A stretch of 56,415 nt of DNA, from the NCBI GenBank assembly GCA_964479125.1, contig CAYZJK010000002.1, positions 1 through 56,415 of the forward strand, read 5' to 3'. The DNA comes from an uncultured Candidatus Saccharibacteria bacterium. GTDB lineage: Bacteria; Patescibacteriota; Saccharimonadia; Saccharimonadales; Saccharimonadaceae. Under the pieces are notes generated by a model that searched no databases, was not told where the DNA came from, and saw nothing but the letters and a program-made list of their open reading frames with translations. A program made the position numbers and the translations under genes. Below, piece after piece: positions 1-56,415 of the stretch (position 1 is its first letter; each line of letters starts with the position of its first letter).

Positions 1-734
1 AACCAGAACCAGAGCCGGAACCCTACCCCACAGCGACTGCAGCTAGTTGCTTTACATTTGACTCTAGTACTGGAACTATTACAGACTACTCAAACAATGC
101 TGAATGTCCGAAGGTTGTCATAATACCGAAAGAGATAGGAGGTAGGGCAGTGACAAGTATAGGGAGTTATGCGCTTAATTATAACCAGCTCACTAGCGTC
201 ACTATACCCAATTCCGTGACAAGTATAGGGAGTGGTGCGTTTGAGTTTAACCAGCTCACTAGCGTCACTATACCCAACTCCGTGACAAGTATAGGGGATT
301 ATGCGTTTCGTGATAACCAGCTCACCAGCGTCACTATACCCAATTCCGTGACAAGTATAGGGTATACTGCCTTTCGTAATAACCAGCTCACTAGCGTCAC
401 TATACCCAATTCTGTGACAAGTATAAGGGGTTCTGCCTTTCGTAATAACCAGCTCACTAGCGTCACTATACCCAATTCTGTGACAAGTATAGGGAGTTAT
501 GCGCTTGGTTATAACCAGCTCACCAGCGTCACTATACCCAATTCTGTGACAAGTATAGGGAGTGATGCGTTTCGTAATAACCAGCTCACTAGCGTCACTA
601 TACCCAATTCCGTGACAAGTATAGAGAGTTATGCGTTTTATAATAATCCAAACATAACCTGCCGCATACCAAATTCAGCACCATATAACCCGCTAAGTCC
701 TAATATTAACTGCTCTTCTATCGAGAGGTACTAA
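1..734 (+). CDS. BspA-type leucine-rich-repeat surface protein, 5'-truncated by the window edge
   Basis: Frame 3 is open from nt 3 ([54 protein letters not shown]...), so the GTG at 150 in the ORF track is internal. There are seven full 22-aa repeats [22 protein letters not shown] plus degenerate flanking copies, typical of BspA/LRR_5-type repeats. Stop TAA at 732-734. Confidence 0.8.
183..644. repeat. Tandem 66-bp coding repeat, 7 near-identical copies (LRR units), with degenerate copies flanking at about 117-182 and 645-700
   Basis: AACCAGCTCAC(T/C)AGCGTCACTATACCCAA(T/C)TC(C/T)GTGACAAGTATAG... restarts at 183, 249, 315, 381, 447, 513 and 579, an exact 66-nt period. Differences cluster in the last ~20 nt of each unit. 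Confidence 0.95.
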
Positions 735-1176
735 TCCTCTCTGACTCTAGAGAGAATATTCAGCAGATCGGCATCTCTGCCTAGGCTCTAGGATAAGAAG
801 CCGAATTCCACCTAACTACATTGCCTTTAATATCATCATCCTACCGTCTCTTCTTACGCTATAAGTAGAAGAGATACAATAGATTAACCCGTATGCGTAA
901 AGTCCGCTTGTTTCAAAAAAGCTCCAATCGGTTACTTTTTGAGAGATTTCATGACTCCATAATCTGGCAACTTGATCTAGAGATATTTATCTCATCAGCC
1001 CTGGTGGATTGGTAGTTTTGAAGGGTTCGGCGGCGCTTAATAACACCTCGTATATGTTGCGTGATGCCTGGCGTACCAACATTATTTTTAATAACCATCT
1101 CTGTAAATTGAGTTGGTTATTTTATACCCTGAATGAAATGCAAAACCTATAGAGCGTATACGTAACACTGTTGTGC

Positions 1177-1185
1177 TGATATACT
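1177..1185 (+). promoter_or_regulatory. Extended -10 box TGATATACT, 8 nt upstream of the ABC ATPase ATG (leaderless-type arrangement)
   Basis: TGATATACT at 1177-1185. There is no Shine-Dalgarno sequence between it and ATG 1194. Confidence 0.4.
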
Positions 1186-1193
1186 AAAATCCA

Positions 1194-2108
1194 ATGACAG
1201 CTGCGATATCAGTTAAAAACCTTATTAAAAACTATGGCGAAGCGCAGGTAGTGCGCGATATTTCGTTCGAAGTACCGACCGGGTCTGTCTTCGCTTTTTT
1301 AGGGACAAATGGAGCAGGTAAAAGCACAACTATCAACTGCATAGTGACGACACTGCAACCTACAAGTGGAGCGATTTATGTTAATGGAAACAAAATCGGC
1401 AAAGACGACGCAGTAATTAAAAAAGATATAGGCGTGGTTTTCCAATCGTCGCTTTTAGATCCCCTTTTAACCGTTCGCGAAAACCTTGCAGTCCGAGGCG
1501 CTATGTATATAGGTGCATCCAGTATGAGAAATCGAATTGTTGAGCTTGTTGAGCTTGTTGATATGGCTGAATTTATTGATCAAAGATATGGAAAGCTATC
1601 AGGCGGACAAAAGCGTAGAGCAGATATCGCTCGAGCACTCCTCCATAACCCATCGATACTCTTCTTGGATGAACCAACAACAGGCCTTGATCCCCAGAGT
1701 CGTGAAAATGTATGGCAACTTATACGCACTCTGCAGAAAAAACAGGGAAAGACCGTATTTTTGACTACCCACTACATGGAAGAGACCGAAAATGCAGACA
1801 TGGTAGCTATTCTTAATCGAGGCAGAATAGTTTCAACAGGAACCCCCCAATCGTTACGCGCCGATTACAGTAGGAATATACTTCGATTAGATGCTAAAGA
1901 TAGCGGATTATTGGCTGATGCGTTAAAGAAACATGCAATACCGTTTTCTATAATCGAAGGTGGTGTATTTGAGATAAACCCAGAATCAAGCCATGTAGCG
2001 CTTGAAATGTTAAATACATTGAACCCCTTTTTAAAAGACTTTGAGTTTAGGCATGGGAATATGGACGATGTATTCCTAAAACTGGCCGAAGGGAATGTTT
2101 TACTATGA
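1194..2108 (+). CDS. ABC transporter ATP-binding protein (ABC-2/DrrA-type exporter)
   Basis: Walker A GTNGAGKST, ABC signature LSGGQKRR, Walker B ILFLDEPTTGLD, H-loop TTHYM. The stop overlaps the next start (ATGA at 2105). Confidence 0.9.
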   Translation: MTAAISVKNLIKNYGEAQVVRDISFEVPTGSVFAFLGTNGAGKSTTINCIVTTLQPTSGAIYVNGNKIGKDDAVIKKDIGVVFQSSLLDPLLTVRENLAVRGAMYIGASSMRNRIVELVELVDMAEFIDQRYGKLSGGQKRRADIARALLHNPSILFLDEPTTGLDPQSRENVWQLIRTLQKKQGKTVFLTTHYMEETENADMVAILNRGRIVSTGTPQSLRADYSRNILRLDAKDSGLLADALKKHAIPFSIIEGGVFEINPESSHVALEMLNTLNPFLKDFEFRHGNMDDVFLKLAEGNVLL

Positions 2109-2980
2109 ACAGCCTAGTAGTACGGCATCTGCGAGTATTCTTTAGAGATAAAGGAAGTGTATTTTTTGCACTTCTCTCGTCGATAGTAATGTTCGCATTG
2201 TATATATTCTTTCTCGGAAGCATTCAGGCCGACAGTCTTCAAGACGGAGTAGCTACGCTATCGAATAACCTAGCGAATAATTTCGTTAACTCGTGGGTAT
2301 TTGCCGGTATTATAACTATCACAGCTGTTACAACGAGTCTTGCGGCTTTTAGTGTATTTATTAGCGACCGCGCAGAAGGGAGATTGAAAGATTACGCAGT
2401 TTCACCAATAGCCAGGTGGAAACTAACGCTCAGCTATATAGTTGCTTCAATTATTATTTCATCGCTACTTACGATACTCACTGCTGTACTGGGGCAAGTA
2501 TATCTACTTTTCTCCGGTGGAGAATTTATTGGTCTCGAAAATTCATTACAGTTGATACCACTTCTCGTTTTCCTGTCTGCAGTATTTTCATCATTCGCGT
2601 GTCTTATTACGACATTCGTTAAAACGTCGGCCGCCTTCACCTCTTTGAGTATTATTATCGGAACAAGCGTTGGTTTTCTGGCGGGTATTTATGTGCCGGT
2701 AGGCTCCCTGCCATCTGGTGTAGCTAATGTAATAAATACACTTCCCTTTGCGCAGGCAGCGACGCTTACCAGGCAACCTTTTGCTACTGATACTTTAATG
2801 CAAATAAGCCAAGGTAGCGGTGCGCAAACGGAGGCGCTAAAAGACATGTATGGATTTAATATAGCCGTTGGGGATGCCACTCTCTCGACGATGACGTTAC
2901 TATTGCTTCTAACTGGCTTGGCTGTAATCTGCTTGGCAATTGCTGTAGTTAGAATGGCGAGGGTCTTGAAAACTGTCTAG
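2105..2980 (+). CDS. ABC-2 type transporter permease
   Basis: 291 aa with about six hydrophobic helices, translationally coupled to the upstream ATPase. Confidence 0.8.
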   Translation: MNSLVVRHLRVFFRDKGSVFFALLSSIVMFALYIFFLGSIQADSLQDGVATLSNNLANNFVNSWVFAGIITITAVTTSLAAFSVFISDRAEGRLKDYAVSPIARWKLTLSYIVASIIISSLLTILTAVLGQVYLLFSGGEFIGLENSLQLIPLLVFLSAVFSSFACLITTFVKTSAAFTSLSIIIGTSVGFLAGIYVPVGSLPSGVANVINTLPFAQAATLTRQPFATDTLMQISQGSGAQTEALKDMYGFNIAVGDATLSTMTLLLLLTGLAVICLAIAVVRMARVLKTV

Positions 2981-3034
2981 TCATTGACTATGGAGGTTTT
3001 GAGTTCTCCCAGTAGTGTATACCATACATGAAAC

Positions 3035-3060
3035 AGCGTCCTCTAAAGGGGCGTTTTTTC
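3035..3060 (+). terminator. Rho-independent terminator after the ABC operon
   Basis: AGCGTCC-tctaaag-GGGCGTT forms a 7-bp stem including G-U pairs, followed by a T-run (3054-3059). Confidence 0.5.
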
Positions 3061-3075
3061 TTTTGTTTATTTAGT

Positions 3076-3120
3076 ATATGTTCAAATGAACACTTATTGA
3101 ACATATATTGAACATATAAT
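3076..3120 (+). promoter_or_regulatory. Operator-like repeats overlapping the putative fic promoter
   Basis: ATATGTTCAA (3076-3085) is the inverted copy of TTGAACATAT, which occurs twice as an 11-bp tandem ATTGAACATAT (3096-3106 and 3107-3117). A TATAAT hexamer lies at 3115-3120. Confidence 0.4.
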
Positions 3121-3177
3121 TATGGATTCGATTATTTTAAATCAACCAAGTTATAAAAATTTCCTAAAACAGAGTTT

Positions 3178-4485
3178 ATGGCTAAATTCCTTTCTGGCGG
3201 TTCGAGCTCTTTGAATGCCTATATTAGTAGTATAGATAGTCCAAGGTACTTATTTTGGGATAAAGCAATGTATAAACAGGTTCCTGGTGATTATACATCT
3301 CAAGAAGCATGGCTTACAGCAAAGCTTCTTAGGAAGATTAAGTCTGTGCCCTCTCCAGTTATTGATGAGGATGGCCAACCTTATACGTACAGTAAGCTAT
3401 CTCATTTCGAGAGATCTTTACATATGATTGACCTTAAGATAGGTGGCAAGTTTATCGTAGGTAGCAATACAAGTGAAGAAAAGCAAAAGTTTATGACTAG
3501 GGGAATAATTGAAGAGGCGATAGCGTCTAGTCAGTTAGAAGGTGCCAGTACAACAAGAAAATATGCCAAAAAAATGATTGCAGAAAAAAAGAAACCTAGG
3601 ACAACTTCTGAAAAGATGATTTATAACAATTATATTACCATGTCTGCCATAGAGGAGGAGTTTAAAAACAAAGAGTTGTCAGTAGAGTTACTACTTGAAA
3701 TGCATACTATGCTTACTCAGGATACACTGGATGATCCTGCGGATGTCGGTAGAATACGTAACGAGGGTGACTTAATTAGTGTTATATACCAAGAAGAAAT
3801 TGCACACACAGCTCCAGATAGAGATTTTGTAGACGAACATTTAAAAAGACTAATTAGCTATGCTAATGATGATAGTGAATTTATTCATCCTATAATCAAG
3901 GCTAGTATATTACATTTTTGGATGGGGTACCTGCACCCTTTTGCAGATGGAAATGGTAGGATGGCTAGATCTATATTCTATTGGTACCTTTTCAAGAACG
4001 ACTACTGGGGTGTAGCTTTTGTACCTATATCTATGATTCTCAAAAGGGCTAAAAAACAATATACATATGCCTATATTTATTCTGAACAGGATAATAAGGA
4101 TTTGACTTACTTTATTGATTTCTCCATTCGTAAGATAATACTAGCCCTTAGTGAGTTTGAAGAATATGTAAAAAGTCTTGAAGATGAGAATAAATCTATA
4201 GATGTTTTAATCGGTAGAAATATCACTCTAAATGATAGACAGAAACAGATAATCTACTTTTTAATTAAGGATGTAACTAACTTCACTTCAGAGCTATCGC
4301 ATCGTACTATGAATGGAATAGCTAGAAATACTGCTCGTTCAGATATTAAAAAACTCCTCAACGAAAACTTAGTAGTTGCACAGAAAGAAGGTAGGACTGT
4401 TAAGTATTACGCCTCTGAAAAGCTTATAGAGATGGCTGGAGGGAAGGTTGATGAGCTACAGAGAGTGGATGGGGGGTTATGCTAG
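3178..4485 (+). CDS. Fic family protein (AMPylase-type, class II autoinhibited) with a C-terminal winged-helix-like domain
   Basis: Canonical Fic motif HPFADGNGRMAR (HxFx[DE]GNGRxxR). Upstream inhibitory-helix motif SSQLEG ([ST]xxxE[GN]). C-terminal ~90 aa (RQKQIIYFL...ARSDIKKLLNENLVVAQKEGRTVKY) looks like a wHTH. Confidence 0.85.
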   Translation: MAKFLSGGSSSLNAYISSIDSPRYLFWDKAMYKQVPGDYTSQEAWLTAKLLRKIKSVPSPVIDEDGQPYTYSKLSHFERSLHMIDLKIGGKFIVGSNTSEEKQKFMTRGIIEEAIASSQLEGASTTRKYAKKMIAEKKKPRTTSEKMIYNNYITMSAIEEEFKNKELSVELLLEMHTMLTQDTLDDPADVGRIRNEGDLISVIYQEEIAHTAPDRDFVDEHLKRLISYANDDSEFIHPIIKASILHFWMGYLHPFADGNGRMARSIFYWYLFKNDYWGVAFVPISMILKRAKKQYTYAYIYSEQDNKDLTYFIDFSIRKIILALSEFEEYVKSLEDENKSIDVLIGRNITLNDRQKQIIYFLIKDVTNFTSELSHRTMNGIARNTARSDIKKLLNENLVVAQKEGRTVKYYASEKLIEMAGGKVDELQRVDGGLC

Positions 4486-4634
4486 TAATGATGATTCTTC
4501 CCAGCAGGTTTTGTTTGACGAAGATATTCTGTAATTAGCTTATGACTCATATATGAGCTAGATAGATAGCTGTCTATAACTATATTATTTTGATTGATTC
4601 ATTACATTAAGTGCAATAGGTGGAGTTGATAAAT

Positions 4635-5021
4635 TTAATCTTCCACGGATGACAGTAGTGCTTCCCATAAATCTTCTTCACTATCAAAATCAAGGCTGCT
4701 ACCATACATTTGGTCGCGAACTTTTTCTCTGTAGAGATCTAAAGTTAAAGGACTGAGGCGGTAAGCTTTATTCGACTTAGAGTTAGTAAACTTAATTGTT
4801 CCATCTGACTCTAAATTTGTATCAGAAATGATAAATTGGCGATACTTCTCGGTATCGAACCACTCGATATAATTTTCTCGAACTTTAACATCGACAGCCA
4901 CTAGTACTGTGTCGTCAGGTTTTTCGTCCTGAGAAACTGACTCTACGTAGTAAGCAGGGTGGGTAATAATAGGCTCTAATTCCTGATCTTCACGGTTTAT
5001 TTTATTACTCATGTTCTCCAT
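4635..5021 (-). CDS. Hypothetical small acidic protein, partner of the upstream 509-aa ORF
   Basis: 128 aa with about 29 D/E versus 14 K/R. It starts 1 nt (ATG 5021) or 10 nt (ATG 5012) after the stop of the 509-aa ORF, and an AGGA/GGAG purine tract overlaps that stop. No motif recognised. Confidence 0.7.
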   Translation of the reverse strand: MENMSNKINREDQELEPIITHPAYYVESVSQDEKPDDTVLVAVDVKVRENYIEWFDTEKYRQFIISDTNLESDGTIKFTNSKSNKAYRLSPLTLDLYREKVRDQMYGSSLDFDSEEDLWEALLSSVED

Positions 5022-5022
5022 C

Positions 5023-6552
5023 CTATTTAATTAGCGCTTTCTGTTGTTCATTGGTCTCGAGGTATTCAAGATCTTCTTCATTTAAAGGAATGTGCAGACG
5101 TTCAGGTGAAGTGGTTGAAAGTTGGTATTCTAAGAGGCTATCTAACTCAGTCCATCCTTGAGCCGAACGGTTGTAATATTCATCCTCACGGCGAGGAGGT
5201 CGACCGTTGGATATATCGATTATCTGAGACACTTTATCGGCAACGTGAACAAAGTCTTCTACCAGTATATTGTTCACTTCTTCAACACCCTGGTTTTGTA
5301 GCATTAATACAACCGATCGTTTAGCGGCGATATCTGGTACGGCGATACCAGCAATTGATTCAACAGCTATGCCAGTACGATACATTTGTTCGTTAGTACA
5401 TAATTCTTTATAGCCAGTATTATTTAAGTGTTTAAATAATTGATCCGGTGTTAGGCGACTGTTGAACACCTCCGGGTCGGTAGACCCTTTCATATCGTCG
5501 TCATAGGCATACCAGTCAGTACGGTCGGTAATATCAGGCTTGATGGCTAGGATGATGTCGTTTTTATATATTGAGGCGTCATTCCTCTTATCGGCCACGC
5601 TCTTTTCGGTTACAGTTCGTACAAATACGTTATCGGCGCCGCCGGTCTTAAGGTCAAGTAGGGAAGAGATGCCAATGGTTTTAACACCACGCTTAAATCG
5701 TTCGTGAGTAGACATGAGGCCATTAGTTAAAAGTTTAGGTAGAACAGATGGGTCAGCTACCTTATGTAGAATTCCAAACTCACCATACTTTTCTTGGTAC
5801 TCCTTACTCTTACCTGGTTGGGTGATGGTTGTGTAGCCTGGAAAAACTTCTGTACGAGTAAGGTTCTCAGGTGTGGGGTGTTTAATTGATTTAAGTTCGT
5901 CGATTCGGTGGTGCCAATTGTATCGGGCTTTCTTATACTCTTGCTCCGCATCTAGATTAGGATTAGTAAAAGCTTCCTCGATGCCAAGTAGGTTAGTCAT
6001 GGCGTCGTCTAGTCTGATGCCAATTTCTTCATTGGTTAGTCGATCACCCTGTTCATTAAGTTCTGGTAGTTCGATATTTACGACGCTGTTTACAGTTCGC
6101 CAGTCCGGACTTTTGGTTGCGATGGCAATGCTTAGGCCGTTTGCGTTGACAAAAATAGCTTCAGTGGTAGGAATGTTGATATCGTCCTGTCCGTCTTTGC
6201 TTTTGGCAAAGTAATTAAACTCTGTGATTTGAGTGTTAGGCAGTTCGGATAGTTTATCGTGAATCTGATTGTAAGCTTCGGCGGTAAGCTTGAAGGTTAA
6301 CTCTGTGCCTCGCTCAGTCTTAATAAAGCTTAACTGTTGGCCTTCGATATGATTACTATCGCCAACTATTGTTTCCTTAGGGCTAATTGTTTCACCGTCA
6401 ATGGCTTTGTATTCAAGGTTGTCTAGAGCATTCTTAGCAGCTTGGGCGCTTTCGGTGAGTGGAAGGTGATCGTAGGTATTGAAATAGTCTCCATGTCTTG
6501 GAGAGTCGTCTCGGTCCATTAGATCGGCATAGCTGTTAAGTTTTTCAGACAT
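5023..6552 (-). CDS. Hypothetical 509-aa cytoplasmic protein; central region has an ADP-ribosyltransferase-like motif order (tentative)
   Basis: Long uninterrupted ORF with no signal peptide or TM. Motifs FGILH263KVADPSVLPKLLTNGLMS, GADNVF310VRT and CTNE388QMYRTGI have the spacing seen in H-Y-E ART folds (DarT/Tpt1/PARP-like). This was matched by eye only. Confidence 0.75.
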   Translation of the reverse strand: MSEKLNSYADLMDRDDSPRHGDYFNTYDHLPLTESAQAAKNALDNLEYKAIDGETISPKETIVGDSNHIEGQQLSFIKTERGTELTFKLTAEAYNQIHDKLSELPNTQITEFNYFAKSKDGQDDINIPTTEAIFVNANGLSIAIATKSPDWRTVNSVVNIELPELNEQGDRLTNEEIGIRLDDAMTNLLGIEEAFTNPNLDAEQEYKKARYNWHHRIDELKSIKHPTPENLTRTEVFPGYTTITQPGKSKEYQEKYGEFGILHKVADPSVLPKLLTNGLMSTHERFKRGVKTIGISSLLDLKTGGADNVFVRTVTEKSVADKRNDASIYKNDIILAIKPDITDRTDWYAYDDDMKGSTDPEVFNSRLTPDQLFKHLNNTGYKELCTNEQMYRTGIAVESIAGIAVPDIAAKRSVVLMLQNQGVEEVNNILVEDFVHVADKVSQIIDISNGRPPRREDEYYNRSAQGWTELDSLLEYQLSTTSPERLHIPLNEEDLEYLETNEQQKALIK

Positions 6553-6745
6553 TTTTTAATTTTTGTTTTTTGATTTATTAGTGAATTAAACTTATCATAA
6601 AACATAAGCTTTGTCAAATTCAGGCGTAGTAAAGTGCCTATTTTAGGCTGAAATTCTTGATCTTTTGACTACTAGGTGAAGTACTAAGCCTATATCACCA
6701 CTAAATACGAAAATGTCCATATATAGCGTAGCTGTTTATCCACAG

Positions 6746-6860
6746 ACACTATATCTATGCACTACTGTAATTGTGTATGTAGTGAAAAGTACCCCATAAA
6801 TGCTTGAATCTATATATCTAGTGGAGTATTATTAAGTGTAGACACTAAATACGCAGTGTG
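6746..6860 (+). promoter_or_regulatory. nrdA promoter (TTGAAT-17-TATTAT) with three NrdR-box-like AT-rich palindromes
   Basis: -35 TTGAAT at 6804-6809, 17-nt spacer, -10 TATTAT at 6827-6832. Box A is ACACTATATCTATGCA (6746-6761). Box B on the complement is CCACTAGATATATAGA (6809-6824), exactly filling the spacer. Box C is ACACTAAATACGCAGTGT (6842-6859). A-B centre distance is 63 nt. Confidence 0.5.
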
Positions 6861-6960
6861 AAAAAGATAAAACAAACATTTTTGGCGGGATAGAGAGGCC
6901 GTGAGGTCTTTTTTTATACCCAGAATGGGTGTGAGACATAAGTTTTAAGAGGGGGACTTA

Positions 6961-16400: not shown

Positions 16401-16847
16401 ATGGCAACTGAAAAGAAATCTAACGCAGTAAAATATAAAGCTAAAAAGAAGGCTGATGCATTATCAGCCAAGAAGGCTAAGGTAGTCGACAAGGCGTCAA
16501 AGGTAGGTACTAAGGTCAGTTCAGGCCATGTAGGTGGCTTCATGACATTTATTAGGGAGCAGGGGATTGTTGGTCTGGCTGTCGGTTTAGCAATTGGTAC
16601 TGCAGCGGGTGATACCGTAAGAAAGTTGGTAGAAGGCTTCATTAACCCGATTGTTCAGTTTATCGTTGGCACTAAATCAGGTCTTGAGGCTGCTGAGTGG
16701 AATATTGTTCTATTTGGACGATCGGCCGACTTTAAATGGGGAGCTTTTGTATCGTCTTTAATTACGTTAATAGCTACAGCTTTTGTAATATATTTAATTG
16801 TTCATCTAGCTAAGCTCGATCGTATTGATAAGAAGAAAGATAAATAA
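16401..16847 (+). CDS. mscL: Large-conductance mechanosensitive channel with a ~45-aa Lys/Ala-rich N-terminal extension
   Basis: FMTFIREQGIVGLAVGLAIGTAAGDTVRKLVEGFINPI matches the MscL TM1 signature. A second TM is present (LITLIATAFVIYLIV). Confidence 0.85.
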   Translation: MATEKKSNAVKYKAKKKADALSAKKAKVVDKASKVGTKVSSGHVGGFMTFIREQGIVGLAVGLAIGTAAGDTVRKLVEGFINPIVQFIVGTKSGLEAAEWNIVLFGRSADFKWGAFVSSLITLIATAFVIYLIVHLAKLDRIDKKKDK

Positions 16848-16951
16848 TATTTTAAGCAAGACTAACACCTTAAAAGTTGTTTTTCTTATGCTTTGAAATT
16901 TTAAGAAATTATGGTATAAATTCAGTTAGTAAGTAACCAGGAGACTACTGA

Positions 16952-19768
16952 ATGCGAAATGCCGGACGAAAACATGTTTATGACTACTCTCACAAGAGGA
17001 GCTCACGTCCAACCGAGCGATATGTTCCAGAGAAAAGCTGGAAGCCGCAGCCATCACCTCGCGATGAGTTAAAAAAGACTCTAGCCGAGCGACAAGACCG
17101 ATTCAAAGATGTCTTTTTGAAGAGGCAAGAGGAAGCTATTCCTGTTCATGAAGCTGAGCGCAAATATAACTTAGGTAACCCAGAACTCCCGGCCTATAAA
17201 CACAAAGAAGAGATCCAAGAGACAGTAAATAACCACCAGGTTACCATTATCGTTGGTGAGACAGGTAGTGGTAAATCTACTCAGATTCCTCAGTTTCTAC
17301 TTGAAGCAGGGTATACTGACATCACTATGACTCAACCTCGAATCTTAGCAGCAAATGGCGTTGCTGAGCGAATTGAGGATGAACTACATATATTCGGTGA
17401 TCTGAATCGACATGACGCCAGTCAGCAGGTTGGCATACACACGTCTGAGCTTAATACTGTAGCTGGTAAGGATCCTTCAATTCAAGTTGTGACAGATGGC
17501 TTAAAATTGGCTCAAGAGTACGGTGAAAGGGGTGAGGTGGTAAATGAAGTGCTTATCATCGATGAGGTTCATGAGTGGAATACAAATATAGAGATTCTGG
17601 TAGCTAGCGCTAAGCAGTTGATTGCTGAGCGTCCAAGTATGCGCCTAGTAGTGATGAGTGCCACTATGCGCGCCCATGACCTATCTAACTATTTCGCTGA
17701 TGCTGTTGGTGAGATACCTCCTATTGTGGAGATTGAAGGTAGGACTTTTGACGTGGAGCGTCTTGAGAGGCCTGATTCGACTGTGACAGATGAAGTTATT
17801 GAATCGCTTGAACATAATGGAGATATTTTAGTCTTTGTTCCTGGTAAGACAGAGATTAAAGATACGATTGGTGAGTTGCAGCGACGACTATCTGGCACGG
17901 AGTATGCCGACGCTCTTATCTTGCCTTTGCACAGTAAGATGTCTAAGCGCAATCAGGATATGGTCTATTTACAACCTGAAGACCGCAAGAAGATTGTTGT
18001 AGCAACTGGAATAGCTCAAACAAGTATTACCATCCCTGGTATTACTACGGTAGTAGATGCTGGGCTTGAGAGAAGATTAGAGTATGACGAAGAAGAGGAG
18101 CTTGGGCTTCAGCTTCACAACACCGCACAAGACACCTGCTTGCAACGTGCTGGTAGGGCAGGGCGTGTAGAGCCAGGACGCTATATACTAACCAGATTAA
18201 ATGAAGACACAGAGGTATCTCCATTTATATCGCGAGATGTAGAAAGTAGGCCTGAAATTGAAAGAACCGACCTAGCTCGAAACGTGCTTCGTACTGCTTG
18301 CGCTGGTAAAGACTTCGGTGACCTGGATTTATTCCATCCAGTCAAGCAAACTAAAATTGGAGAGGCTAAAGAGACTCTTCATACACTCGGAGCCCTAGAT
18401 ATAATTGGCGATGAAGATGATGCAGTGACTGAAATCGGCCATTACATGAACCGTTTTCCTGTTCGTGTGAGCTTGGGTCGTATGATGGCTGAAGCTGCTG
18501 GTAAGTCAGAAAATGTACGTAAGTATATGGCTGCAATTGTATCTTCAGTTGAGGCTGGTAATTTACAGAGTTTCGCTGATGACACTGAAAATAACTGGAA
18601 GCAGCTAGTTGATGGTGAGGACTTTAGTGATATGGTTGCTCAGTTACGTATATTCTCAGAAGTGTTTAACAATGGTTTTACTAGCCAACATGAAACTGAC
18701 GTACACTTCCATGAATATGTATCAAATTTTGACTTAGATCCTAAAAATGTACACCGCGCACTAAGTCAGTATGGTAAAAATGCTAAGCACGCGGACGTTC
18801 CTGCAGAGTTTGCCTTTGAAGAATTCACTCCACCAACGACAGGTGAGCTAGAAGAGATTTATAAGTGTATATATTCAGGCATGGCAGACACTGTTCATCG
18901 AAAAGTTGGGCGTGAAGGCTTTAAGCCTGTCTACGAAATGATGGGTAGTGAGCGAATCGTAAGGCGGGAGGTTAGCGGCCGGAGTGTAGTCGATAAACCG
19001 GGTGATTGGGTAGTCGGTTACCCTTATCATCATGAATACTATAAGGACGGTGAGCGTCAGTCACGCAATATTATTGAGAGTGTTACTAAGGTGGTGGATC
19101 CGATAGATCTTGCCTCGTCATCGCTTAAGAGGCTTATTAAAGAGACTCCTATTGGCTATAAGATGCGGGGAGGGCAGTTAAAGCAGGTTAACGAACTTAC
19201 GCTTTATGGGCAAAGTATTGGGGTTACTGAAGAAAAGACTCCTGACTTCAATAAAGAAGTAGAGGATCAAATGCTAAGGGAGGTTCTTGCTCAGTCGCAG
19301 GCACTACCAACTATTAAACGACTATTTGATATTAAGAAAGCAAGTGAAGAGCTGTCCAATAAAGATAGATTAGGTAGTATTAAGGCTGTAACTCAAGATG
19401 AGGTGATCGATATTATTAGGGCTGTCATTAGAGAGGGTGAACATACAACTGTCTGGGAGGTCGAAAACGACCTGATGGTGCGTGATAATATCGAGGGTAA
19501 GTATTCACTTGAGAGTATGCTTGATGCCGATGAAGTAGAGAGAGTTATACTTGGGTCCCCAGATGAAATTGAAGTCAATGGATTGTCTCTAAAGCTTTAT
19601 TATGTTGATGGTGTGCCGGTAGCTAAGAGCAACCCGGTTGAGATTAAGCGCAACATATACCTTGATGACGGCAGAGAGGTGAAGTTTGCTGTACGTAATA
19701 AAGGCAGGAGTAAAGGTGGTCGTAGGACTTCTCGACTAGTGTCAGGTTCTGAGCTCAACGCTGATTAA
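16952..19768 (+). CDS. DEAH-box ATP-dependent helicase (HrpA/HrpB-like)
   Basis: Motif I GETGSGKST, II DEVHE, III SAT, VI QRAGRAGR, followed by an HA2-like region. AGGAG RBS. Confidence 0.85.
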   Translation: MRNAGRKHVYDYSHKRSSRPTERYVPEKSWKPQPSPRDELKKTLAERQDRFKDVFLKRQEEAIPVHEAERKYNLGNPELPAYKHKEEIQETVNNHQVTIIVGETGSGKSTQIPQFLLEAGYTDITMTQPRILAANGVAERIEDELHIFGDLNRHDASQQVGIHTSELNTVAGKDPSIQVVTDGLKLAQEYGERGEVVNEVLIIDEVHEWNTNIEILVASAKQLIAERPSMRLVVMSATMRAHDLSNYFADAVGEIPPIVEIEGRTFDVERLERPDSTVTDEVIESLEHNGDILVFVPGKTEIKDTIGELQRRLSGTEYADALILPLHSKMSKRNQDMVYLQPEDRKKIVVATGIAQTSITIPGITTVVDAGLERRLEYDEEEELGLQLHNTAQDTCLQRAGRAGRVEPGRYILTRLNEDTEVSPFISRDVESRPEIERTDLARNVLRTACAGKDFGDLDLFHPVKQTKIGEAKETLHTLGALDIIGDEDDAVTEIGHYMNRFPVRVSLGRMMAEAAGKSENVRKYMAAIVSSVEAGNLQSFADDTENNWKQLVDGEDFSDMVAQLRIFSEVFNNGFTSQHETDVHFHEYVSNFDLDPKNVHRALSQYGKNAKHADVPAEFAFEEFTPPTTGELEEIYKCIYSGMADTVHRKVGREGFKPVYEMMGSERIVRREVSGRSVVDKPGDWVVGYPYHHEYYKDGERQSRNIIESVTKVVDPIDLASSSLKRLIKETPIGYKMRGGQLKQVNELTLYGQSIGVTEEKTPDFNKEVEDQMLREVLAQSQALPTIKRLFDIKKASEELSNKDRLGSIKAVTQDEVIDIIRAVIREGEHTTVWEVENDLMVRDNIEGKYSLESMLDADEVERVILGSPDEIEVNGLSLKLYYVDGVPVAKSNPVEIKRNIYLDDGREVKFAVRNKGRSKGGRRTSRLVSGSELNAD

Positions 19769-19782
19769 TGTATACTAGACCT

Positions 19783-20331
19783 ATGAGTAAAAAGGCCAAA
19801 TTGCTGTGGATGGATTTAGAGATGACTGGATTAGATCCAGTTAGCGACCGTATTCTTGAAGTGGCTATCATCGTAACCGACTGGTCATTTAACGAGCTGG
19901 CGGTTTACGAGTCAGCTATAAAGGTAGATGAATCTTATATTCTAGAGCGTATGAAGGTTAGCCAAGCTTTCTGGGATGCTAATCCGGAGGCTCGAGACGG
20001 TTTACTAAGTCAAAATTCTAAGGCTAAAAAAGATGCCAAGGCTGTTGAGGCTGAGTTAATTAAGCTAGTAGATGAAAACTTTAGAGATGAGCTGGTCCTA
20101 CTAGCAGGTAACTCAATCCACCAAGATAGAAAATTTATCGAAAATGAATGGCCGGAATTAAACAAGAAGCTACACTATCGAATGTTAGACGTGAGTGCTT
20201 GGAAAGTAGTTTTCGAAGGTAAGTATCGTAAACGATTCGTTAAACCGGAGGAGCATAGAGCACTTGGTGACATTCGCGGTAGCATCATGGAGTTGCAATA
20301 TTACTTAACAAAAGTCAGGATGGGTAAGTAG
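19783..20331 (+). CDS. orn: Oligoribonuclease
   Basis: DEDDh motifs LLWMDLEMTGLDP, GNSIHQDRKF and HRALGDIRGSI. The MSKKAKLLWMDLEMTG start (ATG 19783) aligns with Orn N-termini and lies 6 nt after a TATACT box. ATG 19768 (TAATG overlap with the helicase) is the alternative. Confidence 0.85.
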   Translation: MSKKAKLLWMDLEMTGLDPVSDRILEVAIIVTDWSFNELAVYESAIKVDESYILERMKVSQAFWDANPEARDGLLSQNSKAKKDAKAVEAELIKLVDENFRDELVLLAGNSIHQDRKFIENEWPELNKKLHYRMLDVSAWKVVFEGKYRKRFVKPEEHRALGDIRGSIMELQYYLTKVRMGK

Positions 20332-20679
20332 ATGATTAGAGAAGGTATTTTTCACGAAGCAGTAATGGCTTATGACGATATTTATGTAGACGATAGTGTT
20401 GATGAAAAGCTACGCGCTTATCGTTATAGTAGTGAAGATGGAGATTTTGTGGCTTTAGTTTACCGCAACTCGCACCCTCTCCGAATCTCTCTAAGGTGTG
20501 ATGCTAAGCTATCTAAGCTATTAAGAGAGAAGTATGAAACCGTCCTACCGGCAGAGAATCTAAATAAAAAGTACTGGAATACAATTCTTTGCACTGGTCA
20601 GCTGCCAGAAGACGAAATCTATGACTTACTACGCCTTAGCTACCAGCTAACTAGTAAGAAGGGTCCACTCGAGGTTTAA
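20332..20679 (+). CDS. MmcQ/YjbR family DNA-binding protein
   Basis: LRISLRCDAKLSKLLREKYETVLPAENLNKKYWNTI resembles the YjbR fold signature. It starts directly after the orn stop. Confidence 0.6.
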   Translation: MIREGIFHEAVMAYDDIYVDDSVDEKLRAYRYSSEDGDFVALVYRNSHPLRISLRCDAKLSKLLREKYETVLPAENLNKKYWNTILCTGQLPEDEIYDLLRLSYQLTSKKGPLEV

Positions 20680-20700
20680 AAAATTATCTAGCCGCTTGGG

Positions 20701-21594
20701 CTAGATAATTCCTGAATCTTCAGCTTGTGAGAATCCATCTATTGAGTCTTTGATACTCTTTAGACTCCCGTGGCCCTTTTCAAGGGTTTGTTTCGTAGTC
20801 TCAGATCCGGTTCGATTATATACGTATTCGATTTGACGCATGATTTCTTGAACCTTGAACTCCATCTGCATCAGATAGACTCGGTCATACATCACCTGTA
20901 GTCTTGCTTCTTCAAGCTTTTGACGTAGCTCTTCATCTCTAATTGGCGGCTTCTTAGCAGCTGAGCGTAGCGTGGATGCTTTACTGCCACTACTCTCAAG
21001 GGGAGCTTCTAGGCTCTGCATTGTACTTAAGAGAACTGTATCTAGTGAGCTGTTAATACCACGAAGCTTACTATTTTTAATATTCTTGCCAGCACCCTTA
21101 GTTACTTCTTGGGTATCGGCCATAATCGTATACACAGTAGACAGCGTCGCAGCTGGTGAGTTGTCTTGCTTAGGGGTTAGTGCAAATAAAGCTCCAGCTA
21201 GACCTAAAGTTAGAATAATAGCGCCTGATGCTATGGCGATAAATTTCTTTGAGAACTGATTAGGAGACGTACCAGACATACTGTTGAGGTAGTCGACTGA
21301 ATACTGACCGTTAACGAGCTGACCTTGCTGAATCGGCGGGGTGGTGGCTCTTGATACATAGTCACTAGCTTTAGAGGGCGATAGGTCCTCTTTTTTAGCA
21401 GCTGGTGGTTGATACCAGCTAGGGTGTTGATGCTGAGGTTGACCCTGTTGATGATTTGGTTGGTAGGGAGGTGGAGATTGTGGCTGAGGGTTAGGTTGAT
21501 ACTGAGGACCAGGCTGAGGCTGACCATAGTATGGTTGAGGATTCTGTCCTTGAGGTTGAGGCTGGTTGTTGTTTGGTGTTTGTCCAGGGTACAT
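20701..21594 (-). CDS. Single-pass membrane protein with a Pro/Gln-rich disordered N-terminus
   Basis: The first ~65 aa are almost only P/Q/N/G/Y. TM FIAIASGAIILTLGLAGALFAL. A helical C-terminal domain follows. Confidence 0.75.
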   Translation of the reverse strand: MYPGQTPNNNQPQPQGQNPQPYYGQPQPGPQYQPNPQPQSPPPYQPNHQQGQPQHQHPSWYQPPAAKKEDLSPSKASDYVSRATTPPIQQGQLVNGQYSVDYLNSMSGTSPNQFSKKFIAIASGAIILTLGLAGALFALTPKQDNSPAATLSTVYTIMADTQEVTKGAGKNIKNSKLRGINSSLDTVLLSTMQSLEAPLESSGSKASTLRSAAKKPPIRDEELRQKLEEARLQVMYDRVYLMQMEFKVQEIMRQIEYVYNRTGSETTKQTLEKGHGSLKSIKDSIDGFSQAEDSGII

Positions 21595-21657
21595 AATTGA
21601 CTATATTTAAGCATAAACACTGGTAATAGTCCATTACGTCAATGCTATACTATATCT

Positions 21658-23397
21658 ATGCAGGAAGCTAAGGAAGAGGTTCGAGCTCGCCTTGCTATTG
21701 AGGATGTAATTGGCGAGTATGTCGAGTTAAAAAGATCAGGCAGAAACTTTAAAGGTTTGAGCCCATTTACTGGTGAGAGAACAGCCAGCTTCTTTGTTAG
21801 TCCTGAGAAAAATATTTGGCATGATTTTAGTAGCGGTCAGGGAGGCGACGTCTTCTCATTTATTATGGCCGTTGAGGGTATGAATTTTAAAGAGGCGCTT
21901 GATCATCTGGCACGTAAGGCTGGTGTTGATATGTCTCTATATCAGAACAGTGCCGCACAAAAAATTGGTAAAAAGAAGCGCCGACTAGAGGAAGCGAACG
22001 AGCTTGCGGCCCACTATTATCAATATTGTCTAGTTAAAAACCAACGTGCATTAGAGTACGTATTTAAAAAGAGGCAGCTCAGTAAAGAGGCGGTGTCGGA
22101 CTTCCGAATTGGCTATGCGCCTGATGATTCGTACGCGCTTGTAAATTACTTGAGTAAAAAAGGTTTCTCAAAAGAAGAGATAGCTGAGGCGGGCTTAAGT
22201 AACAGATTTGGCGGTGATTTATTCAAGGGACGTATGACTGTTCCTTTGATGGACCCATCTGGTAGGGTAGTCGGCTTTACTGGTCGCATCATTAAAGACG
22301 ATCCGAACGCCCCTAAGTACCTCAACACTCCACAGACATTGCTTTACGATAAGAGCTGGCATGTATTCGGTTTTAGTCAGGCTAAGCAGTCTATAAGAAA
22401 GAAAGACTACGCAGTGGTGGTTGAGGGTAATCTTGATGTCGTCAGTAGTCATCAATTCGGCGTAGATGAAGTTGTAGCTGCGGCAGGTACGGCTCTAACT
22501 CTGTATCATCTAAAGACTATTGCCCGGACCACCTCTAATATTCGCTTAGCGTTTGATGGTGATAAAGCTGGATTAAACGCTACTGAAAGAGCCATTCCTC
22601 TAGCACAGCAGGCAGGGGTCAATCTTACAATTGTAACTATCCCTGGAGAATCTAAAGATCCAGACGATTTAATCAGGGAGGATGTTAAGTTGTGGCAAGC
22701 AGCGATTGAGTCACATGAGCCTGCGGTTGATTGGGTCTTGAAGAAATATGCCGAACGGTCTGATATGGAGTCGGCTGCTGGTAAGAAAACATTTACTGAC
22801 GCTGCATTAGGTATCGTTAAGTCTTTAGAGGATCCAGTAGAGAAAGAGCACTACTACGAAAAAATTGCTCAAATGGCTGGTACTAGTATGGCTTCTATTA
22901 AGGCTAAAGAGTCGGCTGCTGTTGAAGAAAAGAAAAGACCGCTTAAGCCGATTGTTGAGCAGCCTAAGACTGATATTAATGCTGCGCTTGAATATGAAAA
23001 CAACTTGTTAGCACTAGCCTTAAAGTATCTGGACGTGCAAAAATTATTCAAACCGGAGGACGTTGAGTACTTAATATCAGAAGAATCAAGAATCGTACTG
23101 AAATATTTAATCGACAGGGGTGGAGTCGTTAAAGAAGTGCCTCGCGACTTGCAAAAATACCAGGACTATGTGAATATATTATTATTACGGGCCGAGACAA
23201 GATACGCTAATTGGGGAGACCAAGACGTGCTCCAAGAATCACAGCGACTACTCCGCCGCATAAAAGATGAACACCGAAAACAAAAGAAGACTGAGCTGGA
23301 TATCGCTTTGCGTGAAGCGGAGCAGTCGGAAGACTACGAGCAAATGCGCAAAATTATGCAGCAGATACAATCTTTAAACAAGGAGATACATCGGTGA
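21658..23397 (+). CDS. dnaG: DNA primase (zinc-ribbon ligands all substituted)
   Basis: N-terminal ZBD-like segment, a TOPRIM region ([11 protein letters not shown]...AFDGDKAG) and a C-terminal helical domain. In E. coli the ZBD motifs are CPFH...HCFGCG; here they read SPFT...HDFSSG. Confidence 0.9.
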
Positions 23398-24383
23398 GTG
23401 ATACTCAAGAAACCCCAGATGAACTAGAGCGAATCACATTACCAGCCGCTTCTGCGCTGGAGACAAAAGAAGAACCTGATGTAGATGATCTAGCTGACGA
23501 AGAGGAGGTTGATGAAGCTACTCTTGATGGTCAGTACTTAGATGATGTCAGTGACGACTCAGTTCGTTTATATCTACGTGAAATCGGTAAGATTCCACTA
23601 CTTAGTGCTGAAGAAGAGTTTGATTTAGCCCAGCGCGTAAAGGCAGGTGAGAAGAGGGCTAAAGATAAGATGGCTGAAGCTAACATGCGACTAGTTGTCT
23701 CTATCGCTAAGCGCTACAGTGGTCGTGGGCTAGATTTTCTAGATTTAATCCAGGAAGGTAATACTGGTCTACTAAGAGCGGTTGAAAAGTTTGATCCAGA
23801 TAAGGGATTTAAGTTCAGTACTTATGCAACTTGGTGGATTCGCCAGGCAATCACTCGAGCGATTGCTGACCAGGCACGAACAATTCGTATTCCTGTTCAT
23901 ATGGTTGAAACTATTAATAAGCTACTACGAACTCAACGACGCATGACTCAGGAATTAAACCGTGAACCAACCATGGAAGAGCTTTCTAAAGAGCTTGATA
24001 TGGAGCCAAGTAAGATTGAGTACGTAATGAAGATTAAGCAGGATATTCACTCGCTTGACGCTGGCGTAGGCCGCGATGGTGATGAAGAGGATAGTGTGCT
24101 TGGAGACTTCATTGAAGACGAAGACAGTACTACTCCAGAAGAGTCTGCTTCAAGTCAACTCCTTAAAGAGCAGGTGCAGGATATCCTTTCTACCCTAAGC
24201 GATCGTGAACAAAAAATTGTTAAGATGCGCTTCGGACTAGATAACGGCAAAAGCCATACGTTAGAAGAAGTCGGCCAAGAGTTTGCGGTTACCCGTGAGC
24301 GTATCAGGCAGATTGAAGCTAAGGCATTAGCTAAGCTACGTAAACACAAGGATGCACGTAAACTTCACGAATACCTATCTTAA
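23394..24383 (+). CDS. rpoD: Primary RNA polymerase sigma factor
   Basis: Region 2 [37 protein letters not shown] and region 4 [27 protein letters not shown] start overlaps the dnaG stop (GTGA), with AAGGAG 8 nt upstream. Confidence 0.95.
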
Positions 24384-24404
24384 ATCGTAGAGAAGGTGAG
24401 TAAT

Positions 24405-24437
24405 AAAAAAGAGCTAGTATATGACTAGCTCTTTTTT
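24405..24437. terminator. Bidirectional rho-independent terminator
   Basis: AAAAAAGAGCTAGT-atatg-ACTAGCTCTTTTTT, a perfect 14-bp stem with flanking A/T runs, between convergent rpoD and the kinase gene. Confidence 0.85.
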
Positions 24438-24451
24438 AAATAATCCAGGTT

Positions 24452-25021
24452 TTAGAAGCCAATATCTTTTAGTTCGATATCTACTTTTTCGTGTAATTCG
24501 TCTAGTTCACCAGTGTTCTGGATGTAATGGTCAGCGATAGCGATTGGGCCACCCTTTTCAAGGTTCTCAATTTCAGACCAATCTCTTTCAAGAGCTTGTT
24601 GGGGAGTTAGTGGTCGAACTGGGCGCTTAGATAGGCGAGCGTGTCGCAATGATCGTGGCGCTACGATAGCAATTAAATATAGTTCACCAGGAAATGACTT
24701 CTTTAAAAACTTATACTCAGTCCAGCTGTACAGGCTTTCAACAATAATTCTTTTCTGACCAGCTTCAATTAGGTCGGCAATTTGCTTAGCAGCGCGCTTA
24801 GCGATAAAGTCATTACCTTCTTCTTCGCGAAGCTTCTCGCGCATGTAGCGCTCGTTGTCAGGGGTTTCATCGAGACCGGCGTCTCGAACTGCCTGTAGTA
24901 CGATGTCTCCGAAATAAACTCGGGGATACTTTCGCTCCATTACATAATCTACGGCTGAGCTTTTTCCAGCTCCAGGCATGCCAATAAAGGCAACAATTTT
25001 AACGTCTCTCGTATTCTTCAT
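24452..25021 (-). CDS. P-loop nucleoside/nucleotide kinase family protein (dephospho-CoA-kinase-like/UPF0200-like)
   Basis: KIVAFIGMPGAGKSS Walker A at the N-terminus. The ATG at 25021 is preferred over the upstream extension in the ORF track. Confidence 0.6.
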   Translation of the reverse strand: MKNTRDVKIVAFIGMPGAGKSSAVDYVMERKYPRVYFGDIVLQAVRDAGLDETPDNERYMREKLREEEGNDFIAKRAAKQIADLIEAGQKRIIVESLYSWTEYKFLKKSFPGELYLIAIVAPRSLRHARLSKRPVRPLTPQQALERDWSEIENLEKGGPIAIADHYIQNTGELDELHEKVDIELKDIGF

Positions 25022-25027
25022 ATTTAT

Positions 25028-25084
25028 ATTGTAACAGTAGAAATGCCGTAAGCTCCAGAGTAGAGCGTACATAAATGATATACT
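25028..25084. promoter_or_regulatory. Divergent extended -10 promoters for the kinase gene (-) and polA (+), both leaderless-type
   Basis: The complement of 25028-25036 reads TGTTACAAT, 6 nt before the minus-strand ATG (25021). TGATATACT at 25076-25084 lies 7 nt before ATG 25092. Confidence 0.45.
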
Positions 25085-25091
25085 GAAGTAT

Positions 25092-27629
25092 ATGAGTAAA
25101 AAGCTGGTGGTGATTGACGGAAAGTCAGTTTTCTATAGAGGGTACTACGCGATGTCCGGCTTAAGTAAGCAGGATGGCACTCCTACAGGGGGAGTCTTCG
25201 GTTTTGCGACGCTGGCGTTAGAGATTGTTAAAAGGCTGGAGCCAGATTACGTCTGTGTGGCTTGGGATAAGAAAGACACCAGTATTCGTAAGCGGCTAAA
25301 AATTCTACCTACCTATAAGGCTGGTAGGAAATCTCCACCGCAGGACTTTTACGATCAGATACCAATTCTACATGAACTACTAGACGCTTTTGGTTGGCCG
25401 TTACTTGAGGTGGATGACTATGAGGCTGATGACATTATGGGTACATTAGCGCTGCAGGCCTCAAAAGAAGGCGTTGAGACTTTATTGGTTTCAAGTGATT
25501 TAGATATGCTTCAGTTGGTGGACCTCAACACTAAGATGTATGCCATGAAAAAAGGCTTTTCTTCAATTGATGAATATAGTCCTGAGGATTTCGAAGAGAA
25601 GGTTGGTATTGAGGTAGAGCAGTTCTTAGACTTAAAGGCACTTATGGGCGACTCTAGCGATAACATACCTGGCGTACCGGGAATTGGGCAAAAGACCGCC
25701 ATCGCACTTTTAAAAGAGTTTAAAACGCTCGATGGTATCTATGAAAATATTAGCTTAGTTAAGCCAGCCTGGGCTAAAAAGCTGATTGAAGGTAAAGAGA
25801 GTGCTTATAAATCTAAGGAAGTCGGTAAGATTTGGTGTGATGCTCCAGTTGAGTTCGATGAAGAGCTAATGGACGTACATCGAATGGATCCGCCTCGGCT
25901 AAGGGAATTACTGCTTGATTTAGAGTTTCATTCACTTGTACGGCGCCTGCCGGCCGTGATGAAGGATGAGGAGTTTAGTAATGGTCTGTTCGTGCGTGAC
26001 AGGGTAGAAGGGTTAAAGGAGCTCCCACTTAGCGAGCTTAGTGGCGACTTTGAAAAGGTAGTGGTCTATTCACACGAAGGACAGTTCTTTATATCACCGG
26101 ATCGACTTAATGTTTATGTCGGCTCAGTTTCCGATATGAGTAATGACTGTAGGGCGTGTTTCTCTACCGCTCTATTAATTGGACACAATCTTAAAGATTT
26201 AATGCATGAGCTAGATAAAAAGGGTGAAGCCCTAACTACTACTAAGGTTCATGACATCTCTCAAGCAGCTTTTCTAATCGATCCTCTGCTGCGGGATAGG
26301 GGAGTAGATGCTCTTGCTGGCATGGAGGTGGATATATCTTCTCCGGGTGAGGTGACGGCTGCTATATGGAATATATTTGATGCTCAGGAGGAGGCTTTTG
26401 AGCATCGACCAAAGATAGCTACTATCGCCCGAGACTTTGATTTCCCGTTAATTCCTCTACTTTTCAAGATGGAAAAGAGGGGTGTGAAAATTGATGTCGA
26501 TAAGTTAGCTAAATTAAGTGAAGAGCTTGGTGAAACTTACCAAAAGATTGAACAAGAAATTTTCCAACTAGTTGGGCATGAATTTAATATTGGTAGTCCA
26601 GCTCAATTATCAAATGTACTGTTTGTTGACCTTGGGTTACCTACTAAGGGCATTAAGAAGGGTAAGACAGCTTATAGTACTGGCCAAAGAGAGCTAGATA
26701 AGCTACGTGGCCTACATCCTATTATCGAGCTGATCGAGCAGGCTCGTGAGGTGTCTAAGATTAAAAGTACTTATGTAGACTCGCTACCTAAGCTGGTTGA
26801 TGGAAATAACCGACTGCACACTACTCTAAATCAGGATGTAACATCAACCGGGCGCTTAAGTAGTACTAATCCTAACCTACAAAACATTCCAATTCGCTCA
26901 GCACTAGGCAAGCGCGTCAGGGAGGCTTTTGTGGCTGATTCTGGTAATGTATTGGTCAGTGCAGACTATAGTCAGTTCGAGTTAAGGCTAGCAGCCATCC
27001 TAGCGGGTGATCAGCAGTTAATTGATGACTTTAACGCTGATATAGATATTCACACTAAGACAGCTAGTGAAGTTTATGGAGTAGATTTTCATTCGGTCAC
27101 AGCTGAGCAGCGTCGACACGCTAAGGTGATTAACTTCGGGGTCCTCTACGGCATGAGTCCGCATGGGCTGAGTGCTGCCACTGGTATGTCTTTTGGGGTA
27201 GCAAAGAAGTTTATCGATGACTATTTCCAACTGAGGGCTCCGATTCGTAAGTTCATCGATGAGACTATTCAAAAGGCGCATGACGAAGGGTATGTAGAAA
27301 CTTACTACGGTCGTCGTAGGCCAACTCCTGATATTAAATCGAGTAACTTTATGGTCAGAGAGGGTGCAAAAAGAGCAGCAGCGAATATGCCTATTCAGGG
27401 TACAGAAGCAGATCTCATGAAACGAGCCATGCTTCAGGTAGAAGAAAAGATTGGTGGATTAGGGGAGCAAATTCTTCAGATTCACGACTCAATCCTAGTA
27501 GAGTGTTCATTAGAGAACCAGGATAAAGTGGCTGAGGTATTGAAAGAAATCATGGAGTCAGTTGCGCCTGAGCTTGATATTAATTTAAGGGTGGATGTTC
27601 ATGCAGGAAGTAACTGGGGAGAGCTCTAA
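25092..27629 (+). CDS. polA: DNA polymerase I
   Basis: 5'-nuclease domain (GDSSDNIPGVPGIGQKTA). Polymerase motifs A (LVSADYSQFELRLAA), B (RRHAKVINFGVLYGMS) and C (LQIHDSILVE). The Exo I DxE motif is absent (VVVYSHEG), so proofreading is probably inactive. Confidence 0.95.
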   Translation: MSKKLVVIDGKSVFYRGYYAMSGLSKQDGTPTGGVFGFATLALEIVKRLEPDYVCVAWDKKDTSIRKRLKILPTYKAGRKSPPQDFYDQIPILHELLDAFGWPLLEVDDYEADDIMGTLALQASKEGVETLLVSSDLDMLQLVDLNTKMYAMKKGFSSIDEYSPEDFEEKVGIEVEQFLDLKALMGDSSDNIPGVPGIGQKTAIALLKEFKTLDGIYENISLVKPAWAKKLIEGKESAYKSKEVGKIWCDAPVEFDEELMDVHRMDPPRLRELLLDLEFHSLVRRLPAVMKDEEFSNGLFVRDRVEGLKELPLSELSGDFEKVVVYSHEGQFFISPDRLNVYVGSVSDMSNDCRACFSTALLIGHNLKDLMHELDKKGEALTTTKVHDISQAAFLIDPLLRDRGVDALAGMEVDISSPGEVTAAIWNIFDAQEEAFEHRPKIATIARDFDFPLIPLLFKMEKRGVKIDVDKLAKLSEELGETYQKIEQEIFQLVGHEFNIGSPAQLSNVLFVDLGLPTKGIKKGKTAYSTGQRELDKLRGLHPIIELIEQAREVSKIKSTYVDSLPKLVDGNNRLHTTLNQDVTSTGRLSSTNPNLQNIPIRSALGKRVREAFVADSGNVLVSADYSQFELRLAAILAGDQQLIDDFNADIDIHTKTASEVYGVDFHSVTAEQRRHAKVINFGVLYGMSPHGLSAATGMSFGVAKKFIDDYFQLRAPIRKFIDETIQKAHDEGYVETYYGRRRPTPDIKSSNFMVREGAKRAAANMPIQGTEADLMKRAMLQVEEKIGGLGEQILQIHDSILVECSLENQDKVAEVLKEIMESVAPELDINLRVDVHAGSNWGEL

Positions 27630-28536
27630 GTTGAGCACGCCGCGTCGTACACTACGGGTCGGCAGGCGAACTGACGACCAGGTTTTTCTATCCGCCTCTA
27701 GAAGGCCTTTATATGATGCTGCCTGGAGTCACATCTCAGCGGCAGCAAGGCAACGGATGCCAGAACATTGGCAGGAGCTTCGAATTGAGAGGTTGTCCTC
27801 TGTCTTGGCGGCGATCAGACATCAGATTGATAAAGCTGAAGGCCAAGAGCTGACCGAACTACTGCTGGCTCTTCTGATAGCTCAATCACCCCAAGCAGCT
27901 AAAGCTCAAGAATTGATGAAGAGGCGGGGTATTAAGTTTAGTAATCGAGAAGATCGCCTGCATGAGCTAATTAGCTTTAATGATACTTTCGTAGACCTAA
28001 TCTTATCATTCAAAGAAATACCAGCTGATATTAAGGATAATATCTATTACGAAATCCACAGGGTCTGTGGAATAACCAGAACCCATCCTTTTAGTTATAA
28101 AGATTATGGGGCTATTTCTAAAGGCTTAGAGCGTGAGATTGCGCTGTATCAGGCAGCTGAGCAAGCTGGCTTTGAGGTTCGGATGACGAGCCGAATTGCG
28201 GACGGCCTGGGTGTCGATATGCAGATTTCTGATAAGGAGACAGGTCTACAGGTTAATGTTGACTGCAAGACTGAATCTTCCTATCGGTTCCGCCTACAGG
28301 CTTTAGTTAGGCAGGGTAGAGTAAGGCAAGATGACTTTATTAGGGCAGATAAAGAAGGCTTTGTTCACTTTACTGTCGGTCGAGGCAAGGAGGCTATTCC
28401 AGTAGTTCTCTTGAGGTTAGACGACCAGACGGTTGGGGGAGTAGAGGACTTTAGGTTTAAGAATGAAGATTCGGTTGGTGCTATAGTTCAAGTGTTAATA
28501 GAAAAATACGGCACTAGGCGAAAGCTTATTCTTTAA
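27595..28536 (+). CDS. Hypothetical protein with a C-terminal PD-(D/E)xK nuclease-fold signature
   Basis: LEREIALYQAAEQAGFEVRMTSRIADGLGVDMQISDKETGLQVNVDCKTES shows the E-helix, the D strand and the D-x-K strand in canonical order. Start is uncertain (ATG 27595/27601 overlapping polA, or TTG 27631 after GGGGAGAG). Confidence 0.65.
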   Translation: MFMQEVTGESSKLSTPRRTLRVGRRTDDQVFLSASRRPLYDAAWSHISAAARQRMPEHWQELRIERLSSVLAAIRHQIDKAEGQELTELLLALLIAQSPQAAKAQELMKRRGIKFSNREDRLHELISFNDTFVDLILSFKEIPADIKDNIYYEIHRVCGITRTHPFSYKDYGAISKGLEREIALYQAAEQAGFEVRMTSRIADGLGVDMQISDKETGLQVNVDCKTESSYRFRLQALVRQGRVRQDDFIRADKEGFVHFTVGRGKEAIPVVLLRLDDQTVGGVEDFRFKNEDSVGAIVQVLIEKYGTRRKLIL

Positions 28537-28548
28537 ACTGGCTACAGA

Positions 28549-28577
28549 TTGACACTAGTGTAATAACGTGGCAAACT
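28549..28577 (+). promoter_or_regulatory. Sigma-70-type promoter TTGACA-17-(TGg)CAAACT, 7 nt before ATG 28585
   Basis: TTGACA at 28549-28554, 17-nt spacer, CAAACT at 28572-28577 preceded by TGG. Confidence 0.45.
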
Positions 28578-28584
28578 ATAGCAT

Positions 28585-29187
28585 ATGAAACCCGGTAGAA
28601 ACTCACAGCTTGTCCCAGTTATTATTATTGTACTTATTGTCGTAGTAAGCGTTGCTGCAATTGTGGCGTTTATTCGTACTATCGCTGGAGGCGGATCGTC
28701 TGAAACCGAAGAGGTTGTTCAGGAGGAAAGAGCTCTACTATCTACCACTGCCGATCGTGGTGTAAGGATGACGGTACGTGGTGAAATCACAGCCGATGAA
28801 ACTCATAGGTCTCACCAGATTGAAATTACACCTAACTCACGCTCTATGACAACTTACAAGGGATATCTTGATCAAATGCACGACTCCGTGCAGCTAAATA
28901 ATAGCGTGGCAGCTTATGAGGAATTCGTACATGCTCTAGCTCGAGCTGGTATGGATGAGGGTGAGCCTTTTACGGGCCCTGAAGACGACACGCGTGGTAT
29001 TTGTGCAACTGGTAAGGTTCTAGAGTTTGAGCTACTTCAAAACGGACAACCAGTTAAAAGGCTATGGACTACAACTTGCTCAAGGATTAACGGGTCATTT
29101 GAAGCAAATCACCAGCTAATTAGCGAAATGTTCATGAAGCAAATTCCACAGAGTCGAGAGCTTATATCTGAAATAAATAAGAGCTAG
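28585..29187 (+). CDS. Membrane-anchored extracytoplasmic hypothetical protein
   Basis: N-terminal TM VPVIIIVLIVVVSVAAIVAFI, then a soluble domain with two Cys. No motif recognised. Confidence 0.7.
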   Translation: MKPGRNSQLVPVIIIVLIVVVSVAAIVAFIRTIAGGGSSETEEVVQEERALLSTTADRGVRMTVRGEITADETHRSHQIEITPNSRSMTTYKGYLDQMHDSVQLNNSVAAYEEFVHALARAGMDEGEPFTGPEDDTRGICATGKVLEFELLQNGQPVKRLWTTTCSRINGSFEANHQLISEMFMKQIPQSRELISEINKS

Positions 29188-29189
29188 TT

Positions 29190-29768
29190 ATGAAACTAGC
29201 TCTGTTTTTAGATTGTTATGGCGTTCTATATGTTCGCCCAATCCAGCTACTAACTGAAACCTATCCAGAATATAGTCAGGAACTTCTTGATTTATATAAA
29301 TCTTTTAGCTACGGTTCAATTTCTGACGGTGAATTTGTCGATGGCGTAGCGGATCTGACCGAGATGACGAATGATAAAGTTATCTCCCTCTTTAGTCAGA
29401 ATCTAGCTCTCAACCAACCGTTAATTAGCGAAATAAAACAGAGTTGGACTGATAAGTTTGATATCTATACGTTTAGCAATACGTCCCAGGACGACTTAAG
29501 TAGGAAGTGTGATACACCTGAACTTAAAGCGCTACCGGTCGTGGCGGCTTATTCGTCTGGTTTAATCGGATACTCTAAGCCGGCAGAGGAGTCGTTTGAG
29601 GCTGCTGCTGCGCTGGCCGGAGTTCAGGGTAGTGATTCGGTGCTAGTAGATGACATGACTAGTAATGTAGAAGGTGCTCGTCTAGTAGGTTGGGGAAGTG
29701 TTCTTTATACTAGTACTAAAGAGGTAATTAAAAACCTAGAGGAGATATACAATGCCAGAGTTGCCTGA
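29190..29768 (+). CDS. HAD superfamily hydrolase
   Basis: Motif I-like LFLDCYGVLY, motif II FSNTS, motif III/IV K...VLVDDMTSNVEGA. Confidence 0.6.
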   Translation: MKLALFLDCYGVLYVRPIQLLTETYPEYSQELLDLYKSFSYGSISDGEFVDGVADLTEMTNDKVISLFSQNLALNQPLISEIKQSWTDKFDIYTFSNTSQDDLSRKCDTPELKALPVVAAYSSGLIGYSKPAEESFEAAAALAGVQGSDSVLVDDMTSNVEGARLVGWGSVLYTSTKEVIKNLEEIYNARVA

Positions 29769-30621
29769 GGTGGAGACAGTACGGAGAGGTTTAAAAGACT
29801 TGATAGTGGGTAAGACCGTTAGCCGAGCCTTAGTTAGAGATTCACCGAAGAGTTTTCCTAATGAAATTAGTGTAGTTGAGTCATTTTTATACAAATCTAA
29901 GATTACTGATGTAAGGCGACGAGCAAAAGTTTTAATAATTGATCTGTCGACAGATTATTCTTTGGTGATACATCTGAAAATGACTGGGCAGTTAGTATTT
30001 GTTGATGCAGAGGATAGATTTGGGGCTGGGCATCCGAATGATTCACTGGTTGGCAAATTACCAGATCGATCAACGCGAGTAGAAATTCATTTTGAAGACG
30101 GTGGCGTGCTTTACTTTAACGACCAACGAAAATTCGGCTGGGTTAGATTACTACCTACAGCTGAAATCGAATTATTACCATTCTTCCAGAAAGTTGGACC
30201 TGAGCCACTAGAGGATGGGTATGCATGGGAGATGTTAAAGGAGAAGCTAGATAGGCGAAAGAAGACTTCAATCAAGGCGGCGCTACTAGATCAATCAGTC
30301 GTGGCCGGGATTGGAAATATTTATGCTGATGAGAGTCTTTGGGGAGCTAAGGTTGATCCACGTCGGCTTGCTGGCTCATTGACGGATGAAGAAATAAAGT
30401 TACTATACGAACAAATTCGTTTCGTAATGAATTTATCAATTGAAAAGGGTGGATCGACTGATCGCAACTATGTTGATGCGAGAGGTAAGAAGGGTTCGTA
30501 TATAGATTTCGCTCGTGTCTTTAGGAAGGAAGGTCAGCCGTGTCAGCGATGCGGCTCACCAATACTGAAGATTAGACACGCTGGGCGAGGAACTCACTAC
30601 TGTGAGGTTTGTCAGGTTTAG
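29752..30621 (+). CDS. mutM: Formamidopyrimidine-DNA glycosylase
   Basis: MPELPEVETVRRGL N-terminus, H2TH region, and C-terminal zinc finger CQRCGSPI...HYCEVCQ. Overlaps the HAD gene by 17 nt. Confidence 0.95.
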   Translation: MPELPEVETVRRGLKDLIVGKTVSRALVRDSPKSFPNEISVVESFLYKSKITDVRRRAKVLIIDLSTDYSLVIHLKMTGQLVFVDAEDRFGAGHPNDSLVGKLPDRSTRVEIHFEDGGVLYFNDQRKFGWVRLLPTAEIELLPFFQKVGPEPLEDGYAWEMLKEKLDRRKKTSIKAALLDQSVVAGIGNIYADESLWGAKVDPRRLAGSLTDEEIKLLYEQIRFVMNLSIEKGGSTDRNYVDARGKKGSYIDFARVFRKEGQPCQRCGSPILKIRHAGRGTHYCEVCQV

Positions 30622-30699
30622 AACCCTGTAATCTAGCGGGCTAATGTATACTAGGGATAAGAAACTTGTCCGTATTTTAACGGGCATAGGGAGGACTGT

Positions 30700-31623
30700 A
30701 TGAAAAAGCGGATTATTCAAATAGGTGTTTATGCGGTACTTCTCTTTGTGGCCTTTGTTTTTATTCGCACATTAATGCGCGACTGGGAGAATGTTAGGGA
30801 GTCTATTCTAAATATTTCTTGGTATGCGTGGTTATCTATACCATTTTTGGTGTCTGCGGTCGTTGTCTCTGGTCTTTTGTGGGGTAGACTGGTGCTTTTA
30901 GCAACTGGATATAAAGTCCCGTTAAAAGACGCCGTACGCGTTCATTCTGCATCATGGATTCTAAAGTATGTACCCGGCCAAGTAGGCTCCTTAGTTAATA
31001 AAGTTGCCTGGGCTGGCAAAGTAGGAATTAGTCGAGCGGCAGCTGCCACTAGTGTAATGTATGAAAATATACTACTAGTATTCGCTAGTGTACTGGTCAG
31101 TATCCCAGTTATATTGATTGCTGATGAAGCTTTCTATGGCAACTCGACAGTCTTAATGGGATTAGCTTTAATCATAGCGATTGTTTTCTTTAGTAATGAT
31201 AAAATTTTATATCGACTTTTAAACTACGCTTTGAAACTAGTTAAGAAAAAACCGATAGATCGAAAGTTTATGATGAAGAGTGGTTCGCTAATGAAGTTTA
31301 CTCTTCTTTATTCAATTCCTCGAATTTTAAACGGCATAGCATTTGTCATCATCTGCAGTGCGATGTTTGATGTTACGTCTGATATGTATTTGCCACTAGC
31401 TGCTACTTTTGTATTCGCTAGTGTGATTGGTCTACTGGCGCTTTTTGTACCGAGTGGTATCGGTGTGAGAGAGGCCGTGATAGTGGTATTATTGAGTATA
31501 TATATTCCAGTTGAGCTGGCGATGGTGGTCGCGTTGGTAGCTCGCTTCTTCGCTACTATGGCAGATCTTGGTGTACTGGGAGTTTATCTGATTTTAAATA
31601 AGGGGAGAGTAATTCAGCAATGA
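30700..31623 (+). CDS. Flippase-like polytopic membrane protein (UPF0104/LPG-synthase-TM family)
   Basis: About 8 TM helices and a conserved-looking VPSGIGVREAV motif. Confidence 0.6.
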   Translation: MKKRIIQIGVYAVLLFVAFVFIRTLMRDWENVRESILNISWYAWLSIPFLVSAVVVSGLLWGRLVLLATGYKVPLKDAVRVHSASWILKYVPGQVGSLVNKVAWAGKVGISRAAAATSVMYENILLVFASVLVSIPVILIADEAFYGNSTVLMGLALIIAIVFFSNDKILYRLLNYALKLVKKKPIDRKFMMKSGSLMKFTLLYSIPRILNGIAFVIICSAMFDVTSDMYLPLAATFVFASVIGLLALFVPSGIGVREAVIVVLLSIYIPVELAMVVALVARFFATMADLGVLGVYLILNKGRVIQQ

Positions 31624-32858
31624 TAAAAAGTTCTTCAGTTAAGAATGTAGTGATAATTGGTTCGGCGTTATCTGGTAATAAGGGTGCCGCAGCTATGCTT
31701 GAGAGCTCTATACATACGCTCTCAGAACGTAATAATAACCTAAAATTCACTCTCCTGAGTATGTATCCAGCTGAAGATAGGCAGCAAAATACCTATAAGA
31801 ATCTAAAGATAATTGACGCACGACCGCTTCAGCTTGGTGTTGGAATTAATTCACTAGCTCTGCTTTACAGAGTTGCTCCTTTCTTAAGAAATACACTGTA
31901 CGGCAAGAGTGAAGCTATCAGGGCCTTAGCTGATGCTGATGTTCTGCTTGATCAGGGTGGTATTACTTTTGTTGATGGAAGAGAGAAGTTTCTTCTCTAT
32001 AATATCGCTAGTATCTTGCCAGCTATCAACATGAAGGTTCCTGTAGTTAAATGTGCTCAGGCTTTGGGGACTTTTAATAATCCAATTAATAAGGCTATGT
32101 CGAAGCTGTTTTTACCCAAGGTAAGGACAATTGTTTCGCGAGGTGACATTACACAAAGTCATTTAGATGATATAGGTCTCGATAACACCATCGAGGGAGC
32201 TGATTATGCATTCTTATTGCCGAACAATAAAGCTGATCATGACGCGGCCCTTGAAAAACACAGCCACTACATTCCAGAGGGAGAAGCGCAGCTCGTTGGA
32301 GTTGCACCTAGTGTAGTGATGAAGAAGAAGGTAGACGCCTCAGGTCTTTCATATGTTGAGGAGATGGTTAAGTTTATTAAGTTTCTCGAGCGTAGGGGGT
32401 ATCGTGTATTAATTGTTCCTCATAGCGTCAGGACTGGAACTGATAAAGCTCATAATAATGACCTGCCGCTTTGTAATGAGATTTATGAGCAAGTTAAGTC
32501 TAAGTCTGTTGGTATGATTGACAAAGAGCTGTCATCTCAAGATTTACGATACCTCATTGGCGAGTGTGACTTATTCCTTGCTTCTCGCTTCCACGCTATG
32601 GTTTCGTCTCTAGCGATGGGTGTTCCAACCTTGGTGCTCGGCTGGAGCCATAAGTATAAAGAAGTCTTAGATATGTTCGGTTTAGAAAAGTGGGCATTTG
32701 GTCATGCGCAGCTAAACGAACGCTACCTACAGAAGCGCTTCGATGAGTTAGTAGCCGAAGCTGATCAGGTTAGGATAGCTATCAATGAAAACCTACCTAA
32801 GGTAAAGAAGCGATCAGAAAAACAGGTTGATGCGATTATGAAGGTGTTGGAGGGATAG
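31620..32858 (+). CDS. Polysaccharide pyruvyl transferase family protein (WcaK/CsaB-like)
   Basis: ADVLLDQGGITFVDGR and SRFHAMVSSLAMGVPTLVLGWSHKY are typical of the PS_pyruv_trans domain. ATGA overlap with the upstream gene. Confidence 0.7.
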   Translation: MIKSSSVKNVVIIGSALSGNKGAAAMLESSIHTLSERNNNLKFTLLSMYPAEDRQQNTYKNLKIIDARPLQLGVGINSLALLYRVAPFLRNTLYGKSEAIRALADADVLLDQGGITFVDGREKFLLYNIASILPAINMKVPVVKCAQALGTFNNPINKAMSKLFLPKVRTIVSRGDITQSHLDDIGLDNTIEGADYAFLLPNNKADHDAALEKHSHYIPEGEAQLVGVAPSVVMKKKVDASGLSYVEEMVKFIKFLERRGYRVLIVPHSVRTGTDKAHNNDLPLCNEIYEQVKSKSVGMIDKELSSQDLRYLIGECDLFLASRFHAMVSSLAMGVPTLVLGWSHKYKEVLDMFGLEKWAFGHAQLNERYLQKRFDELVAEADQVRIAINENLPKVKKRSEKQVDAIMKVLEG

Positions 32859-32861
32859 GTT

Positions 32862-34391
32862 TTGGATTCCAAGTTTGAGAAACTAAAAGCTAATCTAATT
32901 AAAGTAATTGGCTCTAAGTATTTCTTCTGGGGTGTAATAGGATTATTTCTCCTTCAAACCCTTTTCTTAACTGTTGCTATAGATCAGCCTGAATCTTCGA
33001 CAGGTACAACTGAGAATCATCTATTTAGAACTGTTGGTATTGTCCCTGATGGTAACCGGCATATGGCAGCGATATATCATTTCGCTAAGCAGCCGATCGA
33101 AAAAGGTCCGTGGATTCATGATATGACAGCTGACGAGCTGATGATGGGTGATTTGGTCAGGTTTCCAAGTTATTTCTATTATTATTTGCTCAGCTTTCCC
33201 GTCCGTGTAGCATTAGCTTTTAACCTGAGTGATTTAGCTATTATCACTATGGCACGTCTATTTGGCGTCTTATTTGGAGTTTTGATCTTGCTGGTGTTTA
33301 GCAGGATTGTTCGTAGGGTCACTAACAATCGAGTAATTCAAAACTTGACCGTATTGATGCTCGCAATGACGGGTTCATTTGTCTACTTAACTCCGGCTGA
33401 GAATTACGATATTCTATCGCTACTCTTCTGGATGCTGTACATATTGGCATCCATTAGACTAGCTATGGATAAAGACTTTAGTCAGCTTTACTGGATGGTG
33501 GTTTGGTTTAGTCTATTAAGCGTTACTAAATACACCTATATACCATTTATGGTGGTAGCAGCAATACCAGTGATAGGCTACTTACTACATACTAAGAGTC
33601 TGACAAATAAAACTGTCTCAAACGAGACTAAAAAGCTTAAAAAGTATATTTCCTCTAACAAAATTAAAGCTTTCCTATTGGCAGTGCTAATGGTGGTATC
33701 AGTTGGATTGTTTGCTGAGCGGATTGGCGGCAACTTAATTGGATATCAGTCATTTAGTCCTAAATGTGATCGAGTCCATAGTGCTGAGGATTGCATGAGG
33801 TTTGGTGTATATAACCGAAACATTAATCGTTTAGAGAGTGTTGAAAAGGGTGAGACCTGGACAAAAGAATTTAACTTCTTTGAGTATACGAGTATGTGGA
33901 TTAAGCGATATTATGCCACTAACTTCTACTATATGGGGCACTACTGGGTTCATAACCCTCGACCGGCCATGCTCAACGCCGGAGTGGTGGTGTTGATTAT
34001 AGCTGCGGCAATTGCTGTAGGGCTCAGTATAAAGCGACGACTGCCATTCACTAGGAAGGTGGAGTGGTATCTATTGCTGGTTGTGGCGGCGCTTATTGCC
34101 GGCCAGTATGCTCATAATGTTATGATATTCTTCACTTACTCAGGTGAGACATATGGCCATCAAGGACGATATCTACTGCCGGCTATCGGATTTATCTACT
34201 TGCTATTTTTAATGGCGGCCTATAGGTTATATGGCGTGCTAAGTAAAAAAGCTCGCCTTTGGATGTTCTGGGTTGGCGTGATATTAGCCGTTTACTTCAT
34301 TTATACAAATTCAGCATTAGCTAATTTTATCTATCACGCTCAAGAGCCAGTTTGGTATAGCGAGCTTTTTAGAAATTTACTTTTTAAATAG
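32862..34391 (+). CDS. Polytopic membrane protein, putative GT-C-fold glycosyltransferase (ArnT/PMT/YfhO-like)
   Basis: 509 aa with more than 10 TM helices and extracytoplasmic loops. TTG start preceded by GGAGGGA. Genomic context is with a GT2 polyprenyl-phosphate glycosyltransferase. Confidence 0.5.
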   Translation: MDSKFEKLKANLIKVIGSKYFFWGVIGLFLLQTLFLTVAIDQPESSTGTTENHLFRTVGIVPDGNRHMAAIYHFAKQPIEKGPWIHDMTADELMMGDLVRFPSYFYYYLLSFPVRVALAFNLSDLAIITMARLFGVLFGVLILLVFSRIVRRVTNNRVIQNLTVLMLAMTGSFVYLTPAENYDILSLLFWMLYILASIRLAMDKDFSQLYWMVVWFSLLSVTKYTYIPFMVVAAIPVIGYLLHTKSLTNKTVSNETKKLKKYISSNKIKAFLLAVLMVVSVGLFAERIGGNLIGYQSFSPKCDRVHSAEDCMRFGVYNRNINRLESVEKGETWTKEFNFFEYTSMWIKRYYATNFYYMGHYWVHNPRPAMLNAGVVVLIIAAAIAVGLSIKRRLPFTRKVEWYLLLVVAALIAGQYAHNVMIFFTYSGETYGHQGRYLLPAIGFIYLLFLMAAYRLYGVLSKKARLWMFWVGVILAVYFIYTNSALANFIYHAQEPVWYSELFRNLLFK

Positions 34392-35343
34392 TGTCTTCAG
34401 ACTTAGTGCCGTATTGAATATGTTTGATACGCTCTAGTTGATCTTCGGCAAGGATACGATTGGTCTTTAGTAGGTCTGAGATGATTAAAAGTGCAAAACA
34501 AATTAGCGCACCCGTTAGAGTGGCTGAGCCAAAGACTAGCGATTGAATATGTCCGTCGCTATTACCAATAGTCCAGAAGTACAGGAACCTGATGAACGGT
34601 ATTGCTGATAGTGTAAGTAGGAATATGCCTGTGGTTGCAAAGATGACATGCGGCTTAAACATGATGTAGCTACGCATGATAGCCTGGCCTGACTTGAGCA
34701 TATGCTGCCAGATATTTTTAAACAGCCTAGACTCCCTGGTCTTTGGGTTAGTCTCGACTGGGATAGAGGTAATAGCTAAACGCTTGTTACCAGCCTGAAT
34801 AATAGTCTCCATGCAGTAGCTAAACTGAGTAACTATGTTTAGTCTTAGTAAAGACTTGCGTGAGTATGCCCGAAAGCCACTAGCTGCATCAGGTAGGTCG
34901 GTTCCAGCTGCTTTATTCACAACCCAGCTACCAAAGCGCTGCATAACTTTTTTAAACGGTGAGAAATGGGCAATAGTCTGTGTCTGACGATCGGCGATTA
35001 CAATGTCTGCCGTACCATCTATAATCGGCTTAACTAGGTCTGGAATTCTGTTCTGAGGATACTGATTGTCACCATCTGTATTAACTACAATATCGGCACC
35101 GTTTCTAAGTGCATAGTCGATACCGTCGTGAAATGAGCGGGCTAGACCCATGTTGCGCCTGTGTCTGACGAAGTGTTTTACGCCGTGTTCCTTGGCGATT
35201 TTGATGGTGTCATCGGTTGAGCCATCGTCAATAATTAGAATCTCAACTGAATCAACTCCCTTAATTTTCTTCGGAATAGATTCAAGGACAAGATGTAGCG
35301 TTTCTGCCTCATTAAGGCATGGAATTTGAACAAAAACTTTCAT
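34384..35343 (-). CDS. Family 2 glycosyltransferase, polyprenyl-phosphate sugar synthase type (GtrB/ArnC/DPM1-like) with C-terminal TM helices
   Basis: VFVQIPCLNEAETL, ILIIDDGSTDDT, DxD-type TDGDNQY, and two C-terminal TMs. The ATG at 35343 is preferred over the longer ORF. Confidence 0.8.
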   Translation of the reverse strand: MKVFVQIPCLNEAETLHLVLESIPKKIKGVDSVEILIIDDGSTDDTIKIAKEHGVKHFVRHRRNMGLARSFHDGIDYALRNGADIVVNTDGDNQYPQNRIPDLVKPIIDGTADIVIADRQTQTIAHFSPFKKVMQRFGSWVVNKAAGTDLPDAASGFRAYSRKSLLRLNIVTQFSYCMETIIQAGNKRLAITSIPVETNPKTRESRLFKNIWQHMLKSGQAIMRSYIMFKPHVIFATTGIFLLTLSAIPFIRFLYFWTIGNSDGHIQSLVFGSATLTGALICFALLIISDLLKTNRILAEDQLERIKHIQYGTKSEDTI

Positions 35344-35424
35344 AGATATGTATAGTATATCAATTTTTCCACAGCTTAGGGAAAGTAGAGGTTTCACTGG
35401 GGAGTTGTTATACTATTAGGAATA

Positions 35425-36330
35425 ATGTTATTGATTCTCCATGGAGCTAATCGATTCGCTAGAAATGAATATCTAGCTGAGTATTTAGCCAGCAAAAATA
35501 TTGAACCTGAGTACATAGAGGAGGAGGACTTAAGCGTTAATGATCTTGCTTCTCTAACTCAGGGTCAGTCTTTGTTTTCTAGTGAGCGGCTCGTCATTAT
35601 CCATGATTTAAGCGAGAATGCTGATGTCTGGACGGCTCTTGCTGAGTGGGTGGACAAAAGGGAGATTGACGCTGATATTATCCTGCTTGAGAGTAAGCTT
35701 GATAAGCGTAAATCAACCACTAAAGATCTTATTAAGAAGGCGACTGTTAAAGAATTTACTCCGCTTAAAGGTGGCGATATGAGAGCTGCTGCTAGCTGGC
35801 TGGTAGAGTGGGCTGGCAAGCATGGTGTAAAGCTTGATTCATCAGCTGCTAGCGAACTGGTGAAGAGGGTGGGCTATGACCAGGGGATGCTGGTTAATGA
35901 GGTTAAGCGCTTAGCAGTCTTAGATAGTGATGTTAAGCTCTCGACCATTCGAGAGTACACTCCTGATAAGTTAGAGGCTAGGGTCTTTTCAATCCTAGAG
36001 GCAGCTCTAAAGGGAGATAAGAAATATTTAGTAAATGAGTTGGCTGCGCTAAGGCAATTATCGGATCCATACCAGTTTATGGGGCTGCTATCCAGCCAGG
36101 TGTTTCAATTTATGGCTATACATTTTTCCGGAGTGTCTTTGACTGAAGTCTCGTCAGGTTTAAAGTTAAACTCTTATGCTTTGCAAAACTCTAATAAGGT
36201 GAACGTTAGCCGAGCGAAGGTGAGGTATGCCAATAGCGCACTGGCCGAGGCGGATTATAAGATGAAGTCGACTTCGTACGACCCTTGGGATCTTATCGAG
36301 TTTGCGCTAGTCGATATTTCATTAAGATAA
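35425..36330 (+). CDS. holA: DNA polymerase III delta subunit
   Basis: LLILHGANRFARNEYL...SLFSSERLVIIHD N-terminal clamp-loader delta pattern; about 300 aa. Confidence 0.7.
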   Translation: MLLILHGANRFARNEYLAEYLASKNIEPEYIEEEDLSVNDLASLTQGQSLFSSERLVIIHDLSENADVWTALAEWVDKREIDADIILLESKLDKRKSTTKDLIKKATVKEFTPLKGGDMRAAASWLVEWAGKHGVKLDSSAASELVKRVGYDQGMLVNEVKRLAVLDSDVKLSTIREYTPDKLEARVFSILEAALKGDKKYLVNELAALRQLSDPYQFMGLLSSQVFQFMAIHFSGVSLTEVSSGLKLNSYALQNSNKVNVSRAKVRYANSALAEADYKMKSTSYDPWDLIEFALVDISLR

Positions 36331-36343
36331 GATTAGTCTAAAT

Positions 36344-36376
36344 AAAATAGCACCCAAGGCTCTTGGGTGCTATTTT
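36344..36376. terminator. Bidirectional rho-independent terminator between holA and rpsT
   Basis: AAAATAGCACCCAAG-gct-CTTGGGTGCTATTTT, a perfect 15-bp stem. Confidence 0.85.
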
Positions 36377-36390
36377 GTGTACAGAGCGTA

Positions 36391-36813
36391 CTACTTAGAT
36401 TCTTTCTTGGTAGCTGTCTTCTTTGCTGGAGCTTTTTTAGCTGCAGTTGCTTTAGTAGCTGTTTCTTTCTTTGGAGCAGCCTTCTTAGCGGTTGTAGTAG
36501 TTTTCTTAGCTGTTTCAGACTTAGCTGTTGTTGCCTTCTTCGCAGGTGCTTTCTTAGCTGCAGTAAGAGTAACCTTAGCTTCCTTAGCGATTCTTGATAG
36601 GCGAGCCTTGCGGCGAGCAGCAGTGTTCTTCTTTAGAACATTCTTTTTAACTGCAGTGTCTAGAGCACCGTGAGCAGCTGAAAGTGTTTCAACTGATGGG
36701 TTCTGTAGGAAAGCTTTAGTAGCTGACTTTACACTGTTCTTAGCAGCGATGTTTTGATCGCGCCTTTTGCCGGCTTGCTTTACGCGCTTAATGGCTGATT
36801 TGATGATTGGCAT
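36391..36813 (-). CDS. rpsT: 30S ribosomal protein S20 with a ~55-aa Lys/Ala/Thr-rich C-terminal extension
   Basis: MPIIKSAIKRVKQAGKRRDQNIAAKNSVKSATKAF is the bS20 N-terminus. The tail carries AKKA/TAKK repeats. AAGGAG RBS. Confidence 0.9.
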   Translation of the reverse strand: MPIIKSAIKRVKQAGKRRDQNIAAKNSVKSATKAFLQNPSVETLSAAHGALDTAVKKNVLKKNTAARRKARLSRIAKEAKVTLTAAKKAPAKKATTAKSETAKKTTTTAKKAAPKKETATKATAAKKAPAKKTATKKESK

Positions 36814-36944
36814 AATGCTCCTTATATTCTCTTTTATTGAGTGCTAGATTTTTATAATACAATCAGTTGGTAATTATACAGAGTATTGGTGGATATGTAA
36901 AGACCACCGAGGGTAAATTAACTGATGTAATCTTGGTAATTACA

Positions 36945-36974
36945 TTGACTATTAAAAGATGCTTATGGTATAGT
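36945..36974 (+). promoter_or_regulatory. Sigma-70-type promoter TTGACT-18-(TGg)TATAGT
   Basis: TTGACT at 36945-36950 and TATAGT at 36969-36974 preceded by TGG. The perfect palindrome TGTAATTACA at 36997-37006 lies in the leader. Confidence 0.45.
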
Positions 36975-37023
36975 ATGGGAAAGTTTTAAAACAAAAATGT
37001 AATTACAGGATCTAAATAAAAAC

Positions 37024-39135
37024 ATGGCCGGCTCTAGACAAAAAATTATAGAAACACTGCAGAGTGTCGACACTGTACTTGTTACTGTTGGAAAGAACCC
37101 AACCGTTGATGAACTATCTGCTGCACTAGGTTTAACAATCTTCTTAAATGAATCTGGTAAACATGCCACTGCGGTCATGAGTGGTGATATACCGCCAGCT
37201 ATCAGCTTCCTAGAGCCAGAGAAGACTTTCGAAAACTCAGTCGACAGCCTGAGGGACTTTGTTATTGCATTAGATAAAGATAAGGCTGATCACCTTCGCT
37301 ATAAATTAGTTGAAGATGTCGTTAAAATCTATATCACTCCATACCGATCAGTCATTACTGAAAAAGACCTTCGCTATAGCAAGGGTGATTATAACGTTGA
37401 ATTAGTTATTGCTATTGGTGTTAAAACTCGCGATGACCTAGATAAGGCCTTAGCTTCTCACGGCCGCATTTTACATGACGCGACTGTAGCTACGATTGGT
37501 AATGAAGAGAGTAAGCTAGGTGATCCAGACTGGTATGATCGAAACGCTAGTAGCTTAAGTGAAATGGTTACAACTCTTATCTCTAAGATTCCGTCTGACG
37601 ATAAGAAGATTGATAAGCGTGTTGCTAGCTCACTCCTAACTGGTATTGTTTCAGCGACCGATAGGTTTAGTAATGATAAAACTACACCAGAGTCACTAAC
37701 AGTTGCAGCCGAGTTAATGTCCTATGGTGCTAACCAGCAGTTAATTGCCCTTAAGCTAAGGGAAGGCTCAAAGCTAGACATTGAACCTGAAGATGGCTCT
37801 AAGAAGTTAACTCGTGACCTTGAGAAAGAAAACCGAGACAATCGCAAGCAAAAAGATAATCAGAATCAAAACAAGAAGCAGAAGAATAAAGATAAGCCAA
37901 AGGATAAGACTAAGTTCTCAATAGATCACTCAGGTGATAAGGAAAAGGAAGAGGTTAAGGAAGAATCTCAGCCAGTAGAAACTACTGCTCCTAATCGTAT
38001 TGGTTTAACCGAGGACGGTGAGTATGATCCTGCTGCAGCACTAGATGAAGCTCTACGTATTTCTGAACAGAAACGAGTCGAAGCTATCAATCAGGATAAA
38101 GACCAGCTAGCAGAAGAGTTAGCTCATGGCCTAGAGCAGTCTAGTAGTGCGCAAGAGACCAACGCTCCTGAACCTGCTCAGCCTACACAGGAAGAGTCTC
38201 CAGCTATCGAGGAGGCTCCACAGCCAGAAACATCAACTTCAGAGCCGGTAGTCGAGCCTACGTCAGAAGCATCTGCTCAAGAGCCAGTCTATGAGCTACC
38301 TTCACAAAATGAAGAGACTCAGCCGCCAATGCAGACTGAGGAGCCTGTACAGCAGTCAGTTCAAGAGGTAGAGAGCGCTTCAACACTACCTCCTGTACAG
38401 TCGACTCCTCAGATTGGTGAGGCTCGACGAAATAATGCACCAGTTGATAAGTTTGACTCGGATGAGGGTCCAGCTTTCGGAGGTGTATTAAACGCTACTA
38501 CTGAGAGTGCTGCCGAGGCGAAAAGGTTAGCTGAAAGTGAAATGCGTAACCGCACAATCTTAAGTCGATCTGCTCCAGGCGCATCAGCTCAAGAGGATCA
38601 GCAACCAAATCCATCACCTTTCAACAGCACAATGGCAGGCAGTGAAGAACCGACTATGCCAAGCTTTGAAATGACTCCACCTCAGAGCTATATACAGCAG
38701 TCTCAGCCACAAGTTTTTGAACCAGCTAGCAATGATACGTATCAGGGACATACAATTGTTCCACCAACTCCAACTGGCACGCTTGAGGAAATTGATCGTC
38801 AGCACCGTCAGTCTGTAGAGGATGCAGAGGTGCGAGACATGTTTGAGCCGTCATCGCAGCCGCTACCAACTCCGTCTGTTCCGATTGGGCAGCCAGCCGG
38901 TACGGTTGAAGCGCCTAACACTCCGCCGCCGCCACCAATGCCTGACTTTTCTCAACTGCCTCCATTGCCAACTCAAATGCCTGACTTTTCTCAGGTACCG
39001 GCTCAAATGCCAGCTGACTCTCCTCAGCCTGGTCCGGATAACCTAGGTCAAATCCTGCCACCAGCTCCACCGGCACCACCTCAGAGCCAGCAGGCTAATG
39101 ATCTTGGACAATTCCAGATTCCAAACCAGCAGTAG
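37024..39135 (+). CDS. DHH-fold (NrnA-like) domain protein lacking the DHH catalytic signature, fused to a ~450-aa low-complexity tail
   Basis: N-terminal 250 aa align by eye with the NrnA DHH domain (ASSLSEMVTTLI; LLTGIVSATDRFSNDKTTPESLTVAAELMSY). The DHH motif is replaced (IAIGVKTRD) and there is no DHHA1 domain. The tail has a K/N/Q-rich block, then E/P/Q/S/T-rich sequence. Confidence 0.7.
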   Translation: MAGSRQKIIETLQSVDTVLVTVGKNPTVDELSAALGLTIFLNESGKHATAVMSGDIPPAISFLEPEKTFENSVDSLRDFVIALDKDKADHLRYKLVEDVVKIYITPYRSVITEKDLRYSKGDYNVELVIAIGVKTRDDLDKALASHGRILHDATVATIGNEESKLGDPDWYDRNASSLSEMVTTLISKIPSDDKKIDKRVASSLLTGIVSATDRFSNDKTTPESLTVAAELMSYGANQQLIALKLREGSKLDIEPEDGSKKLTRDLEKENRDNRKQKDNQNQNKKQKNKDKPKDKTKFSIDHSGDKEKEEVKEESQPVETTAPNRIGLTEDGEYDPAAALDEALRISEQKRVEAINQDKDQLAEELAHGLEQSSSAQETNAPEPAQPTQEESPAIEEAPQPETSTSEPVVEPTSEASAQEPVYELPSQNEETQPPMQTEEPVQQSVQEVESASTLPPVQSTPQIGEARRNNAPVDKFDSDEGPAFGGVLNATTESAAEAKRLAESEMRNRTILSRSAPGASAQEDQQPNPSPFNSTMAGSEEPTMPSFEMTPPQSYIQQSQPQVFEPASNDTYQGHTIVPPTPTGTLEEIDRQHRQSVEDAEVRDMFEPSSQPLPTPSVPIGQPAGTVEAPNTPPPPPMPDFSQLPPLPTQMPDFSQVPAQMPADSPQPGPDNLGQILPPAPPAPPQSQQANDLGQFQIPNQQ

Positions 39136-39171
39136 TCTTTAAGACCCCTTCGGCGTGATAAAGTAGGAAGT

Positions 39172-39834
39172 ATGATTCAAGATGGAATACTTCTTATAGA
39201 TAAGCCAAGGGGTCTTAGTAGTTTTGGTGTAGTAGCTAGAATTCGACGCGTACTTTCTGAGCAGGCAGGTAAAAAAGTCAAAGTCGGTCATACCGGCACG
39301 CTTGATCCGTTCGCGACTGGTCTACTTATTTTGGTAGTCGGAAAAGAGTGTAAGAATGCTCAGCACTATAGCGGCCTTCCTAAAAGCTATGGGGCTACCT
39401 GTGTTTTAGGTACGACTAGCACCACGCTAGATCCTGAAGGAGAGTTAACAGAGGTTAGTGACCGTAAGCCTAGCTTAGAGGAGATTGAAGCCGCTCTAGA
39501 GCAGTTTAAGGGCGAGATTACACAAACACCACCAGCTTTTAGCGCTATTAAGGTCGGTGGTAAAAGAGCCTATAAGCTTGCTCGAGAAGGTAAAGAGATA
39601 GAGATGCCAACTAGGCAGGTTGTAATCTCTGAGCTTAAAGTAGTTGAATACAATTATCCTGACCTTCGGATTGAAGCCTCAGTTAGTAGTGGAACTTATA
39701 TTAGGACGCTTGTGCAGGATCTAGGTGAGGCCTTGGGTATTGGAGCGTATTGCTCAGAGCTTAGGCGAACCATAGTCGGTGAGTACAGCGTGGAAGATGC
39801 AAAAGGATTAGAGTTCTACGGAATTACCAGTTAG
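39172..39834 (+). CDS. truB: tRNA pseudouridine(55) synthase
   Basis: GILLIDKPRGLSS and the catalytic GHTGTLDPFATGLL motif. Confidence 0.9.
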   Translation: MIQDGILLIDKPRGLSSFGVVARIRRVLSEQAGKKVKVGHTGTLDPFATGLLILVVGKECKNAQHYSGLPKSYGATCVLGTTSTTLDPEGELTEVSDRKPSLEEIEAALEQFKGEITQTPPAFSAIKVGGKRAYKLAREGKEIEMPTRQVVISELKVVEYNYPDLRIEASVSSGTYIRTLVQDLGEALGIGAYCSELRRTIVGEYSVEDAKGLEFYGITS

Positions 39835-39835
39835 T

Positions 39836-40531
39836 ATGATCGAGCTTAAATTTGATACTCAGACTGTGGCTATCAGTACCCTAGGAGCTGTTGTTGATAG
39901 TTATCAAGTTGATGACAGGCCTATTCTCTATCCTCGACAGAAGATCGATGGATCTTATAGGGGTGGAAGTCATGTTTGCCTGCCGAACTTTGGACCTGAT
40001 GAGATTACCGACCAGCCACAACACGGATACGGCCGGGTAGAGGAATGGCAAGTAATTTCGCAAAACGCCTCTGATGTTACCTTGGAGCACCGGCAGGACG
40101 ACGGCCAGTATTCCGGCTTAATCTCTCGCTTAGCCTATCGCTTAAGTGGGGCTGGTCTGTTGATGCGGCTCGAATTAGATAATGCTAGTGATAGTGGGTT
40201 ATTGGTTGCACCTGGATTTCATCCTTATTTTGCTCTGCCACCTCAGACAGGAGAAGTGACTGTGAATGAAGTAGGGTATAGGGTTAATCAAGTGGCCGGT
40301 ACAGAGTGGACCGAGATAAGGCACAGTAATCAAGTTGTAGTTCGCGACGAGAAGATTATTTTAACGTGTAAACAATTTGAGATTTTCGCTATATGGTCGG
40401 CTCATCCTGATAAATATATTTGTATTGAGCCAACCTATGCAGGCAATGCACATACGGGGAAGGATGGTAGCCCATTAAAGCTCAACTCAGGTGGGCAAGC
40501 AAGTTTCAGTTTTCTTGTATCTGTGGTGTAG
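39836..40531 (+). CDS. Aldose 1-epimerase family protein (hexose-6-phosphate mutarotase-like)
   Basis: GGSHVCLPNFG, HGYGR and APGFHPYF motifs. Confidence 0.7.
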   Translation: MIELKFDTQTVAISTLGAVVDSYQVDDRPILYPRQKIDGSYRGGSHVCLPNFGPDEITDQPQHGYGRVEEWQVISQNASDVTLEHRQDDGQYSGLISRLAYRLSGAGLLMRLELDNASDSGLLVAPGFHPYFALPPQTGEVTVNEVGYRVNQVAGTEWTEIRHSNQVVVRDEKIILTCKQFEIFAIWSAHPDKYICIEPTYAGNAHTGKDGSPLKLNSGGQASFSFLVSVV

Positions 40532-40572
40532 ATATATAGCTAAATTAGACAGTATTGAGCCAAGTACTAAGA

Positions 40573-40601
40573 TTGACAAATAGTCTATATTATGCTAATG
40601 T
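40573..40601 (+). promoter_or_regulatory. Sigma-70-type promoter TTGACA-17-(TGc)TAATGT, 9 nt before ATG 40611
   Basis: TTGACA at 40573-40578 and TAATGT at 40596-40601 preceded by TGC. Confidence 0.45.
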
Positions 40602-40610
40602 TTAATAACG

Positions 40611-41987
40611 ATGAGCCCATTAAAATCTCTCCCAAAACAGGAGAGGCTAAAAAACAAAAATACAGAAGAAATTTATCAGGAACTAACAAGCTTAGAGCCG
40701 ACTCCTGTTTCGGCTACTGTACCTGATAAGCAGAATGGTATTGAGCAGAAGAGTGTTTTCTTGAAGGGTGAGGTTAATAACCCTAAACATATATATCCTG
40801 CCCTCGATAATTTCAAGCGGAGCGATCTAACGGATATTAGGCGTGTCGGCAAAGAATTACTTGAGTCATTAGATGAGCCAATTGAGCGCGAAGTATATAA
40901 GGACTTTATTAATAGTTATCAGACAATAAGTAAGATGATGCTAGCTATGAATAAGGTTCGTAATGCTAATTCAGAAGAAGATTACCAACAAGCTTCTGAA
41001 GAGTTTATGAGGTATAACATCGAAAAGTATGGTGAACCTGATCTCGCTACTTACGAATCAATTCTGACTGAAAAGGCTTTTAATGCTCTGGACAAGGAAG
41101 CGGTCGGACGAGCAAGTGAAATTCAAGCTGAGTTAACAGCTCTCTTACCAGAAACTATTCAAGAGAATATCGAATCAGGTGAAATCCCGGAGCGATACAA
41201 GCCAAATCCAGAAACAGTTCTTTGGATGAAAGATGTGGTGGAGACGCTGTATGGAGATATGTTAAAGCACGTCCCTAACAAGAAGAATTTCACCCCACAA
41301 GAGACGGCTGAGGTTTTTCAGAGTATTATCGATCATGAGTTTGGTGAAGAGGCTGAAGGGTGGCGAGCGGAGCTTGCTACTGCTAGGGCAGTTAACGTGG
41401 TGGCGACTGATAAGTTGATTAGAATTCCAGATAATACAGTAACTAGACCAAGAGACAAGGTGCGCACCTTAGTGGTTCACGAAATAGGTGTTCACATGCT
41501 GAGAAGTATTACCGGCGCTAGTACTGATATCGGCCCGCTTAGAAATGGTCTAGCTGGCTACTATGACACTGAAGAAGGTCTAGGTATGGTGATGGAGCAG
41601 GCTTTGATGGGTGAGTACCGAGAGGCTGGATTGGATCACTATATTTCTGCTGGTGCAGCTTATTTTGACAATATGGACTTTAGGCAGATGTTTGAAATGA
41701 AATGGCGCATGCGAGTTCTAGAGCAGATGGATGAAAGCGGTGAAGTAGCCGATGAGGATATCGACAAAGCACGCGCTTTCGCCTACGGCAACGTGATGCG
41801 GTCTCTACGTGGCACGGATGAGCTACCTTGGTTTAAGGATTTGGCATATTACAACGGATCGGTCGAAGTTTGGAAGTATCTAGATACTATTAAGGGTGAC
41901 GACTTTCAGTTGTCTCTACTGATGCAGGGTAAGGTGAGTACTTCTAAGAGTCATCAACGCATTGTACTTGAGTCAGCCTCTATCTAG
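40611..41987 (+). CDS. DUF1704-type metallopeptidase (QEGLA-motif / tyrosine-carboxypeptidase MATCAP-like family)
   Basis: VHEIGVHMLR (HExxH), then GLAGYYDTEEGLGMVMEQ, which corresponds to the GLAGY...QEGLA signature of the family. Confidence 0.7.
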   Translation: MSPLKSLPKQERLKNKNTEEIYQELTSLEPTPVSATVPDKQNGIEQKSVFLKGEVNNPKHIYPALDNFKRSDLTDIRRVGKELLESLDEPIEREVYKDFINSYQTISKMMLAMNKVRNANSEEDYQQASEEFMRYNIEKYGEPDLATYESILTEKAFNALDKEAVGRASEIQAELTALLPETIQENIESGEIPERYKPNPETVLWMKDVVETLYGDMLKHVPNKKNFTPQETAEVFQSIIDHEFGEEAEGWRAELATARAVNVVATDKLIRIPDNTVTRPRDKVRTLVVHEIGVHMLRSITGASTDIGPLRNGLAGYYDTEEGLGMVMEQALMGEYREAGLDHYISAGAAYFDNMDFRQMFEMKWRMRVLEQMDESGEVADEDIDKARAFAYGNVMRSLRGTDELPWFKDLAYYNGSVEVWKYLDTIKGDDFQLSLLMQGKVSTSKSHQRIVLESASI

Positions 41988-42072
41988 TCAACAGGGGTCA
42001 ACCTCTTTACTTTTTATATAAATTATGCTATTGTAAATATATTCTTATAGTAAATAAACAAGACAAAACTTC

Positions 42073-42996
42073 ATGCCACCTAAAAAAGTAGTTCAAGCAA
42101 TATCTTCCTTCGAAAAAGATCCTTTATTGAAAGAAAAGCGCGAGAAGGCGCCAGATTTAACTGAAGTAGAAATTCAGAGGCGTAACGAGGAATACAACGA
42201 CGCCTTATATAATAATTTAGGTTCAAGCTTCAGTTCAAAGGATGTTAATAATATCAGTGAGAGTCCTGAGGCTAAGATTAAAGAGCTAGCTAATGATGGT
42301 CACTTAGAAAACTTCCACACGAAGATTGCTAATGAGACCGAAGATATTTATCAATCAGTGCTTAGTCGATTATCCGCAGAGGGTATGCCTGAGGCAGCTA
42401 TTAATGACTCGAGTAGGATTAATATTCGTAAGCGCGTTTTAGCGGAAGTTGACCGTATTGCAGTTTCGAAACAAGAGTCTTTGAATGACGATACGGTAGG
42501 TGGTCGGATTCTTAGTGATGAAGCTAGGAATAAAGTCGAGAATGCTGTAGTTGGTGAAGAGCTGATAAAGTTTAGGTACGATTCACCAGGTGAAGCTCTT
42601 GGTAGTTTTTCAGTAGAGACACTGCGAGAAATGGATGCACATGCTCCTGATGAGGCACCTGAACTTAGAGGTAATGAAGACCTGTCTTTGTTAGGTGGAG
42701 CTCTCGAAAACTCTAGCGGTGCTAATAGTGTTCAGGAGGAAGTTAAAGAAATTATCACAGAACAGGTAGAGTTAGATTCCGAAATTAACGATGCACCTGA
42801 AGTCGACGAAGCGAGACAGGAGGTCTTAGATCTGTTTGAACAGAACGGCGGTGATTTGGATGAGGTCAAAGCTGAGGTTCATCAGGAGGTAGGTAATGAC
42901 CTTAAGGAGTCAGCCGAGCAGTTGGATCGGGAAATGATATCAGCTAATATATCAGAGCAGGCGAGTGCCGCTCTCAATCAAACTCAGGTACGTTAA
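42073..42996 (+). CDS. Hypothetical highly acidic protein (307 aa)
   Basis: Long ORF rich in E/D, with no TM and no motif recognised. Confidence 0.65.
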   Translation: MPPKKVVQAISSFEKDPLLKEKREKAPDLTEVEIQRRNEEYNDALYNNLGSSFSSKDVNNISESPEAKIKELANDGHLENFHTKIANETEDIYQSVLSRLSAEGMPEAAINDSSRINIRKRVLAEVDRIAVSKQESLNDDTVGGRILSDEARNKVENAVVGEELIKFRYDSPGEALGSFSVETLREMDAHAPDEAPELRGNEDLSLLGGALENSSGANSVQEEVKEIITEQVELDSEINDAPEVDEARQEVLDLFEQNGGDLDEVKAEVHQEVGNDLKESAEQLDREMISANISEQASAALNQTQVR

Positions 42997-43025
42997 CCAA
43001 CGTCTATATTCTCATCTGTTAGGCC

Positions 43026-43054
43026 TTGCAATAATCTCAGTAGGAGGGTATACT
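43026..43054 (+). promoter_or_regulatory. Sigma-70-type promoter TTGCAA-17-TATACT, 7 nt before the rpsO ATG
   Basis: TTGCAA at 43026-43031, 17-nt spacer, TATACT at 43049-43054. An AGGAGG inside the spacer sits 14 nt from the ATG, so SD-led translation from an upstream transcript is an alternative. Confidence 0.5.
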
Positions 43055-43061
43055 AGCCCAG

Positions 43062-43328
43062 ATGATTACCAAAGAGAATAAAGAGAAAGCGATTGCTTTG
43101 ACTCAGGTCAACAAGAATGATGTCGGTAGCCCACAGGCTCAGGTATCAATCTTAACGGCTCGTATCAAAGAAGTTACAGAGCATCTTAAGGTCAATAAGC
43201 ATGACTTTATGGCTCGTCGCGGCTTGGTTCAAATGGTAGGTAAGCGAAAGCGCCTTCTTAAGTACCTTGAGCGTAACGACTTTGAAAGCTACAAGGCAAC
43301 GTTAAACAAACTAGGTCTCCGTAAATAA
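43062..43328 (+). CDS. rpsO: 30S ribosomal protein S15
   Basis: GSPQAQVSILTARIKEVTEHLKVNKHDFMARRGLVQMVGKRKRLLKYL is the uS15 signature. Confidence 0.95.
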   Translation: MITKENKEKAIALTQVNKNDVGSPQAQVSILTARIKEVTEHLKVNKHDFMARRGLVQMVGKRKRLLKYLERNDFESYKATLNKLGLRK

Positions 43329-43372
43329 TACGGGGCCTATTTTTTATCCGCACATAATGGTGCGGCAATATT

Positions 43373-43479
43373 TGTTATAATAGATATAACATTAATTGGA
43401 GGTGGAAGGTGATAGATGAGAACGATTAACTACTATCGTTTACACCTGTTACTTTCTACCTAATTAAAAGGAGACTCAA
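43373..43479 (+). promoter_or_regulatory. pnp promoter (TGtTATAAT) and structured 5' leader with a long imperfect hairpin
   Basis: TGTTATAAT at 43373-43381. GGTGGAAGG (43401-43409) pairs with CTTTCTACC (43452-43460), with inner pairs GATAG/CTATC and GGTG/CACC. SD AAGGAG follows at 43468-43473. A small CCGCAC/GTGCGG hairpin at 43348-43365 lies after rpsO. Confidence 0.5.
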
Positions 43480-45600
43480 ATGAGTAAAGTTATTAATCCA
43501 AGAGGAAAAGAGATTATATCTGTCACTAAAGAATTTTGTGGCAAGCCTCTAACTCTTGAAGTAAATAGAATGGGCTTTAGGTCTACTGCCAGCGTACTAG
43601 TTAAGTACGGTGAAACAGTAGTGCTTGGTACTGTTCAAATCAGCAATAAAACACTTGATATGGATTACTTCCCGCTATCGGTTGATTACGAAGAAAAGTT
43701 CTATGCAAGTGGTAAAATTTCTTCTTCAAGGTTTATTAAGAGGGAAGGTCGTCCAAGTGATGAGGCGATTTTAATTGGCCGAATTATTGACCGACCAATT
43801 CGACCGCTATTCCCTAAGGGGTATCGACAAGAAGTTCAGGTGGTAGCAACTGTTCTATCTATGGATCCAGAGTTCCGTCCAGATATGGTGGCTATGATCG
43901 CAGCTTCAAGCGCACTAACTCTTAGCGGTGCGCCATTTGATGGTCCAGTAGCAGGACTACGAGTTGGGCGAGTAGATGGTGAGTTTAGGGCGTTTCTAAA
44001 CACTGAAGAGCGAGAGAAGAGTGATCTTGATCTGGTGGTAGCCGGCATTGAAAGCGGTATCACTATGGTTGAGGCGGCTGCCAATGAAGTATCTGAGGAC
44101 ACAGTTGTAGAAGGTCTTGCTTGGGCTCACGAGCAAATGCAGCCAGCAATTGAACTACAAAAAGAGTTGCGCGACATTATTCAGCCGGTCGCTCAGTCTT
44201 ACAGCCTGCAGCTTCCAATCGAGTCAATTGCCGAAGAGGCAGCTGCTTGGACAGAGGGTCGCTTAGGAGTAAATATCCGTAAGCCATATCCTTACTACAA
44301 CGATGCTGTACAAGAGCTTCGAGATCAGTTCCATGTTGATATGGCCGATAAGTATGGTGAAGAGTACGCTAGTATGCGTGAAGATTACGATAACGCCTTT
44401 ACTTCTGTTGTTCAGAAGGATGCAAGGCGCGGTATCGTCGAAGAGAACGTCCGGCCTGATGGTCGAGCCCTAGATGAGGTGCGACAGCTATCAAGTGATG
44501 TTGGTATATTGCCACGTGCTCACGGATCAAGCTTGTTTACACGTGGTGTAACTCAAGCTCTAAACGTAGTTACTCTTGCTCCACTTAGCCTAGCTCAATT
44601 AGTTGACACTATGGAGGTGACAGACGGACTTAGGCGCTATATGCACCACTACAACGCTCCAGGATGGACCGTAGGAGAGGTTAAGCGACTCGGGTCACCT
44701 GGTCGACGTGAAATTGGGCATGGCTATCTCGCTGAGAGGGCAATTGCTCCAGTGCTGCCTAGTGAAGAGGATTTCCCGTACGCAATCCGAAGTGTGACCG
44801 AGATTATGAGTCAGAATGGTTCAACTTCAATGGCGGCTACTTGTTCAAGCTGTCTAGCTCTTATGGATGCGGGTGTGCCACTTAAGCGGCCAGTTTCAGG
44901 TATTGCTATGGGTCTAATGATGGATGGTGGCACACCATATGTATTAACTGATATTGCAGACGCTGAAGACTTTGCTGGTGATATGGACTTCAAGATTGCT
45001 GGTACCGAAGAGGGTATTACAGCTATCCAGATGGACATGAAAGTACACGGACTTCCAGTTGAAGTTCTACGCGAAGCAATCTCAAAGGCTAAGGCTGGTC
45101 GAATGACTATCCTTGAGCACATGATCGAAACTATTTCTGAGCCTCGCAATGAGATTAGTAAATATGCTCCTCAAATTGAGAAGATTATGATCAACCCAGA
45201 TAAGATCGGTGCAGTTATCGGCAAGGGTGGTGAGATGATTAACAAGATCACCTCAGAGACTGGTGCTCAGGTAGACATTCGAGATGATGGTTTGATTACT
45301 GTTTCTGCGACAGACTTTGATAAGATTACAGATGCCCTAAACTGGATTCGCGGCCTTACCGAAGAGCCTGAAGTTGGTAAGATTTACCGAGGAAGGGTTG
45401 CAAGTATTAAAGACTTCGGTGCGTTCGTAACTATCCTGCCTGGAATCGATGGAATGGTTCACATCTCTCAACTTTCAGATGAGAGGGTGGAGAAGGTGAC
45501 TGATGTTCTAAGTGAAGGCCAGGAAGTAGACGTAAAGCTGGTTGGGATTGATGAGCGCGGCCGACTAAGCCTAAGTATTAAGCAAATAAACGACAAATAA
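43480..45600 (+). CDS. pnp: Polyribonucleotide nucleotidyltransferase (PNPase)
   Basis: Two RNase PH domains, a KH domain (IGKGGEMINKI) and an S1 domain (GKIYRGRVASIKDFGAFV). Confidence 0.95.
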   Translation: MSKVINPRGKEIISVTKEFCGKPLTLEVNRMGFRSTASVLVKYGETVVLGTVQISNKTLDMDYFPLSVDYEEKFYASGKISSSRFIKREGRPSDEAILIGRIIDRPIRPLFPKGYRQEVQVVATVLSMDPEFRPDMVAMIAASSALTLSGAPFDGPVAGLRVGRVDGEFRAFLNTEEREKSDLDLVVAGIESGITMVEAAANEVSEDTVVEGLAWAHEQMQPAIELQKELRDIIQPVAQSYSLQLPIESIAEEAAAWTEGRLGVNIRKPYPYYNDAVQELRDQFHVDMADKYGEEYASMREDYDNAFTSVVQKDARRGIVEENVRPDGRALDEVRQLSSDVGILPRAHGSSLFTRGVTQALNVVTLAPLSLAQLVDTMEVTDGLRRYMHHYNAPGWTVGEVKRLGSPGRREIGHGYLAERAIAPVLPSEEDFPYAIRSVTEIMSQNGSTSMAATCSSCLALMDAGVPLKRPVSGIAMGLMMDGGTPYVLTDIADAEDFAGDMDFKIAGTEEGITAIQMDMKVHGLPVEVLREAISKAKAGRMTILEHMIETISEPRNEISKYAPQIEKIMINPDKIGAVIGKGGEMINKITSETGAQVDIRDDGLITVSATDFDKITDALNWIRGLTEEPEVGKIYRGRVASIKDFGAFVTILPGIDGMVHISQLSDERVEKVTDVLSEGQEVDVKLVGIDERGRLSLSIKQINDK

Positions 45601-45604
45601 ATAG

Positions 45605-46180
45605 ATGGATAAGCAGCAGTTACTCGACACTCTAGCTAGAGGAATTGAGTCAGATCAGCTGCTTAGTGAGCTAAGAGAGTCCGCCACTCAAATAGTAAGA
45701 GGGGCGGGCTCTTTTAATGCAAAAGTTTTGTTCATAGGCGAGGCGCCCGGTAAGAAAGAGGATGAGACTGGTCAGCCATTTGTAGGTGCGAGTGGTAAGA
45801 TTTTAGATCAGGGCTTAGAGGCAGCAGGTTTGAGTAGGGATGAGGTATATATTACCAATATAGTTAAATACCGGCCTTTAAATAATAGAGACCCTTCTAA
45901 ACAGGAGAAGAGCACTTCGTGGCCATACTTACTAAGAGAAATAGAAATTATTCAGCCAAAGATTATCGCTCCGCTCGGCAGACATAGCTTGTCTATTGTC
46001 CTACCTGACGCGAAAATCGGTCAAGATCATGGCAGGCCAATTAACGTAACTCTGAGCGGAAGAGATTATACTGTCGTGCCTCTATATCATCCGGCGGCAA
46101 CTATCTATAACCGAACACTGAGAGAATCTTTCTTTACCGACCTAGTTAACCTAGGTAAGATACTCGAGTCATTAAATTGA
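45605..46180 (+). CDS. Uracil-DNA glycosylase, family 4-like, cysteine-free
   Basis: Motif A GEAPGKKEDETGQPFVGASG and the motif B region HPAA. There is no Cys anywhere in the 191 aa. Confidence 0.8.
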   Translation: MDKQQLLDTLARGIESDQLLSELRESATQIVRGAGSFNAKVLFIGEAPGKKEDETGQPFVGASGKILDQGLEAAGLSRDEVYITNIVKYRPLNNRDPSKQEKSTSWPYLLREIEIIQPKIIAPLGRHSLSIVLPDAKIGQDHGRPINVTLSGRDYTVVPLYHPAATIYNRTLRESFFTDLVNLGKILESLN

Positions 46181-46304
46181 CCATCCATAGATAAGTTGCT
46201 ATAATGAGAGAACTTCAAGGTATATTCAATTAACCGAATACCTCTATCTCGACAATAAATTTTGATAAGGTATCATTTACAAAAAAACAAGGAGACATAA
46301 GTCA

Positions 46305-48440
46305 ATGGGTCAAAGAAGACTCTCAGAAACTCAAGCGGATGACTTGAGTAAGCGGCCGCAGAATAATCAGGCCAAGAAGAAATCAAACATCGCTGCTTTA
46401 AATAACACTAATACTCGAAAGGGTGAGGTGTTTCGAGCTCAGCGACGTGTATCAGAGAATGTGAACGCCCGTGCTAGTCAGCACATGGTAGATATTCCTG
46501 TGAATAAATCACTCTATAACGGTTACGGCGGTAAGCAGTTTAGCCTTGCCGAGTGGCGTCGCCAGCCTAAAACTAAGGCTCCACACCTAAAGGTTATTCC
46601 AATCGGTGGACTTGGTGAAATGGGTATTGGTAAGAATATGATGGCAATCGAATATGATAATGAGATTGTTGTGGTCGACATGGGATTCCTATTCCCTGGT
46701 GCAGATTATCCAGGTATCAACTACATCACACCTGACATTACTTACTTACTTGAGAATAAGCACAAGATTAGGGCGCACGTCTTTACACACGGACACCTAG
46801 ATCACATCGGATCATTTAGGCACTTTATTCACCAGATTCCAGCTCCAGTTTACGCATCACAGTTTACTACTAGTATGCTGAAGCGAAATATGGAAGAGAG
46901 TAGTACCGGTTTTGAGCCTGAGTATAACGTCATGGATCCAAACGCGCACGAGATTGTTCGAGTGGGTGACCACTTTACCATTGAGCTGGTACGGGTTAAC
47001 CACTCGATTCCAGATTCAACTGCTGTAGTTATCCGTACTCCAGTTGGCGTACTTGTTAACACTGGTGACTGGCGCTTCGAAGAGGAGCCGCTAGATGGTC
47101 AGAAGTTTGACCTAGAGCGACTAACCGAGATTTCGGCTAAGGAAGGTATTACTCTTCTAATGAATGAGAGTACCAACTGTGAAAGCGAAGGTACTCATAC
47201 TCACGGCGAGCCTGAGATTCAGGAAAGTATTTCTCAAATCATGGATAAGTTTGAGAATAATCGTCTAATTATTAGCTGTTTTAGTTCTCAGATTCACCGT
47301 ATTCAGGGAATTCTAGAGCAGGCTAAGAAGAATAACCGTAAGGTAGCCTTTGCTGGATACAGTATGATTCAGAACATCGAAGTTGCTCTTAGGGCGGGCG
47401 TTATCAAGGTTCCTAAAGACGTTATTGTAAAGATGGAAGACCTAGTTAAATATCCTGACGGACAGTTTGCAATTATCTGTACTGGTTCACAGGGTGAATT
47501 CAATGCGGTCCTTAACCGAATGGCTACTGGCGCTCACCGACACGTTAAGATTAAGAACACTGACGTAGTGGTATTTAGCTCAAATGCTATTCCAGGCAAC
47601 GAGAAGTATGTTGTGCGAACAGTTGACGGCTTGATGCGTGAAGGTTCAACTGTTATCCAGAACGGCAAGACTCACTTAACTGGTGTTGGTCCGCTACACG
47701 TTTCAGGTCACGGTTATTATGATGATCACGTTAAGCTAATTAACGCCTTAAATCCTACTTACTACATGCCTATTCACGGTGAATTCCACATGCTCGTGCA
47801 TAACGCAGGATTAGCCGAAAAGGAGTGTGCAATTCCTAGGGATAATATTTTTGTCTGTGACCCAGGTGATGTCATTGAGATAACTAATGATAGCGCACGC
47901 AAGAACGGACGTATTCAAGTTGGTGGTGTAATGTATGACGATAGTGGCTCAGTGGTTAGTGAGGTAGTCCTTAAGGATCGAATTCACATGAGCAACGAAG
48001 GTATCTTCGTAGTTGTGTTAACTATGCAGCGAGGATCTGGTCGATTACTAACTAGCCCAGACATTATTAGCCGAGGATTTATCTATCTTCGAGACTCAGA
48101 AGAGCTTATGAACTTGATTCGTCAGTATCTAAAGCAGAAAATGTCTCGTGTTAATTCAGGTAAGAAGCTGGACGTTGATGTACTTAAGAAAGAGATTAAG
48201 GACGAGGTGGGGCATCTATTATACGATCAAACCAGGCGGACGCCGATCGTTATCCCAGTAATTAACGAAATTGGCGGTGGATCTCAGAATCGTTCAACAG
48301 GTAAGACCGCTAATAATTCTGGTAAAGCAAACAAAGATGGTGAATTCAAGAAACCAGCTCCAAAGAAGTTCCCAGCTAAGCAGTATCCTGACACTGAAGT
48401 GGCAGAGCCTAAAGTTAAGCCACACGGCCGAGCATACTAA
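46305..48440 (+). CDS. rnj: Ribonuclease J with basic N- and C-terminal extensions
   Basis: Metallo-beta-lactamase HTHGHLDHIG and the beta-CASP region. About 95 aa of N-terminal and 70 aa of C-terminal K/R-rich extensions. AAGGAG RBS. Confidence 0.9.
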   Translation: MGQRRLSETQADDLSKRPQNNQAKKKSNIAALNNTNTRKGEVFRAQRRVSENVNARASQHMVDIPVNKSLYNGYGGKQFSLAEWRRQPKTKAPHLKVIPIGGLGEMGIGKNMMAIEYDNEIVVVDMGFLFPGADYPGINYITPDITYLLENKHKIRAHVFTHGHLDHIGSFRHFIHQIPAPVYASQFTTSMLKRNMEESSTGFEPEYNVMDPNAHEIVRVGDHFTIELVRVNHSIPDSTAVVIRTPVGVLVNTGDWRFEEEPLDGQKFDLERLTEISAKEGITLLMNESTNCESEGTHTHGEPEIQESISQIMDKFENNRLIISCFSSQIHRIQGILEQAKKNNRKVAFAGYSMIQNIEVALRAGVIKVPKDVIVKMEDLVKYPDGQFAIICTGSQGEFNAVLNRMATGAHRHVKIKNTDVVVFSSNAIPGNEKYVVRTVDGLMREGSTVIQNGKTHLTGVGPLHVSGHGYYDDHVKLINALNPTYYMPIHGEFHMLVHNAGLAEKECAIPRDNIFVCDPGDVIEITNDSARKNGRIQVGGVMYDDSGSVVSEVVLKDRIHMSNEGIFVVVLTMQRGSGRLLTSPDIISRGFIYLRDSEELMNLIRQYLKQKMSRVNSGKKLDVDVLKKEIKDEVGHLLYDQTRRTPIVIPVINEIGGGSQNRSTGKTANNSGKANKDGEFKKPAPKKFPAKQYPDTEVAEPKVKPHGRAY

Positions 48441-48464
48441 CCTCTTACGATAAGCATAAGTGCC

Positions 48465-48493
48465 TTGCAAAATGTGGTATTTATTGCTATAAT
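48465..48493 (+). promoter_or_regulatory. Consensus sigma-70 promoter TTGCAA-17-TATAAT upstream of ftsK
   Basis: TTGCAA at 48465-48470, 17-nt spacer, TATAAT at 48488-48493. A second TATAAT at 48521-48526 lies 8 nt before ATG 48535. Confidence 0.55.
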
Positions 48494-48534
48494 ATAGCTT
48501 ATTAATCTTCGTCTGAAGAGTATAATAAAAATCT

Positions 48535-50826
48535 ATGGCAGCTAAAAAACGAAAACCAGCAAAGAAAAACTCCCGCAGTAAAAAGCAGCAGAAGCCAGAG
48601 CATCGTCTTCCTGCCGGCTTTTGGGCTCAAACCGGAGCGGTAGTATTACTGTTAATCGCTATTTTACAGGTAGTGACTTGGTTTGATGCGGGTGGCCCAG
48701 TTCTTGATTGGATACACGCACGAGCACTCACTTTAATAGGGTGGGCTGCTTTTGCGTTGCCGCCAATCTTTATCTTCTGTGCAGTAGAGATATTTAAGCA
48801 AGAAGAAAATAAAGTACCGCTTGTTACTAAGATCGGTTCATTCTTAACAGTTATTTGGCTGTCAGGTCTGTTTGGACTTATGGAAGACAGGCGGGGCAAC
48901 CCAACCGGAGGATGGTTAGGTGAGTTACTTAATAACTCAGTTATGCTGCCTCTGGTTAGTAGCTCAGTAGCAGTTCTGATTTACGCCGTCTTAATCTTCC
49001 TAAGTATCCTAGCTATCGTAAGGGCTGCTCCTAATGACATCATTAAGCGCATTGTTGAGTGGAGTCAGTCTAACCTTAAGGAAGAAGAACGTAGTAATAA
49101 GAAGACAGCTGATAAGTTAGCTAAGGAGGAGTCTCCAAAGAAAACTCCACTGCTTAAATTTGGCGGAGGGCCTGATAAGCCTGAGAAGACAACTGAAGTC
49201 GATGGTGGATTCAAAATTGACAAAGGTGTGCCTATCGAGGGTGACGACAAGGTTGAGAAAAAGAAGAAGCCAGGGCGATCTAGCTTCCAGGGGACAGTTG
49301 AGTCTGATCCAGTAGCCGAATCGGCCCCTGCTTTAGTGTCAGTTTCAAATCCAGACTGGGTTGCTCCTAGTCTTGATATTCTAGAGAAAAAGCAGTCCCC
49401 GGCTAATACAGGTGACATTAATGATAATGCGCAAACTATTAAACAGACCCTATCTGAATTTAATATTGAAGCAGAGATGGAGTCAGCTAATATCGGACCA
49501 AAGGTAACTCAGTATAAGCTTCGACCACCAAGTGGTGTCCGACTTTCACGTATTAGCGCTCTAGAGCCAAACATCGCTCTTAACTTGGGTGCTACCAGTA
49601 TTCGTATTGAAGCTCCAATCCCTGGTCAAAAGGCTGTTGGTATTGAAGTGCCTAACCTTAAGGCAGCTGATGTCCGTCTATATGGAGTCTTAACTTCGCC
49701 TAAATGGAAGTCTTCTAAGGAACCTCTTACCTTCGCTATTGGAAAAGATATATCTGGCGAGCCGGTAGTAGGCGAGCTTAATAAAATGCCTCACCTGCTG
49801 ATTGCAGGTCAGACCGGATCTGGTAAGTCGGTGATGATTAACACGCTTCTATCAAGTCTTTTATATCGCAATAGCCCTAGTGAGATGAAGCTAATTCTGG
49901 TTGACCCTAAGCAGGTAGAAATGGCTGCTTATGAAGATATCCCACACCTTCTAACTCCAGTTATTAACGAGCCAGAAAAGACGATTAGCGCTCTTAAGTG
50001 GGCGGTTAATGAGATGGAGCGAAGATACAAGCTATTAGCTAGCGAGAAGATTAAAGATATTAAGACCTATAACAAGCACTTGCAGCAACGTGGTCGACGC
50101 ATTAGTGTTGAAGATGATTCTGGACACATGCAAGAGCATGAAGAAGGTGCTATGCCATATATCGTAATCGTTATTGACGAGTTAGCTGACTTGATGATGG
50201 TGGCGGCTCGTGATGTTGAAGGACTTATTGTACGTCTAGCTCAGAAGGCGCGTGCAGTTGGTATCCACCTGGTGCTTGCTACTCAGCGACCGAGTGTTAA
50301 CGTTATTACCGGTCTGATTAAGGCTAACGTTCCAGCTCGTATCGCCTTTACGGTGGCCTCTCAGGTAGACTCACGAACGATTCTAGATATGGCTGGGGCG
50401 GAAAAGCTACTGGGACAAGGTGATATGCTTATGAAAACTGCTCAAATGGCCAAACCTCGCCGTATCCAGGGCGCCTGGGTGACTGATGAAGAAGTTGCTA
50501 AGATTACTAAACATCTGTGTGACCAATCAGCGCCGCAGTACAATGATGAGATTGTATCTCAGCCTGTCCAGATCAATGGTAAGGGTGGAGTAGTGATGGA
50601 CTTTGATAGCGATGGGGAAGGCCTAGATGATGTCTATAAAGACGCTGTAAAGATAGTGGTAGATAGCAAGAAAGCAAGCGCTAGCCTCCTTCAGCGGCGT
50701 TTGAGGATAGGTTATTCAAGAGCATCACGAGTGATGGATCAACTAGAAGAGCAGGGTGTGATCGGCCCAGCTGACGGCGCAAGGCCACGAGAAGTGCTAA
50801 TCAATAGCGTTGATGAATTAGAGTAG
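48535..50826 (+). CDS. ftsK: DNA translocase FtsK/SpoIIIE
   Basis: N-terminal TM helices, Walker A GQTGSGKS, Walker B VIVIDELADL, and the gamma domain LLQRRLRIGYSRASRVMDQLEEQGVIGP. Confidence 0.95.
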   Translation: MAAKKRKPAKKNSRSKKQQKPEHRLPAGFWAQTGAVVLLLIAILQVVTWFDAGGPVLDWIHARALTLIGWAAFALPPIFIFCAVEIFKQEENKVPLVTKIGSFLTVIWLSGLFGLMEDRRGNPTGGWLGELLNNSVMLPLVSSSVAVLIYAVLIFLSILAIVRAAPNDIIKRIVEWSQSNLKEEERSNKKTADKLAKEESPKKTPLLKFGGGPDKPEKTTEVDGGFKIDKGVPIEGDDKVEKKKKPGRSSFQGTVESDPVAESAPALVSVSNPDWVAPSLDILEKKQSPANTGDINDNAQTIKQTLSEFNIEAEMESANIGPKVTQYKLRPPSGVRLSRISALEPNIALNLGATSIRIEAPIPGQKAVGIEVPNLKAADVRLYGVLTSPKWKSSKEPLTFAIGKDISGEPVVGELNKMPHLLIAGQTGSGKSVMINTLLSSLLYRNSPSEMKLILVDPKQVEMAAYEDIPHLLTPVINEPEKTISALKWAVNEMERRYKLLASEKIKDIKTYNKHLQQRGRRISVEDDSGHMQEHEEGAMPYIVIVIDELADLMMVAARDVEGLIVRLAQKARAVGIHLVLATQRPSVNVITGLIKANVPARIAFTVASQVDSRTILDMAGAEKLLGQGDMLMKTAQMAKPRRIQGAWVTDEEVAKITKHLCDQSAPQYNDEIVSQPVQINGKGGVVMDFDSDGEGLDDVYKDAVKIVVDSKKASASLLQRRLRIGYSRASRVMDQLEEQGVIGPADGARPREVLINSVDELE

Positions 50827-50844
50827 TAGCACTTTACTGACTAT

Positions 50845-50877
50845 TTAAGACCCTACCCCCTAGCGGTAGGGTCTTAA
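50845..50877 (+). terminator. Stem-loop terminator after ftsK
   Basis: TTAAGACCCTACC-ccctagc-GGTAGGGTCTTAA, a 13-bp perfect stem with a weak T tract. Confidence 0.6.
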
Positions 50878-50880
50878 ATA

Positions 50881-50955
50881 TGCTATGATATACCCATTAT
50901 TAAAGCTAAGCTTACAGGGAGTGTAAGCGTCCGAAAGGATTCCAAGAGGACACGT
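50881..50955 (+). promoter_or_regulatory. rpsF promoter (TGcTATGAT) and structured leader that can pair with the SD
   Basis: TGCTATGAT at 50881-50889. Hairpin GCTTACA-gggag-TGTAAGC at 50910-50928. GTCC (50929-50932) can pair with GGAC (50948-50951), which overlaps SD AGAGGA. Confidence 0.35.
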
Positions 50956-51309
50956 ATGAAACAGTACGAATTATCAGTACTATTCCGTCCTGAGCTTGAA
51001 GAGAATATCGACGAGGCAATCTCGAGCGTTAAATCTATCATAGAGCAGGCTGGTGGTACAGTAACAAAAGAAGATAATAGTGGTAAAAAGCGGCTTGCTT
51101 ATCAAATCAACAAAGAAGACTTCGCAGTATATGTATACTTCGATCTAGAGCTTCCAGCTGATGCACCGCTAAAGATTAGCAATACACTAAATATCACTGA
51201 CAGTGTAATGCGATACCTGCTAGTAACAGCAGACGTAAAGGGCCGAGCAGCGCTTGCAGAAGAAGCATCACGTGCAGCTAGCCAAGAACAGTCAGAATCA
51301 AACGAGTAA
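50956..51309 (+). CDS. rpsF: 30S ribosomal protein S6
   Basis: MKQYELSVLFRPEL...RLAYQINK pattern of bS6, with an acidic C-terminal tail. Confidence 0.9.
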   Translation: MKQYELSVLFRPELEENIDEAISSVKSIIEQAGGTVTKEDNSGKKRLAYQINKEDFAVYVYFDLELPADAPLKISNTLNITDSVMRYLLVTADVKGRAALAEEASRAASQEQSESNE

Positions 51310-51344
51310 TTAAATCATTTCATTTCAGATAGAGGGAGTTTAGA

Positions 51345-51776
51345 ATGGCGAGGTCAATTAATCAGGTTATACTTATGGGTCGGTTAACTCACGATCCAGA
51401 AATGCGAACAACTCCAAGTGGTAAGAATGTTTGTACATTCTCAATCGCTGTTGATCGCATGACTAGGGATGACCAAGCAGATTTTTTCAGCGTAACAGCG
51501 TGGGAAAAGACTGCTGAACTTGTTAATCAGTACCTCTCAAAGGGTAGTCGATGTCTAGTACAAGGCCGACTCCGCCAAGAATCATGGGAAGATAAGGAAA
51601 CTGGCAAGCGACGCTCTCGAGTAGAAGTTGTAGCTAACGATGTTACTTTCCTAGATAGCCCAGGCGGTGGCGGATCAGGTCGTTCAGACGACGCTGGTTC
51701 ATCAAAATCTGACAAGGATGTCTCTCCAGTAGATGTAGACGACTCTCCAATTGATCTATCTGAAATACCATTTTAA
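51345..51776 (+). CDS. ssb: Single-stranded DNA-binding protein
   Basis: OB-fold N-terminus INQVILMGRLTHDPEMRTTPSGKNVCTFSIAV, a Gly-rich linker, and the acidic tip DLSEIPF. Confidence 0.95.
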   Translation: MARSINQVILMGRLTHDPEMRTTPSGKNVCTFSIAVDRMTRDDQADFFSVTAWEKTAELVNQYLSKGSRCLVQGRLRQESWEDKETGKRRSRVEVVANDVTFLDSPGGGGSGRSDDAGSSKSDKDVSPVDVDDSPIDLSEIPF

Positions 51777-51786
51777 GGAGTAAAAT

Positions 51787-51987
51787 ATGTCACGACGATT
51801 TAAGAAAGAAATCCCTGCATACTTTGACTATCGGGATGTAAAGACACTACAGCGCTTTATTGACTCATACGGCAAGATCGAACCGGTTGGTAAGTCGGGC
51901 CTATCAGTTAAGCAGCAGCGACAGCTAGCTGTGGCTATCAAGCGAGCTAGGCACCTAGCACTGCTACCATTCGTAGCTAACAATTAG
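51787..51987 (+). CDS. rpsR: 30S ribosomal protein S18
   Basis: [20 protein letters not shown]...[19 protein letters not shown] is the bS18 signature. Confidence 0.95.
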
Positions 51988-52037
51988 GGCTAGATTAGAG
52001 CGCACCATCTAGTTGATGGTGCGCTCGATATCTAGCC
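51988..52037 (+). terminator. Long stem-loop after the rpsF-ssb-rpsR operon
   Basis: Inner stem GAGCGCACCATC/GATGGTGCGCTC (51998-52026) extended by GGCTAGAT/ATCTAGCC (51988-52037). There is no clear T tract. Confidence 0.55.
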
Positions 52038-52062
52038 ATAATTTATCAATGAAGGAGATTTA

Positions 52063-52623
52063 ATGTATCAACCAACTGACCTTAAAAAAGGTGTTGTATG
52101 TCAAATTGATGGAAAGCCATTCCGTGTTATTGAATATTCTCAAAAAGTTATGGGACGAGGTGGATCTATCGTCAACGTTAAGCTTAAGAATTTAATTGAT
52201 GGAAGTGTAATTCCTAAAACCTTTAAAGGTCAGGAAAAAATTGAGCCAGCAGAAGTTACCAATAAGACTGCTCAGTACCTATATAACACAGGTGACACAT
52301 ACCACTTCATGGACCCTGATACCTTCGAGCAGTTTGAGCTACCAGATGAAACAGTTGAAGATGCTAAAGACTACCTAAAAGAGGGAGACGCAATCTCTTT
52401 ACAGTTCTTTGATGGTAAGGTAATTCAAGTGGTTCTTCCTAAGAACCTATTCCTAGAGGTAACCTACACTGAGGATGTGGTTAAAGGTGATACCACTAGC
52501 AGTGTATTAAAGGATGCTACCCTTGAAACAGGTAAGGTTGTTAAAGTGCCTGCCTTTATCAAGACCGGTGATGTTATCAGTGTTGATACTGAAACTGGCG
52601 AATACCGCGAACGTAAAAAATAA
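52063..52623 (+). CDS. efp: Elongation factor P (Arg32 type)
   Basis: KGVVCQIDGKPFRVIEYSQKVMGRGGSIVNVKLKNL. The tip-loop residue aligned to E. coli K34 is R32 (CGA at 52156-52158). AAGGAG RBS. Confidence 0.95.
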   Translation: MYQPTDLKKGVVCQIDGKPFRVIEYSQKVMGRGGSIVNVKLKNLIDGSVIPKTFKGQEKIEPAEVTNKTAQYLYNTGDTYHFMDPDTFEQFELPDETVEDAKDYLKEGDAISLQFFDGKVIQVVLPKNLFLEVTYTEDVVKGDTTSSVLKDATLETGKVVKVPAFIKTGDVISVDTETGEYRERKK

Positions 52624-52643
52624 CTTGTATAGTTAAGGGGGTA

Positions 52644-54377
52644 ATGGTGGGGCGTAGAGTAGTGCGCAATTCAAAATGGCGTAGTCTAGTAGCTAGCGCA
52701 AGGAAGCGATGGACTGTTTCTATTTCTTTGGGTGTCCTACTTCTAATCTTATTAATCCAACTATTATACCCAAGTAGTGTAACGGTTCCGTTTGCTAAGA
52801 TAGCCGGTAAATATCATGGCTTTTCATCAAACGTCGAGATTGAGAAAAACCTACAGTCTCAGTTTATCGACACTAAGTTAGGAATATCTGTTAAAGGAGA
52901 CCTCAAGCAATACGAACTATCTAAGGTCGGGGCAGAGCTGCAGCTAGACGATATGACTAGTCAGCTAGTTAACTATCCGTTATCACTTAGAGTGATACCA
53001 CTTTCTATCGTATTTTATTCTCCTGAAGTAGAGGAGTTAAGTGTACAGTTTGATCGCGACAGGTTAAAAGAGTTTGCTGGTGAATTCTCTGAGAAGTATA
53101 ACAAAGAGCCTAAGAACGCATCTATTAAGCTTGAGGGTGATCAAATCTTAGCTGAGGAGGCGAGTCACGGATACAGTATTAATCCAGACCAGCTAATAGA
53201 TAGAATCGAATCTCAGCAGTATGAGATTAATGAGAAGAGTACATTTGCAGCACCACTAGAGTTTGTAGAGCCTGAAGTGACAGATGCTGAGGTTGAGCAG
53301 GCTAGAGGGCAATTGGAAACTGCCCTTTCTAAGCAGATTATAGTCTCAAATGATACTACAGGTCAGCAGTTTACGCCAGAAAAACCAGTAGTTGCGTCTT
53401 GGCTAGCTGTACAAAGAGTAGAAGAGGATAACTCTGTACAAGTAACCCTTCAGCCTGAAGCTATATCTAAATATATTGAAGAGCTTAATCAGCAGGTCGG
53501 AGAAGCACCAGATCCTGTAAAAGTTACGTTTCGTGATGGACGTGAAGTAGAGAGAGTCGGAGGGTCTCAAGGTGTTGGTGTTGATCAGGGTAAGTTCATG
53601 GCAGATATCCAGAGCTCAATCTTTACACCGACTGCATATGCCTATGTGTCACTAACCTTAAAAGATTTAGCTCCGGCTGAGCAAATTAATTACACATACA
53701 CTAATACCGAGGCAGGATTAGCCGCAAAATTAGATGAGTTGACTTCTAGGTATAATGCAAAGATATCTATTAAACAGCTAGATGGTGGGAAGTGGTCTGC
53801 CAACTCTAAGGGTGCTGAGACTTGGCCAAGCGCCAGTACATATAAGTTATATGTTGCTGCCATGCTGTTCTCTAAGATTGAGACTGGGGAAACTAGCTGG
53901 AATGATCAGCTGATAGATAGGTCAGTAACAAGCTGTTTTGAAAGTATGATTGTGGTTTCTGCTAATGAGTGTGCTGAGGAGTGGCTAAGGAAGTTTGGTC
54001 GAAGTACCCTGGAGCGCTATATCTATGAGCGAGGGATTAGTGACGCGACTAGGTTTACTGATTCTGGTCCAGCTCGCACCAGTGCTAATGATCTAGTTAA
54101 GATTCTCGAAGGTTTCCATAACGGGTCACTTGCTAACGGAGATAATACTAATCGACTGATGGATGCAATGGGTCGTCAGATTTGGAGAAAGGGTATTCCT
54201 GCTGGCACTGCTGGATCGGTAAATGATAAGGTCGGATTTTTATGGGATTACACGCATGACGCCGGAATCGTCCGACACCCAAGAGGTACATACATCTTAG
54301 CCGTGATGACAAAAGGTCATAATTATGGTACTATTAGCCAGATTACAAAAGAAATAGAACAGGTGATGTATCCTTGA
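52644..54377 (+). CDS. Membrane-anchored protein with a C-terminal class A beta-lactamase-like serine hydrolase domain
   Basis: N-terminal TM. The C-terminal domain has SxxK (SASTYK), SxN (SANE) and KxG (DKVGF) motifs. The ~330-aa middle region is unassigned. Confidence 0.7.
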   Translation: MVGRRVVRNSKWRSLVASARKRWTVSISLGVLLLILLIQLLYPSSVTVPFAKIAGKYHGFSSNVEIEKNLQSQFIDTKLGISVKGDLKQYELSKVGAELQLDDMTSQLVNYPLSLRVIPLSIVFYSPEVEELSVQFDRDRLKEFAGEFSEKYNKEPKNASIKLEGDQILAEEASHGYSINPDQLIDRIESQQYEINEKSTFAAPLEFVEPEVTDAEVEQARGQLETALSKQIIVSNDTTGQQFTPEKPVVASWLAVQRVEEDNSVQVTLQPEAISKYIEELNQQVGEAPDPVKVTFRDGREVERVGGSQGVGVDQGKFMADIQSSIFTPTAYAYVSLTLKDLAPAEQINYTYTNTEAGLAAKLDELTSRYNAKISIKQLDGGKWSANSKGAETWPSASTYKLYVAAMLFSKIETGETSWNDQLIDRSVTSCFESMIVVSANECAEEWLRKFGRSTLERYIYERGISDATRFTDSGPARTSANDLVKILEGFHNGSLANGDNTNRLMDAMGRQIWRKGIPAGTAGSVNDKVGFLWDYTHDAGIVRHPRGTYILAVMTKGHNYGTISQITKEIEQVMYP

Positions 54378-55099
54378 AGTTAAGACTGGATAATGAGTTA
54401 GTGAAGCGTGGGTTAGTAAGCAGCAGATCTCAAGCAGAGAGCTATATTAAGCTCGGAAAAGTAACTGTGGACTCTAATGTTGTTACCAAGGCTGGCGCTC
54501 AAGTCCGCGAATCATCTGTTATTACTGTAGATGTTGAAGAGCAGTATGTTAGTAGGGCGGGGCACAAGTTAGCCAGTGTGGCGAACGAATTTCATATCGA
54601 CTTCACAGACTCGATAGTTTTAGATGTCGGCTCCAGTACTGGTGGATTTACAGACTACGCCTTAAAGCACAGTGCTTCGTATGTCTATGCTGTCGACGTT
54701 GGAACAGATCAGCTACATAGTAGCCTAAGAGGTGATAGTCGGATTGAGCTTCACGAAAAGACAGACATTCGCGACTTTAAACGTCCCGAAAAAGATATCG
54801 ACTTCGTTGTAATGGATGTATCATTCATTTCTCTAAGAGAGATATTGCCGCATATATCTAAAAACTTAATCAACCCTAAAACGGTAGTGCTTGCTATGGT
54901 TAAGCCGCAGTTTGAGGCTAGACGCGACCAGGTTAATAAGGGTGTAGTTAAGAATAAATCGGTCAGACGAAAGATATTGGATGACTTTGAGTTGTGGGTG
55001 AGTCAGTATTTTGTAGTTTTAGATAAGCGCGACAGCTCCGTAGCCGGAGCAAAAGGTAATGTTGAGCGCTTCTATAAACTAAGACAGCCTAAACGTTAA
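54374..55099 (+). CDS. tlyA: TlyA family rRNA (cytidine-2'-O)-methyltransferase
   Basis: S4 domain RLDNELVKRGLVSSRSQAESYIKLGKVTVD and the FtsJ-like SAM motif LDVGSSTGGFTDY. TTG start overlaps the upstream stop. Confidence 0.85.
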   Translation: MKLRLDNELVKRGLVSSRSQAESYIKLGKVTVDSNVVTKAGAQVRESSVITVDVEEQYVSRAGHKLASVANEFHIDFTDSIVLDVGSSTGGFTDYALKHSASYVYAVDVGTDQLHSSLRGDSRIELHEKTDIRDFKRPEKDIDFVVMDVSFISLREILPHISKNLINPKTVVLAMVKPQFEARRDQVNKGVVKNKSVRRKILDDFELWVSQYFVVLDKRDSSVAGAKGNVERFYKLRQPKR

Positions 55100-56162
55100 A
55101 CTTAAACTCTACTACGTCATCAGGTTGCATGACGTATGTTTTTCCTTCGGTTCTTACAAGACCCTCAGCCTTAGCGTTCTGTAATGAACCAGCATTAACT
55201 AAATCGCTAAATGATACAACCTGAGCGGCAATGAAGCCTCTTTCAAAGTCGCCATGGATTACACCAGCAGCCTCTGGGGCGGTCGCACCCTGCTTAATGG
55301 TCCAGGCCCTCACTTCTTGTGGGCCAGCTGTCAGATAGCTCTGTAGCCCAAGAGTGGAGTAGGCGGCTTTAATGAGGTTGCTTAGACCGGTGTCTGCTAC
55401 ACCGTAACCTTCTAGCAGTTCTTTGGCGTCAGTCTGACTGAGGCCTTTTATCTCCTCTTCTAATTTAGCTGAAACGAATACTACTTCTGAAGGATGAACT
55501 AGAGCTTTTAGTTCCTCTTGTCGAGCTTCGTCAGTAAGGTCCTCTTCTGAAACATTAAATGCAAAGATGACTGGCTTGGCGGTGAGTAGATTTAAGTGTG
55601 AAATATCTTCAGGGTCGATGTCGCTAATCTTATTGACTGGCGTTTCATTACGCAGTTCATTAAGAATAGACTCAAGTCGGTTTACTTTTTCTCTAGTCTT
55701 TGGATTAGCCTTGGCTTCCTTTTGTAATTTAGGAAGGTGATTCTCCAGTGTTTGAATGTCAGCTAGGATAAGCTCGGTCTCGATAGTTTCAATATCCCTA
55801 GTTGGATCAACCGAGTTTGAAACGTGAATTACGTCGTCGTTCTCAAAGGCTCTTACGACATGAACAACTGCCTCGCACTGCCTGATGTTAGCTAAGAATT
55901 TATTACCAAGGCCCTCACCAGCTGAAGCCCCAGCAACTAAACCAGCGATATCTACAAACTTAACAGTAGCGGGTAGGATCTTTTTGCTGCCGTGAATTTC
56001 CGCTAATTTGTCTAATCTGTCGTCAGGTACAGGAACGATACCAGTGTTTGGTTCAATGGTAGCAAACGGATAGTTAGCAGCTAGAATGTCATTGTTTGTT
56101 AGTGCGTTGAATAAGGTGGACTTACCGACATTAGGTAGACCTACAATTCCAATACTTAGCAT
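55089..56162 (-). CDS. ychF: Redox-regulated ATPase YchF
   Basis: [17 protein letters not shown], the NxxE-type G4, a TGS-like C-terminus, and the YchF C-terminal domain ([10 protein letters not shown]). Its 3' end overlaps tlyA by 11 nt. Confidence 0.95.
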
Positions 56163-56415
56163 TCAACCCAACCTTTTCTTGGTTATTTTGTATTGTTGTG
56201 TCTCTTGTATCGCTATGCTCAACATCTAACCCGACCTTGTTTACAGTTAATGAAGTAGCATATGCTGGTATTTTTCCGCATATTCTTACAGTCTCCTTAG
56301 TTTCTATTACTATATCAACAATCTTCCTAACAGTAAAAAGCTTGTCCTCATAACCTAAATTACTGAGGTTTCTAGATTAATCTCACGTAATTGTGCTAAC
56401 TTGTCCGCTTCTGAC

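Follow-up and report, generated by a model that had tools for sequence, protein, structure and literature searches.

A predicted DarT-like ADP-ribosyltransferase and its translationally coupled small partner in a Saccharibacteria bacterium, a probable toxin and immunity protein

A two-gene operon on the minus strand of the window (the whole stretch of DNA that was analysed, 56,415 nucleotides) probably encodes an ADP-ribosyltransferase (ART) toxin and a cognate immunity protein that would bind it. The operon and the sequences around it are laid out as follows.

5023 to 6552, minus strand: large gene (509 aa), predicted ADP-ribosyltransferase toxin in the form of a stand-alone two-domain module
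4635 to 5012, minus strand: partner gene (125 aa; 128 aa, 4635 to 5021, from the ATG at 5021), predicted binding ("structural") immunity protein
5010 to 5025, minus strand: coupling junction, with TAG at 5025-5023, AGGA at 5024-5021, GGAG at 5019-5016, ATG at 5012-5010 and an alternative ATG at 5021-5019
6553 to 6960, no strand assigned: divergent intergenic region, presumed promoter region of the operon, common to the operon and nrdA (6961-9366, plus strand)

The two ORFs are exactly as a preliminary description of this DNA had given them, and they are translationally coupled, as it had also proposed. The junction reads ...AAA TAG GATGGAGAAC ATG, and the AGGA tract overlaps the stop codon of the large ORF and lies 8 nt ahead of the ATG at 5012. 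This ATG is the likelier start of the partner, because partner homologues begin at the second ATG, giving 125 aa. Across 57 pairs, the gap between the toxin gene and the partner gene was mostly -17 to +50 nt. In the intergenic region, which we presume from its sequence and position to hold the operon promoter, GC falls to 30%. Minus-strand hexamers resembling promoter elements occur at 6862-6835 and 6777-6748, but hexamers of this kind are no more frequent than chance would give (9 against 7.2 expected); promoter and terminator scans gave counts near those of shuffled sequence. The neighbours of the pair in the window are RNR genes, Fic and an ABC transporter, with no prophage DNA-packaging module, and no tRNA, Rfam family or mobile-element mark was found near the pair.

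Neither protein matched any model of Pfam, NCBIfam, PADLOC or PHROGs in hmmscan, in keeping with the remark in the preliminary description that no known family could be assigned by eye, and PDB sequences searched with phmmer and with a profile in hmmsearch yielded no usable match. The same description had called the pair an orphan, which it is not: both proteins belong to large families, the large protein having relatives in at least 727 clusters at 50% identity and the partner at least 149 relatives. We found no description of this ART family in Saccharibacteria in the literature. An AlphaFold2 model of the 509-aa protein (pLDDT 86.9, pTM 0.83) was divided into four parts.

6391 to 6552, minus strand: N-terminal leader, residues 1-54, acidic, partly of low confidence, no export signal
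5890 to 6390, minus strand: N-domain, residues 55-221, mixed beta/alpha, always ahead of the catalytic core
5185 to 5889, minus strand: predicted DarT-like ART catalytic core, residues 222-456, recognised by Foldseek, BFVD, comparison of the consensus with Pfam, and conserved residues
5026 to 5184, minus strand: C-terminal tail, residues 457-509, acidic, of low confidence, not conserved

The leader (pI 4.43) has pLDDT below 50 at residues 1-21 and no hydrophobic segment, and longer CPR homologues carry a homologous extension of 150-450 aa at its position; in the tail (pI 4.22) pLDDT is about 51-63, and homologue matches stop near residue 455. No signal peptide or TM segment was found in the 509-aa protein, as had been noted before, and a Kyte-Doolittle scan likewise showed no TM-like stretch in 75 of 77 family members. 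The N-domain, in which CPR homologues keep F87, K88, R152 and W213, also stands immediately ahead of the core in the MuF proteins of Firmicutes (hhalign prob 98.3%, E = 2.4e-14), and may serve in substrate recognition. With hhalign, nothing in common (prob <=0.4%) was seen between the MuF region and either the long N-terminal extension of CPR members or the N-terminal part of the Actinobacterial proteins.

The assignment of the large protein as an ART is supported by structure prediction and by comparison of the family with Pfam. When the model was compared with the PDB by Foldseek, the best eight matches were all DarT (prob 0.93-1.0, E from 1.7e-4), with TM scores of 0.44-0.59 when normalised on stand-alone DarT chains and 0.31 on the DarT-DarG fusion 7omu, and Tpt1 appeared at rank 23 among the PDB fold matches. 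Matches in BFVD were DarT-sized uncharacterised viral proteins from giant viruses, an iridovirus, a baculovirus and phages. The consensus of the CPR family also matched DarT (PF14487) best among the Pfam families, but at E = 0.013 and 15.7 bits, below the gathering score of 22.5; the alignment is partial and C-terminal, covering positions 144-196 of the 201 in the DarT profile, and E388 lies inside the aligned stretch. Among 40 family members, one gave a weak DarT match (E = 0.014). The window protein itself gave nothing against the DarT profile at E <= 10, no match to ART profiles in Pfam and no match in PADLOC. Thus the fold proposed in the preliminary description, an H-Y-E type ART like DarT and Tpt1, was recovered in the structure search that it had suggested, while its suggested profile search had a divided outcome, failing for the window protein and giving a sub-threshold DarT match for the family consensus.

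The motifs quoted in the preliminary description are present at the residues that it named, and their codons are located as follows.

5764 to 5766, minus strand: codon of H263, proposed beta-1 histidine of the NAD+ site, in strand 259-265, which is followed by helix 268-277
5623 to 5625, minus strand: codon of F310, proposed aromatic residue of the H-Y-E triad, in GGAD-x-V-F-x-R within strand 308-315
5389 to 5391, minus strand: codon of E388, proposed catalytic glutamate, in N-E-Q-M-[FY]-R-x-G-I, first residue of strand 388-392

Conservation of the first and last of these had been proposed as a check, and it held fully for only one of them. E388 is invariant across the CPR, Firmicutes and Actinobacteria sampled, whereas H263 is present in 60/60 CPR and 6/6 Actinobacterial proteins but in 0/12 Firmicutes MuF versions, which have A, S, T or C at position 263 and W, F or Y at position 262. 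In DarT1, an aromatic residue on beta-1 has been reported in place of the histidine (PMC11543638). The third position, F310, is F in 59 of 60 CPR proteins (Y in the remaining one), in 12/12 Firmicutes and in 6/6 Actinobacteria. Further residues kept with F310 and E388 in all three lineages are R285, S296, D300, G304, G305, R312, R344, D346, Y348, D353, N387, M390 and R392, and the window protein retains R285, D300, the GG pair at 304-305, F310, R312, R344, E388 and R392. The proposed H, F and E assignments rest on conservation, on position in the secondary structure, where the model has all three at places expected of an ART fold, and on the one partial profile alignment. A reading as an R-S-E type enzyme (R285, S296, ExE) was also considered and rejected; the residue two places ahead of E388 is neither Q nor E, and every fold neighbour is of DarT type. 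Both the missing H263 of the phage/Firmicutes branch and the missing ART profile match of the window protein speak against an ART toxin.

DarT is thus the best structural match of the core and the only Pfam family touched by the family consensus, with the proposed elements in the same order (beta-1 His, aromatic strand, and a late strand that opens with the catalytic Glu), and it is likewise encoded beside a cognate neutraliser. On the other hand, there is no significant sequence match to DarT, and the 509-aa protein is about twice as large, with an obligatory extra N-domain. The neutraliser in DarTG is a macrodomain (DarG) or NADAR, while here the presumed neutraliser is a downstream, PH-like protein predicted to be non-enzymatic, and the eraser associated with relatives of this family is also different, being an arginine-type ADP-ribosyl-arginine hydrolase (ARH).

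Such a Tri1/DraG-like ARH was found within 2.5 kb in 24 of 56 CPR loci (about 40-43%). The ARHs of CPR relatives match Tri1 best (NCBIfam NF041672, E = 4.7e-94; PDB 6dre, E = 1.6e-44), although their score of 315 bits lies below the Tri1 equivalog cut-off of 490. In two of these relatives, L003 and L008, the Tri1-like ARH is at 4955-5911 and 8373-9404, respectively. No ARH was found by tblastn in the 56-kb window, and none was seen in 80 viral loci. The presence of ARHs beside CPR relatives suggests, from sequence, an enzymatic immunity against arginine ADP-ribosylation, and an N-linked acceptor, probably protein arginine. A similar arrangement is known from Tre1-Tri1, where an ARH confers immunity to a type VI ART toxin, but Tre1 is unrelated in sequence to the large protein, there is no type VI context and the window has no ARH. 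Bxa-Bsi-BAH of Bacteroides stercoris, an experimentally tested MuF ART toxin system (PMC11699363), resembles the CPR relatives in having both an ARH-family hydrolase and a small partner that is not an enzyme; this likeness is one of layout, and the window locus differs in having no adjacent ARH. The window core also differs from MuF polymorphic toxins, Bxa included, in being DarT-like, with no match to the Pfam ART-toxin models, including those of Alt/VIP2 type.

Since the erasers associated with relatives are arginine-type ARHs, a DNA target like that of DarT is not to be assumed. It can still be considered that the pair is a toxin with its immunity protein, the toxin modifying nucleic acid in the manner of DarT and Tpt1, at a base of DNA or RNA, at a 2'-OH or at a phosphate end, rather than protein arginine. 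This would fit the closest structures, DarT and Tpt1, the viral fold neighbours, which include baculovirus ORF32 and iridovirus 422L, the invariant arginines R285, R312, R344 and R392, and the basic cores of Firmicutes and Actinobacteria (median pI 8.1 and 8.7); moreover, ARH-family enzymes can strip phosphate-end ADP-ribose from RNA and DNA (PMC11833690). However, the associated erasers are nearest to the arginine-specific Tri1 and to DraG, the CPR cores, that of the window included, are acidic to neutral, and base-linked ADP-ribose is reversed by macrodomains and NADAR but not by the ARH enzymes tested (PMC11833690, PMC11543638). No macrodomain was seen beside the pair in the neighbourhoods covered by ARH and HMM scans and by precomputed Pfam listings. 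We therefore consider a nucleic-acid target unlikely.

NADase activity, countered by a small immunity protein that binds the enzyme, is found in several toxins with an ART fold. The large protein could accordingly be thought of as an NAD+ glycohydrolase that degrades NAD+ with no macromolecular acceptor, its partner being a binding inhibitor, and the lack of an eraser enzyme near the window pair and near all phage versions is consistent with this. We find such a toxin highly improbable, because an ARH that recurs, tightly adjacent, in about 43% of the CPR loci implies a conjugate that can be removed, and because the conserved extra N-domain, always found with the core, seems to point to recognition of a macromolecular substrate.

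The AlphaFold2 model of the partner (pLDDT 81.9) has six strands and two helices, and Foldseek related it to PH/EVH1 domains with prob values reaching 0.98 but TM scores of only 0.3-0.45, a weak similarity. In this model C-terminal helices follow a PH/EVH1-like beta-sandwich; the fold is non-enzymatic and not that of a hydrolase, and it agrees with the preliminary description in that the partner is not a macrodomain. Partners of CPR type, the window's included, and of phage type form two homologous groups (hhalign prob 97.2%), and D33, W51, D53, R58, F75 and Y84 are invariant among CPR members. The strong acidity ascribed to it earlier was seen in the window, where the HMM-aligned part has 28 D/E, 13 K/R and pI 4.29, but does not hold as a property of the family: the median pI of Firmicutes partners is 6.5. 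In CPR, partners (median pI 4.8) and toxin cores (4.84) are equally acidic. An acidic DNA-mimic partner was accordingly rejected as a family feature, acidity being lineage-specific. Profile scans gave no match to HTH or RHH in the partner. The antitoxin of a classical type II toxin-antitoxin system is usually encoded upstream, binds DNA and autoregulates, whereas here the partner is downstream and PH-like, with no HTH or RHH. The partner is probably a binding immunity protein; it may instead act as a chaperone or adaptor.

The preliminary description had suggested that co-occurrence of the two genes be examined, and it proved to be near-obligate. The partner is encoded directly downstream of the toxin in 44/56 CPR loci, the misses being mostly split genes or tandem copies, in 11/11 Firmicutes loci and in 75/76 viral loci. 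Distances among cores and among partners are correlated (r = 0.93, permutation maximum 0.24), with the partner diverging faster than the core (0.67 vs 0.57), and in Actinobacteria another conserved family of small ORFs stands downstream of the core. Tandem arrays of paralogues and one fragmented copy were also seen; such arrays and fragmented copies are usual for conflict genes.

In Firmicutes, MuF, Rho_N and then the two-domain module follow one another within one protein, encoded in terminase-portal packaging clusters; the MuF domain (PF04233), which the window protein lacks, is carried by three relatives from Firmicutes, L062, L065 and L070, the first of them from a prophage of Thermoanaerobacterium sp. 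DL9XJH110. The MuF polymorphic toxins known from temperate phages have a small immunity ORF downstream (PMC5576092). The Firmicutes and viral relatives resemble them in having a C-terminal module followed by an ORF of <150 aa, and the window pair in having a 125-aa ORF coupled to the toxin stop codon, although this pair lies outside a prophage and its large protein is not a MuF fusion. Together with the near-obligate co-occurrence, this use of the module as C-terminal cargo of prophage MuF polymorphic toxins favours the toxin and immunity reading of the preliminary description.

The CPR copies are chromosomal and lie among housekeeping genes in varied contexts, the pair is widely kept in very small CPR genomes, and no CPR copy was found on a viral contig. 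These copies also have no export signal, a combination that fits an endogenous regulatory role as well. In such a case the pair would be a reversible ADP-ribosylation switch comparable to DraT/DraG, in which the ART marks a protein of its own cell, the ARH removes the mark and the partner is a regulator, adaptor or substrate; the neighbouring ARH is indeed of DraG/Tri1 type, and the invariant partner R58 of CPR could be an acceptor or pseudo-substrate. The likeness to DraT-DraG of nitrogenase regulation is limited to an ART with a DraG-type hydrolase in some relatives, whereas the window protein matches no DraT model and the family has a third, obligatory small partner, and is phage-borne, multi-copy and subject to partner replacement. 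A switch is difficult to reconcile with the use of the same module and partner as phage MuF toxin cargo with no ARH in any of the viral loci, with the tandem multi-copy arrays and the fragmented copy, with a partner that evolves faster than the enzyme and belongs to a different downstream family in Actinobacteria, and with more than half of the CPR loci, including the window, having no ARH nearby. We consequently give it a low probability.

If the operon does encode an ART toxin and a binding immunity protein, as we think probable, the large protein would work as a two-domain module of N-domain and DarT-like core: H263, F310 and the GGAD loop would line a cleft of the core that takes up NAD+, and E388 would serve to transfer ADP-ribose to an acceptor macromolecule. 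Coupled translation yields the small PH-like protein, which would bind and block the enzyme in the producing cell. In many CPR relatives a Tri1/DraG-type ADP-ribosyl-arginine hydrolase would provide a second, enzymatic safeguard, which the two-gene version of the window lacks. Phages of Firmicutes carry the module as a fusion with the MuF head protein, so that it would presumably be packaged and injected. In the CPR organism of the window it would be a cytoplasmic protein, most likely of a toxin-antitoxin or abortive-infection module, or else an effector delivered by another route.

A bolder form of the last possibility, which we hold to be quite unlikely, is that the CPR branch is an effector system of these episymbiotic ultra-small bacteria, in which a DarT-fold enzyme has been re-targeted to protein arginine, the PH-like protein is a pseudo-substrate inhibitor acting through the invariant R58 of WFDTxxxR, and the enzyme, delivered independently of a signal, manipulates or kills the host bacterium that it enters. 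If true, this would explain why the module is retained in reduced genomes, often in several copies, and one toxin-immunity module would be common to CPR symbionts and the heads of Firmicutes phages.

The pair would add a widespread, undescribed ART family and an undescribed family of PH-like partners, and would show a DarT-like fold outside DarTG, with a neutraliser that is not a hydrolase and probably an arginine-type eraser. The MuF phage-head version would offer a tractable Firmicutes prophage system for studying target and mechanism. Gene numbers are very low in Saccharibacteria and other CPR bacteria, and most of the genes have no assigned function. Because these genes are so few, a conserved and often multi-copy toxin-like module would be a testable lead on how these organisms interact with hosts, phages or competitors.

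The two-gene pair proposed in the preliminary description was confirmed, since both open reading frames (ORFs) were found on the minus strand of the window, and the motifs and residue numbers assigned to the large protein were correct on checking. The features of the pair are as follows.

5023-6552, minus strand: large ORF, 509 aa (ORF call in the window)
4635-5021, minus strand: small ORF, 128 aa from the first ATG (ORF call in the window)
5025-5023, minus strand: TAG stop of the large ORF (sequence)
5024-5021, minus strand: AGGA, overlapping the TAG stop (sequence)
5019-5016, minus strand: GGAG (sequence)
5021 and 5012, minus strand: candidate ATG starts of the partner (sequence)

The junction reads AAA-TAG-GATGGAGAAC-ATG. 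Because close homologues of the partner are 125 aa long and begin at the second ATG, we took 5012 as its start. Neither protein matched any Pfam, NCBIfam, PADLOC or PHROGs model or any PDB sequence.

An AlphaFold2 model of the large protein, built on 87 sequences, was confident (pLDDT 86.9, pTM 0.83) and says that its fold is that of an ADP-ribosyltransferase (ART). In a Foldseek search of the PDB, the best eight matches were all DarT DNA ADP-ribosyltransferases (7omu, 8baq, 7omy, 7yk3, 7omw, 7omv, 7omx), with probabilities of 0.93-1.0, E-values from 1.7e-4 and a TM-score of 0.44-0.59 when normalised on stand-alone DarT chains and 0.31 on the DarT-DarG fusion 7omu; Tpt1, an RNA 2'-phosphotransferase, came at rank 23. 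Among predicted viral structures, the top matches were uncharacterised DarT-sized proteins of giant viruses (Tupanvirus, TM 0.68), iridovirus 6 (422L), a baculovirus and phages. An arthropod-virus 'ORF28 family' has been described as related to DarT-like ARTs (PMC9503650). DarT (PF14487) was also the best Pfam match of the CPR-core consensus (E = 0.013; 15.7 bits, under the 22.5-bit threshold), with profile positions 144-196 of 201 aligned to the NEQMFR...GITEVNG stretch. As the catalytic glutamate of the 207-residue E. coli DarT1 is E152 (PMC11543638), the segment containing E388 lies at the place expected of the DarT catalytic glutamate. The ART core first read by eye is thus supported by the structural matches and by this sub-threshold profile match.

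In the model, H263 belongs to strand 259-265, after which comes a helix, F310 belongs to strand 308-315 and E388 opens strand 388-392, matching the order of ART elements proposed earlier. Across 78 distinct aligned cores, R285, S296, D300, G304, G305, F310, R312, R344, D346, Y348, D353, N387, E388, M390 and R392 were common to CPR, Firmicutes and Actinobacteria. All 60 CPR cores and all 6 Actinobacterial ones had H263, but position 263 was A/S/T/C in all 12 Firmicutes cores, where position 262 was W/F/Y, comparable to DarT1, in which the nicotinamide-stacking aromatic residue is shifted onto beta-1 (PMC11543638). Thus, F310 and E388 hold throughout the three groups, while H263 is not universal. 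We infer with good support that H263, F310 and E388 are equivalent to the ART active-site residues. All the universally conserved core residues are retained in the window protein, so its sequence bears no sign of inactivity.

By sequence comparison, the conserved unit exceeds the ART core and comprises an N-domain plus the core: residues 55-221 form a domain that also directly precedes the core in Firmicutes proteins (hhalign probability 98.3%, E = 2.4e-14). Longer CPR homologues (600-1150 aa) carry an additional N-terminal extension, homologous across 22 loci, for which no relation to anything known was found. The window protein is in essence the smallest version: its N-domain and ART core are preceded by a short acidic leader and followed by an acidic tail that is short and poorly conserved. 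A Kyte-Doolittle scan gave no TM-like hydrophobic segment in 75/77 family members.

The pair had been described as an orphan, but both proteins have families. Relatives of the large protein numbered more than 425 in a 90%-clustered database and formed at least 727 clusters at 50% identity (E <= 1e-3); those of the partner were just six by single-sequence search and at least 149 by a profile made from partners at related loci. Named relatives of the large protein come from Saccharibacteria and from Azam-, Yanofsky-, Vogel- and Colwellbacteria. When each species was represented by one genome, 75 loci were recovered, including Firmicutes (Thermoanaerobacterium, Dethiobacter, Oscillospiraceae, Ruminococcus, Halanaerobiales) and, more remotely, Actinobacteria (Actinoplanes, Streptomyces, Mangrovactinospora). 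Some genomes hold several copies: one Candidatus Vogelbacteria contig (JACQCV010000034.1; locus positions 140-10262) has four tandem large genes (939, 1024, 454 and 689 aa) and two partner genes, and two other contigs of the same MAG carry further copies. In one complete Saccharibacteria genome (CP064992.1), the large gene is present only as three fragments of 203, 107 and 133 aa (locus positions 7956-9324), no partner was detected at this locus, and the copy appears to be decaying.

The Firmicutes proteins (~1130 aa) have an N-terminal Phage_Mu_F domain, a Rho_N-like motif and the module at the C-terminus, and their genes directly follow terminase and portal genes. The 80 relatives found on viral contigs, mostly ~1140 aa, all showed 25-36% identity, as the Firmicutes versions do, and none was of the CPR type. 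MuF polymorphic toxins have a variable C-terminal toxin domain and an immunity ORF of <150 aa downstream, and head packaging and injection have been proposed for them (PMC5576092); the Firmicutes and viral versions have the same architecture. The middle region of the Firmicutes MuF proteins (residues 361-607 of the protein at 5430-8819 of locus L062) resembles mycobacteriophage proteins annotated 'minor capsid protein and ADP-ribosyltransferase fusion' (E = 4e-26), so that ART-type domains of two distinct kinds may be present in these polyvalent head proteins.

The partner was modelled (pLDDT 81.9) as six strands followed by two C-terminal helices, and Foldseek matched it to PH and EVH1 domains; the probability reached 0.98 but the TM-score was just 0.3-0.45, so we would call the predicted fold PH-like and no more. 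The partner belongs neither to the macrodomains, which had been excluded earlier, nor to the ARH (ADP-ribosylglycohydrolase) or NADAR enzymes. The predicted fold says that inhibition would be by binding, not reversal. D33, W51, D53, R58, F75 and Y84 are common to CPR partners. The strong acidity noted initially holds in CPR (median pI 4.8, against 4.84 for CPR toxin cores) but is not a family trait, Firmicutes partners being near neutral (6.5).

Co-inheritance, a check proposed in the preliminary description, was borne out by HMM scans of all ORFs in fetched loci with enough flank. The partner was directly downstream in 44/56 CPR loci, 11/11 Firmicutes loci and 75/76 IMG/VR viral contigs; the CPR loci without it were mostly frameshift fragments or internal tandem-array members, and the sole viral exception had a 133-aa ORF overlapping the stop. 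The gap was mostly -17 to +50 nt, with 1-4 nt overlaps common (57 pairs). CPR-type and phage-type partners are homologous (hhalign probability 97.2%, E = 4.7e-11). Pairwise distances of core and partner were correlated (r = 0.93; permutation maximum 0.24, n=1000), and the partner diverges faster (mean distance 0.67 versus 0.57). In Actinobacteria, another small ORF family follows the core (conserved in 5/6 loci, 31-54% identity), so the partner appears to have been exchanged while the toxin core stayed the same. These proteins (590-770 aa; Actinoplanes, Streptomyces spongiae, Mangrovactinospora and others, L078-L083) have the core at the C-terminal end, and an overlapping ORF of 817-965 aa without Pfam match lies upstream. 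At two Saccharibacteria loci (L056, 9263-10267; L076, 8336-9340), a 334-aa ORF without Pfam match follows the large gene where the usual partner would be expected, and it may encode another kind of partner or have no connection with the large gene.

An ARH gene (PF03747) lies within 2.5 kb in 24/56 CPR loci, usually convergent and right after the partner, and divergent upstream in those named relatives that are nearest to the window (50% identity). No ARH was found in the 56-kb window, where a divergent nrdA occupies that spot. The neighbouring ARHs are closest to Tri1 and DraG, which are ADP-ribosyl-arginine hydrolases (NF041672, E = 4.7e-94, under the equivalog cut-off; PDB 6dre, 1.6e-44). 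Judged by this subtype, the acceptor should be N-linked and is most likely an arginine of a protein. When ADP-ribose is linked to a nucleic-acid base, macrodomains or NADAR take it off, and the ARH enzymes tested to date do not (PMC11833690). A DNA target should not be assumed for the large protein. A nucleic-acid target, to which the DarT and Tpt1 fold neighbours and the many invariant arginines of the core would point, is still alive as a rival despite the ARH subtype. On the simplest account, an arginine-type eraser would supplement toxin and immunity protein in part of the family. In the experimentally shown Bxa, Bsi and BAH, a prophage ART toxin has two immunity proteins, a small one that binds and an ARH1-like enzyme (PMC11699363).

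Other neighbours were also seen. At an oral Saccharibacteria locus (L008, 9585-9998), the gene for a 137-aa protein that weakly matches the CdiA_C toxin domain adjoins the ARH and is followed by HD and NYN domain genes, and together they may make up a small cluster of conflict genes. In the window, an intact gene for a 435-aa Fic-domain protein (3178-4485, plus strand; Pfam Fic 1.3e-17, PADLOC SoFic anti-phage model 1.4e-41) lies convergent to the partner gene and has a GC of 30-39% versus 42-44% in its surroundings; in the near-identical locus L001 the corresponding stretch is broken up into three ORFs (146, 151 and 166 aa). The Fic gene may be a separately acquired defence-type gene. A 703-aa ORF (37024-39135, plus strand) lies in a patch of ~51% GC, the window maximum (background 40-45%). 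ARAGORN found no tRNA gene in the whole window (1-56415), nor did any Rfam family reach its gathering score there. The window seems to lie on one replichore because its GC skew is positive nearly throughout.

Most simply, the large protein would be an ADP-ribosylating toxin and the partner its cognate immunity protein, acting by binding. The phage MuF fusions, partner replacement, multi-copy arrays and faster-evolving partner say that this is a conflict system. An endogenous DraT/DraG-like switch would suit the CPR copies, which are chromosomal, in housekeeping contexts and without export signals, but it fits the phage data poorly. The initial interpretation as a toxin/immunity or defence pair is supported overall, by the ART fold, the partner co-inheritance and the MuF toxin architecture in phages. 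The catalytic family, the obligatory N-domain and the PH-like partner family were absent from the curated libraries and literature searched, and so was any combination of a DarT-like fold with both a non-hydrolase partner and an arginine-type ARH. The system itself is of a known kind, in which an ART toxin is paired with an immunity protein in the style of polymorphic toxins, and in the Saccharibacterium the module could act as a toxin-antitoxin or abortive-infection module, or as an effector against a host or competitor.
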